In this document: positions 1 through 64,000 of the stretch, piece after piece
Layout: the number at the start of each line of letters is the position of its first letter
Numbering within the stretch: the stretch's first letter is position 1
NCBI GenBank assembly: GCA_963719495.1
Contig: CAVRCI010000001.1
Location: 192,001-256,000, forward strand
Source: an uncultured Verrucomicrobiae bacterium
Lineage (GTDB): Bacteria > Verrucomicrobiota > Verrucomicrobiia > Chthoniobacterales > JAATET01
Length of the DNA: 64,000 nucleotides
Direction of reading: 5' to 3'
Notes under the pieces: model-generated
Seen by the model: the letters and a program-made list of their open reading frames with translations, nothing else
Told to the model about the DNA's origin: nothing
The model's database searches: none
Position numbers and translations under genes: made by a program

Positions 1-1702
1 CCGGCTGATCCTGCTGATCGCCTTCCTCACCCTTTTGATCGTCCGGCTTCCCGTCCTCGCCCTTTTCATCCTGCTGATCCTGCTGGTCTTCCTGGTCGTC
101 GCCCTCTTCGCCTTCTTTTTGCTGATCGTCCTTCTCCTGATCCTGTTTCTGATCGTCCTGGTTCTGATCCTCTTTCTGCTCGTCGTCCTTTTTCTCCTGA
201 TCCTGCTTTTGCTGTTCCTGCTCCTTTTCGAGGTCCTCAAGCATCTTCTTCACGATGTCGCGATTCTCTTCCGCCTGGCTGTTGCCGGGATCCAGATCCA
301 GCGCCGCCGTGTAGTGGTCGATGGCATCCGTCCAATCCGCCTTTTTCGACTCGGCGGACTGCGCCGCCTCACCCCGCCGCGTCAGCGAGTTCCCCAGATT
401 GTAGGACGCATCCTCCCGCAGCCCCTCGTCCTCCGCCAGCAGCGCCTCGGTGAAGAGGTCGACCGCCTTGGCGTAGTCGCCCGACTGGTAGGCCGCTGCC
501 CCGGCGTTGAACTTGAGCTTCTCCGACTCCGGCAGCCGCGACGCCTCGTCTTCAAACTCCGCCATCGCCCCCGCGTAATCCCCGGCCCGATAACTCGCGA
601 ACCCATCCGCGCGACCCACGCCCGTTCCCACCAGAAGCAGAACCCCCACGCGCACCGCCACCCGGGTCGCCGACTTCCGCCGCGACCACCGACCTTCGCC
701 CAGCAAAATCCAGAGCGTCAGACAGACCAACGCCGCCCCCAGCGGCCATTGATATTGCTCGATTGGTTGCCGCGACGACATCATGCCAGTCTCCTGCTCC
801 TCGAGCGGCTCGATTCCTCGCTGAAACAGCTCGCGCGCCACGTCCGGCGTGAGCTGCGTGTAAAATCCGCCCGTCACCTCCGCAATCTCACCGAGCCGGA
901 CCGCGTCCAGCTTCGACTGCACCGGTTGCCCCGACGCGTCACGGACGAATTCCTGCCGCCCATCCGGGGTCAGCACCGGAATCAACGCCCCTTCGGCGGA
1001 CCCCAGGCCAATCGTGAAAATCCGAATCCCCTCCTCGCCCGCCCGCTTCGCCGCGGCCACACCGTCCGCGTCGAGTTCTTCTCCATCCGTCAAAATCACG
1101 AGCGCCCGAATCACACCCTCGGCCTTCCCAAACGCGTCGATCGCCGTCTGGATCGCCGCCGCCAGGTTCGATCCACCCCGCGGGATCACGTTCGTGTCCA
1201 GCTCGTCGAGCGTCGTCAGCACCGCGTTGTAATCCAGCGTCAGCGGAGCCTGCAAAAACGCCGATCCCGCGAACGCGATCACCCCCAACCGGTCCCCGCG
1301 CAGCAACCGCATCAAATCCTGCGACACCAACTTCGCCCGCGCCAGCCGCGTCGGCGTCACGTCGGTCGCCAGCATGCTCCGCGACGTGTCGACCGCCAGC
1401 AGCACGTCCCGACCCTTCGTTTTGATTTCGCGCTGAACGTATCCCATCCGCGGCTTCGCCATCGCCACGATCGCGAGACCGATCGCCAGCAACACGAGCC
1501 CCGCGCGCGTCCAGCGCATTGTCGGATTCACGCCCGAAGCGAGTTGCTGCCGCAGCCGCGGCGCGACGATCCGCCCGATCAACGCGCTCCGTTTCGCCTG
1601 CGCCCGCCAAAAAAAGACCGCCAGCGTCGGCACCAACAACAGCGCCCACAGCCAAAGCGGCTCTCCGAAGGTCAGAGCGGTTTCTACGGCAGTCGTTTCC
1701 AT
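1..1702 (-). CDS. BatB/BatC-like VWA + TPR protein with Q/D/K/E-rich low-complexity tail (3' end outside window)
   Basis: Not in the ORF track because its stop lies outside the window. Read by hand from ATG at 1702: METTAVETALTFGEPLWLWALLLVP..., then a VWA MIDAS motif (DVSRSM, LTDGEE), TPR-like repeats and a QDQQDQK-type tail. Overlaps the batA stop. Confidence 0.85.
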   Translation of the reverse strand, partial: METTAVETALTFGEPLWLWALLLVPTLAVFFWRAQAKRSALIGRIVAPRLRQQLASGVNPTMRWTRAGLVLLAIGLAIVAMAKPRMGYVQREIKTKGRDVLLAVDTSRSMLATDVTPTRLARAKLVSQDLMRLLRGDRLGVIAFAGSAFLQAPLTLDYNAVLTTLDELDTNVIPRGGSNLAAAIQTAIDAFGKAEGVIRALVILTDGEELDADGVAAAKRAGEEGIRIFTIGLGSAEGALIPVLTPDGRQEFVRDASGQPVQSKLDAVRLGEIAEVTGGFYTQLTPDVARELFQRGIEPLEEQETGMMSSRQPIEQYQWPLGAALVCLTLWILLGEGRWSRRKSATRVAVRVGVLLLVGTGVGRADGFASYRAGDYAGAMAEFEDEASRLPESEKLKFNAGAAAYQSGDYAKAVDLFTEALLAEDEGLREDASYNLGNSLTRRGEAAQSAESKKADWTDAIDHYTAALDLDPGNSQAEENRDIVKKMLEDLEKEQEQQKQDQEKKDDEQKEDQNQDDQKQDQEKDDQQKEGEEGDDQEDQQDQQDEKGEDGKPDDQKGEEGDQQDQP

Positions 1703-2706
1703 ATCGTTTGTGAAAGCAGCACTTCGCCCGTGATCAACGTCACGCCCAGCAGCACGAACCAATGAAACCAATCCGTGTATTGGGCGACCTTTTCAACCTC
1801 GACCTTGCTTTTTTCCAGCTGATCGATTTCGCCAAAAATTTCCTCCAACGACGCCGTGTTCGTCGCCCGAAAGTATTCGCCGCCCGAGATCGCGGCGATC
1901 TGCTTGAGCGCTTCCTCGTCGAACTGCACGGGCACGTTCTGGTAGCCCACGATCCTTCCACCCTGCGCCCGCATCGGATACGGCGCCAGTCCCCGCGTCC
2001 CAGCGCCAATCGTGTAGATCCGGATCCCCAGCGCTTCCGCCGCCTCGGCCGCGGTCAATGGCGTGACCTTGCCCGAATTATTATCCCCGTCGGTCAGCAA
2101 CACGATCAGCTTCGTCTTCGCCTCCTTGTCCTTGAGCCGGTTCGCCGCCGACGCGATCGCCGACCCAATGGCCGTCCCGTCCTCGACCAGCCCAATTTGC
2201 ACCCGCTCGAGATTCCTCAGCAGCCAATCGTGGTCCAGCGTGAGCGGACTCACGAGGTAAGCCTGACCCGCGAACGCCACGATCCCGATCCGGTCGTTCG
2301 GCCGCTGCTCGATGAATTCGCGGGTCACCCGCTTGACCGCCTCAAGCCGGTTCGCCCGCTGCGTCCCGATGGAGAAATCCTCCGCCAGCATCGAGCCCGA
2401 CACGTCGATCGCCAGCATGATGTCGATCCCGCTCGCTTCGGTCCGCGTGATCGTCTGACCCGATTGCGGCCGCGCCGCCGCGATCACGAACGCCGCAAAG
2501 GCCACCAGCGAAAGCGCCGTGAGCAGGTCCCCCGCCCGCGACCGCCGCCGCACCCCGATGGCCTCCAACGTCGTCGTCGACGAAAACACCACGCCCGGCG
2601 TCCCTCCGAACTTCCCCTTCAGCACCGCCAGGATCGGAATGAGCACCAGCAAGCTCAGCACCCACGGATACGCAAACCCGACACCGAATATCTCGAACTC
2701 GTTCAC
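1684..2706 (-). CDS. batA: BatA-like VWA domain membrane protein
   Basis: N-terminal FAYPWVL TM segment, MIDAS DVSGSM, PLTLDH, GTAIG, LLTDG, C-terminal TM; MoxR operon context. Confidence 0.88.
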   Translation of the reverse strand: MNEFEIFGVGFAYPWVLSLLVLIPILAVLKGKFGGTPGVVFSSTTTLEAIGVRRRSRAGDLLTALSLVAFAAFVIAAARPQSGQTITRTEASGIDIMLAIDVSGSMLAEDFSIGTQRANRLEAVKRVTREFIEQRPNDRIGIVAFAGQAYLVSPLTLDHDWLLRNLERVQIGLVEDGTAIGSAIASAANRLKDKEAKTKLIVLLTDGDNNSGKVTPLTAAEAAEALGIRIYTIGAGTRGLAPYPMRAQGGRIVGYQNVPVQFDEEALKQIAAISGGEYFRATNTASLEEIFGEIDQLEKSKVEVEKVAQYTDWFHWFVLLGVTLITGEVLLSQTIWKRLP

Positions 2707-3218
2707 GCCCGCACCCCCTTCGCGCTCTCTTCGACGAACCCTGCCGCACTCTCGAGCAGCGCCCGGCTGTCCTCCTCCGTCGCGTGGACCCGCGCAAATT
2801 TAATGAGATCCGCCTTCTCGAGAAATGTCGCCAGCAAGGCCCGCTCCTCGTCCGAGAAATTCCGATCCTCAGCGATGTCCGCCAGGAATTCCATCGTCGT
2901 CCGCGTCGTCGCCCGCCGCCCCCGAGTCTCCTCGATGAATCGCCGCAGCACCTCGGATACCTCGATGCTGAAATCGTAGACGTCCGTAGTCGCCACCCGC
3001 TCCCTCAACCCAGCCAGCTTCCGCCGAGCCCGATCCCGACTCGAAACCACGCGCCCGGGCCTTTTCCGCAAAACGAAGAACCAAACCAGCAGCCCGACCA
3101 ACGCCACCACGGCAAGCGCCGCCAGCACCACCATCCAAACCGGATAGGGAAAAAACTCCACCGGCCCCGCAATGTCATGCAAGGGAGCCGGGGTCGCCGC
3201 TGGAACTTCAGGATTCAT
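2703..3218 (-). CDS. DUF4381-like single-TM protein of the Bat operon
   Basis: LHDIAGPV, a TM helix, TTMEFL and ADLIKFA; sits between DUF58 and batA. Confidence 0.75.
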   Translation of the reverse strand: MNPEVPAATPAPLHDIAGPVEFFPYPVWMVVLAALAVVALVGLLVWFFVLRKRPGRVVSSRDRARRKLAGLRERVATTDVYDFSIEVSEVLRRFIEETRGRRATTRTTMEFLADIAEDRNFSDEERALLATFLEKADLIKFARVHATEEDSRALLESAAGFVEESAKGVRA

Positions 3219-3253
3219 TCACCACCAATCACTATTCACTAATCACCAATCAC
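3217..3253. repeat. Degenerate 7-mer tandem array (ACCAATC/ACTATTC type)
   Basis: attcaccaccaatcactattcactaatcaccaatcac; abuts the ATG at 3218. Confidence 0.8.
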
Positions 3254-3266
3254 GCGCCACCCGCGC

Positions 3267-4151
3267 TCACCCACCCTGCCTCCGCTCGCGTTTCTCGAAA
3301 AATGCCCGCAGCGGCAGCAAATAATCCCGGTCGGTCCGGAGCGGGATCACGTCGATCCGCCGTTTGCGAAAGAGCCGCTCCAACTCGGCGTGGCGCTGAT
3401 CCTGAATCGCCACGAAGGCATTCGCCACCGACCGCGTCGACGTATTGATGTCGATCTGCCGGCCCGTCTCGGCGTCCTGCAGCGTGATGATCCCGATCTC
3501 GGGCAATTCCTCCTCGCCGGGATCGATCACTGGCATTGCCACCAGATCGTGCCTCTTGCCGGTGAGCGTGAGCGCCGTCGAAAAATCGGGACTGAAAAAA
3601 TCGGAGATCAAAAACACCACCGCCTTCCGAGGGACCACCTTGTTCAGATAATCGAGCGCCGCGCCAACGTTCGTTCCTCGCATCCGCGGCTCGAAGTAGA
3701 TCATTTCCCGAATCAGCCGCAGCGTGTGCAGCCGCCCCTTCTTCGGCGGAATGAAAAGCTCCACCTCGTCCGTGAAGAGCAGCAACCCGACCTTGTCGTT
3801 GTTCTGAATCGCGCTGAACGCGAGGATCGACGCCACCTCCGCCGCCAGCTCCCGCTTGCTGTTCTCGACGCTGCCGTAATCACCCGAAGCGCTCACGTCC
3901 ACGAGCAGCATCACCGTCATCTCGCGCTCCTCGGTGAATTTCTTCACGAACGGCGCATCCATCCGCGCCGTCACGTTCCAGTCGATTGTCCGAATCTCGT
4001 CCCCCGCCACGTATTCGCGAACTTCTTCGAAATTCATCCCCCGCCCCTTGAACACGCTCTGATAAGCCCCCGCAAAGGAAGCTTCGACCAGCCGCCGCGT
4101 GCGCAGCTCGAGCCTCCGGATCTTTTTGAGGATTTCCTTGGGGTCGTTCAC
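3267..4151 (-). CDS. DUF58 family protein (MoxR-associated)
   Basis: GRGMNFEEVREYVAGDEIRTIDWNVTAR, DVSASG, LISDF. Confidence 0.92.
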   Translation of the reverse strand: MNDPKEILKKIRRLELRTRRLVEASFAGAYQSVFKGRGMNFEEVREYVAGDEIRTIDWNVTARMDAPFVKKFTEEREMTVMLLVDVSASGDYGSVENSKRELAAEVASILAFSAIQNNDKVGLLLFTDEVELFIPPKKGRLHTLRLIREMIYFEPRMRGTNVGAALDYLNKVVPRKAVVFLISDFFSPDFSTALTLTGKRHDLVAMPVIDPGEEELPEIGIITLQDAETGRQIDINTSTRSVANAFVAIQDQRHAELERLFRKRRIDVIPLRTDRDYLLPLRAFFEKRERRQGG

Positions 4152-4624
4152 TTCGGGTTCGTGAATGGGGAATGGTGAACGGTGAATGGTGGGAATGCCT
4201 CCTCGCTAAAGTCTTCCTGGACCACGGAACGATAATCAGTGTCGGGGGCGTTTTTGCAGAAATCATCCGCACGATCCATCATACGACAAAGCCGACCGCC
4301 CAGGCGTTGGTAGTGGTCAAGGAGGGGTGCAAACTGCTCGTCCGTCAGGTAGCCATCGAGCCTCGCGTGATCGATCCACGCCTGCGTTTCATTCGCTTCG
4401 CCTAATGCCTCGTCCAGCTTACTGATGAAGACTTTGACGTATCTCCGTCGTCCCCAAGCCTCGGCGATCATCGCTCCGACGGCTCGCGAGCTTCGCCGAA
4501 CCTGACCCGTCATCGAAAAGCGCTCATCTCGCGGAAAGACTTTCGTAATCTCGAAGATCCGGTGAGCACCGTCCCGAGCAGCCTGATAAACGATCAAATC
4601 CAAAAACGACTTAGCAACTGCCAT
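4148..4624 (-). CDS. Four helix bundle protein (23S rRNA-IVP/TIGR02436-like family)
   Basis: SFLDLIVYQ, FPRDERFSMTGQVRRSSRAVGAMIAEAW, GEANETQAW; start taken as ATG 4624; the C-terminus reads through a 7-mer array. Confidence 0.88.
   Translation of the reverse strand: MAVAKSFLDLIVYQAARDGAHRIFEITKVFPRDERFSMTGQVRRSSRAVGAMIAEAWGRRRYVKVFISKLDEALGEANETQAWIDHARLDGYLTDEQFAPLLDHYQRLGGRLCRMMDRADDFCKNAPDTDYRSVVQEDFSEEAFPPFTVHHSPFTNPK
4161..4191. repeat. 7-mer tandem array (GTGAATG type), inverted relative to 4633-4663
   Basis: gtgaatggggaatggtgaacggtgaatggtg. Confidence 0.85.
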
Positions 4625-4632
4625 CGAACCCC

Positions 4633-4663
4633 CACCATTCACCATTCACCATTCACCAATCAC
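4633..4663. repeat. 7-mer tandem array (CACCATT type) upstream of the four-helix-bundle gene
   Basis: caccattcaccattcaccattcaccaatcac. Confidence 0.88.
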
Positions 4664-4677
4664 GGCTGTAACCAGCC

Positions 4678-5670
4678 TCACGGCACCGGAATCCCCGCGA
4701 AGATCTTCTCCACGATCATCTCGCTCGTCACCTCCTCCGCCTCCGCCTCGTAGCTCACGGCCACGCGATGCCTCAGGATGTCCAGCCCGATGCTCTTCAC
4801 GTCCTGCGGCGTCACGTAGCCCCGGCCCGCCAGATACGCGTTCGCCTTCGCGGCGAGCGTCAGGAAGATCGTCGCGCGCGGCGACGCGCCGTAGCGGATC
4901 ATTCCGTCCAGATTCAACTTGAACGATCTCGGGTCCCGGGTCGCCCAGACGATGTCGACGATGTAATCCTTCACCCGGTCGTCGACGAAGATCGCGTTCA
5001 CCGTCTCGCGCGCCCGGATGATCTGCTCCGGCTCGACCAGGGCGTTCACGTCCAGCTTTGGAGCCGACGTCGCCATCGCGTCCAGGATCGCCCGCTCCTC
5101 CGTGCGCGTTGGATAACCCACGTTCACCTTGAGCATGAACCGGTCGAGCTGCGCCTCCGGCAGTTGATAAGTCCCCTCCTGCTCGATCGGGTTCTGCGTT
5201 GCCAGCACCAGGAACGGATCCGGCAATTTGAACGTCTTCTCGCCGATGGTCACCTGCCGCTCCTGCATCGCCTCGAGCAGCGCGCTCTGGACCTTCGCCG
5301 GAGCGCGGTTGATTTCGTCGGCCAGGATCAGATTTGAAAAAATCGGACCCAGCTTTGTGCTGAATTCGCCGTCGCGCTGATTGTAGATCAGCGTGCCGAT
5401 CAAATCCGCCGGCAGCAGATCGGGAGTGAACTGCAGCCGCTGAAATCCCGTGTTGATGCTCGAAGCCAGCGTGCGCACCGTGAGCGTCTTCGCCAATCCC
5501 GGCACGCCCTCGAGGAGCACGTGGCCATTGGTGAGCAGCCCGACGAGCAGGCGCTCGACGAGCACGCTCTGACCCACCACCACCTTCCCGATTTCCCGCA
5601 GCAGCGGCTGCACCCATTGACTCGTCTCCTGGACTTCTCGATTCAGTTCCTGCGTTGTGACACTACTCAT
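4678..5670 (-). CDS. moxR: MoxR family AAA+ ATPase
   Basis: Walker A GVPGLAKT, QFTPDLLPAD, Walker B ILADEINR, ATQNPIEQEGTY, GASPR. Confidence 0.95.
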   Translation of the reverse strand: MSSVTTQELNREVQETSQWVQPLLREIGKVVVGQSVLVERLLVGLLTNGHVLLEGVPGLAKTLTVRTLASSINTGFQRLQFTPDLLPADLIGTLIYNQRDGEFSTKLGPIFSNLILADEINRAPAKVQSALLEAMQERQVTIGEKTFKLPDPFLVLATQNPIEQEGTYQLPEAQLDRFMLKVNVGYPTRTEERAILDAMATSAPKLDVNALVEPEQIIRARETVNAIFVDDRVKDYIVDIVWATRDPRSFKLNLDGMIRYGASPRATIFLTLAAKANAYLAGRGYVTPQDVKSIGLDILRHRVAVSYEAEAEEVTSEMIVEKIFAGIPVP

Positions 5671-5751
5671 AAATAAGGGGTAAGACTCTCGCGGGGACCT
5701 TCGCCCGTCGCGGAAATTCAGACAAGCGCCCGGCCAAGTCGTTCAAAATCA

Positions 5752-5773
5752 GCTCGGACGAATCCGCCCGAGC
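5752..5773. terminator. GC-rich hairpin downstream of the large secreted-protein gene; possible terminator
   Basis: gctcggacg-aatc-cgcccgagc stem with one mismatch. Confidence 0.35.
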
Positions 5774-5799
5774 CGCCTCGACTCAGGGGCAAAGGCGCG

Positions 5800-8700
5800 T
5801 CAGCGCTGCGGCTTGAAGATGATTTTCACCTTTTCGACGATGCGCTGTCCGTCCGCCGTGGTCGCCCGGACTTTCGCGATGACCTTCCTCCGATCCGGCA
5901 GTTTCCGCGCCCGGTAGATGAATCGATTGCCGCGGAGTTTGGCGTTTTTGAACCCACCCTTCCCGGCCTTCACTTCGATTCGCACGATGTCGCCGGTCAG
6001 CGTCCCCTTGATCTTCGCTTTCCCGCGCTTGCCGATGACCCTCCGAGGCGCGTCCACGGAAGGCGCAACCGTCGGCACGGGCGTTACGGGCACCGGCGGG
6101 GCCGCCGCGACCGGCTCGTAGTTCTGGTCATACGGCTCGTCACCAAAGTTCAACACCGAGACCACTTCCGACAACAGATTCGCGTAAGCCGAGTCCGCGC
6201 TGCTCGCCGTGATCCGCAAATCGTAGGCTCGATCGCCGTCGGGCTCGGCGTCGTCCTCCCCGGTGATGACCAGCATTTGTTGAAAATTCCAATTATCGGG
6301 CGTGAAAACGAACGACGTGGCCGACAGCCGACCTTCGGTGGGATCGAGCCCGCTGACCGTCAGCGTGACATCCGCCGACGGGCGGAAGGTCAGAGCCAGC
6401 TTGAGCGTTGCCGAGGCGCCCTGCTCCGACGTGTCGAGCGCAGTCTGTCCTTCGAGTTCGATCCCCGGCCCCGACCCGCCTTCGTTGTCGATGATGGACA
6501 CTTCGATCTCGTCCTGGCCCTTGACGTCCGAGGTCTCGAACGTGATTTGAAGGGCGAGGATGCGCTCCGGGATGGACCTCCCGTTGTCGATGGTCTCGAG
6601 AGCGATCGTTTTCGGGAGTTCGTCGCCGTCCACCCACGTCAGCTCCCCACTGGTCGCGACGTAGTCCGTGCCCGCGATCGCGGTTTTCTGAATCGCTCCG
6701 AAAGTCGCGGTGACCTCTCCCGGCACCGGCGGACGGGCGATCTCGATCTGTCCGGTCGTTCCCTCCCGCACCGTGACCAACGGACCCTTCGGCGGCGGCG
6801 GAGCCGCGAGGTCCGTCGAGAAAATCGCGCCATTCGTGCCACCCGCCACGACTCGACCGTCGGCCCCGACGGCTAAAGTCTGGAAGACCGTCCCCCCCTG
6901 ATTGGTCGGAACGATGACCCGCTTCCAGGTCGCTCCATCGTCGGCACTGGTCAGCGCAAAGACCTTGTTCACGTTGGACGGAGACGGCGTCCGGTAGGAA
7001 CCAATCGCCAGCCAGCGCGACCCCGACTGAACAACGTCCCAGATGTTCCAATTGAAAAATCCGTCTTCCACCTGCTCCTCGCTCAGATTCACCCGCACTC
7101 TCCATGAGTCGCCGTCGTCGTCACTGGTCAGGATCTCGTCCCGACCCAGCAGGAGAATGCGGCCCGTCGAGCTGGCACGGGCGCGTCTGACCTCGAGCAC
7201 CTTTGTCGCGGGATCGCCGGACACTCCGTCCAGGCCAGCGAGTGATTGGAGGACGGCACTCCGGGTCCAGGTCTCGCCATTGTCGTTGCTGATCACCAGG
7301 CTCGGATTGAACGACGCGAAGGTGTTCGTGGGCACAACGATCACGCCGCTCGTGGAGGTCACGATCGCTCGCGGCGTCTCGTTGAAGCCGAGCCCCGCGA
7401 CGCGCGGTGCCCAAGTCTCCCCATTGTCGTCGCTGACGTGAAAAACACCCCGATTGCTGGCGTTTTTCCCCACCGCCGCCATCACCAGTCGACCCGTCGC
7501 TGTCTCCGTGAAAAAGAAGCCCCCGGACGAGGAGTCGCCGCCCACGTTTCGCGTTTGCCAAGTGAATCCCAGGTCGTCACTCACCCGAACCGACTGCGTC
7601 CCGACACCCGGGTGAACCAGACGTCCGCCGATCTCGACCATCCCAAATCCGTTCTCGCCCGGAGCCCGCAGCTCCCACGTCAGACCATTGTCCAAGCTGG
7701 CCCAGATCCCATCATTGGCAGTCGCGAAGACGACCCCACCGAATCTCCCGATGACCCTCAAATCCGGCCCCACCCCGGGGTCCCAGGTTTTCGTCCACGA
7801 ACTGCCGGAGTCCGTGCTCCGCCACGCCGACTCGCTCGTTCCGACCGCCACCAGCGACGACGCTCCCGTCTGCACGGTCGCTCCCCGCGCGCGCACCGTC
7901 GCATCGGCCACGCTCCAGGTCTGGCCCGAAGTGGTGCGGTAGGCACCCTGCCCGACCGCCGCGATTCCACTACTGGTCCCGAACGAATCTCCGTAGATCC
8001 GGGGCTGCGCGTAGGCCGTCCAGGAACGAGCGCCATCGAAAGGATTTGGCGAGACGAGCGAATAGATCGCATCGACCCGTCCCGTGTCGATGAACCCATC
8101 CTTCGGAATGAATTGCGCCGCCTGGGCCACGTAATTCCCGCCCTGCACGACGACGTCCAGCAGCCAGAGCGCACGCCGATTTTCGAACGAAAGCTGATTC
8201 CCCGAGCTGTCGGAGATCGACGCATTCGACATCGTGTAACCATTCCAGCCCGAGCCATCCGCGCTGTCCAAAGCGGTCGACAAACCCGTGGCCACCATCC
8301 GCCCCCCCGCGTTCGCGACCTTCGACAACGGACCGAACGCAAATTTCGCCTGGGTCCACGTCGAGCCATTCGAGCTCCGGTAGATCAGACCGCCAAGACT
8401 CCAGTAGCTGAAGAGTTGATTGCTCACCGTCGTCGTCCCGTAGGCGATCAACTCGCCGGTCGGACTCACGTGCAGCCCGGTCAGATTGACTCCGTAGAAG
8501 GTGAATCCGAGGAAATCCGCCGTGTCGAACGGGAATGGCTGACTTGTCCACGTCTCGCCATTGTCACTGCTGCGGAGCACGGTCGTCTTCGCCGCAAAGG
8601 CAAACCGCCCGCCCGGCGCGTCGGTCATCACCGACGCCAGGGCCACCACGCTCGTCGCACCGCCGAAGGCCTGAATCGCGGAGACGCCGCCGCTCACCCG

Positions 8701-8949
8701 CGACCCGTCGACCCGGATCTCACGGAATTTCCAATTCGATCCATTGTCGTCGCTGATCATGAGCCCGCCGCCGGAGCTCACCGCGATGATTCGTCCCGTC
8801 CCCGTCTGCGTGGCGGCGATGTAGGACAATCCCGGGGTCAGATCTCCGCGCCGCCCCGTCCATTCATCCCCCAATCGCTGACCCGATGCCGCGAAAACGG
8901 TCAATAACAGCAGCGAAATTCCACCCGAAATGCGACTCAATCGGTTCAT
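5800..8949 (-). CDS. Large secreted protein: Asp-box/BNR beta-propellers, Calx-beta-like and cadherin-like repeats, Pro linker, basic C-terminal domain
   Basis: Signal peptide; many SxDxGxTW Asp-boxes; TAIAGTDYVATSGELTW (Calx-beta); FTPDNWN. Confidence 0.82.
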   Translation of the reverse strand: MNRLSRISGGISLLLLTVFAASGQRLGDEWTGRRGDLTPGLSYIAATQTGTGRIIAVSSGGGLMISDDNGSNWKFREIRVDGSRVSGGVSAIQAFGGATSVVALASVMTDAPGGRFAFAAKTTVLRSSDNGETWTSQPFPFDTADFLGFTFYGVNLTGLHVSPTGELIAYGTTTVSNQLFSYWSLGGLIYRSSNGSTWTQAKFAFGPLSKVANAGGRMVATGLSTALDSADGSGWNGYTMSNASISDSSGNQLSFENRRALWLLDVVVQGGNYVAQAAQFIPKDGFIDTGRVDAIYSLVSPNPFDGARSWTAYAQPRIYGDSFGTSSGIAAVGQGAYRTTSGQTWSVADATVRARGATVQTGASSLVAVGTSESAWRSTDSGSSWTKTWDPGVGPDLRVIGRFGGVVFATANDGIWASLDNGLTWELRAPGENGFGMVEIGGRLVHPGVGTQSVRVSDDLGFTWQTRNVGGDSSSGGFFFTETATGRLVMAAVGKNASNRGVFHVSDDNGETWAPRVAGLGFNETPRAIVTSTSGVIVVPTNTFASFNPSLVISNDNGETWTRSAVLQSLAGLDGVSGDPATKVLEVRRARASSTGRILLLGRDEILTSDDDGDSWRVRVNLSEEQVEDGFFNWNIWDVVQSGSRWLAIGSYRTPSPSNVNKVFALTSADDGATWKRVIVPTNQGGTVFQTLAVGADGRVVAGGTNGAIFSTDLAAPPPPKGPLVTVREGTTGQIEIARPPVPGEVTATFGAIQKTAIAGTDYVATSGELTWVDGDELPKTIALETIDNGRSIPERILALQITFETSDVKGQDEIEVSIIDNEGGSGPGIELEGQTALDTSEQGASATLKLALTFRPSADVTLTVSGLDPTEGRLSATSFVFTPDNWNFQQMLVITGEDDAEPDGDRAYDLRITASSADSAYANLLSEVVSVLNFGDEPYDQNYEPVAAAPPVPVTPVPTVAPSVDAPRRVIGKRGKAKIKGTLTGDIVRIEVKAGKGGFKNAKLRGNRFIYRARKLPDRRKVIAKVRATTADGQRIVEKVKIIFKPQR

Positions 8950-9039
8950 TGCGCAAGCCTGTTGCGCGGGGACTTGATCGACAAGCGGGAAATTTTCAGC
9001 AGCCGAGCGAAACCACCGCCGACAGCCAAATCGACGTTT

Positions 9040-9429
9040 TCACTTCACCAGGAGTGGCCCGACGTCGAACGAATCGCCGACCTCGACCGCGTCGTATTGC
9101 GCCTTGCCCAGCCAGACGTTGAACGGCTCCGGCGGTCCGTCCGTCTGCGGCACGTCGACCGTGAGAATGTATTCGCCCGCCTTTTTGCCGGTCTTCAAAC
9201 CATCTTCGCCGAAAGTGATCTGCTCCTCCGCCTGCGGCACGAATTCCTTCGCCACGACCGTCCCCGTCATCCGCGCGGCAACGACACCCTGACTGCTCAT
9301 CCAGAGGGCGAAAACAATCCCCGCCAGCACCAGGACGCCCATCGCCACCGCCGACACCACCAGGCCCCACGGCGTCTTCACCTTGATCGTTCGAGAATTG
9401 CGCTCCGGCATGGGGGGATGATACGCCAT
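9040..9429 (-). CDS. Hypothetical single-TM protein with a small beta-rich domain
   Basis: One TM helix, then GTVVAKEF...YDAVEVGD; plausible codon usage. Confidence 0.65.
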   Translation of the reverse strand: MAYHPPMPERNSRTIKVKTPWGLVVSAVAMGVLVLAGIVFALWMSSQGVVAARMTGTVVAKEFVPQAEEQITFGEDGLKTGKKAGEYILTVDVPQTDGPPEPFNVWLGKAQYDAVEVGDSFDVGPLLVK

Positions 9430-9481
9430 CAGTCGAGGCCGTCCCGAGTGAAAACTTGATCGGCGCGCCCCGAAGTCCTGG

Positions 9482-10636
9482 CTAGTCGACCTTTGCGCGG
9501 AGGCTCCACGGTTTGGGGCCTGGAGCCGCTTCGACTTTGTCCCAATCGACGAGGCTGGCCAATGCCGTGACGCCGAGCCGGCAGAGGTGCCCCATTTTTC
9601 GGCCCGGTCGCGGCTCCGTCTTGCCGTAGAGGTGCAGCTTCACGTCCGGGTCACGCAGCAGCAGGCTCCAATCCGGCTCGCCGTCCGCCCAACGGTCGCC
9701 CAACAGATTCACCATCACCGCCGGAGTCAGCAAATCGACCGATCCAAGCGGCAAACCGCACACCGCCCGCAGCTGTTGCTCGAACTGACTCGTCACGCAG
9801 GCGTCGAACGAATAGTGCCCCGAATTGTGCGGCCTCGGCGCCATCTCGTTCACGAGCACGCCACCGTCCGGCAGCAAAAAACACTCCACCGCGATCACGC
9901 CGACCACTTCCAACCGATCCAGGATCTTAGCCGCGATTTCCCGTCCCGCGACCGCCGCCGCCGCCGGGATCCGCGCTGGTACGATCGAGCGATCCAAAAT
10001 GTGGTTCTGGTGCTCGTTCTCGCTCAGCGGAAAAACGCTCACCTCCCCGTCGCGACCGCGCGCACAGATGATCGAAAATTCCTTCTCGAACTCGACCCAG
10101 CCCTCCAGCACCGCCCGCTCCGCGCCCAACCGCGTCCACACCTCCGCCGCGTCGGCCCCGGCCAGCACGCGCACCTGCCCCTTCCCATCGTAACCCGACT
10201 CCGCCGTCTTGAGCACCCCGCCGCGCTCACCGAGTTCGGTCATCGCCACCGCCAATTCGTCCGCCGAAGCCACGACCCAAAACGGCGCGCACGCGATCCC
10301 ATTCTCGCGCAGGAACACCTTCTCCCGCTCGCGGTTCTGACAGACGTGCAAGACCCGCGCCCCGGGAAAAACCTCGCACCCCTCGCTCACCGCCTCGATC
10401 GCCGCCACGGGGATGTTTTCGAATTCGTAGGTCACCACGTCCACCTCGCGGCCAAATTTCCGCAATGCCTCGACGTCCGACCAAGCCGCCGCCACCTGCT
10501 CGTCCGCCACCTGCCCCGCCGGCGAGTCCGGCGTCGGCTCGAACACCCGCACCCGGTAGCCCAACCGCTTCGCCTCTAGCGCAAACATCCGCCCGAGCTG
10601 ACCACCACCCAGCAACCCGATCGTCGATCCCGGCAT
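9482..10636 (-). CDS. purK: 5-(carboxyamino)imidazole ribonucleotide synthase
   Basis: IGLLGGGQLGRM, TYEFEN, GYDGKGQ, NEMAPRPHNSGH, HLYGK..GRKMGH; start set at ATG 10636. Confidence 0.95.
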   Translation of the reverse strand: MPGSTIGLLGGGQLGRMFALEAKRLGYRVRVFEPTPDSPAGQVADEQVAAAWSDVEALRKFGREVDVVTYEFENIPVAAIEAVSEGCEVFPGARVLHVCQNREREKVFLRENGIACAPFWVVASADELAVAMTELGERGGVLKTAESGYDGKGQVRVLAGADAAEVWTRLGAERAVLEGWVEFEKEFSIICARGRDGEVSVFPLSENEHQNHILDRSIVPARIPAAAAVAGREIAAKILDRLEVVGVIAVECFLLPDGGVLVNEMAPRPHNSGHYSFDACVTSQFEQQLRAVCGLPLGSVDLLTPAVMVNLLGDRWADGEPDWSLLLRDPDVKLHLYGKTEPRPGRKMGHLCRLGVTALASLVDWDKVEAAPGPKPWSLRAKVD

Positions 10637-10691
10637 CACCACGCCGCCCCCTGATCCGGAATTCCTTCCCGTCCCCGTTCCGTCCCGCCTA

Positions 10692-12602
10692 ATGTCCCCG
10701 ACCGCATCTCTCTTCATGGAACGGGTCATTTACGCATTCGCACTCGCCGTCGTCACCACGATTCGCGCCCTCCCCCTCCCCGTCTGCTTCGCGCTCGGCC
10801 AGGCGATCGGTGCCACCCTCTGGCTCCTCGTCGTCCCCTACCGCCGACTCGCCCACGCCAATCTCGCCAAAGCCTTTGCCGGAGAAAAATCCCCCGCCGA
10901 GCTGCGCCGCCTCACCTTCCGCCACTTCACCACCCTCGGAGCCAACGCCTGCTCAGCGTTCAAGGTCGCGGCCATGACCGAGGACCAGCTCCGACGCCAT
11001 CACACCATCGAAGGCCTCGAGCACGTCACCGACGCCCTCGCCGCCGGCAAAGGCCTCGTCCTCGCGATCTCCCACATCGGCAACTGGGAACTCTTCGCCC
11101 AGGCGAATTTCCACGCCCGCCCCTGGAAGACCGCCACCGTCTACCAATCCCTGCGCAACAAACAGCTCGACGACCTCATCAACCGCGACCGCCGCGCGAA
11201 GGGCACCGCCACCTTCGACCGCAAACGCGGCCTCAACAAAGCCCTCGGCTTCCTCCGCGAAGGCAACCTCGTCGCCATCCTCGTCGACCAGCATGCCGGC
11301 GACTCCGGCCTCTGGACCCCCTTCTTCAACGCCCTCGCCTCCACCTCTCCCCTCGCCGCCTCCCTCGCCTGCCGCACCGGCGCGCCCATCGTCCCGATGG
11401 CCGTCTTCACCGCCGGCTTCGCCCGTTGGCGCATCTCCGCCCGACCCGCCATCCCCTACGATCCGGAGAATTCCGAGCAGCTCACCGCCGACGTGAACGC
11501 CGCGCTCGAATCCCAGATCCGCGAGTCGCCCGCCGACTGGTTCTGGGTCCACAACCGCTGGAAAGTTCCCCACCCCGACTTCCTCCTCGCGCGCGCCAAA
11601 CGCGGCGTTTACCTTCCCCCCGACACCGATCCCGCGACCTTGAAACCCTTCCGCATCCTCATTCGCTCCAGCAATTGGCTCGGCGATGCCGTCATGAGCA
11701 GCCCCGCCGTCCGCGCCATCGCCGCGGGCCGACCCGACGCCCGCGTCACCATCCTCACGCGGGAAAAACTCGCCGACTTCTGGCGCACGGTCCCCGGCGT
11801 GCACGACGTCATCGCCGTCCCTTCCGACGCCGGCGTGTTCAAGGTTGCCATGCGCATCCGCGGCCGCTTCGACGTCGCCATCATTTTCCCAAATTCCTCC
11901 CGCACCGCGCTCGAAGCCTGGCTTGGGGGCATCCGCCGCCGCGTCGGCTACGAAGGCGAAAGCCGCCGCTGGATGCTCAACCAGATCGTCCGCCCGGCAA
12001 AAAACCGCATGTGGCCCCGGCACCAGGCCTACCACTACCTCCGCATGGCCGACAGCGTGGGAGCCGAGCGGGGCGAACTCTCGATGCCGGCCGCGCCCCG
12101 GCCCGAAGGCCCGTTCCGCATCGGCCTCTGCCCCGGCGCCGAATACGGCCCCGCCAAGCGCTGGTATCCAACCCGTTTCCGCAAGGTCATGCAATCGCTC
12201 GCCGAAAAGCACCCCGACGCCACCTTCGTCATCGTCGGCACCGACGCCGATGCCCCCGTCGCCCGCGACATCATTCAGGGCTTCGACGGCAAAGTCGAAG
12301 ACCTCACCGGCCGCACCACCTTGGCGCAACTTCTCAAGGAACTCGCCCGCCTGCACGTCCTCGTCACCAACGACACCGGCACCATGCACCTCGCCGCCAG
12401 CCTCGGCGTCCCCTGCGTCGCCCTCTTCGGCAGCACCGAGCCCCTCCTCACCGGCCCTCTCGGCGACCATCACATCGTCATCCGCCACCAGGTCGAATGC
12501 TCCCCCTGCTACCAAAGAAATTGCCCGCTCGACTTCCGCTGCATGGAAGCCATCACCGCCGAAGAAGTCACGGAAGCGGTAGAAACGATCCTAGCCCGGT
12601 AG
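10692..12602 (+). CDS. Fusion of lipid A late acyltransferase (LpxL/HtrB family) and LPS heptosyltransferase II (WaaF, GT9)
   Basis: N-half has SHIGNWE, VDQHAG and WFWVHNRWK. C-half has SNWLGDAVM, CPGAEYGPAKRW, TNDTGTMHLA and CSPC. Single uninterrupted frame. Confidence 0.9.
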   Translation: MSPTASLFMERVIYAFALAVVTTIRALPLPVCFALGQAIGATLWLLVVPYRRLAHANLAKAFAGEKSPAELRRLTFRHFTTLGANACSAFKVAAMTEDQLRRHHTIEGLEHVTDALAAGKGLVLAISHIGNWELFAQANFHARPWKTATVYQSLRNKQLDDLINRDRRAKGTATFDRKRGLNKALGFLREGNLVAILVDQHAGDSGLWTPFFNALASTSPLAASLACRTGAPIVPMAVFTAGFARWRISARPAIPYDPENSEQLTADVNAALESQIRESPADWFWVHNRWKVPHPDFLLARAKRGVYLPPDTDPATLKPFRILIRSSNWLGDAVMSSPAVRAIAAGRPDARVTILTREKLADFWRTVPGVHDVIAVPSDAGVFKVAMRIRGRFDVAIIFPNSSRTALEAWLGGIRRRVGYEGESRRWMLNQIVRPAKNRMWPRHQAYHYLRMADSVGAERGELSMPAAPRPEGPFRIGLCPGAEYGPAKRWYPTRFRKVMQSLAEKHPDATFVIVGTDADAPVARDIIQGFDGKVEDLTGRTTLAQLLKELARLHVLVTNDTGTMHLAASLGVPCVALFGSTEPLLTGPLGDHHIVIRHQVECSPCYQRNCPLDFRCMEAITAEEVTEAVETILAR

Positions 12603-12605
12603 GAT

Positions 12606-12685
12606 GGGGAACGCACGCGTCCCGCGTGCGAGATGCGGCGTCCCGCCGCATCACCCGGCAATTTCGAGCAAAGCGAGAGAGCCGA
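12606..12685 (+). repeat. REP-like double-hairpin element, family A (intergenic copy)
   Basis: ggggaacgcacgcgtcccgcgtgcgagatgcggcgtcccgccgcatc...gcaaagcgagagagccg; five copies in the window. Confidence 0.9.
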
Positions 12686-12693
12686 CTGAGTTC

Positions 12694-12725
12694 CACCACT
12701 CACCAATCACGAGCCACCAATCACG
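12694..12725. repeat. 7-mer tandem array (CACCAAT type)
   Basis: caccactcaccaatcacgagccaccaatcacg; contains the GNAT gene stop codon. Confidence 0.75.
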
Positions 12726-13182
12726 CGAAGCCCCGTCGCATCACCGTAACAGCCCACCCATTGGCCGTCGACTCCTCCACCCGTTCGAACCCACTCCGTG
12801 CGAACAGCGATTGCCGTTCTTCCGTAAGACACCAGATCTCCGCGTGACCCGCCTCCCGCGCCGCGTCCACCGCCCGCGCAATCAATTCCGTCCCCACGCC
12901 GCCGCCACGCCACTCCGCGTCGACGATGAGACTCGCCACCCACGGATTCCATTCCGGCGGCGCGCCCGGTAAATCCCCGAAAACGACGCTCACCGACCCG
13001 ATCACCCGATCCCCGTCCAGCGCGACGAACGTCACCGGCAGCCCGTCGTCCGGCTCCGACAAAAATTCCCGCAACGCCACGCCCGCGTTCCAATCTTCGT
13101 AAAGGTGACCCCACTCCGCCCCGTGCCACGAAGCCAACCGCGCCGCCCACTCCGCCCGCCGATCCATCCGCACAATCCTCAC
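12721..13182 (-). CDS. GNAT family N-acetyltransferase
   Basis: NPWVASLIVDAEWRGGGVGTELI acetyl-CoA motif; start probably GTG 13182 or ATG 13167. Confidence 0.85.
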   Translation of the reverse strand: MRIVRMDRRAEWAARLASWHGAEWGHLYEDWNAGVALREFLSEPDDGLPVTFVALDGDRVIGSVSVVFGDLPGAPPEWNPWVASLIVDAEWRGGGVGTELIARAVDAAREAGHAEIWCLTEERQSLFARSGFERVEESTANGWAVTVMRRGFA

Positions 13183-13376
13183 GCCCGAATCTTCCCCGTC
13201 CCCACCCAGCAATCCAACGCAAAACCGTCCCCGCAGCCGGGGTGTGATCAACAAGGTCCTCGGTAAAGCCCGGGCCTTACCGCTGGCGAGCCGGAGCTTG
13301 CCCATCGGAGGGCCGAGGATCCGGGGGTCCCCGAACAGGGAGTGGCGAACGAACGAACGAACGAATGAATCCGCTC

Positions 13377-13410
13377 CCGATAAAACGTAACGGCCGTTAC
13401 GTTTTATCGG
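13377..13410. repeat. Perfect 34-bp AT-rich palindrome
   Basis: ccgataaaacgtaacgg|ccgttacgttttatcgg. Confidence 0.95.
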
Positions 13411-13622
13411 TAGACTCCGCGGGAATTGGGGGGGGGCGTCTGGATGAGGCGGGAGACCCGATGCTGCGAGGCCTTGGGCCGTGGCGATCTTCCACGGACT
13501 CGTCGCCAGCCTCCTGGCGTCCCCTCGGTCAGACGTTCGTCGCGTTCACAAGATTCTTCTTCCGATCAGGACGCGCTTTCGATCACACCCCCGCAGCCGG
13601 GCGCCTCGGAACCCCGCCCCCC

Positions 13623-13638
13623 TGGCACGCGCGCTGCT
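13623..13638 (+). promoter_or_regulatory. Putative sigma-54 (-24/-12) promoter
   Basis: TGGCACGCGCGCTGCT against consensus TGGCACG-N4-TTGCW, one mismatch; 17 nt upstream of ATG 13656. Confidence 0.6.
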
Positions 13639-13655
13639 CGCCCATAGGTCCCGGA

Positions 13656-14324
13656 ATGATTCACGCCAATTGTCGTGCCCGGTTCACCGCGGATGATTTC
13701 GATTTTATCGTCCGCTCGCTCAGCCACTCGCCCCGCGACGCGGTCTCGCTCGCCGACCTCCTCCTCGACGCCGACAGCCGCGATGAAGTCCTCGAACACG
13801 ACGCCCTTTCCGACGCAATCCTCGACTCCGTCGACACCCTCCGCATCTCGTCGCACCTCTACTTCTACGTCCTCTGCCGGAAGGTTCTGAAAAATACCAG
13901 CGTCTCCAGCCGCGACGCCGCCGACTACATCGCGGCTATGCTCGAGGCCTACTCGCACACCGGCCGGGGATCCGCCGCCACACCCGCCCCCTACCTATCC
14001 GATCTCCTGATCGCCCTCCGCGAGGCCACGCCCGCCGAGGCGTTCCGGCTCCGCGCGCACCTCGCGAATTCCGCCCTCTTCCTCTCCGGCGTCTTCGCCA
14101 ACAATATCGACAAGCGCGCCCAACGCGGTGCGCCCGACCTCTCGTTCTACGAAAGCCTCGGCAGCTCGAGTTTCCACGCCGCCGCCGGTCACCGCGACGC
14201 CCGCCGCTTCGAATTGGATCATATCTTCGAAGAACTCGCCGCCGGCTTCCACGACGCCCGTCTCGCCCTCAACGACCTCGCCGACCGCCTCTTCCACTTC
14301 GATTCGCCCGCGACGCCAATCTGA
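13656..14324 (+). CDS. Conserved hypothetical helical protein
   Basis: MIHANCRARFTADDFDF...ISSHLYFYVL...ALFLSGVF...FYESLG; upstream part of the track ORF is noncoding. Confidence 0.75.
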   Translation: MIHANCRARFTADDFDFIVRSLSHSPRDAVSLADLLLDADSRDEVLEHDALSDAILDSVDTLRISSHLYFYVLCRKVLKNTSVSSRDAADYIAAMLEAYSHTGRGSAATPAPYLSDLLIALREATPAEAFRLRAHLANSALFLSGVFANNIDKRAQRGAPDLSFYESLGSSSFHAAAGHRDARRFELDHIFEELAAGFHDARLALNDLADRLFHFDSPATPI

Positions 14325-14363
14325 GATCTTGCGCAACCGTCCGCAACCCGCTCGAACAGCGCG

Positions 14364-14798
14364 ATGCAAACGCTCCTAGGAATTGCCACAGTCTGGTGCC
14401 TCGGCTTTCTCTACCTCGTCGGAGCCATGCCCGCGGGAGTGGGCTTCGGACTCCCGATCGTCGTCACCGCGATCATTGCGTGGACCGGATACGCCGCCGG
14501 CGCGTCCGTCGTTCTCCTCGCCGGCGACGGTCTCCGCGACTGGCTCATGCGAAAGCTGAAGGTGTCGAAAACACCCGACCGCTCCAAGCGACTCTACCGG
14601 ATGTGGGACCGCTTCGGCCTCTGGGCCCTCGCCTTGCTTGCCCCCGTCTCCATCGGCCCCCAAGCCGGTTTCCTCGTCGGCCTCACGCTCGGCGCCCCGA
14701 AGTGGCGGCTCGCCACCGCCCTAGCCCTCGGCGCCATCCCCTGGATCACCCTCTTCGCCGTCCTGACCGCCCTCGGCGTTCAGCTCGTGAACGAATGA
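14364..14798 (+). CDS. Small multidrug-export-like (Sm_multidrug_ex/DedA-related) membrane protein
   Basis: About four TM segments; WDRFGLWALALLAPVSIG. Confidence 0.65.
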   Translation: MQTLLGIATVWCLGFLYLVGAMPAGVGFGLPIVVTAIIAWTGYAAGASVVLLAGDGLRDWLMRKLKVSKTPDRSKRLYRMWDRFGLWALALLAPVSIGPQAGFLVGLTLGAPKWRLATALALGAIPWITLFAVLTALGVQLVNE

Positions 14799-14805
14799 GT
14801 CTCTA

Positions 14806-14896
14806 ACCGCGAATGGACGCGAATTCACGCGAATAGCTTCGAATGATCAGGTCGAAATTTTTTCCGATTCGCGTCCATTCGCGTCCATCCGTGGTT
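14806..14896. repeat. Inverted pair of 10-mer tandem arrays (ACGCGAATGG type)
   Basis: aaccgcgaatggacgcgaattcacgcgaat ... attcgcgtccattcgcgtccatccgtggtt. Confidence 0.85.
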
Positions 14897-17800
14897 CTGT
14901 ATTCTTCCTCCGCTTTTCCACCAATTTCTCGACCACGTAGAACGCCACCGGCACCAGAAAGATCCCAATCAGCGTCGACGCCAACATCCCGCCGATGACC
15001 GCCGTCCCGAGAATCCGCCGTGACACCGCGCCCGACCCCGTCGCGATCCACAGCGGCACGCAGCCCAGGATAAACGCGAACGCGGTCATTAAAATCGGCC
15101 GCAGCCGCAGCTTCGCCCCCGCCAGCGCCGCGTCGTAGATCGATTTCCCCTTCTCCAATTCGGCCTTCGCGAACTCGACGATCAGGATTGCGTTCTTCGC
15201 GCTCAAACCGATCAACATCACCAACCCGATCTGCGTGTAGACGTCGTTCTCGTAAAACCCGGCCTCGAACCGCCGCAGCAGCAGCGCCGCGAACGCGCCA
15301 AAGACCGCCACCGGCGTGGCCATCAAGACGCTGAACGGGAGACTCCAGCTCTCGTATTGCGCGGCCATGATCAAAAACACGAACAGCAGCGACAACCCGA
15401 AGATCACGCCCGGCGACACGCCCTGCGCCGCCTGTTGCTCCTGGAAAGACATCCCCGAATAATCGTAGCCCATCTCCGTCGGCATCGTCGCGGCGAAGAC
15501 CTCCTCGAGCGCCGTCATCGCCTGTCCGCTGCTGTAGCCCGGCGCGCTCGTCGCGTTGATCTGCGCCGACCGATACATGTTGTAGCGCATCGTGAATTCC
15601 GGCCCCATCCGCGGTTCGACGTTCACGAGCGCGCTCAGCGGCACCGGGTCGCCCTGATCGTTGCGCACGTAGAACAAGCCGAGGTTGTCCATCGAATTTC
15701 GGAAATCCCCATCCGCCGCGAGGTAGACCTGCCACTGGAGACCGAAGCGGTTGAAGTAATTGATGAAAACGCCGCCGAGAAACGCCTGCAACGTCTGGTA
15801 AACCGACTCGATCTGGACGCCCTGCTTGAGCACCTTCTGGACGTCGACCTCGACGCCGAGCTGCGGCACGGACGGCAACAACGTCGTCGTCACGCGCGAA
15901 AGCTCCGGTCGCTTCTCCGCCGCCTCGAGGAAATTCTGCGTCTGCTCGGCGAGGAACTCGACCGATCCACCCGAACGATCCTGCAGGATGAACGTCGCGC
16001 CGCCCGACGTGCCGATGCCCGGAATCGCGGGCGGCGGAAACGCGAAAGCCATCGCGCCCGGCACCTGCGAGAACTCGCGGTTGATGTGCTGCAGGATCGC
16101 GGGCACCTGCGTGTCCTTCGTGTGGCGCTCGCCCCATTCCTCGAGCGTGATGAAGAAGAACGCGCTGTAGGTCATCGTGACCTGACTCATGAGATCGTAG
16201 CCCAGCACGGTCGTCACCGACTCGACGCCCGGCGTCTTTTCGATGATCGCTTCGAGATCCGTCGCAACTTCGCCGGTGCGTTGCAGCGACGACGCGTTCG
16301 GCAACTGCGCGAGCCCGAAGACGTAACCCTGGTCGTCGTTCGGGATGAAGCCCGGAGGCAGCTTCCAACCCATCACGACCGTGCCGCCAACGAGAATCGC
16401 CAGCCCGATGAGCGTGATCACGCACTTGCGGATGAGCAGACCCGACGTCTTGACGTAACCGTCGGTCACCCGACCGAACCCCCGGTTGAAGAGTCGGAAA
16501 AACTTCGCCAGCCAGCCGTTGGACTCCGTCTTCGGCTTGAGCAGCATCGCCGCGAGCGCGGGGCTGAGAGACAGCGCGTTGAAGGCCGAGATCGCGACCG
16601 AGACCGCGATGGTGACCGCAAACTGCTGATACATCTCGCCGGTAATCCCCGGGATGAAGATCGTCGGCACAAAAACCGCGATCATCACGAGCGCGGTCGC
16701 GACCACCGGCCCCTGCACCTCGCCGACGGCCTTGAACGCCGCGTCGCGCGGCGACATCCCACGCTCGATGTGCTGCTCGACGGCCTCGACGACGACGATG
16801 GCGTCGTCCACCACCAACCCGATCGCGAGCACGAGCCCAAACATCGACAGCGTGTTCACGGAAAATCCAAACACCGGGAAGAACGCGAACGTCCCGATCA
16901 GGGACACCGGCACGGCGATCAGCGGGATGAGCGTCGCCCTCCAGCCCTGGAGGAAAATGAAGACGACGATGATGACGAGAACGATCGCCTCGAAGAGCGT
17001 CTTCACGATGTCACGCATGCTCTCGGTGACCGCGAGCGTGGTATCGAGCGCGACTTTGTATTCGAGTCCGACCGGGAAGCCGAGCGCCGCCTCCGCCATG
17101 ATCTTCCGAGCCTCCGCCGCCGCGTCGAGGGCGTTCGACCCGGCCTGCTGGTAGAGTGCGATGACGGCCGAAGGCTTGCCGTCGAAGCGGCCCTGAATCG
17201 CGTAATTCTGAGCGCCGAGTTCGATTCGCGCGACGTCGGCGAGCGTGACGTTCGAGCCGTCGGCTTCCTCGCGAATGACGATGCCGCCGAATTCCTCCTC
17301 CGTCACCAGCCGGCCCTGCGCGATCACGGAATACGTGAACTCCTGCCCCGCCGGCACGGGCGAGCCGCCGATTTGACCCGCGGGATTCACGGTGTTCTGC
17401 GCGTTCACGGCGCTCACGATTTCCTGAACGGTGATGTTCAACTTCGCGAGCGCGTCGGGTCGCACCCAGAAGCGCATCGCGTATTGCCCGGCGCCGAAGA
17501 CGTTCACGTTGCCGACGCCGTTCACGCGGGCGAGGTCGTTCGTGAGATTGATGTAGGCGTAGTTCGCGAGGAACGTCGCGTCGTAGGTCGAGTCGGGCGA
17601 GTAGAGCGCGAAGATGAGGAGCGGCGCGGACGTCGCCTGATTGACGGTCACGCCGAAATTCCGCACGTCGGTCGGCAACTGCGACGTGGCCTGATTCTGC
17701 CGCATCTGGGTGAGGATCTGGTCGGTCGTGCTGTCGGTCTCGACGCCGAAGAACACGTTGAGCGTCATCTGCCCGTTGTTCGAGTTCACGGAATACATGT

Positions 17801-18029
17801 ATTCCATGTCCTGCACGCCGTTGACCTGCTGCTCGATCGGCGTGGCGACCGAGGATTCGACCGTGAGAGCGTCGGCCCCCACGTAGGTCGTCGCGACCTG
17901 GATCTGCGGCGGCACGATGTTCGGAAACTGCGCGATGGGCAGCCCGAGCAGGCTCACCAACCCGAGGATCACGAGGATGATCGAGATGACGATCGCGACG
18001 ATCGGCCGGTTGATGAAAAACCGCGACAT
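14847..18029 (-). CDS. RND efflux permease, HAE1/AcrB family
   Basis: MSRFFINRPIVA, GLVVDDAIVVVE, KNAILIVEFA, RLRPILMT. Confidence 0.96.
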   Translation of the reverse strand: MSRFFINRPIVAIVISIILVILGLVSLLGLPIAQFPNIVPPQIQVATTYVGADALTVESSVATPIEQQVNGVQDMEYMYSVNSNNGQMTLNVFFGVETDSTTDQILTQMRQNQATSQLPTDVRNFGVTVNQATSAPLLIFALYSPDSTYDATFLANYAYINLTNDLARVNGVGNVNVFGAGQYAMRFWVRPDALAKLNITVQEIVSAVNAQNTVNPAGQIGGSPVPAGQEFTYSVIAQGRLVTEEEFGGIVIREEADGSNVTLADVARIELGAQNYAIQGRFDGKPSAVIALYQQAGSNALDAAAEARKIMAEAALGFPVGLEYKVALDTTLAVTESMRDIVKTLFEAIVLVIIVVFIFLQGWRATLIPLIAVPVSLIGTFAFFPVFGFSVNTLSMFGLVLAIGLVVDDAIVVVEAVEQHIERGMSPRDAAFKAVGEVQGPVVATALVMIAVFVPTIFIPGITGEMYQQFAVTIAVSVAISAFNALSLSPALAAMLLKPKTESNGWLAKFFRLFNRGFGRVTDGYVKTSGLLIRKCVITLIGLAILVGGTVVMGWKLPPGFIPNDDQGYVFGLAQLPNASSLQRTGEVATDLEAIIEKTPGVESVTTVLGYDLMSQVTMTYSAFFFITLEEWGERHTKDTQVPAILQHINREFSQVPGAMAFAFPPPAIPGIGTSGGATFILQDRSGGSVEFLAEQTQNFLEAAEKRPELSRVTTTLLPSVPQLGVEVDVQKVLKQGVQIESVYQTLQAFLGGVFINYFNRFGLQWQVYLAADGDFRNSMDNLGLFYVRNDQGDPVPLSALVNVEPRMGPEFTMRYNMYRSAQINATSAPGYSSGQAMTALEEVFAATMPTEMGYDYSGMSFQEQQAAQGVSPGVIFGLSLLFVFLIMAAQYESWSLPFSVLMATPVAVFGAFAALLLRRFEAGFYENDVYTQIGLVMLIGLSAKNAILIVEFAKAELEKGKSIYDAALAGAKLRLRPILMTAFAFILGCVPLWIATGSGAVSRRILGTAVIGGMLASTLIGIFLVPVAFYVVEKLVEKRRKNTEPRMDANGRESEKIST

Positions 18030-19324
18030 CAGTTCGCCGGGGCGGGGGTCGACGTGGCGGTCGCGGCGGGCGTCGCGCTCGCGGCGGGCGCGGGCGATGG
18101 GGCGGGCGTCGCGTCCGGCTCGAGGGTCGGGCCGGCCTGGCTCGGCTCGGCTTCGTCGAGCGAACCCTTCTCCGCGGGGTCTTCCTCGTAGGGCTCGGTT
18201 CGGACGACCGCGCCGTCCTTGATTTTTTGCAATCCTTCCACGACGACCACGTCACCCGCGACCAGCCCCTCTTCGATCACTTGAAGGCTCCCGACCGTGG
18301 GCCCGGTCGTCACGGCTTTGAGCGTCACTTTGTTGCCCTCCCCGATCACTCCGACCCGGCTGATCCCCTGCAGATCACCGACGGCGCGCTGCGGGATCGC
18401 GATGCCGTCGGGCAGGACCTTGGTGACCGCCGTCACGAGACCGAATTGGCCGGGGCGCAGGAGATTGCCGGGATTCGGAAAGATGCCTTGGAGCGAGAGC
18501 GATCCCGTTCCGGCGTTCACCGTGCTGTCGACCGCCGTCAACTCGCCGGTGCGCGGGTAGACGTCGCCGTTAGCCAGCGTGAGGGTGAGCGCCGTCATGC
18601 CGCCCTTTTTCTCGGGCTGGCCGATGGGTGACTTCGACGGGTCGTCGAAAAATTGTTGGATGAAATCGATGTATTCCTGCTCGGCGGCGGAGAAGTTCAC
18701 CTTGATCGGATCGACCTTCGTGACCGTCGAGAGCACGCCGGTCGAGGGCCCGACGAGGTCGCCAACCTGCGCGGTCGCGATGCTCGAAATGCCGTCGATG
18801 GGCGACTCGATGTTGGTGAAATCGAGGTTGAGCCGCGCCTGTTCGACCGCCGCGTTGGCGGAGTCCGCCGCCGCTTTGCTGGCCTGGTATTGCTGCAGCG
18901 TGTCGTCGTATTGCTGCTGACTGATGACCTCTTTTTTGTAGAGTTCCGCCGAGCGGTCGGCATTGAGCTTGTCCTTGGTCAGCTGCGCCAGGGCTTGCGC
19001 CGCACCACCCTGGGCCTGCGCGAGAGTCGCCTGGAAGGGCCGCGGATCAATCTTGAAAAGGACGTCACCTTTCTTGACGAGCGAGCCGTTTTGATAAACC
19101 TGCTCGAGCAAATAACCACTCACCTGCGCGCTGATCGCGGCGTTCACGTCGCCATCCAGTGTGCCGACCCACGTGTGCGAGAGCGGGACGCGCTGCGTCT
19201 CGACGGTCATCACCTGAACGAGCGGCGGCTGGGGCGTCGGAGCTTTCGGCTTTTCGCAAGCCGTGAGCAGCGCGAGCGCCGCCAGAAGTCCCGCGGAGGA
19301 CCGAATCGAATAACCACGCCTCAT
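18029..19324 (-). CDS. RND periplasmic adaptor (MFP) lipoprotein
   Basis: Lipobox LTAC, VKKGDVLFKIDPRPF, IESPIDG, LRPGQF. Confidence 0.93.
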   Translation of the reverse strand: MRRGYSIRSSAGLLAALALLTACEKPKAPTPQPPLVQVMTVETQRVPLSHTWVGTLDGDVNAAISAQVSGYLLEQVYQNGSLVKKGDVLFKIDPRPFQATLAQAQGGAAQALAQLTKDKLNADRSAELYKKEVISQQQYDDTLQQYQASKAAADSANAAVEQARLNLDFTNIESPIDGISSIATAQVGDLVGPSTGVLSTVTKVDPIKVNFSAAEQEYIDFIQQFFDDPSKSPIGQPEKKGGMTALTLTLANGDVYPRTGELTAVDSTVNAGTGSLSLQGIFPNPGNLLRPGQFGLVTAVTKVLPDGIAIPQRAVGDLQGISRVGVIGEGNKVTLKAVTTGPTVGSLQVIEEGLVAGDVVVVEGLQKIKDGAVVRTEPYEEDPAEKGSLDEAEPSQAGPTLEPDATPAPSPAPAASATPAATATSTPAPAN

Positions 19325-19336
19325 GGACGCAGAGTT

Positions 19337-20293
19337 CTAACCAGCCGGGCCGGTTCGACAATCCCAAAACACCTCGCCCGCCCGGGCTTCGAGTGCCGTC
19401 CCGTCGATCCCGGACCCAATGAGCACGGCGACGGGCGCTTCCACGCGCGACTCGGCCCCGATCGGCAGCCACTGGACGCCGCCGTCCTCGATCCGCTGAA
19501 AGACGTGAAATTCCTCCGGCGAATCCGCCAGCTTCGCGAGACCCTTCACGCGGATGACTTCGCGCGGCAGCCCGGCGAGAAACGCCGCCAGCACGGGCCG
19601 CTCGACCACCGGCGGAAGGTCGATCTGGATCGAGGAAAAATGGTGCGCCGCGTGCCGCGAGACGTCCGGCTTTCGGATTCGATACGTCGTCCCGCGCTCG
19701 GGCGAATCACGCACACTTTCCCCGACGGCACTCAACTCTTTCGCGAATTCCACGGCGTCCACCCGCGGCGCGACGACCGCGTGTTTGGCGAAGGAAACTT
19801 CCACAGCCGACCGCCGCTTTTCGTCGATCTCATCCCACCGCGACAGATGAAGAAACGCCGCCGTCCGCACCTGTTCGAGCTCGAGCGAGTTGTGCCAGAA
19901 GCGCTTCTGCCATCGCTTCGCGTCGATCACCGAGAGCTGAATCGGCTGCGTGAGCGCCCGGAGCCCCGGTTCGAGCGCGAGCAATTCGATGAGCGCCTCC
20001 GCGTCCGTCGTCCCGTTCGTCTCGACGACGACCACCCGCCCCGGCCCCGGCTCGAAGGCCGTGAGCGAGTTGACCAATTCGTCGCGTGACCCGCAGCACA
20101 CGCAGCTCCCGCTGATCGGCACGACCGTCTCCGTCAACTCGCGCAGCAGCTCGGCGTCGACCCGCGCGTTCTGGTAATCGTTGATGATCACGTGCGGTTG
20201 CAATCCCTCCGCGGCCATCGCGGGGAGCAGGGAGCGGAGGTAAGTCGTCTTCCCGGCACCGAGAAATCCAACGAGAAGAACGAGCGGCGTCAT
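19337..20293 (-). CDS. CobW/COG0523 family G3E GTPase metallochaperone
   Basis: GFLGAGKTT, GSCVCC, ETNG, IRVKG. Confidence 0.88.
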   Translation of the reverse strand: MTPLVLLVGFLGAGKTTYLRSLLPAMAAEGLQPHVIINDYQNARVDAELLRELTETVVPISGSCVCCGSRDELVNSLTAFEPGPGRVVVVETNGTTDAEALIELLALEPGLRALTQPIQLSVIDAKRWQKRFWHNSLELEQVRTAAFLHLSRWDEIDEKRRSAVEVSFAKHAVVAPRVDAVEFAKELSAVGESVRDSPERGTTYRIRKPDVSRHAAHHFSSIQIDLPPVVERPVLAAFLAGLPREVIRVKGLAKLADSPEEFHVFQRIEDGGVQWLPIGAESRVEAPVAVLIGSGIDGTALEARAGEVFWDCRTGPAG

Positions 20294-20307
20294 GGGAACT
20301 ATCGGGC

Positions 20308-21708
20308 TTAGACCGATACCGTCGGCGGGCGTTCGAGAAATTTCCCGGGATTCAGGTTATCCGCCGGATCGAGCGCCGCCTTGATCGTCTGGTGGAGCGC
20401 CCGCAGCTCGGGCGTGGTCGCCTGATCCCACCAATCTTTTTTCGCCAGACCGATGCCGTGTTCGCCCGAGATCGCGCCACCCCATTCGAGGACTTTCGCA
20501 AAAAGTTCGTCCAGCGCGACGTGTACCTTCGTCCGAACTTCCGGACGGTCGTAATCCGCGGCCATGATGTTCACGTGAATGTTCCCGTCGCCCGCGTGAC
20601 CGAAACACGCGATCGGGTAGCCGCACCGCTTCTCCAACCCCTCCGCGAACCGCACGAGATCCACCAACCGCCCGCGCGGCACGACGATGTCTTCGTTCAA
20701 TTTCGTCAGCCCCGTCGCCCGCAACGACATCGAAAAACCGCGCCGCAACGCCCACAGCTCCCGGCAATCCGCGTCCGTCGTCGCGGTCACGACCTCCGTC
20801 GCGCCACTTTCGCCGAGCAGCTTGGCCAGGTCCTTCGTCTCGCCGAGCAGACTGGCGACCTGCCCGTCGATCTCGATGAGCACGTGCGCGTTCCCCGGCG
20901 GGACGCGCGTCAACGCCCCATTCGCCCGCGCCGCTTCGAGCGTGAACCGGTCCGCGACCTCGACCGCCGCCGGCAGGAACCCCCGCCGAAACACCGCCTG
21001 CACCGCCCCCGCCGCCGCCCGCATCGACGGGAACCCCGCCGACAGCACCGCCCGCGCCGGCGGATCGGGCAGCAACCGCAACGTCGCCTCGGTCACCACG
21101 CCCAACATCCCCTCCGATCCCACGAACATTCCAATGAGATCGAACCCGGTCTTGTTTTTGTGATTCCGCCCACCGATCCGCACGACCGTCCCGTCGGCCA
21201 GCACGATCTCGAGACCGAGCACGTAATTCCGCGTGACTCCATATTTCAAACACCGCGGGCCGCCCGCATTCGTCGCGATGTTCCCGCCAAGGCTGCAGTT
21301 ATCCAGGCTCGCCGGGTCCGGCGGATAAAGCAGGCCCTTCCGCTTGGCCCGCGCCTGCAGCCTTCCGGTGATCACCGCGGGCTGCACGACGGCCACAAAA
21401 TCCCGCGCGTCCACCGCGAGGATCCGGTTCATCCGCCGCGTCGAAAGCACGATCCCACCCCGCACCGGCACGCAGCCACCGACGTAACCGTAACCCGCCC
21501 CGCGCGTCGTCACCGGCACGCCCGCAGCGTGCGCCGCGCGCAGGACGAACGCCACGTCCGCCGTCGATCCCGGCAGCACCGCCAAATCGGGCGCCTGCGC
21601 GGCGAACCACTTGTCGCCGGCGAATTCCGCGAGCCGAGCCGCGTCGCTCACGACGTGCTCGGACCCCAGACGACGGCTGATTTTCTGACGCAGCGCTCGT
21701 TCGATCAC
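20308..21708 (-). CDS. FAD-linked oxidase, GlcD/D-lactate dehydrogenase family
   Basis: YPPDPAS, GGNIATNAGG, GSEGMLG, GHAGDGNIH, SGEHGIG, NPGK. Confidence 0.92.
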   Translation of the reverse strand: MIERALRQKISRRLGSEHVVSDAARLAEFAGDKWFAAQAPDLAVLPGSTADVAFVLRAAHAAGVPVTTRGAGYGYVGGCVPVRGGIVLSTRRMNRILAVDARDFVAVVQPAVITGRLQARAKRKGLLYPPDPASLDNCSLGGNIATNAGGPRCLKYGVTRNYVLGLEIVLADGTVVRIGGRNHKNKTGFDLIGMFVGSEGMLGVVTEATLRLLPDPPARAVLSAGFPSMRAAAGAVQAVFRRGFLPAAVEVADRFTLEAARANGALTRVPPGNAHVLIEIDGQVASLLGETKDLAKLLGESGATEVVTATTDADCRELWALRRGFSMSLRATGLTKLNEDIVVPRGRLVDLVRFAEGLEKRCGYPIACFGHAGDGNIHVNIMAADYDRPEVRTKVHVALDELFAKVLEWGGAISGEHGIGLAKKDWWDQATTPELRALHQTIKAALDPADNLNPGKFLERPPTVSV

Positions 21709-21788
21709 GCCCGCACTATCCCGAATTCTCCGACCACGTAAAGCGCCCGGCTGGCTTCCGCCCCGACTTTTTGCTTAGACTCCGCGCG

Positions 21789-22538
21789 ATGTTCTTCCGC
21801 CGCCGCGCCCCCGCCAGCCCCGAGTCCGCCTCCGCCGCACCCGGTTCTCGCCAGCGTCCCATCGGCGAACTCACGTCCTTCCTCGAGGACGTGCGCGCCC
21901 GCGGCTTCCGCCCGCGCGGCATTCTCGACGTCGGAGCGCACCGCGGCGATTGGACGCGCGCCGTGGCACCAATTTTTCCCGACGCCGCGTTCATCCTCAT
22001 CGAACCGCTCGCGGAAATGGCCGACGACCTCGCCCGCACCGCCCGCGACGTCCCCCGCTGCACCGTCCTCCCGCACGGCGCGGGTCCTGCGACCGGCGAA
22101 TTCTTCCAGACCGTCAGCCCCGACCTCGCGGGATCGTCGTTCCTCCCCAAACCGAAGCCCGAGAAAATCGACGCCGGCCAGCAGCGTCCGACCCGCGTCG
22201 TCACCCTCGACTCGGTCGTCGCCGAGCACCCCGGCTTCCACCCCGACCTCGTCAAACTCGACGTGCAGGGATTCGAACTCGAAGTCCTCGCCGGAGCCAC
22301 CACCCTCTTCGGCCACACGGAACTCTTCATCCTCGAGACGTCGCTCTTCTCGTCCTCTCGCCGCCTCCCGACGACCCGCGACGTCATCGCCCACCTGGCC
22401 GACCGCGGCTACGAACTCTACGACGTCACCGGCCACCTCCGCCGCCCCCTCGACGGCGCCCTCGGCCAGATCGACCTCGCCTTCGCCCGCGCCGACGGCC
22501 ACCTCCGCCGAATCCTCCGCTGGGCCGCCGAGACTTGA
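21789..22538 (+). CDS. FkbM family methyltransferase
   Basis: ILDVGAHRG, KLDVQGFELEVL. Confidence 0.9.
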   Translation: MFFRRRAPASPESASAAPGSRQRPIGELTSFLEDVRARGFRPRGILDVGAHRGDWTRAVAPIFPDAAFILIEPLAEMADDLARTARDVPRCTVLPHGAGPATGEFFQTVSPDLAGSSFLPKPKPEKIDAGQQRPTRVVTLDSVVAEHPGFHPDLVKLDVQGFELEVLAGATTLFGHTELFILETSLFSSSRRLPTTRDVIAHLADRGYELYDVTGHLRRPLDGALGQIDLAFARADGHLRRILRWAAET

Positions 22539-23300
22539 TCAAAGAGGTTTCGAACGCGGAACCCCGTCGCCGATCACGACGTCCTGGATCCATCGGCGCA
22601 CCCGCGCTCGCTCGCCGGCCGGAAACCCGTGCGCGACTCCCACCATGGTTCGCGCCGTCACCTCGAGTCCGGCGTCTCGCGCGGTCAGAACCATCGGTTG
22701 CATGAAACCCAGACTTCCGTTGTAGCCGTCGCCCCACGCCAGATAGCAAAATTTCCCATCCAGTTTCTTGGCCGCCCGCTCTTCCCGACAGCCCCCCTCG
22801 ACGATCACGAACGCGTCGAACCGATCCACGAAACCCGCCCGTCCTTGCGCCACGTAACTCCCAACGGTGTGCGCTCCGTTGCTCAGTCCGGCGACCACCC
22901 GCGCCCCCGTTTCCGCGTTCGGCACTTCGGCGAAAAGGCGTTCGATCATCACCAGATGGAACTCCCAGATTCGATCCATCCGCCCTCGCTGCGACGCCTC
23001 GAGCGGTCGCGCCCCCCCACCGGGATACGGCATCGCCGCGACCACGAATCGCTCGAAGTCCACCAATCCAGCCGCCCCAGCCGGATCCGCGCCACCCCTT
23101 CCCCCCGCGAACCACAACAGCAAAGGCACGGGCGTCGTCACGTCGTATCCGTCGGGAAACGAAACCCCGAATCGCGCCGACTCACCGCGCTGATCCTCCC
23201 CGAGGCTTGGGCATTCGAAATACCGCACCTCCGCCGCGCCGACGCCGCCCCCGATCACCCCGGCCATCAACACCACCAGCCCTACCCACCCCGCCCTCAT
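22539..23300 (-). CDS. Secreted alpha/beta hydrolase-fold protein
   Basis: Signal peptide; nucleophile elbow GLSNG and GVAHGF; ATG 23300 overlaps the upstream stop. Confidence 0.7.
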   Translation of the reverse strand: MRAGWVGLVVLMAGVIGGGVGAAEVRYFECPSLGEDQRGESARFGVSFPDGYDVTTPVPLLLWFAGGRGGADPAGAAGLVDFERFVVAAMPYPGGGARPLEASQRGRMDRIWEFHLVMIERLFAEVPNAETGARVVAGLSNGAHTVGSYVAQGRAGFVDRFDAFVIVEGGCREERAAKKLDGKFCYLAWGDGYNGSLGFMQPMVLTARDAGLEVTARTMVGVAHGFPAGERARVRRWIQDVVIGDGVPRSKPL

Positions 23301-26300
23301 CGCAACGCCCGGGCCAAAAATTCCTGACTCATCCGCACCACCTCGCGCGTCGGCTGATGGGCCACCCCCGGGAGAATCCGAAACTCCGGCTCGCAACCCG
23401 CCGCCCGCAACACCGTCACGAATTGCTCGGCGGCCGCGCGCCGGTTAAAATCGTCGATTCCCGCGTCGTCGGCTTCCCCCACCGTCACCAGAGTCGGAAC
23501 CCCGCGGAGTTCCCCCATCGGACACTGCCCCGCCAACCCCTCCAACCACGCCCACGTCGACGCGCTGTGCGCCGACAGGGCCGCCGTCCGCGCCGAATTC
23601 CACCGTGAGAACGATTGCACGAACTGCGCCCCGCCGCCGTAGCCGTGCAAAAGCCAGCGCTCGTCGTTCAGCGGCGTCCGTTCGCCGATCTTTGCCACCG
23701 CCCGCACCAGAGCTTCTCCCGACCACGACTGCGCGTTTTGATAAGCGGCGAGCGCGTGACCGAGCCGTCGCGGGTAGTCCGCCGAGTTGAACTGCGGTGC
23801 CACCAGCACGAGGTCATTCTCGTCGGCGAAGCGCGCCCACGCCGACTCCCCGTCCAGCATCGGCAGCACCCCTTCCTGCATCGAAGGCGCGAGGACCAGG
23901 ACCCGACGCCCGCGAGCGTCGTCGCCATCCCCCCCGCTCGGCACCCGGTAAAAAACCGTCAGCTCCGGGTTGTTGAGCTGCGGCGTCCGCACGCGCACCG
24001 CGCTCACGCCGCGCGGAAGCCGGGCCCGCTCCGGATCGAAGCGCGCCTCTTCGAGCGCCCGCAACGCGTCCGCCGCCACGCTGCCACTCTCCGTCGCCCG
24101 GAGAATCCAATCGCGGTAATTCGGCCCGATCCGATAAGACGCCCGCACGTTTCGATCCTTCGCCCGACTCACCGCGCTCCGAAACGCCGTGATCGCCTCC
24201 GCGCGCTGACCCGTCACCCGCAGCACCCGACCGAGGTGGTAATCGGCCGACGCCCGGATGGCCTCCGTGAGCGCTTCCGACGAATCCTTCGACATCGGTG
24301 CCGCGGCCACCTCCCGCAACCACGCTTCAGCCTCCGCGTCCCGTCGACCCTGCGCTAAAACGATTCCGCAATCCACCAGCATCGCCCGATCATCATCGAA
24401 CAAGGGCCTCCCCAGAAAGACCCGTCGCAGACCCGGCAACCGCTCGCTCGCCATGCGCTCGGCCAACGCCGCCGCCGAAGTCCCGATCGTCACGTCGCCG
24501 TCCGTCCGCGACCACCACCGCCGCCAATCCGCGGGCTTGCGGCTCGCCATCGCCCGCTCGAAGGCCCGCTCCTCCGCCGCCAACAAGGCCGCTCGATCCC
24601 GGAAATGCCCCGGCCCCGCGTCCATCTGATCCGCCAGTTGCTCGCCCGATTCCGCCCGGGTCAGTTCCCGCCAATCAAGCATGTTGCGATCCCACGTCCG
24701 CGCCGTTCGGTCCGCCACCCCACACCGCGCCGCGGCCACCCGGGACGCCGCGCGGAAATCCTCGTGCCACGTCGCGTAATCCTCGTCGCTCACCACCTCC
24801 CGGAAAAGCTGATTGCAGAGGCGATGAAAGAAATACGCCACGTAGGTCTCGACCCGCTGGTATTCCTCCGGCGTCTCGGCGCGCCCCAGCCAGAAGGCCA
24901 GGGTGTCCGCCGCGTAGTCCGCCATCTCCCGCCAGTGCCTCGCCGGGGCGCCGGGGTCCACGTGGCCCAGACCGATCCAGGGTCGACCCACCGACTCGAG
25001 GGCCGACCGCATCGCCCCGTAGGCAATCGTTCCCGCCAAATTCAGGCAGCGAGGAAATTGCTCCAGCCACTCTGGCTCCACCCGAATCAAGCGATCCCCG
25101 CGACCCTGAAAAGCAATCGCGAAGGCGAATTCCCGCCTGAGTTCCTCGTCATCGAAAAGCGAAAACGCCGACCGCCCGATGGCCGAAACGTCGTTCCACT
25201 CGATCCGCGGTTCGCCCTCGTCGGAAATTTCGACCCGAAACCGCTCCGGCCCGTAAAAGTCCTCCGGTCGCCGCGCGTCCGCGTCCCCCCCCACCACCCG
25301 CGCCAGGTAAAGGATCGTCCGCGTCAGCTTCGCCAGACTATCGCGCCTCGGCAGCGCCTCGTCCGGCAGCGCTTCGAGCCGCCGCAACAACGCCGCCGAC
25401 TCCGCCGACAGCACCTCCGGCGTCATCCCCGCCATCGAATCGAAGAGCCAAAAATACCGCGCCGCCACCCGAGCCGGATGAGCTTCACCGCCGGAACTTT
25501 CGGCGCTGAACTCCCCCAACTCCGCCACCGCGTCCATCGTCTCGCCGCTGAAATGCCCACCATTCCCCGGCCACTGCAAAAACGCCTGCAGCCGCTCGAA
25601 CTCCAGCCAAGCCCGCATCGGCTGGTCCTCCGGCAGACGGGCGATGAGGTCATCCCGGCGCGCGAAGTCGAGAAATCCGTCCAGGCCATCCTTCCCGTCG
25701 CTTCCCTTGCGCAGTGCCATCCCGATCGCCTTGGGGTGCGTCGGGTTCACCAGCAGCAATTGCAGTAGGTGGACGTTCCGATCCGCCCGGTTCTTCGCCG
25801 CCGATATCGAGTCCAGAATCTCCCCCTCCGCCGGCAAATCGATTTCGACCCGACCAGCCGTGGCCCCCTCTTCCCAGCCCGATTCGGCGGCGACGAGATC
25901 GGGCAGCGTCCCGCGGAGCAGCGCACCCCAACCACTCCGCTCCGTCGGCAAATCCGTCGTCAGCGCACCGACGACCTCGCCCGAGATCGTGTTCACCAGC
26001 GACCAATCCACCCGCCAGCGCCCGGTCGCCTCCCGGCTCAATTCGCCCCGGAGCGCCCGTCGCGAGACGAAACCCACGCTCGTTTCCCAGCGCGCCCCCT
26101 CCGTGTGACTCGTCCGCGCGAGCAAGTCGTATTCATCCCGGATCAACCCCAGGGACTCCGGCAACAACAACTCCGGTCCCGCCAACGCCTCAACCGCTTC
26201 CATGGCCACCGCCGTCGCCGCCGCGTCCGATGCCCCGCCGCCTCCGGTGCCTTCCGCCACCGTCACCCCCAGGAAAGTCACGCCATCGCGCGGTCGCGCA

Positions 26301-27343
26301 TCTGCGCCCACCGCCGCGCCCCGCCCCACCAGACCCAACTCGACGAAACGCCGCATCGCCGCCGCGAACCCCGTCAGTCCCACCGCGTCGTAGCACCGCG
26401 CCTCCCAGAGATAGGCCGGCACGAATTGACTGTTCAGCTCGTAGGCCCGCTGGAACTCCGCCGTCGCTTCCAACGGTCGACCCGCCGCGAACAGCGACAC
26501 GCCCCGGTAGTAGGGTTCCAACGCTTCCGGCTCGACCCTCTGCCGAAACACCGGGCGCTCGTCCTCCGCCGACTCGCCGAGCCTTTCCTCCAAAAATTCC
26601 GCCACCACCCGGGGCAGCCGCGCCCCCGGGAACCGACTTGTCATTTCCCCCAGCGCCTCCCCGCGCGAACCCGTCACCGACACGTGCACCCCACCCGCGC
26701 CGCCATCCAAACGAACCAAAAAGTCCGCCCCGGGAAACGCCTCCATCCCGTCCGCACCCTCGGCCCGGAACCCCGCCTCCGCCGACTCCCGCTCCTCGAG
26801 CACCCGCAGCGTCAGCTCGCGATCCAACCCGCGATACCCCCGCCGCTCGCACCAATCTCTCACCGCGAAACCCGCCTCACCCAATTCCGATCCCTCGCCT
26901 TCCACAACCGCCACGCTGACCCCGCGGCCACTCCCTTCGCTCGATTCGAGGCGCAGTCCCGTCACCGCCCCGGCCAATCCCTCCAGCTCCGCGACCCTCA
27001 TCGCGCCAGCCTGCTCTCCGGTCGCGGCGTCGACCGCGAACACCTCCCACCCCTCGCCCACCGCCGCGACCCCGACCAACCAATCCGCTCGCAATACCCG
27101 TCCCATCGCCACCAAATCGCGCCGCTCGGCGCTCAGGACCCGTTCCTCGAACACGAGCTTGATCTCGTCGCGCGAAACCAGCTCGACCCCCGCTTCATTC
27201 GACAACGCCGCCTCGACCAGAGCCGCGGCATCGAGCGCCGCCGGGGTCGTCGCCACGACCGCCACGCGGGATCGATCCTCAGCCCACAAACCCGCCAACC
27301 CCAACCCGAACCAACTCAGCAAAAACAGCAATCGAACATCCAT
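23297..27343 (-). CDS. Large secreted protein: CsgG/HfaB-like N-domain, TPR repeats, C-terminal alpha/beta hydrolase-like domain
   Basis: Signal peptide from ATG 27343; VELVSRDEIKLVFEE..MGRVLRADWL (CsgG-like); TPR motifs; LHGYGGGAQF, GEAD and GVAH at the C-terminus. Confidence 0.7.
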   Translation of the reverse strand: MDVRLLFLLSWFGLGLAGLWAEDRSRVAVVATTPAALDAAALVEAALSNEAGVELVSRDEIKLVFEERVLSAERRDLVAMGRVLRADWLVGVAAVGEGWEVFAVDAATGEQAGAMRVAELEGLAGAVTGLRLESSEGSGRGVSVAVVEGEGSELGEAGFAVRDWCERRGYRGLDRELTLRVLEERESAEAGFRAEGADGMEAFPGADFLVRLDGGAGGVHVSVTGSRGEALGEMTSRFPGARLPRVVAEFLEERLGESAEDERPVFRQRVEPEALEPYYRGVSLFAAGRPLEATAEFQRAYELNSQFVPAYLWEARCYDAVGLTGFAAAMRRFVELGLVGRGAAVGADARPRDGVTFLGVTVAEGTGGGGASDAAATAVAMEAVEALAGPELLLPESLGLIRDEYDLLARTSHTEGARWETSVGFVSRRALRGELSREATGRWRVDWSLVNTISGEVVGALTTDLPTERSGWGALLRGTLPDLVAAESGWEEGATAGRVEIDLPAEGEILDSISAAKNRADRNVHLLQLLLVNPTHPKAIGMALRKGSDGKDGLDGFLDFARRDDLIARLPEDQPMRAWLEFERLQAFLQWPGNGGHFSGETMDAVAELGEFSAESSGGEAHPARVAARYFWLFDSMAGMTPEVLSAESAALLRRLEALPDEALPRRDSLAKLTRTILYLARVVGGDADARRPEDFYGPERFRVEISDEGEPRIEWNDVSAIGRSAFSLFDDEELRREFAFAIAFQGRGDRLIRVEPEWLEQFPRCLNLAGTIAYGAMRSALESVGRPWIGLGHVDPGAPARHWREMADYAADTLAFWLGRAETPEEYQRVETYVAYFFHRLCNQLFREVVSDEDYATWHEDFRAASRVAAARCGVADRTARTWDRNMLDWRELTRAESGEQLADQMDAGPGHFRDRAALLAAEERAFERAMASRKPADWRRWWSRTDGDVTIGTSAAALAERMASERLPGLRRVFLGRPLFDDDRAMLVDCGIVLAQGRRDAEAEAWLREVAAAPMSKDSSEALTEAIRASADYHLGRVLRVTGQRAEAITAFRSAVSRAKDRNVRASYRIGPNYRDWILRATESGSVAADALRALEEARFDPERARLPRGVSAVRVRTPQLNNPELTVFYRVPSGGDGDDARGRRVLVLAPSMQEGVLPMLDGESAWARFADENDLVLVAPQFNSADYPRRLGHALAAYQNAQSWSGEALVRAVAKIGERTPLNDERWLLHGYGGGAQFVQSFSRWNSARTAALSAHSASTWAWLEGLAGQCPMGELRGVPTLVTVGEADDAGIDDFNRRAAAEQFVTVLRAAGCEPEFRILPGVAHQPTREVVRMSQEFLARALR

Positions 27344-27365
27344 CACGAAAAGAATCTGCAACCAT

Positions 27366-27391
27366 GACGCCGCTGAGACCCGGATCCTTGG
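27366..27391 (-). promoter_or_regulatory. Putative ECF sigma promoter CCAAGGAT-N14-CGTC for the large secreted-protein gene
   Basis: Reverse complement reads ccaaggat-ccgggtctcagcgg-cgtc; same motif and spacing as 27486-27511. Confidence 0.65.
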
Positions 27392-27485
27392 GATTTTTTC
27401 CGGCGACCTCGAGACAACTCCGAGCGAGCCACCCGACCCCACTCCCGGCTCCTTCGTCAATTTTTTCCGGAAACCAACGAAAGTT

Positions 27486-27511
27486 CCAAGGATTCCGCCC
27501 GGCCCGCCGTC
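27486..27511 (+). promoter_or_regulatory. Putative autoregulatory ECF sigma promoter CCAAGGAT-N14-CGTC
   Basis: ccaaggat-tccgcccggcccgc-cgtc upstream of the sigma gene; CGTC is a typical ECF -10 core. Confidence 0.65.
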
Positions 27512-27533
27512 TCACCTGATAGAACGACCCACG

Positions 27534-28052
27534 ATGCCCGATGACCCCGAAGAACCCGAATGGATCTCCCGAGCCACCCGCGGCGATTCCGACGCCTTCA
27601 CCGAACTCTTCAAACGCTACCACCCCATGATCCACGCCTTCGCCTACCGCCTCGGACATTCCGCGACCGACGCCGACGAGATCGCCCAGGTCACGTTCGT
27701 AAAAGCCGCCCGCTCCCTCGCCACCGTTCGGGGGAATTTCAAGAGCTGGCTCTTCCGCATCGCCCACAACACCGCCACCGACCACCTCCGCTCCACGCTC
27801 CGCCACCGTCGCCTTACCGAGGAAGCCACCGCCCAAGCCGACCAATTCACCCCCACCGATCCAGACCACGCCCCCATCGCCGCCGCGCTCGCCAACCTCT
27901 CCCCCGATCTTCGCGCCGCCATCGTGCTCACCTTCTACGAAGGCCTCACCCACGCCGAGGCCGCCCGCGTCGCCGGCTGCGCCGAGACCACCATCTCGTG
28001 GCGGGTCTTCACCGCGAAACGCAAACTCAAAAAAATCCTCGCCCGCCCGTGA
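27534..28052 (+). CDS. ECF (sigma-70 group 4) RNA polymerase sigma factor
   Basis: GDSDAFTELFKRY, DADEIAQVTF, FKSWLFRIAHN, EGLTHAEAA; ATG 27534. Confidence 0.93.
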   Translation: MPDDPEEPEWISRATRGDSDAFTELFKRYHPMIHAFAYRLGHSATDADEIAQVTFVKAARSLATVRGNFKSWLFRIAHNTATDHLRSTLRHRRLTEEATAQADQFTPTDPDHAPIAAALANLSPDLRAAIVLTFYEGLTHAEAARVAGCAETTISWRVFTAKRKLKKILARP

Positions 28053-28642
28053 CCGATCCCGACCTCCATCGCCTGCTCGCTCGCCTCCCGGCCCCGCCGC
28101 CCGCCGGCCCCGCCGCCCGCGGTCGCGCCCACCACCGCGCCCTCATCGCCCTCGCGCAGCCAGGCGTCGCCGCCGCGAGTCCGTCTCGCCGACGTCGGCC
28201 CGCCCTGGTCGCGTCGGGTCTCGCCGCGATCCTCGCCATCCTTTTCTTCATCGCCGTCCAACCGACCCGCTCGCACCACCCGGACGTCGCCGCCCAACGC
28301 GACCTCCTCCTCGAAATCGAGCGATCCTTCCCCTCCCACCTCCAAGCCGTCATCGAACGCGACGGAGCCATCGAACTCGTCCTCGCCGAGCAGCCCACGC
28401 CCCCGACCGATCAACGTCTCCTCGTCGAAATCTCGACGCCGCGTGACCGCATCCGCATCCTCAGCTACAGCGGTCGCACCGTCTGCGTCACGGTCGCCGG
28501 ACGCCCGCTCTGCTTCGAACTCCTGCTCGCCGACAACGACGACGTCATCGTCTCCAGCGACCACTTCATCTGGACGCCCGACCACCCCGCCACCCTTGCC
28601 GGCACCACGCTCCGCGCCGAACGCCTCGCCTCTTCCCGATGA
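28049..28642 (+). CDS. Putative single-TM anti-sigma factor
   Basis: GTG overlaps the sigma stop; short cytoplasmic part, one TM helix, beta-rich periplasmic domain. Confidence 0.65.
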   Translation: MTDPDLHRLLARLPAPPPAGPAARGRAHHRALIALAQPGVAAASPSRRRRPALVASGLAAILAILFFIAVQPTRSHHPDVAAQRDLLLEIERSFPSHLQAVIERDGAIELVLAEQPTPPTDQRLLVEISTPRDRIRILSYSGRTVCVTVAGRPLCFELLLADNDDVIVSSDHFIWTPDHPATLAGTTLRAERLASSR

Positions 28643-29361
28643 CATCCCCGCGTCTCACTCGTCCGGCACTCGCCATTGCGCTGCTCGCCGGAGCCACCGC
28701 GCTCAGCGCGCCTCCCGGCATCCGTTACGCCCCCGACACCCCGCCACCCGTCCTCCACGTTCGCGGCGGAGCCTCCTGTGACGTCCCCCTCTTGATCGAA
28801 ATCGATGCGTCCGGCCCCATCCACCTTTTCGCGCAGCTCACCCAGCTCTCGTCCTCGCTCACCGCGCCCCTCGGACCCGTCACCGACCTGGGTCCCGTTT
28901 CCGCCTCTCAACCCATGTCCGTCCCGCTCGACGTCCCCGACGTCACGACCCCCACCGAGGTTCTCGTCCGCTTCTCCGCCCGCGGCCCCGCGGACACCGA
29001 CCCTCCCCTCGCTCACGGTCAACTCCGCCTCGTCGTCCACCCGTCCGACTCCCTGGACGGACTCCGCACCTTCGCTCGCCGTCATCCCCTCGGCGTCTTC
29101 GGAACCAGCTCCGAGATCCGCGCGTTTCTCGAACGGGAGCGCGTCGCGTTCAAGGATCTGGGCGAGGCCCCACCCCGCAATCCGCCCGTCAACCTTCTCG
29201 CCATCGGCTCGGGCGACGACCTCCTCGCCAGCGTCCGGGTCGCCGTCACTCCAGACGGCCCCCGCCGCCGAGTCACCTTCCCAGCTCTCCCCGACCTCGG
29301 GACAAACCCGCTCACCCAAGAAACCTTCCTCCTCATCCTCAACCAATCCATCCAGCCATGA
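28639..29361 (+). CDS. Hypothetical secreted protein
   Basis: Signal peptide; 4-bp overlaps with both neighbours. Confidence 0.65.
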   Translation: MTSPRLTRPALAIALLAGATALSAPPGIRYAPDTPPPVLHVRGGASCDVPLLIEIDASGPIHLFAQLTQLSSSLTAPLGPVTDLGPVSASQPMSVPLDVPDVTTPTEVLVRFSARGPADTDPPLAHGQLRLVVHPSDSLDGLRTFARRHPLGVFGTSSEIRAFLERERVAFKDLGEAPPRNPPVNLLAIGSGDDLLASVRVAVTPDGPRRRVTFPALPDLGTNPLTQETFLLILNQSIQP

Positions 29362-30287
29362 GATTCCTCATCCCAGCTCTCACCCTTCTGACGTCCTTCA
29401 TTGCCCACGCGGAACCCACCCCGCCCGCACCGCTCACCGCCGCCGTCCTCGACTTTGCCACGACCGGCGAAGCGCTCGAAGGCCGCGGCAACGAGGTCGC
29501 CACCCTGCTCGCCGCCCACCTCTCGACCTCGCCCGATCTGTTTCTCGTCGAGCGGCAGGAACTCGATCAACTCCTCGGAGAGCAGGAACTCAGCCTCTCC
29601 GGGACGGTCGACCCCGCCACCGCGGCCCGCGTCGGAACGATCACCGGCGCGAAGGTCCTCGTGACCGGACGGCTCTTCACGTCGGGCAAAACTCACTACC
29701 TCGTCGCCAAAATCATCGGCACCGGGACCACCCGGATGTTCGGCGAAGTCGTTCCCTTCGGCGACCTCGGCACCCTCGACCAAGCCACCGCCACCCTCGC
29801 CCCCAAGGTCGCCGACGTCATCAGGCGGCAAAGCCAGGCGCTCGCCGCTCCACCCGCCGATCCAGCCGCGCTCATCGAAAGTCTGCGCGAGGCGGTCGCG
29901 AACCAATCCCTGCCAACGGTCTCCGTCGACATCGCGGAAGAACACATCGGCCAGACCACCATCGACCCCGCGGCCCAGACCAAGCTCCAGAACCTGCTCG
30001 CCGCCGTCGGTTTCGAAGTCATCGATCCCACCACCAGCACCGCCCCGCCCGACGTCACCATCAGCGGCGAAGCCTTCAGCGAATTCGGTTCCCGCCGCGG
30101 GGCCCTCGTCTCGTCACTCGCCCGCGTGGAGATCAAAGTCACCCGCAACGCCGACGGCGCCCTCCTCCTGGCCGACAGTCAGGCCGACGTCGCGGTCAAC
30201 CTCGCCGAAAACATCGCCGCCAAGGAGGCTCTCGAAAATGCCGCGCGCAAACTCCTCCCCCGCATCGTCCCCACCCTCGTTCCCTGA
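29358..30287 (+). CDS. CsgG/HfaB family secreted protein
   Basis: AAVLDF, LVERQELDQLLGEQELSLSG, VGTITGAKVLVTG. Confidence 0.82.
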   Translation: MRFLIPALTLLTSFIAHAEPTPPAPLTAAVLDFATTGEALEGRGNEVATLLAAHLSTSPDLFLVERQELDQLLGEQELSLSGTVDPATAARVGTITGAKVLVTGRLFTSGKTHYLVAKIIGTGTTRMFGEVVPFGDLGTLDQATATLAPKVADVIRRQSQALAAPPADPAALIESLREAVANQSLPTVSVDIAEEHIGQTTIDPAAQTKLQNLLAAVGFEVIDPTTSTAPPDVTISGEAFSEFGSRRGALVSSLARVEIKVTRNADGALLLADSQADVAVNLAENIAAKEALENAARKLLPRIVPTLVP

Positions 30288-30291
30288 CTCC

Positions 30292-31288
<997 letters not shown>

Positions 31289-31293
31289 ATCCA

Positions 31294-31337
31294 CCGCCCG
31301 CCCCCGGACCGAAGTCGCCGGGACTTCGCCGGGCGGA
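31294..31337 (+). terminator. Hairpin after glnB
   Basis: ccgcccg...cgaagtc-gccgg-gacttcg...cgggcgg followed by attctt. Confidence 0.4.
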
Positions 31338-31358
31338 TTCTTCTCCAGCTGAGTTGTT

Positions 31359-32213
31359 ATGGAATGGTGGCACGCCGTCGTCCTCGGACTCGTCGAGGGA
31401 CTCACGGAATATCTCCCGGTCAGCTCGACCGGACATCTCATTCTCACCCAACGCCTGCTCGGCATCGAGTCGAATGAATCCGCGGACGCCTTCGCGATTT
31501 GCATTCAATTCGGCGCGATCCTCGCCGTTCTCGGTCTCTACTTCAGCCGCGTCCGGCAGATGGCCGAAGGCGCGCTCGGTCGCAATCCGGAAGGCTTCAA
31601 GCTCGGCTTGAACGTCGTCGCCGCGTTCTTCCCCGCCGCCATCGTCGGGCTCCTCCTCGAAAAACCAATCAAGAAATTCCTTTTCGGTGGCGACGCCTGG
31701 GGCCTCTGGCCGACCATCGCCGCCTGGCTCATCGGCGGGATCGTCATTCTCTTCGTCGCCGCCCGCCGCGATCGCGCGACGAAGACTCCCAACGCACCCG
31801 GATCGAAAGCCACGCTGCTGGAGCTCACCTGGAAGGGAGCCGTCATCATCGGCCTCATCCAGTGTCTCGCCATGTGGCCCGGCACGAGCCGCAGCCTCGT
31901 CACGATCCTCGGCGGCCTCGCCGTCGGGCTCAACCTCGCCGCCGCTGTCGAATTCAGCTTCCTCCTCGGCCTCCTCACCCTCACCGCCGCGACCGCCTAC
32001 GATGGCCTCAAGCACGGCGGCGAAATGCTCGCGCAATTCGGCCCGCTCCCGCTCATCCTCGGCCTCATCGCCGCCTGGATCAGCGCCTTTTTCGCGGTCA
32101 AATGGATGGTCGACTACCTGAACCGCCACAGCCTCGCCGTCTTCGGTTACTACCGCATCGGATTGGCGATCGTCGTCACCGCCCTCATTCTCACCGGAAC
32201 GCTCACCTTCTAG
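31359..32213 (+). CDS. uppP: Undecaprenyl-diphosphate phosphatase (BacA)
   Basis: EGLTEYLPVSSTGH, PGTSRS, AVEFSFLL. Confidence 0.95.
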   Translation: MEWWHAVVLGLVEGLTEYLPVSSTGHLILTQRLLGIESNESADAFAICIQFGAILAVLGLYFSRVRQMAEGALGRNPEGFKLGLNVVAAFFPAAIVGLLLEKPIKKFLFGGDAWGLWPTIAAWLIGGIVILFVAARRDRATKTPNAPGSKATLLELTWKGAVIIGLIQCLAMWPGTSRSLVTILGGLAVGLNLAAAVEFSFLLGLLTLTAATAYDGLKHGGEMLAQFGPLPLILGLIAAWISAFFAVKWMVDYLNRHSLAVFGYYRIGLAIVVTALILTGTLTF

Positions 32214-32216
32214 AGC

Positions 32217-32248
32217 AATCCAAAATCGGAAAACGAAAATCCAAAATT
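32217..32248. repeat. 7-mer tandem array (AATCCAA type)
   Basis: aatccaaaatcggaaaacgaaaatccaaaat. Confidence 0.75.
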
Positions 32249-32253
32249 CAACC

Positions 32254-32640
32254 ATCCTCCCCGACCTCCAAGCCTGCGTGCTCTGCGAGGACGTCCGCGC
32301 CGAGGCCAGCGGTCAGCAAACCCTCGTCGGCGTCATTACGGCGATCCCCGCGCAGACGCTCCCGATCGCTTTCTTCAAGCTCTGCCTCTGGGCACGCTGG
32401 TCCGGCGGCGAGGGCCGTTTCCGTCAGCGGGCCGCCATCATCGCCCCCGACGACCAGACGAAACTCGCCGAGTTCCAGGTCGACTTCCAACTCCAGGAAA
32501 TGAGCGCCAACGCCACGAACGTGCACGTTTTCGGCGGTCTGCGCTTCGAGGAAGCGGGCCTCCATTCCATCGAGGTCTACCTCGACGACGAACTTCAGCT
32601 CCGCATCCCGCTGGCGGTCATTCTCGTCCAAGGGAACTGA
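32254..32640 (+). CDS. Small beta-sandwich hypothetical protein (DUF6941-like); start codon uncertain
   Basis: ILPDLQACVLCEDVRAEASG..LVGV; no in-frame ATG nearby. Confidence 0.65.
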   Translation: MLPDLQACVLCEDVRAEASGQQTLVGVITAIPAQTLPIAFFKLCLWARWSGGEGRFRQRAAIIAPDDQTKLAEFQVDFQLQEMSANATNVHVFGGLRFEEAGLHSIEVYLDDELQLRIPLAVILVQGN

Positions 32641-32702
32641 CGCCGCTCCTTGTTGCCACCGCGCTTGCAGGGCCGAAAACCACCGGGTAAAGTTTCCGTC
32701 CC

Positions 32703-33470
32703 ATGCGTAAGTCGCCGTTCTGGATCATTCTCCTCGCACTCGTCGCAGTGTTGATCGGAGCGCCGACCGAACAAAAGGCCCGCGTCCGTCTCGCCGACGG
32801 GTTCGATTTCCCCGTCGGCAAGCCCAACGCCGACAAATACTACAAAGCCCGCGGCATGCGCCCCAATGGCCACCTTGGCGAGGATTGGAACGGCATCCGC
32901 GGCGGGAATTCCGACCTCGGCGATCCCGTCTGGTCCGTCGCCCACGGCATGGTGCTCCTCGCCAAGGACATGCGCAAAGGCTGGGGCAACTCCGTCATCG
33001 TCCGCCACGTCTACCTCGAAGGGAACAATCTCGTCGCCCTCGACGCGATGTACACTCACCTCGACGCCATCAACGTCAAGGTCGGTCAGCAGGTCGAACG
33101 CGGCGAGCAAATCGGCACCATCGGATCGAATCGCGGCATGTACACCGCCCACCTCCACTTCGAGATGCGAAAAAATCTCAACATCGGCATGAACCGGTCC
33201 GCCTTCAGCCGGGGCTACGAAAATTACTACAACCCCACCGAGTTCATCACCAAACACCGCCAGACCCCCGGCGGCAAACGCAGCGAGCTGATCGCCATCA
33301 ACACCTTCGGCGACGGCCAGGTCGTCAGCGAAGACCGCAGCGATGAATCCGAGGTCAGCACCGCCAAAAACGAAGACCGCGCCCCCTCGCCCCCCAGCAG
33401 CGTCCGCCCCAGCGGCAAACGCAAAAGTACCTTCCGAGTCGACCGCTTCGACGAGGTCGACTCGCTTTAA
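32703..33470 (+). CDS. M23 family metallopeptidase
   Basis: HLGED (HxxxD), YTHL, AHLHFE (HxH); signal peptide. Confidence 0.9.
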   Translation: MRKSPFWIILLALVAVLIGAPTEQKARVRLADGFDFPVGKPNADKYYKARGMRPNGHLGEDWNGIRGGNSDLGDPVWSVAHGMVLLAKDMRKGWGNSVIVRHVYLEGNNLVALDAMYTHLDAINVKVGQQVERGEQIGTIGSNRGMYTAHLHFEMRKNLNIGMNRSAFSRGYENYYNPTEFITKHRQTPGGKRSELIAINTFGDGQVVSEDRSDESEVSTAKNEDRAPSPPSSVRPSGKRKSTFRVDRFDEVDSL

Positions 33471-33531
33471 GGCGATACGCAACCGAGCCACAACCCGTTC
33501 CCGCTCGACCAGGCAGACCCCCGCCGCAACG

Positions 33532-33571
33532 AATCCAAACCTGTCATGCTGAGCGAAGCGAAGCATCTCTG
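33532..33571 (+). repeat. Short dispersed repeat TGTCATGYTGAGCGAAGCGAARCATCT, copy 1
   Basis: Near-identical copy at about 43082-43122. Confidence 0.85.
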
Positions 33572-33642
33572 GCTGGCACCGCACCCCGACGCGACCGCAC
33601 GGACACAAGCCGCGCCTCACCCGCCGCCAGTCAGCGGAGCCT

Positions 33643-34941
33643 TTAAGCCCGACCGATCGAGTGATAGGTGAAGCCGTGGCCACGAACGGTCGCCGGATCG
33701 AATAGATTCCGTCCATCGAAGATCAACGGCGTGTGCATCCGCTTCTTCAACTCATCGAAATTCGCGGTGGCAAATTCGTGCCACTCGGTCGCGATGATCA
33801 ACGCCTCGGCACCCTCGGCTGCCGCCATCGCGGATTCCGCGAGCTTCGCGCCCTCGATCATCTTGTATTCCCGCGACTTCTCCATGCCCTTCGGATCGTA
33901 GGCGGTCACGTCCGCGCCTTCCTTGATCAGATCGTTGATCACGTCGACGGCGACCGATGTGCGGACGTCATCCGTGTCGGGCTTGAAGGTGATTCCCCAC
34001 ACCGCGATTTTCTTGTCGCGAAGCACCCAGAGGGCCTCGCGGATTTTCGCCAGAAAACGGTCCCGCTGATCCCGATTGATCTTCTCGACCTCCTTGAGCA
34101 GCGTGAACGGCACGCCGAGTTGATCGCTGATCGCGATGAACGCCGCGATGTCCTTCGGAAAACACGAGCCGCCGTAGCCGATGCCGGCGTTGAGGAAATT
34201 CCGTCCGATCCGCTTGTCGGACCCGATGCCGTCGGCCACCTTCTCGACGTCGGCTCCGCTGGCCTCGCAGATCTTCGACACCGCGTTGATGTAGGAGATC
34301 TTGAGCGCGAGGAACGAATTCGCCGCGTGCTTGATCAGCTCCGCGCTGTTGACGTCGGTCACGATGATCGGGGCCATGAAGGGCTCGTAGATCTGGCGCA
34401 TCAGGTTGGTCGCCCGGTCGCTCGACGAGCCGATCACGACGCGGTCGGGATTCATGAGATCGGGCACGGCGCAGCCTTCGCGGAGAAATTCCGGATTGCT
34501 CACAACGTCAAAGTCGGCACCGGCCTGGTTGTAGCGACGAATCGTCTCGGCCACCTTCTCGCCGGTCTTCACCGGAACGGTGCTCTTGTCGACGATCACG
34601 CGATACTCCTTGAGCACGCCGGCGATCTCGCGAGCGACCCGCTCGATGTAGGAGAGATCCACGCTGCCGTCGGGCTGTGGCGGCGTCGGCACCGCGATGA
34701 AGACGACCTCGGACTCGTCGACTCCCTCTTCGATGCTGGCGGTAAATTTGAGACGGCCCGCACTCACGTTCTTCGTAACGATTTCCTCCAAACCGGGCTC
34801 GTAGATCGGAATCTGTCCGGAGCGCAGCATCTCGACCTTGCGACTGTCGTTGTCGACGCAGATGACGTGGTGGCCGACTTCCGCGAAGCAAGCGCCCGAG
34901 ACCAGGCCGACGTAACCAGAACCAATAATACAGAGTTTCAT
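33643..34941 (-). CDS. ugd: UDP-glucose 6-dehydrogenase
   Basis: GSGYVG, KSTVPV, NPEFLREG, GYGGSCFPKD, FKPDTDD; ATG 34941. Confidence 0.95.
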   Translation of the reverse strand: MKLCIIGSGYVGLVSGACFAEVGHHVICVDNDSRKVEMLRSGQIPIYEPGLEEIVTKNVSAGRLKFTASIEEGVDESEVVFIAVPTPPQPDGSVDLSYIERVAREIAGVLKEYRVIVDKSTVPVKTGEKVAETIRRYNQAGADFDVVSNPEFLREGCAVPDLMNPDRVVIGSSSDRATNLMRQIYEPFMAPIIVTDVNSAELIKHAANSFLALKISYINAVSKICEASGADVEKVADGIGSDKRIGRNFLNAGIGYGGSCFPKDIAAFIAISDQLGVPFTLLKEVEKINRDQRDRFLAKIREALWVLRDKKIAVWGITFKPDTDDVRTSVAVDVINDLIKEGADVTAYDPKGMEKSREYKMIEGAKLAESAMAAAEGAEALIIATEWHEFATANFDELKKRMHTPLIFDGRNLFDPATVRGHGFTYHSIGRA

Positions 34942-34984
34942 GTGAATGGAGTGAGTTGAGAGAAGGGAGAAGTCTCGAAATCGA

Positions 34985-37459
34985 TCACTGGGCACCGTCG
35001 CCACCCAGGGGCGTCGTGGCCGGATCGTACGCGAGGGGGAGAGAAATCTGCGGCGCGTCCTTGAGCGACATGGTCAACACGAGACCGTATTCCGTGTCGC
35101 CGCCCCGGTTTTCCCGGACCTCGCCGCCGAAGGACATGATCCACGCCGAAAGGTCCCGGTGGACGGAATACCGTTGGAAGAGCAGCAGATTGTCCTCGGC
35201 TTCGTAGGTGCCCTGCGCGCTCACGCCCCAATGCGGATTCACTTGGTAGTAACCGTAGGCGGAGAGCTGATTGCTGTCCTGGAAGAAAGGGTTGTCCTCG
35301 ATGTATCGGTTGCTGAACTGAAGCAACAGATCCCGCATCGGCATGAACAGGATGGACGTGTTGATGTCGGTGAACCCGTCGTCGGTGATCGGCGTTTGCG
35401 CGTCCATTCGGAACGACGCCCAGGGGAGCGGCTTGAACTCGATGCGGTTCACGACGTTCGAGACGTCACCCGCGCCGTTGTCGAGGTAGGGGTCGTTGAA
35501 ATTGATGTCGAAGAACGAGTCGATCACGAACCATTCCCAATTACTGTCCCCCCGGCGGGTCGTGAATCGGTTGCGGCTGCCCAGCCGCACGATGCTCCAA
35601 TCGTCGATCGAGTCGATCGCGACGAACTGCGGGAAATCGAGCGGCAGCGGCTCGGTCGAGGGTACGACGCGGTCGAACTGCAAAATCTGATCCCGCGAAT
35701 CGCCGAGGTTCTCGACGTAGGAAAAATTCACGTAGGGCTGATTCGTGTGCAGAACGCCGTCCAGGCCAAGCATCCGCGACTGGATCGCCTCGTATTTTTT
35801 CGACAGCTTGAACGACGCTTCGAGTCCAGCGTTGAAGACCGGGCGCAACGTAGCCCCTCCCGACTGCAGTTCGCGACCGCGCAGGTCGGTTCCGTTCTCG
35901 ATGAGCGAGGCCTGAGTATCCAGCGATTGGGCCGTCGCGAGCTGCGCCTGCTGGGAATTCGCCAACGCGGCGATCGACTGCTGCAGGCGGGCCCGCTGCA
36001 CCGGATTCTGCGAATTCTCCAGCGCGGCTTCCTGTTCCGAAAGCTTCGCCGCGGTCTGGGCCGCCAGCGAACGCTGACTGTCCGCACGCCCGCGGATGTT
36101 GTTGATCTGAACCTGCTGCTGATCGCTCAGCACCGCGACGGTGCGGCCGGTCTTGCTGTAATACGTCCCGCGAATACCCATCCGGGGGATCACCGAGAGC
36201 CAGCCGAAATACGTCCGGGCGTGGGAGATCTGGTGAAAGGTATCGAAGCGCGTCGCTTCGTAATCCGGGAAGATCGATCCATCCGCAAAGGCGCGCTTGT
36301 ATTGCCCGACGCTGGACTCGCCGTCGTAATAAATCGGCAGGCCAAAGAGCTGGTGCTGCTTGAAGTCGATCGCCAGCTCGGGGAGTCGCTCCGTCGTCTC
36401 GTAGAAATCGTTCACCTGGAAGCGCGTCAGCAGCGTGATCGTGTAGAATTCGTTCCACTTGGTCAGCGAAAGGAAGTTGTCCGGCTGCGGATCGGTTCGG
36501 AATTCGTTCGGGTAGTAGTCTTCGAGGAAATCGATGTCGCTCAGGGCGTTGATGTCCGCCGTCGCGTAGATGTCGTCGGTCACGAACAGCCGGTGCTGGA
36601 AGCTGATCCGATAGCGGTCGCTCTCACCTTCCTCCGGCGGCTCGCCCCGCCCACCGACTCGATCCTCCGGGTCGATGTCGTTCGCGTAGTAGGCGCGGAA
36701 AGTTCCGTAGCTCCGGTCGTCGAGACCGTATTTGAAGTCCGCGTCGAACCCGACGCCGAAGCCCAGCTCGGTGCGGTAATCCGTGTTCACCGTGCCGATG
36801 ATCGCCCCGCTCCGCCCAATCGGGAAGCTGTAGCCGACCAGAGTGTAATAGCCGACCCGCGAGTCGTAACCCGGCCGGATCGTGAACCCGGTGTTATTCG
36901 TGAAGGCGAACAGGTAAGGGAAGTAGAAGACCGGGACATTCCCGATGTAAAAGACCGAGTCCGTGAAAACGACCCGCGAGTCCGGGTAGATCCGCACCTT
37001 CTTCGCCTTGATCCGGAAATCCGGCTGGGACGAGTCGTCCGTCGTGAACGTCGCATTCGTGACGTTGAACTGATTCAACGACGGAGCCTGCAGACTGAGC
37101 GCCCGGAATTTGAGCGGAAAACTCTCGCCCGTCATCTCGAGCGCGCGGATCTGCTTGCTCTCGAGGTTGTAGAGCGCACGCTGACTCGTCAGCAGATTGT
37201 CCGCCGTGTAGATCCGGACGTCGCCAATGAGCAGGACGTCCCGCGTGTCGGGATTATACTCCGCGTAATCCGTGTAGATGCTGATGTCCTGATAGTGGAT
37301 CTGGACGTTGTCTTCGGCGACCGCGACGCCACCCTCGAACCGGGTCTCGCCATCCGCAGTGATCTCGACCGGCACATCGCCGAAGCTGCCAAACTGGGCC
37401 GACGCCGTCGACGACAGCCCGCCAAACACCAATACCAACAGCCAACGCAACCTCATCAT
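34985..37459 (-). CDS. lptD: LPS-assembly protein LptD
   Basis: Signal peptide, OstA-like jellyroll (VEITAD, VPVFYFPY), amphipathic barrel strands; ATG 37459. Confidence 0.85.
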   Translation of the reverse strand: MMRLRWLLVLVFGGLSSTASAQFGSFGDVPVEITADGETRFEGGVAVAEDNVQIHYQDISIYTDYAEYNPDTRDVLLIGDVRIYTADNLLTSQRALYNLESKQIRALEMTGESFPLKFRALSLQAPSLNQFNVTNATFTTDDSSQPDFRIKAKKVRIYPDSRVVFTDSVFYIGNVPVFYFPYLFAFTNNTGFTIRPGYDSRVGYYTLVGYSFPIGRSGAIIGTVNTDYRTELGFGVGFDADFKYGLDDRSYGTFRAYYANDIDPEDRVGGRGEPPEEGESDRYRISFQHRLFVTDDIYATADINALSDIDFLEDYYPNEFRTDPQPDNFLSLTKWNEFYTITLLTRFQVNDFYETTERLPELAIDFKQHQLFGLPIYYDGESSVGQYKRAFADGSIFPDYEATRFDTFHQISHARTYFGWLSVIPRMGIRGTYYSKTGRTVAVLSDQQQVQINNIRGRADSQRSLAAQTAAKLSEQEAALENSQNPVQRARLQQSIAALANSQQAQLATAQSLDTQASLIENGTDLRGRELQSGGATLRPVFNAGLEASFKLSKKYEAIQSRMLGLDGVLHTNQPYVNFSYVENLGDSRDQILQFDRVVPSTEPLPLDFPQFVAIDSIDDWSIVRLGSRNRFTTRRGDSNWEWFVIDSFFDINFNDPYLDNGAGDVSNVVNRIEFKPLPWASFRMDAQTPITDDGFTDINTSILFMPMRDLLLQFSNRYIEDNPFFQDSNQLSAYGYYQVNPHWGVSAQGTYEAEDNLLLFQRYSVHRDLSAWIMSFGGEVRENRGGDTEYGLVLTMSLKDAPQISLPLAYDPATTPLGGDGAQ

Positions 37460-37514
37460 TCGGAAGGGCGAGGCTACGGAGCAAAGAACCCCGCGCAAGG
37501 AAAATCCCGGCAAA

Positions 37515-38489
37515 TCAATCCCCGTATCCGGTCGGATTCTTCAAGTGCCACGCCCAGGCGCTTTCGATGATTTTCCGGATATCCTGATACTTGGGTTCCC
37601 ACCCGAGTTCGGCGCGGATTTTGTCCGAAGCGGCGATCAAGCGCGGCGGATCGCCAGCCCGGCGCGGCTTCTCCACGATCGGGATGTCCTTCCCGGAGAC
37701 CGCCCGGCACGTGTCGATGATCTCGCGCACCGACGTCCCACCACCGGTTCCCAGGTTGTAGAACGCGCTCTTCCCGGCATCGAGCGCCCGCATGTGCGCG
37801 TCGGCCAGATCGAAGATGTGAATGTAGTCGCGAATGCACGTCCCGTCGGGTGTGTCGTAATCCGTCCCGTAGATCTCCGCCGCCTGCTTCTGACCGAGCG
37901 CGACCTTGAGCACGTTCGGGATGAGGTGCGTCTCGATTCGGTGGTCCTCGCCAAATTTCTCGCTCGCCCCCGCCGCATTGAAATACCGCAACGCCACGAA
38001 CTTCAGATCGTGAATCTCGCCATACCAGCGCAGAATTTTTTCGAACAACAACTTCGACTCGCCGTAGGGATTGATCGGCACCTGCGGCAATGTCTCGTCG
38101 AGTGGCATCCGGTCCGGAATCCCGAAGGTCGCGCACGTCGACGAAAAGACGAGCCGCCGCACGTCGTTCGAGATCATGGCCTCGAGTAGATTGAGTCCGT
38201 GGCAGACGTTGTTGCGAAAATACTTCGCCGGATTCGTCATCGACTCACCGACCAGCGCGTTCGCCGCGAAGTGCATCACGGCGTCGGGCTTGTATTCCTG
38301 GATCGCGAGGCCGATCACCTTGGGGTCACTCAGGTCTCCCTCGAAAAAACGTGCCCGGGAATCGACCGCCTTCTGGTGACCTTCGGTGAGATTATCGAAG
38401 ACGCCGACCTTATGGCCCGCGTCTAGAAGCTGCTCCACGCAAATGCTACCAATGTAGCCCGCACCGCCCGTGACAAAAATTCTCTTCAT
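37515..38489 (-). CDS. galE: UDP-glucose 4-epimerase
   Basis: TGGAGYIGS, FSSTCA, YGESK, LRYFNAAG, DGTCIRDYIH. Confidence 0.95.
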   Translation of the reverse strand: MKRIFVTGGAGYIGSICVEQLLDAGHKVGVFDNLTEGHQKAVDSRARFFEGDLSDPKVIGLAIQEYKPDAVMHFAANALVGESMTNPAKYFRNNVCHGLNLLEAMISNDVRRLVFSSTCATFGIPDRMPLDETLPQVPINPYGESKLLFEKILRWYGEIHDLKFVALRYFNAAGASEKFGEDHRIETHLIPNVLKVALGQKQAAEIYGTDYDTPDGTCIRDYIHIFDLADAHMRALDAGKSAFYNLGTGGGTSVREIIDTCRAVSGKDIPIVEKPRRAGDPPRLIAASDKIRAELGWEPKYQDIRKIIESAWAWHLKNPTGYGD

Positions 38490-38540
38490 GCGCCGCGCAC
38501 CATACCGGGACAAACCACCCGATCAAGCTCACCGTTCGCT

Positions 38541-40991
38541 ATGCAAACGCATCATCTCCTGCCAAAACTCCTCGCCGTGCGCATCCCGCCCCCCCTCCGG
38601 CTTCCGCTCGTCCTGGCCGTTACGGCAGTCGCGTTGTCGGATTTCGCTCGCGCCCAGGACTCGACAACCTTCCCGGCGGACGAAGCCAACGTCCGCGAAC
38701 TCCTCCGCACCGGATCCTACCCGGAAGCCCTCGCCGCCGCCGAACGCTCCGCCCGCTTCCCCGATCATCCGATCCAGCGGGCGCTGTTGCTCCACCACGC
38801 GATGACTCCCCTCCGTCCGCGCGACCGAGCCCTCGGCCAACTCTACGCCGCCGTCCGCAACCCGACCGACCTCGCCAACGCGACGCCCGACTCCCTCATC
38901 GCGCTCGGCCGAGCCCGCCTCCTCCTCGGCGACGACCCGCGCGAGATCATCCGCCAATGCTACGATCCCGCCAAAGCCGCGGCCCCGAAAGATCCCGCCC
39001 CGCTGATCGCCATCGGCGACCTCGCTCTCGCCAAGCGGGACGACCACCTCGCCGCGACCCACTACCGCGCGGCCCTCGCCCTGCTTCCCGCCAACGCACC
39101 CGACCCCGACGTCCTCGCCCGCCTCGCCCGCGCCCTCTCGCCGACCAACCCCCGCGCCACCGACGACACCCTCGCCGCCGCGCTCACCGCCGATCCGACC
39201 AACCTCCCCGCCCTTCAGCTCCAGGCCGAAACTCTCATCGCCCGCGACCAATTCGACGAAGCCCGCGCGGCCATCGCCAGAATCCTCGCCGTCAATCCCC
39301 ACCACGTCGCCGCCCACGCCCTCACCGCCGCCATCGCCCAACTCACCGGCGACTCCGCCGCCATGGCCGCCGCCCGCGCCCGCGCCCTCGCGCCCTGGCC
39401 GGGCAGCCCCGAACCCGACCTCCTCATCGGCCGCACCCTCGCCGCCCAGATCCGCCCCGCCGAAGCCATCGAATTCCTCCGCCTCGCCCTCCGCGCCGAC
39501 CCCAACAATCTCGAAACCAACTTCCTCCTCGGCTCCACCCTCCTCCGCTTCGGTCGCGAGCCGGAAGGCTGGCCCTTCATCGAAGCCACCTTCGACGCCG
39601 ACCCCTACCACGTCGCCGCCTTCAACCTGCTCGAACTCCGCGACCGCACCGACCGCCACACCACCCTCGAACGCGACGGCATCCGCCTCCGCATGGACCC
39701 GACCCAGGCCACCGTCTACGGCCAACGCGCCCTCGACCTCCTCGCCCGCGCCCGCGACACGCTCACGGCAAAATACCGCACCGCCGTCCCGAATCCCGTC
39801 ACCGTCGAGATCTACGCCGACCAGCGTGACTTCGCCATCCGCACCTTCGGCGTCCCCGGGGGCGAGGGCTTCCTCGGCGTCTGCTTCGGCCCCCTGATCA
39901 CCGCCAGCGGCCCCGGCACCAACCTCGGCCGCGCGAACTGGGAAGCCGTCCTCTGGCACGAATTCGCCCACACCGTCACGCTCACCCACACCCACCACCG
40001 CATCCCCCGTTGGCTGTCCGAAGGCATCTCCGTCCACGAGGAACGCCGGGCCGACCCCCGCTGGGGCTTCGCCCTCACGCCCCGCCTTCGCCAGGCCATC
40101 GTCGAGGATAAAATCCCGCCCATCGACAAGCTCGACGCCGCCTTCCGCACCGGCGACTTCCCGCTCGCCTACTACGTCTCCTCACTCGCCGTCGACTACA
40201 TCGTCGCCACCCACGGTTTCGATTCCCTCCGCGCCGTCCTCGACGACCTCCGCGCCCGCCGCCCGCTCGCCGAGTCCCTCGCCGCCCGCCTCGCCCCGCT
40301 CCCCGACCTCCGCGCCGGCTTCACCGCCTACGCCAAAGAAATCACCACCGCCGCCGGCCCCAACCTCGATTGGACGCCCCTCACCGAATCCGACCAGGAC
40401 GCCATCGTCAACAACCCGGACGCCTGGCTCCAATCCCATCCCACCAACTACTGGGGCCTCACCGCCCACGCCCGCCACCTCGTCGAAAACGCCGACCACA
40501 CCACCGCCCGCCCCCTCCTCGAGCGCCTCGTCGACCTCTACCCCGGCAACCACGACGACCCCAATCCCCGCGCCCTCCTGGCCACCGTCTACAAACACCT
40601 CGACCAACCCGACCGCGAGCGCCGGACGCTCGCCGACCTCAACGCCCTCGACGCCGGCAACCTCCCCGCCCTCCACCGCCAACTCGAACTCACCACCGAT
40701 CCCGTCGAAACCGCCAAAATCACCGAAGCCCTCCTCGCCATCGACCCGCTCAACCCATTGACCCACGCCTCCCGTGCCGCCAACGCAACCCTCACCCCGA
40801 CCCAGCGGGATTCCGCCTTCACCGCCCTCCTCGCCCTCGGCCCACCCGACGAAGCCCGCACCCGCTACGACTACGCGCAATTCCTCCGCCCCACCGACCC
40901 GGAGCGATCCCGCCGCCAAGTCCTGAAGGCCCTCGAACAAACCCCCAGATACCGAGCCGCCCAAACCCTTCTCTTAGATCTCCAAAAATGA
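38541..40991 (+). CDS. Secreted TPR protein with peptidase MA-like zincin domain
   Basis: Signal peptide, TPR repeats, LWHEFAH (HExxH), PRWLSEG. Confidence 0.82.
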   Translation: MQTHHLLPKLLAVRIPPPLRLPLVLAVTAVALSDFARAQDSTTFPADEANVRELLRTGSYPEALAAAERSARFPDHPIQRALLLHHAMTPLRPRDRALGQLYAAVRNPTDLANATPDSLIALGRARLLLGDDPREIIRQCYDPAKAAAPKDPAPLIAIGDLALAKRDDHLAATHYRAALALLPANAPDPDVLARLARALSPTNPRATDDTLAAALTADPTNLPALQLQAETLIARDQFDEARAAIARILAVNPHHVAAHALTAAIAQLTGDSAAMAAARARALAPWPGSPEPDLLIGRTLAAQIRPAEAIEFLRLALRADPNNLETNFLLGSTLLRFGREPEGWPFIEATFDADPYHVAAFNLLELRDRTDRHTTLERDGIRLRMDPTQATVYGQRALDLLARARDTLTAKYRTAVPNPVTVEIYADQRDFAIRTFGVPGGEGFLGVCFGPLITASGPGTNLGRANWEAVLWHEFAHTVTLTHTHHRIPRWLSEGISVHEERRADPRWGFALTPRLRQAIVEDKIPPIDKLDAAFRTGDFPLAYYVSSLAVDYIVATHGFDSLRAVLDDLRARRPLAESLAARLAPLPDLRAGFTAYAKEITTAAGPNLDWTPLTESDQDAIVNNPDAWLQSHPTNYWGLTAHARHLVENADHTTARPLLERLVDLYPGNHDDPNPRALLATVYKHLDQPDRERRTLADLNALDAGNLPALHRQLELTTDPVETAKITEALLAIDPLNPLTHASRAANATLTPTQRDSAFTALLALGPPDEARTRYDYAQFLRPTDPERSRRQVLKALEQTPRYRAAQTLLLDLQK

Positions 40992-41872
40992 ACGCCAAGC
41001 GTGAACCGGGGGAAAACAGGCATCCTGCCTGTCGCGTCGGGGTTGCCTTCGGCGGTCTCCGCTCCGCTACGGCTCCAGCCCGACGCCTCGCCCAAACCGG
41101 CGCAGCCGCACTCCTCCTTCTCACGACCCTCCCCCCAAAAACCACCCAAGCCACCCCGGAAATCACCACCGACCGAGGCGGCACCCCCACTTGGAAGATC
41201 GACCCCCAATTCCTCGGCGAAGCCTTCACCTTCGTCCGCCTCCGCCCCCGCAACCACTCCGCGTGGCGCACCGACTTCCCCGACGCCGACATCAACTTTC
41301 CCTACCGCCTCCATCAACTCACCACCATCCTCGTCAACCCCGACCCCGTCGTCATCGAGGTCACCGACCCCGCCCTCCGCGACTACCCCTTCGTCTACAC
41401 CGCCGAACCAAGGACCCTCGACCTCCAACCCGACGAAGTCGAAATCCTCCGCGACTATCTTCTCAACGGCGGATTCCTCCTCGTCGACGACTTCTGGGGC
41501 GAATCCGAATGGGCCAACGCCTACCGCAACCTCGAGCTCATTTTCCCCAACCGCGAGCCCGTCGATCTCCCCCTCGACCACCCGATCTTTCACTCCGTCT
41601 TCGACCTCGAACGCAAACCCCAGATCCCGGACATCGAGACCGCCATCCAGGGCCGCTCGCAAGGCATCACCTGGGAAAAAGACGGACGCGATCCGCATTA
41701 CCAAGCCTGGTTCGACGACGAAGGCCGCATGATGGCCCTCCTCTGCCACAACACCGACCTCGGCGACGGCTGGGAACGCGAGGGCGAGAACGAATGGTTC
41801 TTCCACGAATTCTCCGAGAAGCAAGCCTACCCCATGGGCATCAACATCGTCTTCTACGTCCTAACCCATTAG
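40988..41872 (+). CDS. DUF4159 domain protein
   Basis: WRTDFPDAD, YLLNGGFLLVDDFWG, HPIFH, NTDLGDGWE; ATG overlaps the upstream stop. Confidence 0.85.
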   Translation: MNAKREPGENRHPACRVGVAFGGLRSATAPARRLAQTGAAALLLLTTLPPKTTQATPEITTDRGGTPTWKIDPQFLGEAFTFVRLRPRNHSAWRTDFPDADINFPYRLHQLTTILVNPDPVVIEVTDPALRDYPFVYTAEPRTLDLQPDEVEILRDYLLNGGFLLVDDFWGESEWANAYRNLELIFPNREPVDLPLDHPIFHSVFDLERKPQIPDIETAIQGRSQGITWEKDGRDPHYQAWFDDEGRMMALLCHNTDLGDGWEREGENEWFFHEFSEKQAYPMGINIVFYVLTH

Positions 41873-41875
41873 CCG

Positions 41876-41975
41876 CTCTTTCTCTTAATCCTAATCTTTA
41901 TCGCTCTCCCAAACGCACCGCCGCCGGACATTCAATAACGAGACGAAGACAAAAAATAAGATTATGGGAAAGAGG
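41876..41975. repeat. Inverted pair of degenerate 6-mer arrays (CTCTTA/TAAGAG type)
   Basis: ctctttctcttaatcctaatctttatcgctctc ... gagacgaagacaaaaaataagattatgggaaagag. Confidence 0.55.
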
Positions 41976-41979
41976 GTGA

Positions 41980-42032
41980 AAATCCGAATTCCCGCATCCC
42001 AATTTCGAATTCCTCATTTCAAATTTCCCATT
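41980..42032. repeat. Degenerate 7-mer array (ATTTCAA/ATTCCCC type)
   Basis: aatccgaattcccgcatcccaatttcgaattcctcatttcaaatttcccatt. Confidence 0.7.
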
Positions 42033-42040
42033 CATCCAAA

Positions 42041-43027
42041 ATGACCACCGACCAACAAACCCTCGAACGCCTCCTCCACGGCCGCACCCAGATCCGCGCC
42101 GAACTCGCCAAGGTCATCGTCGGCCAGCACGACGTCATCCATCAGCTCCTCATCGCGCTCCTCTCCGGCGGCAACTGCCTCATCACCGGAGCCCCCGGCC
42201 TCGCCAAGACCCTCGTCATCCGCACCCTCGCCCGGGTTTTTCACCTGAAGTTCCAGCGCATCCAATTCACCCCCGACCTCATGCCCGCCGACATCACCGG
42301 CACCGAGATCCTCCGCGAGACCCCCGACGGCCAGCGCGAACTCACCTTCGTCCCCGGCCCCATCTTCGCGAACATCATTCTCGCCGACGAAATCAACCGC
42401 ACCCCGCCAAAAACCCAGTCCGCCCTCCTCGAAGCCATGCAGGAACGCCAGGTCACCGTCGGCGGACGCACCCACCCCCTCGACCCACCCTTCTTCGTCC
42501 TTGCGACCAAGAACCCCATCGAGATGGAAGGCACCTACCCCCTCCCCGAAGCCCAGCTCGACCGCTTCATGTTCGACGTCCTCATCGACTACCTCCCCGA
42601 AGACGACGAAGTCACCGTCGTCGCCCAGACCACCTCCACCCGCCCGGAACCCGTCCAGGCCCTCTTCACCGGCGAGGACCTCCTCGCCTTCCAGAATCTC
42701 GTCCGCCGCGTCCCCATCGCCTCCGACGTCATCCGCTATGCCGTCCGCCTCGCCGCCGCCAGCCGCCCCCACCAACCCGGCACCCCCGCCTTCATCAACG
42801 ACTGGGTCAGCTGGGGAGCCGGCCTCCGCGCTGCCCAATTCCTCGTCCTCGGAGCCAAAGCCCACGTCCTCCTCGAAGACCGCACCCACGTCACCCCCGC
42901 CGACATCCGCCACTTAGCGCTCCCCACCCTCCGCCACCGCATCCTCCCCAACTACCGAGCCGAAGCCGAAGGCATCACCCCCGAAAACATCATCACCCGC
43001 CTAACCGCCGAAATCAAACCAACCTAA
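42041..43027 (+). CDS. moxR: MoxR family AAA+ ATPase (second paralogue)
   Basis: GAPGLAKT, QFTPDLMPAD, LADEINR, NPIEMEGTYPLPEAQLDRF. Confidence 0.95.
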   Translation: MTTDQQTLERLLHGRTQIRAELAKVIVGQHDVIHQLLIALLSGGNCLITGAPGLAKTLVIRTLARVFHLKFQRIQFTPDLMPADITGTEILRETPDGQRELTFVPGPIFANIILADEINRTPPKTQSALLEAMQERQVTVGGRTHPLDPPFFVLATKNPIEMEGTYPLPEAQLDRFMFDVLIDYLPEDDEVTVVAQTTSTRPEPVQALFTGEDLLAFQNLVRRVPIASDVIRYAVRLAAASRPHQPGTPAFINDWVSWGAGLRAAQFLVLGAKAHVLLEDRTHVTPADIRHLALPTLRHRILPNYRAEAEGITPENIITRLTAEIKPT

Positions 43028-43081
43028 CTCCACCCTAAATCCACAGCCACCACCCAACGGCCGCGCCCCACGAAACCCCCC

Positions 43082-43122
43082 ATCCAAAACCCTGTCATGT
43101 TGAGCGAAGCGAAACATCTCTG
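43082..43122 (+). repeat. Short dispersed repeat TGTCATGYTGAGCGAAGCGAARCATCT, copy 2
   Basis: Matches 33532-33571. Confidence 0.85.
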
Positions 43123-43183
43123 ACTTACACTCCTCACCTCACCTTCACGTAACGAACCCACCAACCCACCCAAACCCAATCAA

Positions 43184-44095
43184 GTGCCCGCCGCCCACGA
43201 CCCCGCCACCCTGATGCGCATCCGCAATCTGGAACTCCGCGCGCGCACCGTCATCGACGGCCTCTGGACCGGCATCCACCGCAGCGACACGCACGGCTTC
43301 TCCGCCGAATTCGCCGAATACCGCCACTACCAACCCGGCGACGACATCCGCACCCTCGACTGGAAACTCTACGCCCGCTCCGACCGCACCTACGTCCGCC
43401 GCTACGAAGAAGACACCTCCCTCAGCTGCACCCTCCTCGTCGACCGCAGCCGCTCGATGAACTTCACGTCTCTCACCTACACCAAAGCCGACCTCGCCCG
43501 CACTCTCGCCGCCACCTTCGCCCTCTACCTCCGCGGCCAGGGCGACGCCACCGGCCTCCTCACCTTCTCCGACCAGGTCCACGATTACCTCCCCCCCTCC
43601 ACCCGCCCCGCCCAGATCCACGCCCTCATCCTCGCGTTGGAAAGCGCCAACTCCGGCACCTCCACCGACCTCACCCAACCCCTCGAGCGCATCGCCGCCC
43701 TCATCCGCCGCCGCAGCCTCGTCATCATCCTCTCCGACCTCCTCGTCCCCACCGAAGCGCTCGAACACCGCCTCTCCCTCCTCGCGGCCCGGGGCCACGA
43801 AGTCGTCCTCTTTCAAATCCTCGACCCCGCCGAAATCAACTTCACCTTCGCCGACGCCACCATCTTCGAAGACCTCGAGACCGGCACCCACCACCCCACC
43901 GACCCCACCACCGTCCGCGACGCCTACCTAAAAAACTTCAACACCCACCAAACCACCCTAAGCCAACTCTGCCAACGCATCGGCATCACCCACCACCTCT
44001 TCCCCACCGACCAACCCTTGGCGACCGCCCTCTACCAATACCTAAAAACCCGCCAAACCCACCGAAGGATCCGCCGAACGTCCAACAAAGCCTAG
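43184..44095 (+). CDS. DUF58 family protein
   Basis: EFAEYRHYQPGDDIRTLDWK, DRSRSM, ILSD. Confidence 0.92.
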   Translation: MPAAHDPATLMRIRNLELRARTVIDGLWTGIHRSDTHGFSAEFAEYRHYQPGDDIRTLDWKLYARSDRTYVRRYEEDTSLSCTLLVDRSRSMNFTSLTYTKADLARTLAATFALYLRGQGDATGLLTFSDQVHDYLPPSTRPAQIHALILALESANSGTSTDLTQPLERIAALIRRRSLVIILSDLLVPTEALEHRLSLLAARGHEVVLFQILDPAEINFTFADATIFEDLETGTHHPTDPTTVRDAYLKNFNTHQTTLSQLCQRIGITHHLFPTDQPLATALYQYLKTRQTHRRIRRTSNKA

Positions 44096-44109
44096 CCAGC
44101 CGCCCTCGA

Positions 44110-44144
44110 GGAGCGGCGATTTGCAATCGCCGAACCAACCCAAC
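44110..44144 (+). repeat. REP-like palindrome family B (GAGCGGCGATTTGCAATCGCCGA)
   Basis: Also at about 49626-49655 and 52183-52216. Confidence 0.88.
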
Positions 44145-44179
44145 GGCGAAGCCGCAAACCAAAAGCCTAAACACCCCCC

Positions 44180-46207
44180 GTGTCCTTCCTAACCCCATTC
44201 TTCCTCCTGGCAGGGATCGCAATAGCGATCCCCCTCATCCTCCATTTCACCCGTCACCGCCCAAAAAACGTCACCCCCTTCTCCGCGTCGATCTTCCTCC
44301 CCCCCGACCGCCCCACCCTCCGCAAGCGGCGTCACCTCGAGAATTGGCCCCTCCTCCTGCTCCGCTGCCTCATCCTCCTCCTGCTAGCCGCGGCCTTCGC
44401 CCGCCCCTTCTTCAACGACCCCATCACCACCCTCGACCCAAGAGCCAACCAGCGAGTCATCATCCTCCTCGACACCTCCGCCAGCATGACCGCCGGGGAA
44501 CGCACGCGTCCCCGCGTTCGGGATGCGACGTCCCGCCGCATCACTCGGCAAAGCGCCAGCGAGCCGTCCCTCGAAGCCGTCCGCCAAATCACAACCAACC
44601 TCCCGCCAACCACCGACCTAGCCCTCATCACCTTCGCCCGCCGCCCCACCACCCACCTCGACTTCGAGCAATGGCGCGCCATCCCGCCCCCCGACCGCGC
44701 CGCCCATCTCGAATCCCTCCTCGCCAACCTCGAAGCCACCGACGCCGCCACCAACCCCGGCGAAGCCCTCGTCGCCGCCAACGACCTCCTCGCCGCCTCC
44801 GCCAGCCCCGACCCCGCGACGATCCACCTGATCAGCGATTTCCAACAAACCGCCGACTTCGAAGCCGTCACGACCATCGACTGGCCCGAAAACGTCACCG
44901 TCCACCCCATCCGCGTCCCCCACGACACCGACGCCATCCCAACCCTCACCCTGGCCAGCGCCACCGAAACCGAGATCACCCTCATCGCCACCAACCCCGG
45001 CCCCGCAAACACCGCGACCCTCACCCCCACCAATCACCAGTCACCAATCACCTCTCACCAGCTCCCCATCCCCCCCGGAACCACCCCCATCACCTTCCCG
45101 GCGGACCTCACCACCGCCTCCTACACCGCCACCCTCACCGGCACCGACTCCCCCTTCGCCACCGTCTACGTCGCCCAGTCTCGCCCACCGACAATCGCCG
45201 TCGACTACCTCGGCACCGACGACCCCACGGACACCACCGCCCTCCTCTTCTTCCTCACCCGCGCCCTCGCCAATCCCACCCGCTTCACCACCAACCTCGC
45301 AATCAATCAACCCCGCGACGACGCCTTCACCATCATCGCCACCGACTTCACCGAACCCACCGCCGCCCCCCTGCGCACCCAGCTCCTCGCCGGTTCCCAC
45401 GCTCTCCTGCTCCTCCGCAATCGCGCCGACGCCCGTTGGATCGAGGCCCTCACCGGCGACTCCGCCACCGCCCGCGAAGCCGCCACACCCCAGTTCGCCC
45501 TCCTCACCGCCCTCGACTATACCGACCCCATCATCGCCCCCTTCGCCGACCCGAGATTCAGCGACTTCTCGAAAATCCACGTCTGGAAACACCGCGCCCT
45601 CACCGGCCCCGCCCTCATCGAAGCCACCACCCTCGCCAGCTTCGACGACGGCACCCCCGCCCTCCTCCGCATCCCGGTCGGAGAAGGCAGCCTCCTCGTC
45701 CTCACCACCACCTGGACCCCCGCCGACAGCCAGCTAGCCGTCTCCTCCAAATTCGTTCCCCTCCTCCTCTCCATCCTGGAAACCACCGCCACCCTCCCCC
45801 CCACCCAGCGCCAGTATCTCGTCGGGGAACGCACGCCTCCCGGCGTGCGAGATGCGGCGTCCCGCCGCATCACCCGGCAAAGCGCCGCCGAGCCGAACAC
45901 CGACACCCCCGGCCTCCACGAAACCCCCTCCTTCACCTACGCCGTCAACGTCGATCCCCGCGAATCCGACCTCACCCCCCTCCCCGAAGCCGCCCTCCTC
46001 GCCCTCGACCTCCCCACCGCCGAAAAGCAACCCGCCGCCACCAAATCCACCCCCGACCGCACCCGCCAACTCGCCCTTCAGGAGCTCGAAGCCCGCCACC
46101 CCCTTTGGCCCACTCTCCTCATCGCCACCCTCGCCGTCATCTTCGCCGAAACCACCCTCGCCACCCGCATTCAATCCGCAATCCGCAATCCGCAATCCGC
46201 AATCTAA
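44180..46207 (+). CDS. BatA-N-terminal/VWA membrane protein carrying in-frame repeat insertions
   Basis: MSFLTP..IPLILH..LLLLRCL..AFARP; MIDAS DTSAS; LISDFQ; AVNVDPRESDL; C-terminal TM. Confidence 0.85.
   Translation: MSFLTPFFLLAGIAIAIPLILHFTRHRPKNVTPFSASIFLPPDRPTLRKRRHLENWPLLLLRCLILLLLAAAFARPFFNDPITTLDPRANQRVIILLDTSASMTAGERTRPRVRDATSRRITRQSASEPSLEAVRQITTNLPPTTDLALITFARRPTTHLDFEQWRAIPPPDRAAHLESLLANLEATDAATNPGEALVAANDLLAASASPDPATIHLISDFQQTADFEAVTTIDWPENVTVHPIRVPHDTDAIPTLTLASATETEITLIATNPGPANTATLTPTNHQSPITSHQLPIPPGTTPITFPADLTTASYTATLTGTDSPFATVYVAQSRPPTIAVDYLGTDDPTDTTALLFFLTRALANPTRFTTNLAINQPRDDAFTIIATDFTEPTAAPLRTQLLAGSHALLLLRNRADARWIEALTGDSATAREAATPQFALLTALDYTDPIIAPFADPRFSDFSKIHVWKHRALTGPALIEATTLASFDDGTPALLRIPVGEGSLLVLTTTWTPADSQLAVSSKFVPLLLSILETTATLPPTQRQYLVGERTPPGVRDAASRRITRQSAAEPNTDTPGLHETPSFTYAVNVDPRESDLTPLPEAALLALDLPTAEKQPAATKSTPDRTRQLALQELEARHPLWPTLLIATLAVIFAETTLATRIQSAIRNPQSAI
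44495..44566 (+). repeat. REP-like family A copy, in frame inside a CDS
   Basis: Encodes GERTRPRVRDATSRRITRQSASEP. Confidence 0.9.
45824..45896 (+). repeat. REP-like family A copy, in frame inside a CDS
   Basis: Encodes GERTPPGVRDAASRRITRQSAAEP. Confidence 0.9.
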
Positions 46208-46209
46208 CG

Positions 46210-49200
46210 ATGCTCCCCGCCCTCCAAGCCCAACTTGCCGCCATCACCGCCCGCGCCCGCCTGCGCGCCCGCCGCACCACCGCCGCCCTCTGCGGCCTCG
46301 TCCTCGTCGCCATCGGCGTCGGCGGCCTTGCCCTCACCCTCACCACCGGCCTTCACCCCGGCTGGCTCCTCCTCACCCTCCTCGTTCTCGCCGCCGCCAG
46401 TTTCCTCGTCGTCCACCTCCACTCGAAAGCCCCCCCCACCGCCCGCGTCGTCCGCGAGATCGAGCGCAACCACCCCGAACTCCAAACCGCCCTCCTCGCC
46501 GCCACCGAAAACCGTCCCCAACCCGGCCAACCCCCCGACGACGACTTCCTCCGTCACCGCCTCGAACTCGCCCTCAGCTACGAAGCCGCCCACGGCGGCT
46601 GGGACGACACCGCCTCCCCCGGCCAACTCGCCCGCCTCTCCGTCGCCCTCTGGATCACCGCCGCCATCACCGCCGCGCTTTTCCTGACCTTCCTCGCCCT
46701 CGGTCTCCGGCGCACCATCCTCCCGTCCACCACCACGACCGCCGCCGACACCGGCCTCACCGTCGAACCCGGCAGCATCGAGATCGAACGCGGCACCCCC
46801 GTCGCCGTCCTCGCCCGCTTCGCCACCACCCCACCCGACCGCGTCACCCTCGAGATCGGCCCCGACGCCGACCACCTCACCCCCACCCGCCTCGACCGCA
46901 ACCTCGACGACCCCGTCTTCGCCACCACCGTTCCCCCCGTTCAAACCGACCTCGTCTACCGCGTCACCACCGACGCCGGACTCACCAGCCAGGTCCACAC
47001 CATCAGCGTCTTCGAATTCCCAAAAATCACCCGCCTCGACGCCACCCTCCAGCCCCCCGGCAATCCCGAATCCAATCCGCCCAAAACGATCGAAAACACC
47101 CGTGCCATCACCGCGCCCGAGGGCACCCTCCTCACCCTCACCATCACCACGAACCAACCCATCGCCGCCGCCGATCTCACGCCCGAAAAAGGCACCGCCA
47201 TCCCCCTCACCGTCGACCCCACCGCCCCCACCCGCCTCACCACCACCTTCGTCCTCACCCAATCCACCCGCTACACGATCGACCTCACCGACCCCGCCGA
47301 CCGCCGCAACCAGAAGCCCGAACGCTTCGACGTCAAAGTCACCAAAGCCGTCGTCCCGAAATTTGAAATCGCCCTCCCCCAGCGAGACGCCCGCGTCACC
47401 CCCATCGAGGAAGTCGCCTTCCAGATCGACGTCAAACACCGCGCCCCCCTCGCCGACCGCGGCCTCACGATCACCGTCGCCGACTCGCCCCCCGAGACCA
47501 TCGCCCTCGGCCCCGCCCCATCCGCGAAAACCCCCACCCCCATCCGCCACCTCCTCCGGCTCGAACCCCGCCACGTCCAGCCCAACGACCTCATCACCTG
47601 GTTCGCCTGGGCCGAAGACACCGCCCCCGACGGCACCCCCCGACGCACCGAGGGCGAACTCCAATTCACATCCGTCCGCCACTTCGAGGAAACCTTCCGC
47701 CGCCTCGAAGCCAACTCCCAGCCCGGCGAAAACCTCTGCGTCAAACTCATCAAGACCCAGAAGGAAATCGTCACCTCGACCTGGAACCTCCACCGCAACC
47801 CCACCCCGCCCCGCATCGACTCCGACGCCCCCCTCATCCGCGATTCCGAGCAGATCGCCATCGACATCGTCGACGAGCTCCAAACCATCCTCACCGACCC
47901 CCACGACCTCGTCATCCTCCGCGAAGCCCGCGAGGACATGACCGCCGCCCTCGCCACCCTCGGCTCCCTCATCGAAAGAACCGACCCCGACCTCATCTCC
48001 CTCGCGCTCGAATCCGAGACCCAGGCCCTCGCCAAGCTCCTCCAACTCTCTGGCAAGGATTGGCTCATGCTCGTCTCGAAAGACTCCGCCCCCGGCGACC
48101 CTCCCGGCCCCAGCCAATTCGACATCGACGTCGCCCCCATCGACGACCGCTACGAGGCCAACCAGGCCGCCACCGCCGAAGCCGATCCCGAAGGAGCCGC
48201 CGCCCGCCAGATCCTCAGCCGCCTCCGCGACCTCGCCAACCGCCAGAAAGACCTCAACGCCGCCATCAACGAACTCCTCATCGCCCTGCAACGAGCAAAC
48301 GACGAGACCGAACGCGAAGACCTCCAACGCCAGCTCGCCAAGCTCCGCCAGGAACAACTCGAAAACCTCGCCGAACTCGACCGACTCACCCAACCCCGCC
48401 CCGAACTCCGGGAGCAACCCCCAAAAACCGCCCAGCAATCCGAAATGGAATCCGCCCGCCGCGACCTCAACGCCGCCGCCGAAGCCCTCGAAAAATCCAA
48501 CCCCGCCGAGGCCCTCGCCAACGGCCGCCGAGCCGAGGAAAAACTCGAAGACCTCCGCCGCGACCTCGAAGCCCAGGCCGCCAACGCCTTCGCCGACGAA
48601 CTCCGCAACCTCCGCACCGCCGCCCGCGACCTCGCCGAAGAACAGCGCGCCATCTCCCAAGCCCTCACCGACACCCCGCCCCAATCCAGCCCGACCGAAC
48701 GCCAGCGCCCCGACCTCACCGACACCACCCCAGCCCCCACCGACCTCCCCGGTCGCCTCACCCGCCAGCGCGAGCAGCTCGCGAAAACCACCGCCGCCCT
48801 CGAATCCTTGGCTGAAGAAACGGCCCCCACCGAACCCCTCCTCGCCGACAACCTCACCGACGCCCTCCGCGAAACCGCCCGCGCCGGCACCGAGCAAACC
48901 CTCGAGCGAGCCAGCCGATTCAGCCAAGCCGGCAGCCCCACCTTCGCGAAAACCGCCTCCGACCAAGCCGCCGAATCCCTCGACCAACTCGCCGCCGACA
49001 TCGCGACCGCCGCCGCCAGCATCCTCGGCAGCGAAGAAAAAGCCCTCCGCTTCGCCCAATCCGAACTCGACCAACTCACCCAGCAAATCACCGAAAACAA
49101 TCCCAGCCCCCCCACACCCGGAGAGTCCCCCTCCCCCGGCCAATCCCCCGGCCCACCCGCCACCGCGTCCAACCCAGGCCAAGCTCCCTCCACCTCACCC

Positions 49201-49560
49201 CCACCAATCACCAATCACCAATCACCAATCACCGGCCCCACCTCCACCCACTCCGCCTGGTCCGACCGTCTCCGCAACGTCGAGGAACTCATCGACCTCC
49301 CCGAGGTCCGCGACTCCATCGCCCAAGCCCGCGAATTCGTCCGCTCCACCCGCCGAGACGCCATCCGGGGAAGCCGCGACCCGCAATGGGACCTCGTGGC
49401 GACCGAAATCCTCGCCCCGCTGGCCGAAGCGCAAACCCGCCTCCGAGAACAACTCGCCCGCCTAACCAAAGAAGACCCCCTCGTCCCCATCGAAAGAGAC
49501 CCCGTCCCAGCTCAATACACCGAAAGCGTAAAAACCTACTACGAACAGCTAGCGCGCTAA
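46210..49560 (+). CDS. Large membrane-anchored Ig-like/coiled-coil protein (DUF4175-like)
   Basis: ATG 46210; three N-terminal TM segments, beta domains, long helical region, C-terminal DPVPAQYTESVKTYYEQL. Confidence 0.8.
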   Translation: MLPALQAQLAAITARARLRARRTTAALCGLVLVAIGVGGLALTLTTGLHPGWLLLTLLVLAAASFLVVHLHSKAPPTARVVREIERNHPELQTALLAATENRPQPGQPPDDDFLRHRLELALSYEAAHGGWDDTASPGQLARLSVALWITAAITAALFLTFLALGLRRTILPSTTTTAADTGLTVEPGSIEIERGTPVAVLARFATTPPDRVTLEIGPDADHLTPTRLDRNLDDPVFATTVPPVQTDLVYRVTTDAGLTSQVHTISVFEFPKITRLDATLQPPGNPESNPPKTIENTRAITAPEGTLLTLTITTNQPIAAADLTPEKGTAIPLTVDPTAPTRLTTTFVLTQSTRYTIDLTDPADRRNQKPERFDVKVTKAVVPKFEIALPQRDARVTPIEEVAFQIDVKHRAPLADRGLTITVADSPPETIALGPAPSAKTPTPIRHLLRLEPRHVQPNDLITWFAWAEDTAPDGTPRRTEGELQFTSVRHFEETFRRLEANSQPGENLCVKLIKTQKEIVTSTWNLHRNPTPPRIDSDAPLIRDSEQIAIDIVDELQTILTDPHDLVILREAREDMTAALATLGSLIERTDPDLISLALESETQALAKLLQLSGKDWLMLVSKDSAPGDPPGPSQFDIDVAPIDDRYEANQAATAEADPEGAAARQILSRLRDLANRQKDLNAAINELLIALQRANDETEREDLQRQLAKLRQEQLENLAELDRLTQPRPELREQPPKTAQQSEMESARRDLNAAAEALEKSNPAEALANGRRAEEKLEDLRRDLEAQAANAFADELRNLRTAARDLAEEQRAISQALTDTPPQSSPTERQRPDLTDTTPAPTDLPGRLTRQREQLAKTTAALESLAEETAPTEPLLADNLTDALRETARAGTEQTLERASRFSQAGSPTFAKTASDQAAESLDQLAADIATAAASILGSEEKALRFAQSELDQLTQQITENNPSPPTPGESPSPGQSPGPPATASNPGQAPSTSPPPITNHQSPITGPTSTHSAWSDRLRNVEELIDLPEVRDSIAQAREFVRSTRRDAIRGSRDPQWDLVATEILAPLAEAQTRLREQLARLTKEDPLVPIERDPVPAQYTESVKTYYEQLAR

Positions 49561-49571
49561 AAAAGTCTAAT

Positions 49572-49655
49572 TCAAGGAGCGGCGGCTTCCAGCCGCCGAA
49601 CCGGCCAAGCGAAGCGAGCCTCGAGGAGCGGCGATTTGCAATCGCCGACCCAACC
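49572..49655 (+). repeat. Composite REP-like cluster: family C (GGAGCGGCGGCTTCCAGCCGCC) plus family B
   Basis: The same modules recur at 52067-52216. Confidence 0.85.
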
Positions 49656-49733
49656 AAAACGGCAAAGCCGTCATTCCGCATCCCCATCCCCCACCCAGCC
49701 ACCCCAGGCACCCCGCCGAAAACCCACCCCCAC

Positions 49734-52055
49734 ATGACCCTCACCCTAGGCAACCCCACCTGGCTCCTCCCAGCCACCCTCGCGCTCCTCGCCTTCGCCC
49801 TCCTCCTCGCGTGGACCTACGCCCGCCTCCCCCACATCCCCGTCACCACCCGCCTCGCCTGCTTCATCCTCAAATTCCTCGGCACCGCCGCCCTCATTTT
49901 CTTCCTCCTCGACCCCCGTCTCGAGCGCCAGATCGCCAAGCCCGGAGCCAACCACGTCGCCATCCTCGTCGACCGCAGCGCCAGCCTCGAGATCCCCGAC
50001 CCCACCACCGGCCGACCCCGCTCCGAGGAAATCCGCGACCTCCTCGCCCCCGACGCCCCCTGGCTCACCAACCTCGCCGCCACCCACACCGTCCACCGCC
50101 ACGTCTTCGACTCCCGCGTCCGAGCCGTCCCCGACTTCACCACCCTCACCTTCGACGGCCACCTCACCTCCCTCCACCAAGCCCTCGCGGATCTCGCCGA
50201 CCGCACCACCAACCTCCCCCTCTCCGGCCTCATCCTCCTCACCGACGGCAACGCCACCGACCCCACCACCCTGGCGCAGCCGCAAACCATTTCTCATTCC
50301 CCATTTCAAATTTCAAATTCACCCCCAATCTACCCCGTCCTCCTCGGACCCGACACCGCCCCCCCCGACCTCCGAATCGTCCACACCACCGCCACCGAAT
50401 CCGCCTTCGAGGACACCCCCGTCACCATCGAAGTCGAGATCGAAGCCACCGGCTTCCAGACCCGCGACGTCAAGGTCCAGCTCCTCGACCCAGCGACCCG
50501 GCAAGTCCTCACCACCGAAAAACGCCGCATCGCCACCGACTCCGCCCGCCTCCCCATCCGCTTCGAAATCCGCCCAAAAAACCCCGGCCTCTTCACCGCC
50601 ATCGCCCGCGTCGAGTCCACCACCGGCGTCCCCGAAGCCACCCTCGCCAACAACGAACGCCTCATCGCCCTCCCCCGCCGCTCCGACCCCATCCGCGTCC
50701 TCTACGTCGGCGGACGCCCAAATTGGGAACACAAATTCCTCAAGCGTGCCCTCGACCACGACGACCTCGTCCAACTCGTCAGCCTCATCCGCATCTCCGA
50801 CCGCACCCCCCGCTTCGCCTGGCGCGACGCCACCGCCGCCACCACCAACCCGCTCTACCAAGGCTTCGAAGCCGCCGAAGACGAGGCCGAGCGCTTCGAC
50901 GAACCCGTCCTCGTCCGACTCGACACCCGCGACGCCGCCGAGCTCCGCGGCGGTTTCCCGACCGCCGCCGCCGACCTCAACGCCTACGACGCCCTCATCC
51001 TCGACGACCTGCCAGCCACCTTCTTCACCCGCGACCAGCAACGCCTCATCGAGAGTTACGTCGCCGATCGCGGCGGCAGCCTCCTCGCCCTCGGCGGCAA
51101 CGAATCCTTCCGCCGCGGCCACTTCGAACGCACTCCCCTCGCCGACCTCCTCCCCGTCTACCTCGACCGCGCCCAGCGTCCGCCCCCCCGCGGCCCCGTC
51201 CGCCTCGACCTCACTCGAGAAGGTCTCCTCGCCCCCTGGACCCGCCTCCTCCCCACCGCCGAAGCCGAAAGCGCCCGCCTTGCCGCCCTCCCCCCGCTCC
51301 GCGTTCTCAACGACACCGGCGACGCCAAACCCGGAGCCACCACCCTCGCCACCGCCACCGAAGCCGACGGCACCATCCACCCCGCCCTCATCGCCCAATC
51401 CTACGGCCAGGGCCGCGTCGCCGCCCTCACCACCGGAGACCTCTGGCGCACCGGAATGGAATCCCCCGCCGCCCGCCGCGACCTCGAACGCACCTGGCGC
51501 CAGCTGCTCCGCTGGCTCGTCACCGACGTCCCCACCCGCGCCACCCTCACCGTCCGCCCCGACCCAGCCGCCCCCGACCAATCCACCGAACTCCGCGCCA
51601 CCCTCCGCGACGAAGATTTCAATCCAAAAATCCAACCCGACGTTCCCCTCGAAATCACCAACCCAGACGGCACCACCACCCTCCGCACCGCCCAACCCGA
51701 CCCCGCCACCCCCGCCACCCCCGGCACCCACACCCTCACCACCACCGCCCCCGGCCTCCACCGCGCCAACCTCGAGGGTGCCCCCGAAATCGCCTGGACC
51801 CTCGACCCCGAAGCCAAAGAATTCGAAACCCTCGGCATCAACAGATCCCTCCTCCAAACCCTCGCCACCGCAAGCCAGGGCGAACTCCTCAACCCAGCCG
51901 ACTTGAAAACGATCTCCGAGCGCCTCACCAAAAACGCCCAGACCATCCTGGAAACCCAATCCACCCCCCTCTGGCACCAATGGCCCTTCCTCTTGGGCGC
52001 AATCGCCTGCTTCGCCGCGGAATGGACCCTCCGAAGAAAAAAGAACCTCCCATGA
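49734..52055 (+). CDS. Membrane protein with VWA-like and class I glutamine-amidotransferase-like domains
   Basis: ATG 49734; two TM segments; DRSAS..LLTDG; RVLYVGGRPNWEHKFL; GGSLLALGG; EWTLRR end. Confidence 0.8.
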   Translation: MTLTLGNPTWLLPATLALLAFALLLAWTYARLPHIPVTTRLACFILKFLGTAALIFFLLDPRLERQIAKPGANHVAILVDRSASLEIPDPTTGRPRSEEIRDLLAPDAPWLTNLAATHTVHRHVFDSRVRAVPDFTTLTFDGHLTSLHQALADLADRTTNLPLSGLILLTDGNATDPTTLAQPQTISHSPFQISNSPPIYPVLLGPDTAPPDLRIVHTTATESAFEDTPVTIEVEIEATGFQTRDVKVQLLDPATRQVLTTEKRRIATDSARLPIRFEIRPKNPGLFTAIARVESTTGVPEATLANNERLIALPRRSDPIRVLYVGGRPNWEHKFLKRALDHDDLVQLVSLIRISDRTPRFAWRDATAATTNPLYQGFEAAEDEAERFDEPVLVRLDTRDAAELRGGFPTAAADLNAYDALILDDLPATFFTRDQQRLIESYVADRGGSLLALGGNESFRRGHFERTPLADLLPVYLDRAQRPPPRGPVRLDLTREGLLAPWTRLLPTAEAESARLAALPPLRVLNDTGDAKPGATTLATATEADGTIHPALIAQSYGQGRVAALTTGDLWRTGMESPAARRDLERTWRQLLRWLVTDVPTRATLTVRPDPAAPDQSTELRATLRDEDFNPKIQPDVPLEITNPDGTTTLRTAQPDPATPATPGTHTLTTTAPGLHRANLEGAPEIAWTLDPEAKEFETLGINRSLLQTLATASQGELLNPADLKTISERLTKNAQTILETQSTPLWHQWPFLLGAIACFAAEWTLRRKKNLP

Positions 52056-53206
52056 AAAAAACTAAATCAAGGAGCGACGGCTTCCAGCCGCCGGGGAGCG
52101 CACGCGTCCCCGCGTGCGAGATGCGGCGTCCCGCCGCATCGCAAGGCAAATCGAGCAAAGCGAGAGAGCCGAAGTCCACAAAGAGCGGCGATTTGCAATC
52201 GCCGAACCAACCCAACCGCGACCGAAGGTCGCCACTCCCCCTCCGCATCCTCACCGCCGCCGCAACCCTCATCGCCGCAACCCTCGCCCCCCTCCAAGCC
52301 ACCACCCCCCGCCAAATTCTCATCCTGGTCGGCACCCCCGGCGAAGACTCCTACGCCGAGCGATTCGCCACCTGGACCGCCAACGTCACCATCACCGCAA
52401 CCCGCGCCGGAATCACCCCAACCGTCATCGACGCCGAGACGCCCGACCCCCGCGAGGCCCTCACCGAATTCCTAAAACCGCTCGCCACCCCATCCGACCC
52501 AGCCACCCCACCCCCCAGCGAACTCTGGATCATCCTCATCGGCCACGGCACCGACGACGGCAAAACCGCCAACTTCAACCTCCAAGGCGACGACATCAGC
52601 CAGCACGAATTCGCCAAGCTCCTCGCCCCCATCCAGCGCCCCATCGTTTTCGCCAACCTCACCGCATCCAGCGGCCCCTTCCTCGAAGCGCTCTCCGGCC
52701 CCGACCGCACGATCATCACCGCCACCCGCGGCGGAAAACAGCGCGACTTCGCCCACTTCGGCGAATTCTTCACCAAGTCCCTCGCCGACCCCGTCGCCGA
52801 CCTCGACAAAGACGGCCAGACCTCCCTCCTCGAAGCCTTCCTCGCCGCCTCGACCGCCACCACCGCCTCCTACGAAGCCGACCAACGCCTCCCCGCCGAA
52901 AACGCCCTCATCGACGACAACGGCGACAAAAGAGGCACCCCCGCCGAAGCCTTCCAAGGCCTCACCCCAAAAATCGCCCCAATGTCCACCGAACTCCCCG
53001 ACGGCGAAATCGCCACCCGCATCGTCCTCATCCCATCCCCCGAAGAAGCCGCCATCCCGGAAAATCTCAAAACCCAACGCACCGCCATCGAACTCCAAAT
53101 CGCCCGCCTAAAAACCCAAAAACCAACCCTGGACGAGGACACGTTCTACGCCCGCCTGGAAATTCTCCTAATCGACCTCGCCCACCTCTACCAAAAAATC
53201 GACTAG
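52052..53206 (+). CDS. Hypothetical secreted protein, possible caspase/legumain-like fold; N-terminus built from repeats
   Basis: ATG overlaps the upstream stop; h-region ILTAAATLIAATLAPLQA; LIGHG, TASSGPF, DLDKDG. Confidence 0.7.
   Translation: MKKTKSRSDGFQPPGSARVPACEMRRPAASQGKSSKAREPKSTKSGDLQSPNQPNRDRRSPLPLRILTAAATLIAATLAPLQATTPRQILILVGTPGEDSYAERFATWTANVTITATRAGITPTVIDAETPDPREALTEFLKPLATPSDPATPPPSELWIILIGHGTDDGKTANFNLQGDDISQHEFAKLLAPIQRPIVFANLTASSGPFLEALSGPDRTIITATRGGKQRDFAHFGEFFTKSLADPVADLDKDGQTSLLEAFLAASTATTASYEADQRLPAENALIDDNGDKRGTPAEAFQGLTPKIAPMSTELPDGEIATRIVLIPSPEEAAIPENLKTQRTAIELQIARLKTQKPTLDEDTFYARLEILLIDLAHLYQKID
52067..52238 (+). repeat. Composite cluster (families C, A, B and a GCGACCGAAGGTCGC hairpin) inside the 5' end of a CDS
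   Basis: Direct matches to 49572-49655, 12606-12685 and 44110-44144. Confidence 0.9.
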
Positions 53207-53285
53207 GGGAACGCACGCGTCCCCGCGTGCGAGATGCGGCGTCCCGCCGCATCACCCCGGCAAATCGAGCAAAGCGAGAGAGCCG
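53206..53285 (+). repeat. REP-like family A copy (intergenic, between convergent genes)
   Basis: Near-identical to 12606-12685; begins on the last base of a TAG stop. Confidence 0.9.
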
Positions 53286-53291
53286 CCGACC

Positions 53292-53975
53292 TCACCCACC
53301 CCGCCCAGCCAGCACCGCCTCCGCCAGCCCCACATCCCGTGGAATCGTCACCTTGAAATTCCAATCCAAATTCTCCACCAACCGCGCCGCCACCCCGATC
53401 CGCAGCACCGCCGAAGTTTCATCCGTCACCGCCACTCCGTCCCGCGCCACCGCCCCCAGCGCCCGCCGCAGCAACCCCGTCTCGAAAACCTGCGGAGTCT
53501 GAATCCGCCAAAGCTCCTCCCGGTCCACCACCTCGCCACCGCATCCATCCACCTCACGCTGCAGCGTATCCGTCACCCGCTCCGCCGCCGTCGCCGCACC
53601 GCCTTCCCGCGCCGCCGCCAAACACCGCGAGATCAGTTCCTTCGTCACAAGCGGCCGCGCCGCATCGTGCACCGCCACAAAATCCCCGGAAACCACCGCC
53701 ACCCCGCGCGCCACCGACTCCTGACGCGATTCCCCACCCTCCACAAACCGCACACTCATCACCCCAGAATCCATCCCAACCAGCGCCGCCCTCACCGCCG
53801 CCTCCCGCCCAGCCCCGACGACAACCACGACCTCGCCAACCTCCTCACACCTCGCAAACGCCCCCACCGACCACCGCACCAACGGCACTCCCGCCACCGG
53901 CACCATCACCTTATCAAACCCCATCCGGCGGCTCCCGCCGCCAGCCACGATCACCGCCGAGCAGTCACCCCTCAT
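53292..53975 (-). CDS. ispD: 2-C-methyl-D-erythritol 4-phosphate cytidylyltransferase
   Basis: VAGGGSRRMG, GGESRQESV, VHDAARP, QTPQVF, TDE, NFKVT. Confidence 0.93.
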   Translation of the reverse strand: MRGDCSAVIVAGGGSRRMGFDKVMVPVAGVPLVRWSVGAFARCEEVGEVVVVVGAGREAAVRAALVGMDSGVMSVRFVEGGESRQESVARGVAVVSGDFVAVHDAARPLVTKELISRCLAAAREGGAATAAERVTDTLQREVDGCGGEVVDREELWRIQTPQVFETGLLRRALGAVARDGVAVTDETSAVLRIGVAARLVENLDWNFKVTIPRDVGLAEAVLAGRGG

Positions 53976-54011
53976 TCAGCATTCAGCATTCAGCATTTCA
54001 AATTTCCCATT
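53973..54011. repeat. 7-mer tandem array (CATTCAG type)
   Basis: cattcagcattcagcattcagcatttcaaatttcccatt; fills the yqeY-ispD gap and includes the ispD ATG. Confidence 0.85.
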
Positions 54012-54463
54012 TAAGAAAGCTGCCGCTGCACTTCCGCACTCAACGCCTTCCCATCCACCCGCCCCTCCGCCTTCGCGTTCGCCACCTTCATCACCGCGCC
54101 CATCTCTTTCCGCGAAGTCGCCCCGACCTCCGCAATCGCCGCCGCCACCATCGACGTGAGGTCCTCGGCGCTCATCGCCGCCGGCAGATACTCGTTGAGA
54201 ATCACGATCTCCGCGCACTCCTTGTCCGCCAGCTCCGGCCGTCCCCCCTTTTCGAAACCCTCGATCGAATCCTGCCGTTTCTTCACTTCCTTGCGCACCA
54301 CCGCCATCGACTCCGCGTCCTCGAGTTCCGTCCCCGCGCCCCCTTTTTCAATCGCCGCGTTCATCAACGCGCTCTTCAGCATCCGCAACACCCCCAGCCG
54401 GTCCGCCGCCTTCGCCCGCATCGCATCCTTGATCTCCGAGTCAATCCGTTCCTTCAAATTCAT
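54011..54463 (-). CDS. GatB/YqeY domain protein
   Basis: KDAMRAK, KEVKKRQDS, YLP, MGAVM, DGK. Confidence 0.92.
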   Translation of the reverse strand: MNLKERIDSEIKDAMRAKAADRLGVLRMLKSALMNAAIEKGGAGTELEDAESMAVVRKEVKKRQDSIEGFEKGGRPELADKECAEIVILNEYLPAAMSAEDLTSMVAAAIAEVGATSRKEMGAVMKVANAKAEGRVDGKALSAEVQRQLS

Positions 54464-54475
54464 CTGCGGAAAATA

Positions 54476-54552
54476 GACAGGATTAACAGGATTGACAGGA
54501 TTTCTCCCGAGACCCGCTATTCCCTAATCCTGTAAATCCTGTAAATCCTGTC
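54476..54552. repeat. Inverted pair of 9-mer tandem arrays (ACAGGATTN)
   Basis: gacaggattaacaggattgacaggatt ... aatcctgtaaatcctgtaaatcctgtc. Confidence 0.9.
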
Positions 54553-54561
54553 CTCCACATC

Positions 54562-55914
54562 ATGTCCGTTCGCACCCGCTTCGCCCCATCGCCCACCGGT
54601 TTCCTCCACGTCGGAGGCGCCCGCACCGCCCTCTTCAACTGGCTCTACGCCCGCAAACACAACGGCACCTTCGTCCTCCGAGTCGAGGACACCGACGCCG
54701 CCCGCAACACCGACGAAGCCTACCAGGTCATCTACGACGGCCTCCGCTGGCTCGGTCTCGAGTGGGACGAAGGCCCGGAAATCGGCGGCGACTACGGCCC
54801 GTATTTCCAGAGTCAGCGCAACGAAATCTACGAAAAACACTTCGCCGTCCTCCGCGACGCCGGCCACCTCTACGAAGACGGCGGCTCCTTCCGCTTCCGT
54901 TCTCCGCGCGAGACCGTCACCGTCAACGACCTCGTCTGCGGCAAGATCGACTTCGACCTGTCGAACCCCGGCACCCACCCCGACCTCACCATTCGCCGCC
55001 CCGATGGCTCCTGGATTTTCCACTTCGTCAACGTCGTCGACGACATCGAGATGAAGATGACCCACGTCATCCGCGGCGAAGACCACCTCTCCAACACCCC
55101 CAAACACGTCGAGCTCTACCAGGCCCTCGGCGCCACCCCACCCGCCTTCGCCCACATCCCCCTCATCCTCAACCAAGCCGGAAAAAAGCTCAGCAAGCGC
55201 GACGGCGGCTCCTCCATCACCAAATACATCGACGAAGGCTACGTCCCCGAGGCCGTGGCAAACTATCTCTCGCTCCTCGGCTGGTCGCCCAAGGAAAACC
55301 GCGAATTTCTCCACCTCGCCGAGATTCTCGAGCTCTTCACCCTCGACAACGTCAACCGCCGCAACGCCATCTTCGACCTCGACAAGTGCTTCTGGCTCAA
55401 TGGCCAGCACCTCATCGAAATGACCCTCGACCGCTTCGCCGAGCTGGCCCTCCCCTACGTCGACAAAGCCGGCGTCCCCCACGGCACGACGGAAGCCCTT
55501 CTCCCCGCCCTCGCCATCGTCAAACCCAAGGTCAAGCACCTCTCCGACGTCCCCGACTGGATCGGCTACCTCTTCACCGAAGACTACGAATACGAAGAAG
55601 CCGCCGCGGCCAAAGCCCTCGGAAAACCCGACGCCCTCACCCACCTCGCCACCCTCCGCGCCGCCTACTCCACCGTCGACCCCGCCAATTGGAACCACGA
55701 AAACCTCGAAGCCGTCCTCAAAAGCACCGCCGAGTCCGCCAGCGCCAAAACCGGAGCCTTCATTCACCCAGCCCGCTTAGCCGTCAGTGGCCGAGACGTC
55801 GGCCCCGGCCTCTACGAAATGCTCGAAGTCCTCGGAAAAGACCGCACCATCACCCGAATCAACCGAACCATCGAGCGTTTCTCCCAACTTGGCGAACCGC
55901 CAGCCGCGGAGTAG
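54562..55914 (+). CDS. gltX: Glutamate--tRNA ligase
   Basis: RFAPSPTGFLHVGGART, IRGEDH, KLSKR. Confidence 0.96.
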   Translation: MSVRTRFAPSPTGFLHVGGARTALFNWLYARKHNGTFVLRVEDTDAARNTDEAYQVIYDGLRWLGLEWDEGPEIGGDYGPYFQSQRNEIYEKHFAVLRDAGHLYEDGGSFRFRSPRETVTVNDLVCGKIDFDLSNPGTHPDLTIRRPDGSWIFHFVNVVDDIEMKMTHVIRGEDHLSNTPKHVELYQALGATPPAFAHIPLILNQAGKKLSKRDGGSSITKYIDEGYVPEAVANYLSLLGWSPKENREFLHLAEILELFTLDNVNRRNAIFDLDKCFWLNGQHLIEMTLDRFAELALPYVDKAGVPHGTTEALLPALAIVKPKVKHLSDVPDWIGYLFTEDYEYEEAAAAKALGKPDALTHLATLRAAYSTVDPANWNHENLEAVLKSTAESASAKTGAFIHPARLAVSGRDVGPGLYEMLEVLGKDRTITRINRTIERFSQLGEPPAAE

Positions 55915-55922
55915 ATTTCAAC

Positions 55923-56459
55923 ATGCCGCTGACCATCGAACTTCCCGAGCGCGAATCTCTCACGGAGTTCAACCTCCGTCGCTGGGAGGAAATTCTTGCC
56001 GACCCGCCCTTCCCCGACCACCCGGGCCGGGTCGAAACCGATCGGCATGGCCACCTCATCATGACCCCTTTCGCGTCTAGTTTTCACGGCGGTTTCCAAG
56101 CCGATCTCATCACCCTCCTCGCGGCCCACCTCTCGACCGGACGCACCAGCGTCGAATGCCCCGTCTCGACTTCGGATGGGGTGAAAATCGCCGACGTCGT
56201 TTGGTGCTCGTCCGACCGCTACGAACACCTTCGCCATGAAGTCTGCTACTCCATCGCTCCGGAAATTTGCGTCGAAGTGGTGTCCCCCTCCAACACCAAG
56301 CGCGAACTAACCGAGAAAACCGCCCTCTACCTCGAAGCCGGAGCCATCGAAGTTTGGCTCTGCGAAGCCGACGGTCGGATGATTTTTCAGAAAGCTACGG
56401 GTGTCATTTCCCGCTCCGAAATCTGCCCCGCTTTCCCGGCTCACATTCCGCAGCCATAA
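55923..56459 (+). CDS. Uma2 family (PD-(D/E)XK) endonuclease-like protein
   Basis: KIADVVW, APEICVEVVSPSN, YLEAGAIEVW. Confidence 0.9.
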   Translation: MPLTIELPERESLTEFNLRRWEEILADPPFPDHPGRVETDRHGHLIMTPFASSFHGGFQADLITLLAAHLSTGRTSVECPVSTSDGVKIADVVWCSSDRYEHLRHEVCYSIAPEICVEVVSPSNTKRELTEKTALYLEAGAIEVWLCEADGRMIFQKATGVISRSEICPAFPAHIPQP

Positions 56460-56463
56460 CTTG

Positions 56464-57384
56464 ATGGCCACCACCACCCACACCCTCGACGACCTCACCT
56501 CCGGCAAACTTGCCGCACTCACCCCACCCGCCCGCCTCGCCGTCATCGGTGACCCCATCGCCCACACCCGCTCCCCCGCCTTTCAAAACGCCGCGCTCAA
56601 AGCCGCGGGCATCGAAGCCCAATACGTCGCCATCCACGTCACCCCCGCCGAACTCGAAACCGCCCTCCGCGCCCTCCCCGACCAAGGCTTCGTCGGCGCC
56701 AACGTCACCGTCCCCCACAAAACCGCCACCCGCGCCCTCGTGGACGACCTCGACCCCGCCGTCGCTCTCGCCGGCGGAGTCAACACCGTCGTCGTCCGCG
56801 ACGACCACACCCTCCAGGGCTTCAGCACCGACGGCCCCGGCTTCGCCCGCGCCATCCGCGAGCAATTCTCCGTCGACCTCCGCGACCTCCGCATCCTCGT
56901 CCTGGGAGCCGGCGGCGGAGCCGGCCGCGCCATCGCCGCCCAGTGCGCCCTCGCCCACTGCGAACGCCTCGTCCTCGTCAACCGCACGGTTCAGAAAGCC
57001 CGGGAGCTCGCCGCCGAGCTCGCCCCCCACTTCCGCTCCGACCGCCTCGAAGGCCCCGTCGACCGCCTCGAAGCCATCCCCCACGACCCCGACGCCCTCG
57101 CCCGCCACCTCGATTACGTCGACCTCGTCGTCAACGCGACCACTCTCGGCATGAAGCGCTCCGACCCGCCCGCGCTCCCATCCTCCCTCCTTACCCCCAA
57201 TCTCATGGTCTACGACACCGTCTACGCGAACGGCCAAAGCCGCCTCGTCGAAGACGCCCGCGCCGCCGGAGCCCGCGCCGCCGACGGCCTTTCCATGCTC
57301 CTGCACCAAGGAGCCCTCAGTTTCGAAATCTGGTTCAACCGCGACGCCCCCCTCGCCGCCATGCGCACCGCGCTCGAAACCTGA
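56464..57384 (+). CDS. aroE: Shikimate dehydrogenase
   Basis: GDPIAHTRSP, GANVTVPHK, VNT, TDG, GAGG, NAT, GLSMLLHQG. Confidence 0.94.
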   Translation: MATTTHTLDDLTSGKLAALTPPARLAVIGDPIAHTRSPAFQNAALKAAGIEAQYVAIHVTPAELETALRALPDQGFVGANVTVPHKTATRALVDDLDPAVALAGGVNTVVVRDDHTLQGFSTDGPGFARAIREQFSVDLRDLRILVLGAGGGAGRAIAAQCALAHCERLVLVNRTVQKARELAAELAPHFRSDRLEGPVDRLEAIPHDPDALARHLDYVDLVVNATTLGMKRSDPPALPSSLLTPNLMVYDTVYANGQSRLVEDARAAGARAADGLSMLLHQGALSFEIWFNRDAPLAAMRTALET

Positions 57385-57437
57385 CTCCGGACATTTATCC
57401 TATTGACTACGGCCATCTGACCCGCGACGTTCCTTCC

Positions 57438-57842
57438 ATGATCGTCGCCGAACAACCCGCCCGTTACTTCACCCGCGATCGCGAGATCCTCGACCGCATC
57501 GCGGCGATCCGCGAGGGCATGCCCGTCGCCGATCTCGCCAACCTCGCCACCCGCACCGGCCTCCCAATCAGCGCCCTCGCCGAGAGCCTCCGCCTCAACA
57601 CCCGCACCCTCCGCCGCCGCACCGACCGCCTCAACGCCGAAGAGACCGAGAAATTCCTCCGCGTCACCCGCGTTCTCGACCGCGCCGAAGAGCTCATGGA
57701 TCCCGAAGCCGCCCGTCAGTGGCTCACCGAGCCAGCGATCGCCCTCGGTCGCCGCACCCCGATCAGCCTCCTCGACACCGACCTCGGCACCGCCCAGGTC
57801 TTCACCGTCCTCGGCGCCATCGATTGGTGCATGGGCGTATGA
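57438..57842 (+). CDS. Antitoxin, Xre/MbcA/ParS family
   Basis: HTH, then ARQWLTEPAIALGRRTPISLLDT; upstream of and overlapping the RES gene. Confidence 0.88.
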   Translation: MIVAEQPARYFTRDREILDRIAAIREGMPVADLANLATRTGLPISALAESLRLNTRTLRRRTDRLNAEETEKFLRVTRVLDRAEELMDPEAARQWLTEPAIALGRRTPISLLDTDLGTAQVFTVLGAIDWCMGV

Positions 57843-58303
57843 CGATCTATCGAATCGACCGCGCAACCCGTTCCGACCCGACCGAGTCCTTCTCCGGCCA
57901 AGGCGGCCTCTTCGTGGCCCACCGCTGGAACGAACTCGGAACGCGTATCGTCTACGCGGCCTCGTCCCTCCCGCTCGCCTGCCTGGAAATCCTCGTCAAT
58001 CTCCCCACGCCCCGAACCCTCCCGCCCCTCGTCTACTTCCGCGCCGAGGTCCCCGACCGACTCGTCGAAGACACCCCAAAACTCCCCGCCGACTGGTCGA
58101 GCTTCCCACCCACTCCGGCCACCCAGCGCCTTGGCAGTCAATGGATCACCGGTGCCCGCACCCCCGCCCTCCGCGTCCCCTCAGCGCTCCTCCCCACCAA
58201 CGAACCCGGCAATATCCTCCTGAACCCAAGCCACCCCACGTTCGACCTCTCGTGGGTCGGCGGTCCCTGGCCCCTCCCATTCGACACCCGCCTCCAAAAA
58301 TGA
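57839..58303 (+). CDS. RES domain toxin (NAD+ phosphorylase family)
   Basis: IYRI, RWN, LEILV, VPSA, NILLNPSHP. Confidence 0.9.
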   Translation: MTIYRIDRATRSDPTESFSGQGGLFVAHRWNELGTRIVYAASSLPLACLEILVNLPTPRTLPPLVYFRAEVPDRLVEDTPKLPADWSSFPPTPATQRLGSQWITGARTPALRVPSALLPTNEPGNILLNPSHPTFDLSWVGGPWPLPFDTRLQK

Positions 58304-58442
58304 CCGCCCGAGGAGCCGCGACTTGCAACTCGCTTCGCCCGTCTCCGCTTCGTAGCGGCTGCCAAACCGACCCAGGCTCCAAAGCCGCCGCTTCACTCCC
58401 TTTCTAATTCCTCCCCGCCAAGATCTGGACTACCTCTTCCCC

Positions 58443-58637
58443 ATGATCCGTTACGCCGCCGCCCTCCTCGCCACCAGCACGCTCTTCACTGCCTGTTCCA
58501 CCACCCCGACTGTCGACGACGACGACGACGCGGCCGCGGTCATCCGCGCCCAAGGCGAACCCCAGCCGCCCATCGACGCCCCGTTCGCCGACACCAGCTA
58601 CGAGGAAGCCGAAACCAGCCCCTTCGCAATGGACTGA
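58443..58637 (+). CDS. Small acidic lipoprotein
   Basis: Lipobox FTAC after a hydrophobic stretch. Confidence 0.6.
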
Positions 58638-58669
58638 CTCCATTCGGCTTCGCCTGTCTCCAATCCGTT

Positions 58670-58703
58670 CCATTTCTAATTCCGCATTTCAAATTTCTCA
58701 TTC
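58670..58703. repeat. 7-mer array (ATTTCAA type)
   Basis: catttctaattccgcatttcaaatttctcattc. Confidence 0.7.
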
Positions 58704-58713
58704 CAAAAAGAAG

Positions 58714-59892
58714 ATGCCCACGCTCAACAAACAATTCCCGCGCCTCCTCCCGACCCCGGTCACCAGAAACCAGACCGCCGCCGACCTCATCGACGGCACG
58801 TTCAAAGCCTACAACGGCGCCCGCCTCGCCGAAGCCTGCCGACTCTTCTCCGACAAAATGCTCGAAGGCGACGGCACCGTCGGCATGTCGCTCACCGGTG
58901 CCCTCACCCCCGCTGGCCTCGGCAAATCCTGCCTCGTCCCGCTGCTCAAAGCCGGCTTCGTCGACTGGATCATCTCGACCGGCGCGAATCTCTACCACGA
59001 CCTCCACTACGGCCTCGGCATGGAACTCTTCGCCGGATCGCCCAACCTCGACGACATCGACCTCCGCCACGCCGGCGTCATCCGGATTTACGACGTCCTT
59101 TTCGATTACGACGTCCTCCTCGACACCGACGCCTTCGTCCGCCAGGTCATTCAAGGCCCCGAATTCCAACGCCCCCTGGGCACCGACGAATTCCACTTCC
59201 TCCTCGGCAAATACGTCCACGAGCGCGAGAAGACCCTCGGCATCTCCGAGCACAGCCTCCTCGCCGCCGCCTACAAATACCGCGTCCCCATCTTCACCAG
59301 CAGCCCCGGCGATTCCTCCATCGGAATGAACGTCGCCGCCATGTCGCTGCGCGATTCCAAGCTCAGCTTCGACGTCAACCGCGACGTCAACCAGACCGCC
59401 GCCATCGTCTACGACGCCAAATCCACCGGCGGCAAATCCAGCGTCTTCATCCTCGGCGGCGGCAGCCCAAAAAATTTCATGCTCCAGACCGAGCCCCAGA
59501 TCCAAGAGGTCATGGGCATCGAGGAGCGCGGCCACGACTACTTCCTCCAGTGCACCGACGCCCGCCCCGACACCGGCGGCCTCAGCGGAGCCACCCCCGG
59601 CGAAGCCGTCAGTTGGGGCAAGATCGACCCCGACTCCCTCCCCGACTGCGTCGTCTGCTACCTCGACAGCACCGTAGCCCTCCCCCTCATCACCTCCTAC
59701 GCCCTCAGCCGAACCAAGCCCCGCAAGCCCAAAAAACTCTACGACCGCCGCGACGCGATGCTCGAAGAGGTCCGCAAACAATACCTCAAAGTCGGCCAAG
59801 TCGACAAAGTCGCCCACCGCACGGACCTCAACAAAAAGAAAAAGCCCGCCCGCAACCTCGCCAAGCGAGCCAGCAGCGTCGGCGTCAAGTAA
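58714..59892 (+). CDS. Deoxyhypusine-synthase-like protein (SpeY-type, probable homospermidine synthesis)
   Basis: [35 protein letters not shown]. Confidence 0.88.
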
Positions 59893-59896
59893 CCCA

Positions 59897-59945
59897 GGGG
59901 ACCGCGAGCATCCTGCTCGCCGTGCCGGGCTGCCAGCCCGGCACC
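59897..59945. repeat. REP-like double hairpin between convergent genes
   Basis: gcgagc-atcct-gctcgc and gtgccgggct-gcc-agcccggcac; same architecture as family A. Confidence 0.75.
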
Positions 59946-59967
59946 CCAACCCCAAAATGCGAAGCAT

Positions 59968-60840
59968 TCACTTCCCCCCAGCAGGATCGCAGACCTCCCG
60001 CAACGAATCCCCCACCACGTTCAGTGCCAGCAAAGTCGCCGTGAAAAAGAACGCCGGAAACAGCAGCAGCCAAGGGTAGATCTCCATCATCTCCGCCCCC
60101 TCCTTGATCAACGTCCCCCAGGAACTCAGCGGCGGCTGCGCCCCCAGTCCCAAAAAGCTCAAAAACGACTCGAGTAAAATAATCGAAGGCACGTTCAGCG
60201 TCGTGTAAGCGATCACCGGCCCAGCGATGTTCGGCAGGATTCCGCGCAGAAAAATCCGCGCCCGCCCCGCCCCCAGCGCCCGCGAAGCCAGCACGTAATC
60301 CAGCTTCCGCACCGCCATCACCTGCGACCGCACGATCCGCGCCGTCGTCATCCATTCCAGCGCGCCAATCGCCACGAACAGCAGGAAAAAACTCCGCCCG
60401 AACACCACCATCAGCAGGATCACGACCACCGCGAACGGCAGCGCGTAAAGCAGATCCACCACCCGCATCATCGCCGCGTCCACCCGACCGCCCGCGTATC
60501 CCGCCACCCCGCCGTAGATCACCCCGATCACCAACGACACCAGCGCCGCGCACACCCCGACCCCCAGCGAGATCCGTCCGCCCTCCAGCATCCGCGCCAG
60601 CTGATCCCGCCCCAGCACGTCCGTTCCCAACCAGTGATCCCACCGCGGCCCGACCGCCCCCAGTTCCAGGGTCTGCAACTTCGCCGCCTCCGGCAACCAC
60701 CACGGCCCGACGAGACAAGCCACGATCAACACCACCAGAAAACTCACCGACAGCGCAACCGTCGGCTGACGCAATGACCTCGCCCAGCCCGTCCAATTCT
60801 CACGATCCCGCGCCGCTTCCACCGCCACCCCCTCACCCAT
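59968..60840 (-). CDS. oppC: Oligopeptide ABC transporter permease OppC/DppC
   Basis: HWLGTDVLGRD, ARIVRSQ, ESFLSFLGLG, SWG. Confidence 0.9.
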   Translation of the reverse strand: MGEGVAVEAARDRENWTGWARSLRQPTVALSVSFLVVLIVACLVGPWWLPEAAKLQTLELGAVGPRWDHWLGTDVLGRDQLARMLEGGRISLGVGVCAALVSLVIGVIYGGVAGYAGGRVDAAMMRVVDLLYALPFAVVVILLMVVFGRSFFLLFVAIGALEWMTTARIVRSQVMAVRKLDYVLASRALGAGRARIFLRGILPNIAGPVIAYTTLNVPSIILLESFLSFLGLGAQPPLSSWGTLIKEGAEMMEIYPWLLLFPAFFFTATLLALNVVGDSLREVCDPAGGK

Positions 60841-61747
60841 GACGCACGCGCGGGTTCAGCCCCGCCTGCGCGAGGTCGGCCAGAAAATTGAAGATCGAGA
60901 TCAGCGCCGCGTAAAAAAGCACCATCCCCAGCACCAGGGTGTAGTCCCGGTTCAGCGAAGCCGTGACGAAAAACCGCCCCAACCCCGGCACCTGAAAGAT
61001 CGACTCCACCACGAACGACCCCGTCAAGATTCCCGCCATCGCGGGCCCGAGATAAGCCACCACCGGCGACACCGCGAGCCGCATCGCGTGCTTCCAGACG
61101 AGCGTTCCCTCGCCGACCCCTTTCGCCCGCCCGCTCCGCACGTAGTTCTTCTTCAACTCCTCGACCAGCCCGCTCCGCATCAACCGCGCGACGTAGGCGA
61201 CGTAAGCCGCCGCCAGCGTGATCGACGGCAGAATCCGGTCCGCCGCGCTCCCCCAACCCGACGAATTCACGACCCCCAGCCAAAGCGCGAAAATCAAAAT
61301 CAGGACCGGCCCCACCACGAACGTCGGCAGACAAACCCCCAACGCCGACACCCCCATCGCCAGCCGATCCTTCCACGATCCCCGTCGAGTCGCCGCCCAG
61401 ATCCCCAGCGGAATCCCCACCCCCATCGCAATTAAGAGCGCCCACAGCCCCAACTCCAGCGACACCGGCAGCGCCTCCAGAATGATCTCGTTCACCGTCC
61501 GCCCCGGATATTTGAACGACGGCCCGAGATCGCCGCGCAGCAGATTCCCGAGGTATTGCCCGTATTGCGTGAGCAGCGGCTGATCCAATCCGTAGTGCGC
61601 CTCCAACTCCGCCAGTACCTCCGGCCGCACCGACCGGTCGTCGTCGAAGGGACCGCCCGGCGCCAGGCGAATGATGAAAAACGTGACCGTTGCCACGCCC
61701 CACAGCACCAGCAACATCGACGCAAAGCGTGCAACGAACATCCTCAT
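60833..61747 (-). CDS. oppB: Oligopeptide ABC transporter permease OppB/DppB
   Basis: APGGPF, YGLDQP, GDLGPSF, RAKG, VESIFQVPGLG. Confidence 0.9.
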   Translation of the reverse strand: MRMFVARFASMLLVLWGVATVTFFIIRLAPGGPFDDDRSVRPEVLAELEAHYGLDQPLLTQYGQYLGNLLRGDLGPSFKYPGRTVNEIILEALPVSLELGLWALLIAMGVGIPLGIWAATRRGSWKDRLAMGVSALGVCLPTFVVGPVLILIFALWLGVVNSSGWGSAADRILPSITLAAAYVAYVARLMRSGLVEELKKNYVRSGRAKGVGEGTLVWKHAMRLAVSPVVAYLGPAMAGILTGSFVVESIFQVPGLGRFFVTASLNRDYTLVLGMVLFYAALISIFNFLADLAQAGLNPRVRHG

Positions 61748-61814
61748 GACCGCCATCCACCTTCGACTATCCGTCCCGCGTCGGACGACGCAAATCGCCG
61801 ACCCCACCCGCCGC

Positions 61815-63083
61815 TCACCGCCCGGCCCGCCGCCCGACGACCTCGCCCCGGCTCAGCTTGAGCAGCAGCATCGCGCTCATCTTCGCCCGCTCGGTCAAGC
61901 TCGGGACGAGCATGAACTCCTCGTCGCTGTGCAGATTCGCTCCCACCACGCCCAGACTGTCCAAAGTCGGCAACCCGACCGCCTGCAGCCGATTCCCGTC
62001 GCACGCCCCGCCCGTCGGAGCCCACGAGAGATCGACGCCGAACTCCCCACCGATCTCCGCCATCGCCTCGAGCAGCAGCCGCGTCCCCGCCGTCTCCGGC
62101 TTCGGCGAGCTCGAGAACTGCCCCAGCATTTCCACCCGACACCCGTCCGCTTCGTTGAGCACCCGCACGACCTCCGCCGCCCTCACCCGGAACCAATCCT
62201 CGTCCTCCGCCACCACCGTCCGCACGTTCACCAGACACGACGCCAACGCCGGCACGATGTTCGCCGCGCCGCCGCCCTGGATCTGCCCGACGTTCACCGT
62301 GAGTCCGTCCCGCCTCCCGTTGAGCCCGTCCAGCGCCGACACCAAGTGCGACAACAGACAAATCGCGTTCCGGCCCTTGTCGAAATCCCGCCCCGCGTGC
62401 GCCGCCTTCCCGTGCACGCGAAAGGTGAACGTCCCCGACCCTTTCCGCGCGCTCACCAACCCGCCGTCCGGCATCGAAGGCTCAAACACCAGCGCGACAT
62501 CGTGCCCCTCCGCGTGCCGCACCAACGACGGCTCGCTCCAAATCGACCCGATCTCCTCGTCGGGATTGAGAAAAACCGTCCACCCCAGCCCGCAGTCCGG
62601 CTCCACCATTCGCTCGAACGCTTCCAGCGCCGATAGCATTACCATCAGCCCCCCCTTCATGTCCGCCGTGCCCGGACCACGCAGCGTCTCACTCGTTCGC
62701 TCGGGCAGCTGAAACGGATCATCGGCTCCGAAAACCGTGTCGTAGTGTCCCACGAGCATCACCTGCAGGTCGGCGTCGGGCCGTTTGCGCACGGTCACGA
62801 TCCGCCGACTCCCCGCCGACAGCCGATCCCCCGATTCCTCCGACACCGCCGCCCCCATCTCTTCCTCCGCGACGACGCCTCCGAGCCGGTCGAAGCTCGC
62901 GGTCAATCGCCCGCGCATCGCGGCCAGCCCCGCCTCGTTCCAGCTGCCGGAATTGGTCCCGACCCACTCAGCCAACAGCTCGGCCCGCTCCGGTTCGACG
63001 GCTTCGAGCCGTCGAAGCTCACCAGCAAACACCCGCCCGGATAACGTTTCAGCCGTCGGCTCGGCGAGAGACTGCAACGACAC
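61815..63083 (-). CDS. M20 family metallo-hydrolase
   Basis: GHYDTV, GPGTADMKGG, DEEIGS, AHAG, LHSDEE. Confidence 0.9.
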   Translation of the reverse strand: MSLQSLAEPTAETLSGRVFAGELRRLEAVEPERAELLAEWVGTNSGSWNEAGLAAMRGRLTASFDRLGGVVAEEEMGAAVSEESGDRLSAGSRRIVTVRKRPDADLQVMLVGHYDTVFGADDPFQLPERTSETLRGPGTADMKGGLMVMLSALEAFERMVEPDCGLGWTVFLNPDEEIGSIWSEPSLVRHAEGHDVALVFEPSMPDGGLVSARKGSGTFTFRVHGKAAHAGRDFDKGRNAICLLSHLVSALDGLNGRRDGLTVNVGQIQGGGAANIVPALASCLVNVRTVVAEDEDWFRVRAAEVVRVLNEADGCRVEMLGQFSSSPKPETAGTRLLLEAMAEIGGEFGVDLSWAPTGGACDGNRLQAVGLPTLDSLGVVGANLHSDEEFMLVPSLTERAKMSAMLLLKLSRGEVVGRRAGR

Positions 63084-63094
63084 CGCTCGAAACC

Positions 63095-63805
63095 TTAGTT
63101 CCCGCGTTGATCGGCGTTCGCCGGACGATCCGAGTCCTTCAAAAACGCACCGTGCCCGTCGAAGAAGACGTAGACCCGCCCGCCATTCACCGGCGCGTAT
63201 TCCTTGCCGTTCGGGAGTCCATTGTAATTCAGATTGTCGACGTCCGAAATCATCCAGATCTTGCTCAATCCCGAGGCGCTGAATCCGCGAGTCCCCTTCT
63301 CGTAATCCGCCGCAATGATCTGGATCGGATTCTTCGGCGGCGTTGTCGACCGCGACGAAGGGTAGCCGAAAAACCGCGCGGGTTCGGTCGTCGTCCGATT
63401 ATTCAACGCGAGCACGACCATATCCTTACTCACCTCCGCGGTCTTCGGGTTGCTCCCGATCCAGACGTTTTTCCGTTCTGGAATGTAGTCCGCAAGGAGA
63501 CGCCGCAGGTTTTTCTGCTGCTCCGACTCGGGTAGCAGACGCTCGTATTCGGGGGAGCTGATGAACGTCCAAGTCGGCCCAGGCAAGTGTCCGTTGTCGT
63601 TGGCGTACATCAGACACGCACCCGCAATGGTTCTTTGATTACTCAACGAACGCGTGATGTTTGCCGACGTGTTCATCTTGCCCACGACCGGGACCGCGAT
63701 CGCGGCCAGGATCGAGACAATGGACACGACGACCAGAATCTCGATGAGCGTGAAACCCCGGCTTGATGTCTCCACAGTTCGATTCCTTGGTTCGGCGATT
63801 CCCAT
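63095..63805 (-). CDS. Prepilin-type N-terminal cleavage/methylation protein with C-terminal H-X9-DG-like end
   Basis: RG|FTLIEILVVVSIVSILAAI; YVFFDGH. Confidence 0.9.
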   Translation of the reverse strand: MGIAEPRNRTVETSSRGFTLIEILVVVSIVSILAAIAVPVVGKMNTSANITRSLSNQRTIAGACLMYANDNGHLPGPTWTFISSPEYERLLPESEQQKNLRRLLADYIPERKNVWIGSNPKTAEVSKDMVVLALNNRTTTEPARFFGYPSSRSTTPPKNPIQIIAADYEKGTRGFSASGLSKIWMISDVDNLNYNGLPNGKEYAPVNGGRVYVFFDGHGAFLKDSDRPANADQRGN

Positions 63806-64000
63806 CAGGCAACCGTGATCCTCCGACGCATGACGAAGAATGCCAACAGCCCCAGCAGGCAGAGGGCGACCGTCCCGGGTTCCGGCACTGGCGCGGTCGT
63901 CAGCGTGATCGAGTCGATGTCCACGAAGCCGCCCGTTCCGTCGAAGCGCGTGGCGAGCTGGATCTCGCGGATCAGCAGATTGTCCTCGAACGCCGGATCA
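63805..64000 (-). CDS. PEP-CTERM sorting domain protein (3' end only)
   Basis: Read by hand: ...TTAPVPEPGTVALCLLGLLAFFVMRRRITVA*; TGA overlaps the next ATG. Confidence 0.9.
   Translation of the reverse strand, partial: DPAFEDNLLIREIQLATRFDGTGGFVDIDSITLTTAPVPEPGTVALCLLGLLAFFVMRRRITVA

Follow-up and report, generated by a model that had tools for sequence, protein, structure and literature searches.

The closest described relatives of the repeat reported here are the REP sequences, whose spread by RAYTs is described as unresolved (PMC8266576). In Opitutus terrae, about 70 intragenic REPs are listed (GTAG-17, GTAG-18 and GTAG-19), with eight ORFs hit twice, four of them by the same family (PMC3733652). 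Our repeat resembles the O. terrae REPs, as that paper presents them, in being a short GC-rich hairpin sequence found in frame in unrelated proteins, where it specifies peptides of 20-30 residues in several frames. It is set apart from them, with the proviso that it may equal a listed family, by a GGGG tag, by a solo three-hairpin unit where the O. terrae REPs are single or dimeric, by a low share of internal copies (~4%) and by its occurrence on one strand. The words 'leading' and 'lagging' do not occur in PMC3733652, nor does 'GERT' in its supplements.

With the REPs of described REPtrons and RAYTs (PMC3116915, PMC6006769, PMC8266576) the repeat shares a tetranucleotide tag, two unpaired bases and a perfect 8-bp stem; its layout is group 3 or GTAG-1-like, a RAYT is flanked by the repeat and an inverted copy, and no target duplication is seen. 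Unlike REPtrons and REPINs as these papers describe them, the RAYT is an in-frame domain of RecG, the dispersed copies are not inverted doublets, the tag is not GT[AG]G and no conserved cleavage dinucleotide lies 5' of it. The palindromic elements of Rickettsia are likewise palindromic repeats fused in frame to unrelated genes, but they measure ~150 bp, encode a conserved peptide and lie in ORFs in nearly half of the cases (PMC10969869), whereas the copies described here measure 72-80 nt, use three frames and are internal in 5 of 118 cases. A replication-linked orientation bias like the one found here is known from the HUH elements IS200/IS605, which orient with the fork, and IS91, which orients against it; the tag strand of our repeat appears to run against the fork. 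That study, as far as its available text goes, examined no REP family (PMC3971601), and our literature search found no paper on strand-polar REP families.

A double in-frame insertion is ordinary for such repeats, two per gene having already been published for O. terrae (PMC3733652). The two insertions described below add one case to this habit, and their value lies in the population behind them. What is unusual and new is that the copies of this GGGG-tagged population are solo and all on one strand, and that its RAYT is embedded in another protein.

Two in-frame copies in a BatA-type VWA gene

The whole stretch of DNA analysed (hereafter the window, 64,000 nucleotides) contains five copies of the repeat, at 12606, 44495, 45824, 52093 and 53206, all on the + strand and all beginning with GGGGA, in agreement with the original prediction. 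The unit had been taken for a double hairpin, but folding gives three hairpins. The GGGG tag is followed by 2 nt and then by an 8-bp stem with a loop of 3-4 nt. Compared with shuffled sequences, four of the window copies reach z values of -3.4 to -5.1, versus -0.66 for the copy at 44495, whose stems are damaged. A profile search (E<=0.001) detected 126 copies at 124 separate loci in G000, the genome holding the window, so the window copies are not due to chance. Rfam gave 0 matches at E<=1 over 44300-46100, hence no known structured RNA there, and an exact 48-letter pattern had 0 matches in a contig collection that may leave out the own and near genomes.

Two of these copies lie in the gene at 44180..46207 (+), which starts with GTG, has an intact reading frame and encodes a BatA-VWA protein of 675 residues. 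This protein comprises a BatA double-transmembrane N-terminus (1-76), a VWA domain (93-222), a beta-rich and GATase-like middle part and C-terminal helices. Genes for a MoxR-type AAA ATPase (42041..43027, +) and a DUF58 protein (43184..44095, +) adjoin it and, with the BatA N-terminus and the MIDAS-bearing VWA domain, mark it as a BatA-VWA protein of the MoxR-partner type. The MIDAS motif DTSASM (44471..44488, +; D98, S100 and S102) is invariant in 15/15 aligned sequences, and T191 and D220 of the VWA domain are likewise retained. Named homologues (31-34% identity) come from Verrucomicrobiota and Planctomycetes; among solved structures, the VWA and GATase-like matches are weak. The surrounding cluster (38541-53206) contains TPR/peptidase, DUF4159, MoxR, DUF58 and BatA-VWA genes and those for a 1116-aa protein without Pfam match, a GATase-like protein and a 384-aa protein without family match.

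Both copies are read in frame 0 and leave the ORF open, as predicted. Copy 1 (44495..44566, +; 72 nt, GGGG-tagged; residues 106-129) translates to GERTRPRVRDATSRRITRQSASEP and copy 2 (45824..45895, +; 72 nt; residues 549-572) to GERTPPGVRDAASRRITRQSAAEP. Copy 1 was said to stand directly after DTSAS; it is indeed adjacent, but three codons (M-T-A) intervene. The 10 nt behind it (44567..44576, +; codons S-L-E) resemble the spacer behind 30 of 97 full-length copies (background 3.5%) and are possibly trailing foreign DNA, so the loss of host sequence may extend somewhat further here.

Full-length orthologues were found in two of the five same-genus genomes compared (G001-G005), namely G003 (68%) and G004 (66%). 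At site 1, 24 codons in our gene stand against 3 in G003 and G004, both without the peptide: native sequence was replaced, as had been suspected. The span from M103 to F152 measures 50 residues here, 29 in G003 and G004, and 32 in 116/119 homologues (36 in one), the homologue lengths being those of the best 120 of 279 matches. At site 2, the first two codons of copy 2 provide the conserved G-[DE] of the protein family (G in 115 and D/E/Q in 111 of the 120 listed homologues). G003 carries a decayed counterpart of copy 2 at the same nucleotide, and G004 has a short native-looking segment without a copy. Hence the expectation that orthologues lack the peptides holds for copy 1 and fails for copy 2; the G003 peptide is the same element, so that insertion still stands. 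Among the homologues listed, repeat-like peptides occur only in the query and the G003 protein. Over the 19 codons of copy 2 compared between G000 and G003, a small sample, pN is 0.10 and pS 0.12, and no constraint at the protein level is visible in these sequences. Host codons were lost at both coding sites; unlike a MITE, the repeat has two different ends and neither coding site shows a target-site duplication. Together, the orthologue alignments bear out a non-autonomous palindromic element inserted in frame.

The VWA core is modelled confidently by AlphaFold, and pLDDT falls below 50 at 108-123 and 546-573, which may merely reflect absent alignment coverage at the two peptides. Both are predicted, at low confidence, to be loops, in line with the surface position proposed for them, and the MIDAS residues are retained. 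As to relationships, 76 of 103 genes put G003 with G004, a result that bears on a possible transfer of the operon between G000 and G003; protein distances of the VWA gene are nearly star-like (0.309/0.325/0.307) and its synonymous sites are closer to G003. An assembly artefact had also been considered. Two findings indicate that the copies are not evidently artefactual: G003 has copy 2 at exactly the same nucleotide position, and run X1 yielded a 156-nt contig identical to 44430-44585. X1 may be the source sample of this DNA, and its contig bridges copy 1 by 65 nt at the left junction and only 19 nt at the right.

Among the remaining window copies, one is intergenic (12606..12684, +), 4 nt past a stop codon between convergent genes. 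Another (52093..52171, +) is flanked by two other hairpin repeats and is probably translated in frame +1 (GSARVPAC...), as an N-terminal extension of the ORF 52052-53206; the ATG at 52052 overlaps the upstream stop, and an overlapping start is also present in G003 (ATG) and G004 (GTG). The first G of the last copy (53206..53285, +) completes an upstream TAG stop. At this site G003 has no stop, and a decayed copy lengthens the protein by 20 residues. For annotation, these repeats are a warning, since they give proteins of the genus loops, extended N-termini and C-terminal tails that are lineage-specific.

A repeat population on one strand

On the gene calls made in this analysis (3549 genes, 80% coding), 5 of 118 well-scoring copies are gene-internal, two in the VWA gene, two in recG and one on C15; this was the census of in-frame against intergenic copies that had been proposed. 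A further copy lies 18 codons into treZ and three more lie behind coupled start codons. With 126 copies, 113/118 of them not internal, the family is abundant, mostly extragenic and often placed just 3' of genes, as are GTAG-type REPs, and a GC-rich stem-loop shortly follows the tag. The tag itself is not GT[AG]G: 116 of the 126 copies begin with GGGGA, and GGGG is found in 116/116 copies aligned from profile position 1. Translated copies span three frames (GERT, GSARVP/MGNAPV and WGARAS), and the sense strand is almost free of stops (97, 95 and 94 of 97 full-length copies are open per frame), which helped in-frame survival. The one-frame conserved peptide and large ORF share of the Rickettsia elements are not found. 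The low internal share and the three frames, together with the similar pN and pS of the shared copy, argue against the earlier proposal that the element adds peptide modules in the Rickettsia manner; the two in-frame copies are likely tolerated passengers.

The two ends of the repeat behave differently. The 5' end is fixed (GGGGA) and lies <=7 nt from a stop codon in 52/89 cases, versus 4/62 for the 3' end (Fisher P 1e-11), which is variable and carries trailing DNA. Among the sites listed, the unoccupied ones of relatives often measure no more than 20-30 nt, indicating that the extra DNA entered on the 3' side. No clear target motif was seen 5' of the tag (G at -3 in 55/116 copies vs ~50% background). 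An inverted partner, the hallmark of REPINs, occurs in 1/126 copies (recG right end, 98 nt); six other matches to an inverted-pair pattern proved to be unrelated sequence on inspection.

The repeat occurs in the genus; it was found in 0/11 other genomes of the family, and 24 more distant genomes gave weak partial matches in two. By a rough positional test, both stems are perfect in 79/117 copies of G000 versus 6/49 in relatives, which points to a recent burst in G000. An orthologous flank was identified for 45 of 47 relative copies tested. In 18 cases G000 has a copy at the corresponding place or close to it, and by hand sum the stem mismatches at these 18 sites amount to 9 in the G000 copies versus 31 in those of the relatives. 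At several other sites the same junction is taken, in other species, by another GGGGA-tagged family. This is also true in frame in treZ, where each of three species has a different repeat family at a single junction. In treZ (G000:C2:338963-340765, -) the repeat lies near the start, and the two other families are those of G003 and G004. The internal copy on C15 is in frame (WGARAS) in a membrane protein gene (G000:C15:31188-32831, -); G001 has a decayed copy there, G002, G003 and G005 have none, and in G004 the gene is split in two frames. The idea that old copies persist preferentially in coding DNA was not supported, with 0/19 such copies in G001, 0/10 in G004 and 4/20 in G003 (2 in recG).

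When skew is computed in windows of 3 kb or 10 kb, every one of the 126 copies falls on the C-rich strand; windows of 30 kb give 125/126. The same holds for 49/49 copies fetched from G001, G003 and G004, which are the top-scoring matches and not a full census. Twenty-one copies sit between two genes that are both on the strand opposite to the copy, so that orientation does not follow transcription. The rRNA operon and 15/16 marker genes are on the G-rich strand, and genes overall show no strand bias (1770/3546). Judged by skew and gene orientation in this 16-contig assembly, the G-rich strand can be taken as leading, and the copies would thus be lagging-sense. Tags with a perfect hairpin number 2 on the G-rich versus 163 on the C-rich strand. 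A canonical GTAG family of G000 used as control (GTAGCGGCGGTC) is unbiased (20 vs 23), and other GGAG and GGGG families are as polar as this repeat. Composition was rejected as the cause of the polarity: bare GGGGA-N-C tags are biased the opposite way, towards the G-rich strand (2660 vs 683), and CC is merely 2.3 times commoner on the C-rich strand.

This polarity gives a hint of the likely mode of spread of such repeats. Strand information is masked in inverted doublets and visible in a solo polar family. With dated copies, empty sites and an identifiable RAYT, it offers a strand-resolved read-out of which fork strand serves, and predicts a junction structure for in vitro work.

Several side observations concern the same strands. 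GGAG-tagged hairpin families with CGGCGATT and CGGCGGCT stems occur in the window at 44104-44149, 49570-49664, 52064-52092 and 52176-52221; genome-wide they are polar (80 vs 1 and 27 vs 0), and the sole exception adjoins a stand-alone RAYT at C4:156233. GC skew in G000 is very strong, mostly 0.1-0.3 per 20 kb and 0.4 around the VWA gene, and copies occupy the more skewed regions (median 0.27 vs 0.19). Six long Y1 transposases (315-356 aa) with GGGGTCAG/GGGGTCGG motifs upstream are all on the G-rich strand, opposite to the repeat.

RAYT domains inside recG and other genes

The original prediction held that any mobilising enzyme, for instance a RAYT, would be encoded elsewhere, and proposed a search for RAYTs flanked by the repeat. 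Seven RAYT-profile and 12 Y1_Tnp matches were obtained in G000, and the repeat lies nearby for one only, a RAYT domain in frame within the RecG helicase core (G000:C14:100566-103301, -; domain at RecG residues ~390-570). The repeat stands on both sides of it, as for the cognate RAYT of a GTAG-type REP, which makes it the candidate mobiliser. This domain scores 80.2 bits against NF047646 (cut-off 80), retains HVH and the Tyr at the catalytic position and is under purifying selection (omega 0.2). The cassette is bounded by direct repeat copies and an inverted end, and the flanking copies are without the usual third hairpin.

A cassette is present at this spot of recG in 5/6 genomes of the genus, with differing hairpin ends; in G002 it is missing, as is the first hairpin of the repeat. 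Between G000 and G003 its pS is 0.115, versus 0.34 and 0.24 for the host gene, and between G001 and G004 its divergence is 0.06 versus 0.3; cassettes that diverge less than the recG around them have apparently been exchanged. G003 has a nearly identical cassette, yet ~20 copies were recovered there, mostly decayed, whereas G001 (19 copies) and G004 (10 copies) have another cassette, their recG keeping a remnant of the right end of the repeat. The presence of the cassette alone does not, therefore, predict copy abundance.

Three of the 12 Y1_Tnp matches are in-frame domains, of RecG, LeuRS and AlaRS. The latter two (G000:C10:1249-4494 and G000:C13:378005-381487), named from sequence motifs, are flanked by other hairpin repeats, and the AlaRS fusion also exists in G002. 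In G001 (C4:168000-175000) a 1252-codon frame, by its motifs like a type I restriction R subunit, contains an internal RAYT-like domain. Our literature search found no paper on RAYT domains inside RecG; a RAYT survey discarded long fusion proteins (PMC6006769).

Mode of spread and other repeats of the cluster

We consider it probable (at roughly 0.6) that the two segments are copies of a REP-type repeat that is GGGG-tagged and confined to the genus, that the recG RAYT likely spreads this repeat by fork-coupled single-strand transfer, and that both segments are likely tolerated as passengers in two loops of the VWA protein, which is membrane-anchored and evolves fast. In this model the RAYT encoded in frame inside recG would cleave the DNA at the tag's 5' foot and remain attached to the end so formed. 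This end would next be joined to a 3'-OH of the lagging-sense strand, such as that of a nascent Okazaki fragment. Resolution of the 3' side would be ragged, taking neighbours along and overwriting host bases, and old tags could be re-entered. Frame-keeping insertions in loops would survive, on the assumption that the VWA gene is expressed and that its two added peptides are neutral. HUH enzymes become linked to DNA through a 5'-phosphotyrosine, and any 3'-OH that attacks this link can resolve it (PMC8266576). Two counterpoints come from the literature: inverted doublets, not singlets, are held to be the mobile unit (PMC3116915), and in characterised RAYTs the tag selects a defined dinucleotide for cleavage (PMC8266576), whereas no conserved base precedes the tag here. 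More tentatively, and with odds well below even, solo GGGG REPs could be the replicating unit themselves, with a RAYT embedded in a housekeeping gene, overwriting, re-entry and a one-ended joining to the nascent lagging-strand 3'-OH that recalls rolling-circle elements. If true, this would account for the polarity (175/175), for a 5' end that is sharp and a 3' end that is ragged, for the replacement of VWA codons and for the exchange of families at fixed in-frame positions, and it would give REP spread a mechanism open to direct testing.

The polarity could also arise by biased loss. Copies would then arrive in both orientations, possibly paired as inverted doublets of the kind seen in the 98-nt recG unit, and tagged hairpins exposed on the single-stranded lagging template would be excised, so that solo copies are left on the other strand; the in-frame copies would still be passengers. 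IS200/IS605 elements do excise from the lagging-strand template (PMC6006769), singlets have been described as remnants of doublets (PMC3116915), and the G-rich-strand copies mainly adjoin RAYT genes (C4:156233, C13:380114 in alaS and the recG right end). However, none of the 79/117 young-looking copies with perfect stems is on the G-rich strand and an inverted partner exists for 1/126, so that loss would need to be almost immediate. We infer biased entry and regard biased loss as rather unlikely. RecG has a preference for forks, and the RecG moiety might bring the RAYT to stalled forks in which the template of the leading strand has a gap, thereby setting the polarity. The tag strand matches that template and the cassette sits in recG in 5/6 genomes of the genus, but families with a stand-alone RAYT (GGAG-CGGCGA, 80 vs 1) or the alaS RAYT (15 vs 1) are equally polar, and targeting by RecG is improbable.

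Selection of the peptides, as modules like those of Rickettsia that form a new surface or linker, with copy 2 restoring lost length in the C-terminal region, appears just as doubtful. The chance that two of the three internal copies outside recG fall in one gene is ~0.001, and both are in the same frame. The two species that keep copy 2 differ in it at 6 of 57 nt, versus ~17 expected from flanking synonymous divergence (P 0.0006), and the site-2 span is mostly 73-78 residues in homologues, 47 in G004 and 63/66 with the repeat. Against this, copies 1 and 2 have a common third-hairpin variant (4 occurrences genome-wide, for a pattern taken from both), a likeness that suggests local copying, and this would account for the otherwise unlikely double hit. 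Moreover, pN is close to pS in the shared copy, the perfect stems of the G000 copy and decayed ones of the G003 copy fit re-entry, G004 is without either copy and other translated copies use other frames. Least probable of all, the VWA gene might have become dispensable and be gathering repeats as it decays, or assembly errors might account for the copies. With a pN of 0.19 relative to G003, the gene ranks near the 90th percentile among 227 orthologue pairs, and it contains four repeat-derived segments; yet the frame is intact across 675 codons, the MIDAS and family-invariant residues are retained and the adjoining gene evolves equally fast (0.187), while the orthologous G003 copy and the exact X1 match speak against misassembly.

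The VWA gene also carries a heptamer-type repeat unrelated to the hairpin repeat (45029..45059, +), which is in frame (TNHQSPITSH) and absent from the orthologues, and a heptamer tandem repeat forms the C-terminal tail of the protein (46173..46200, +; SAIRNPQSAI). Besides these two, heptamer tandem repeats are translated within cluster genes at 49190-49232 and 50289-50340. They are mostly on the C-rich strand, and the C-terminus of the VWA protein has other heptamers in relatives.
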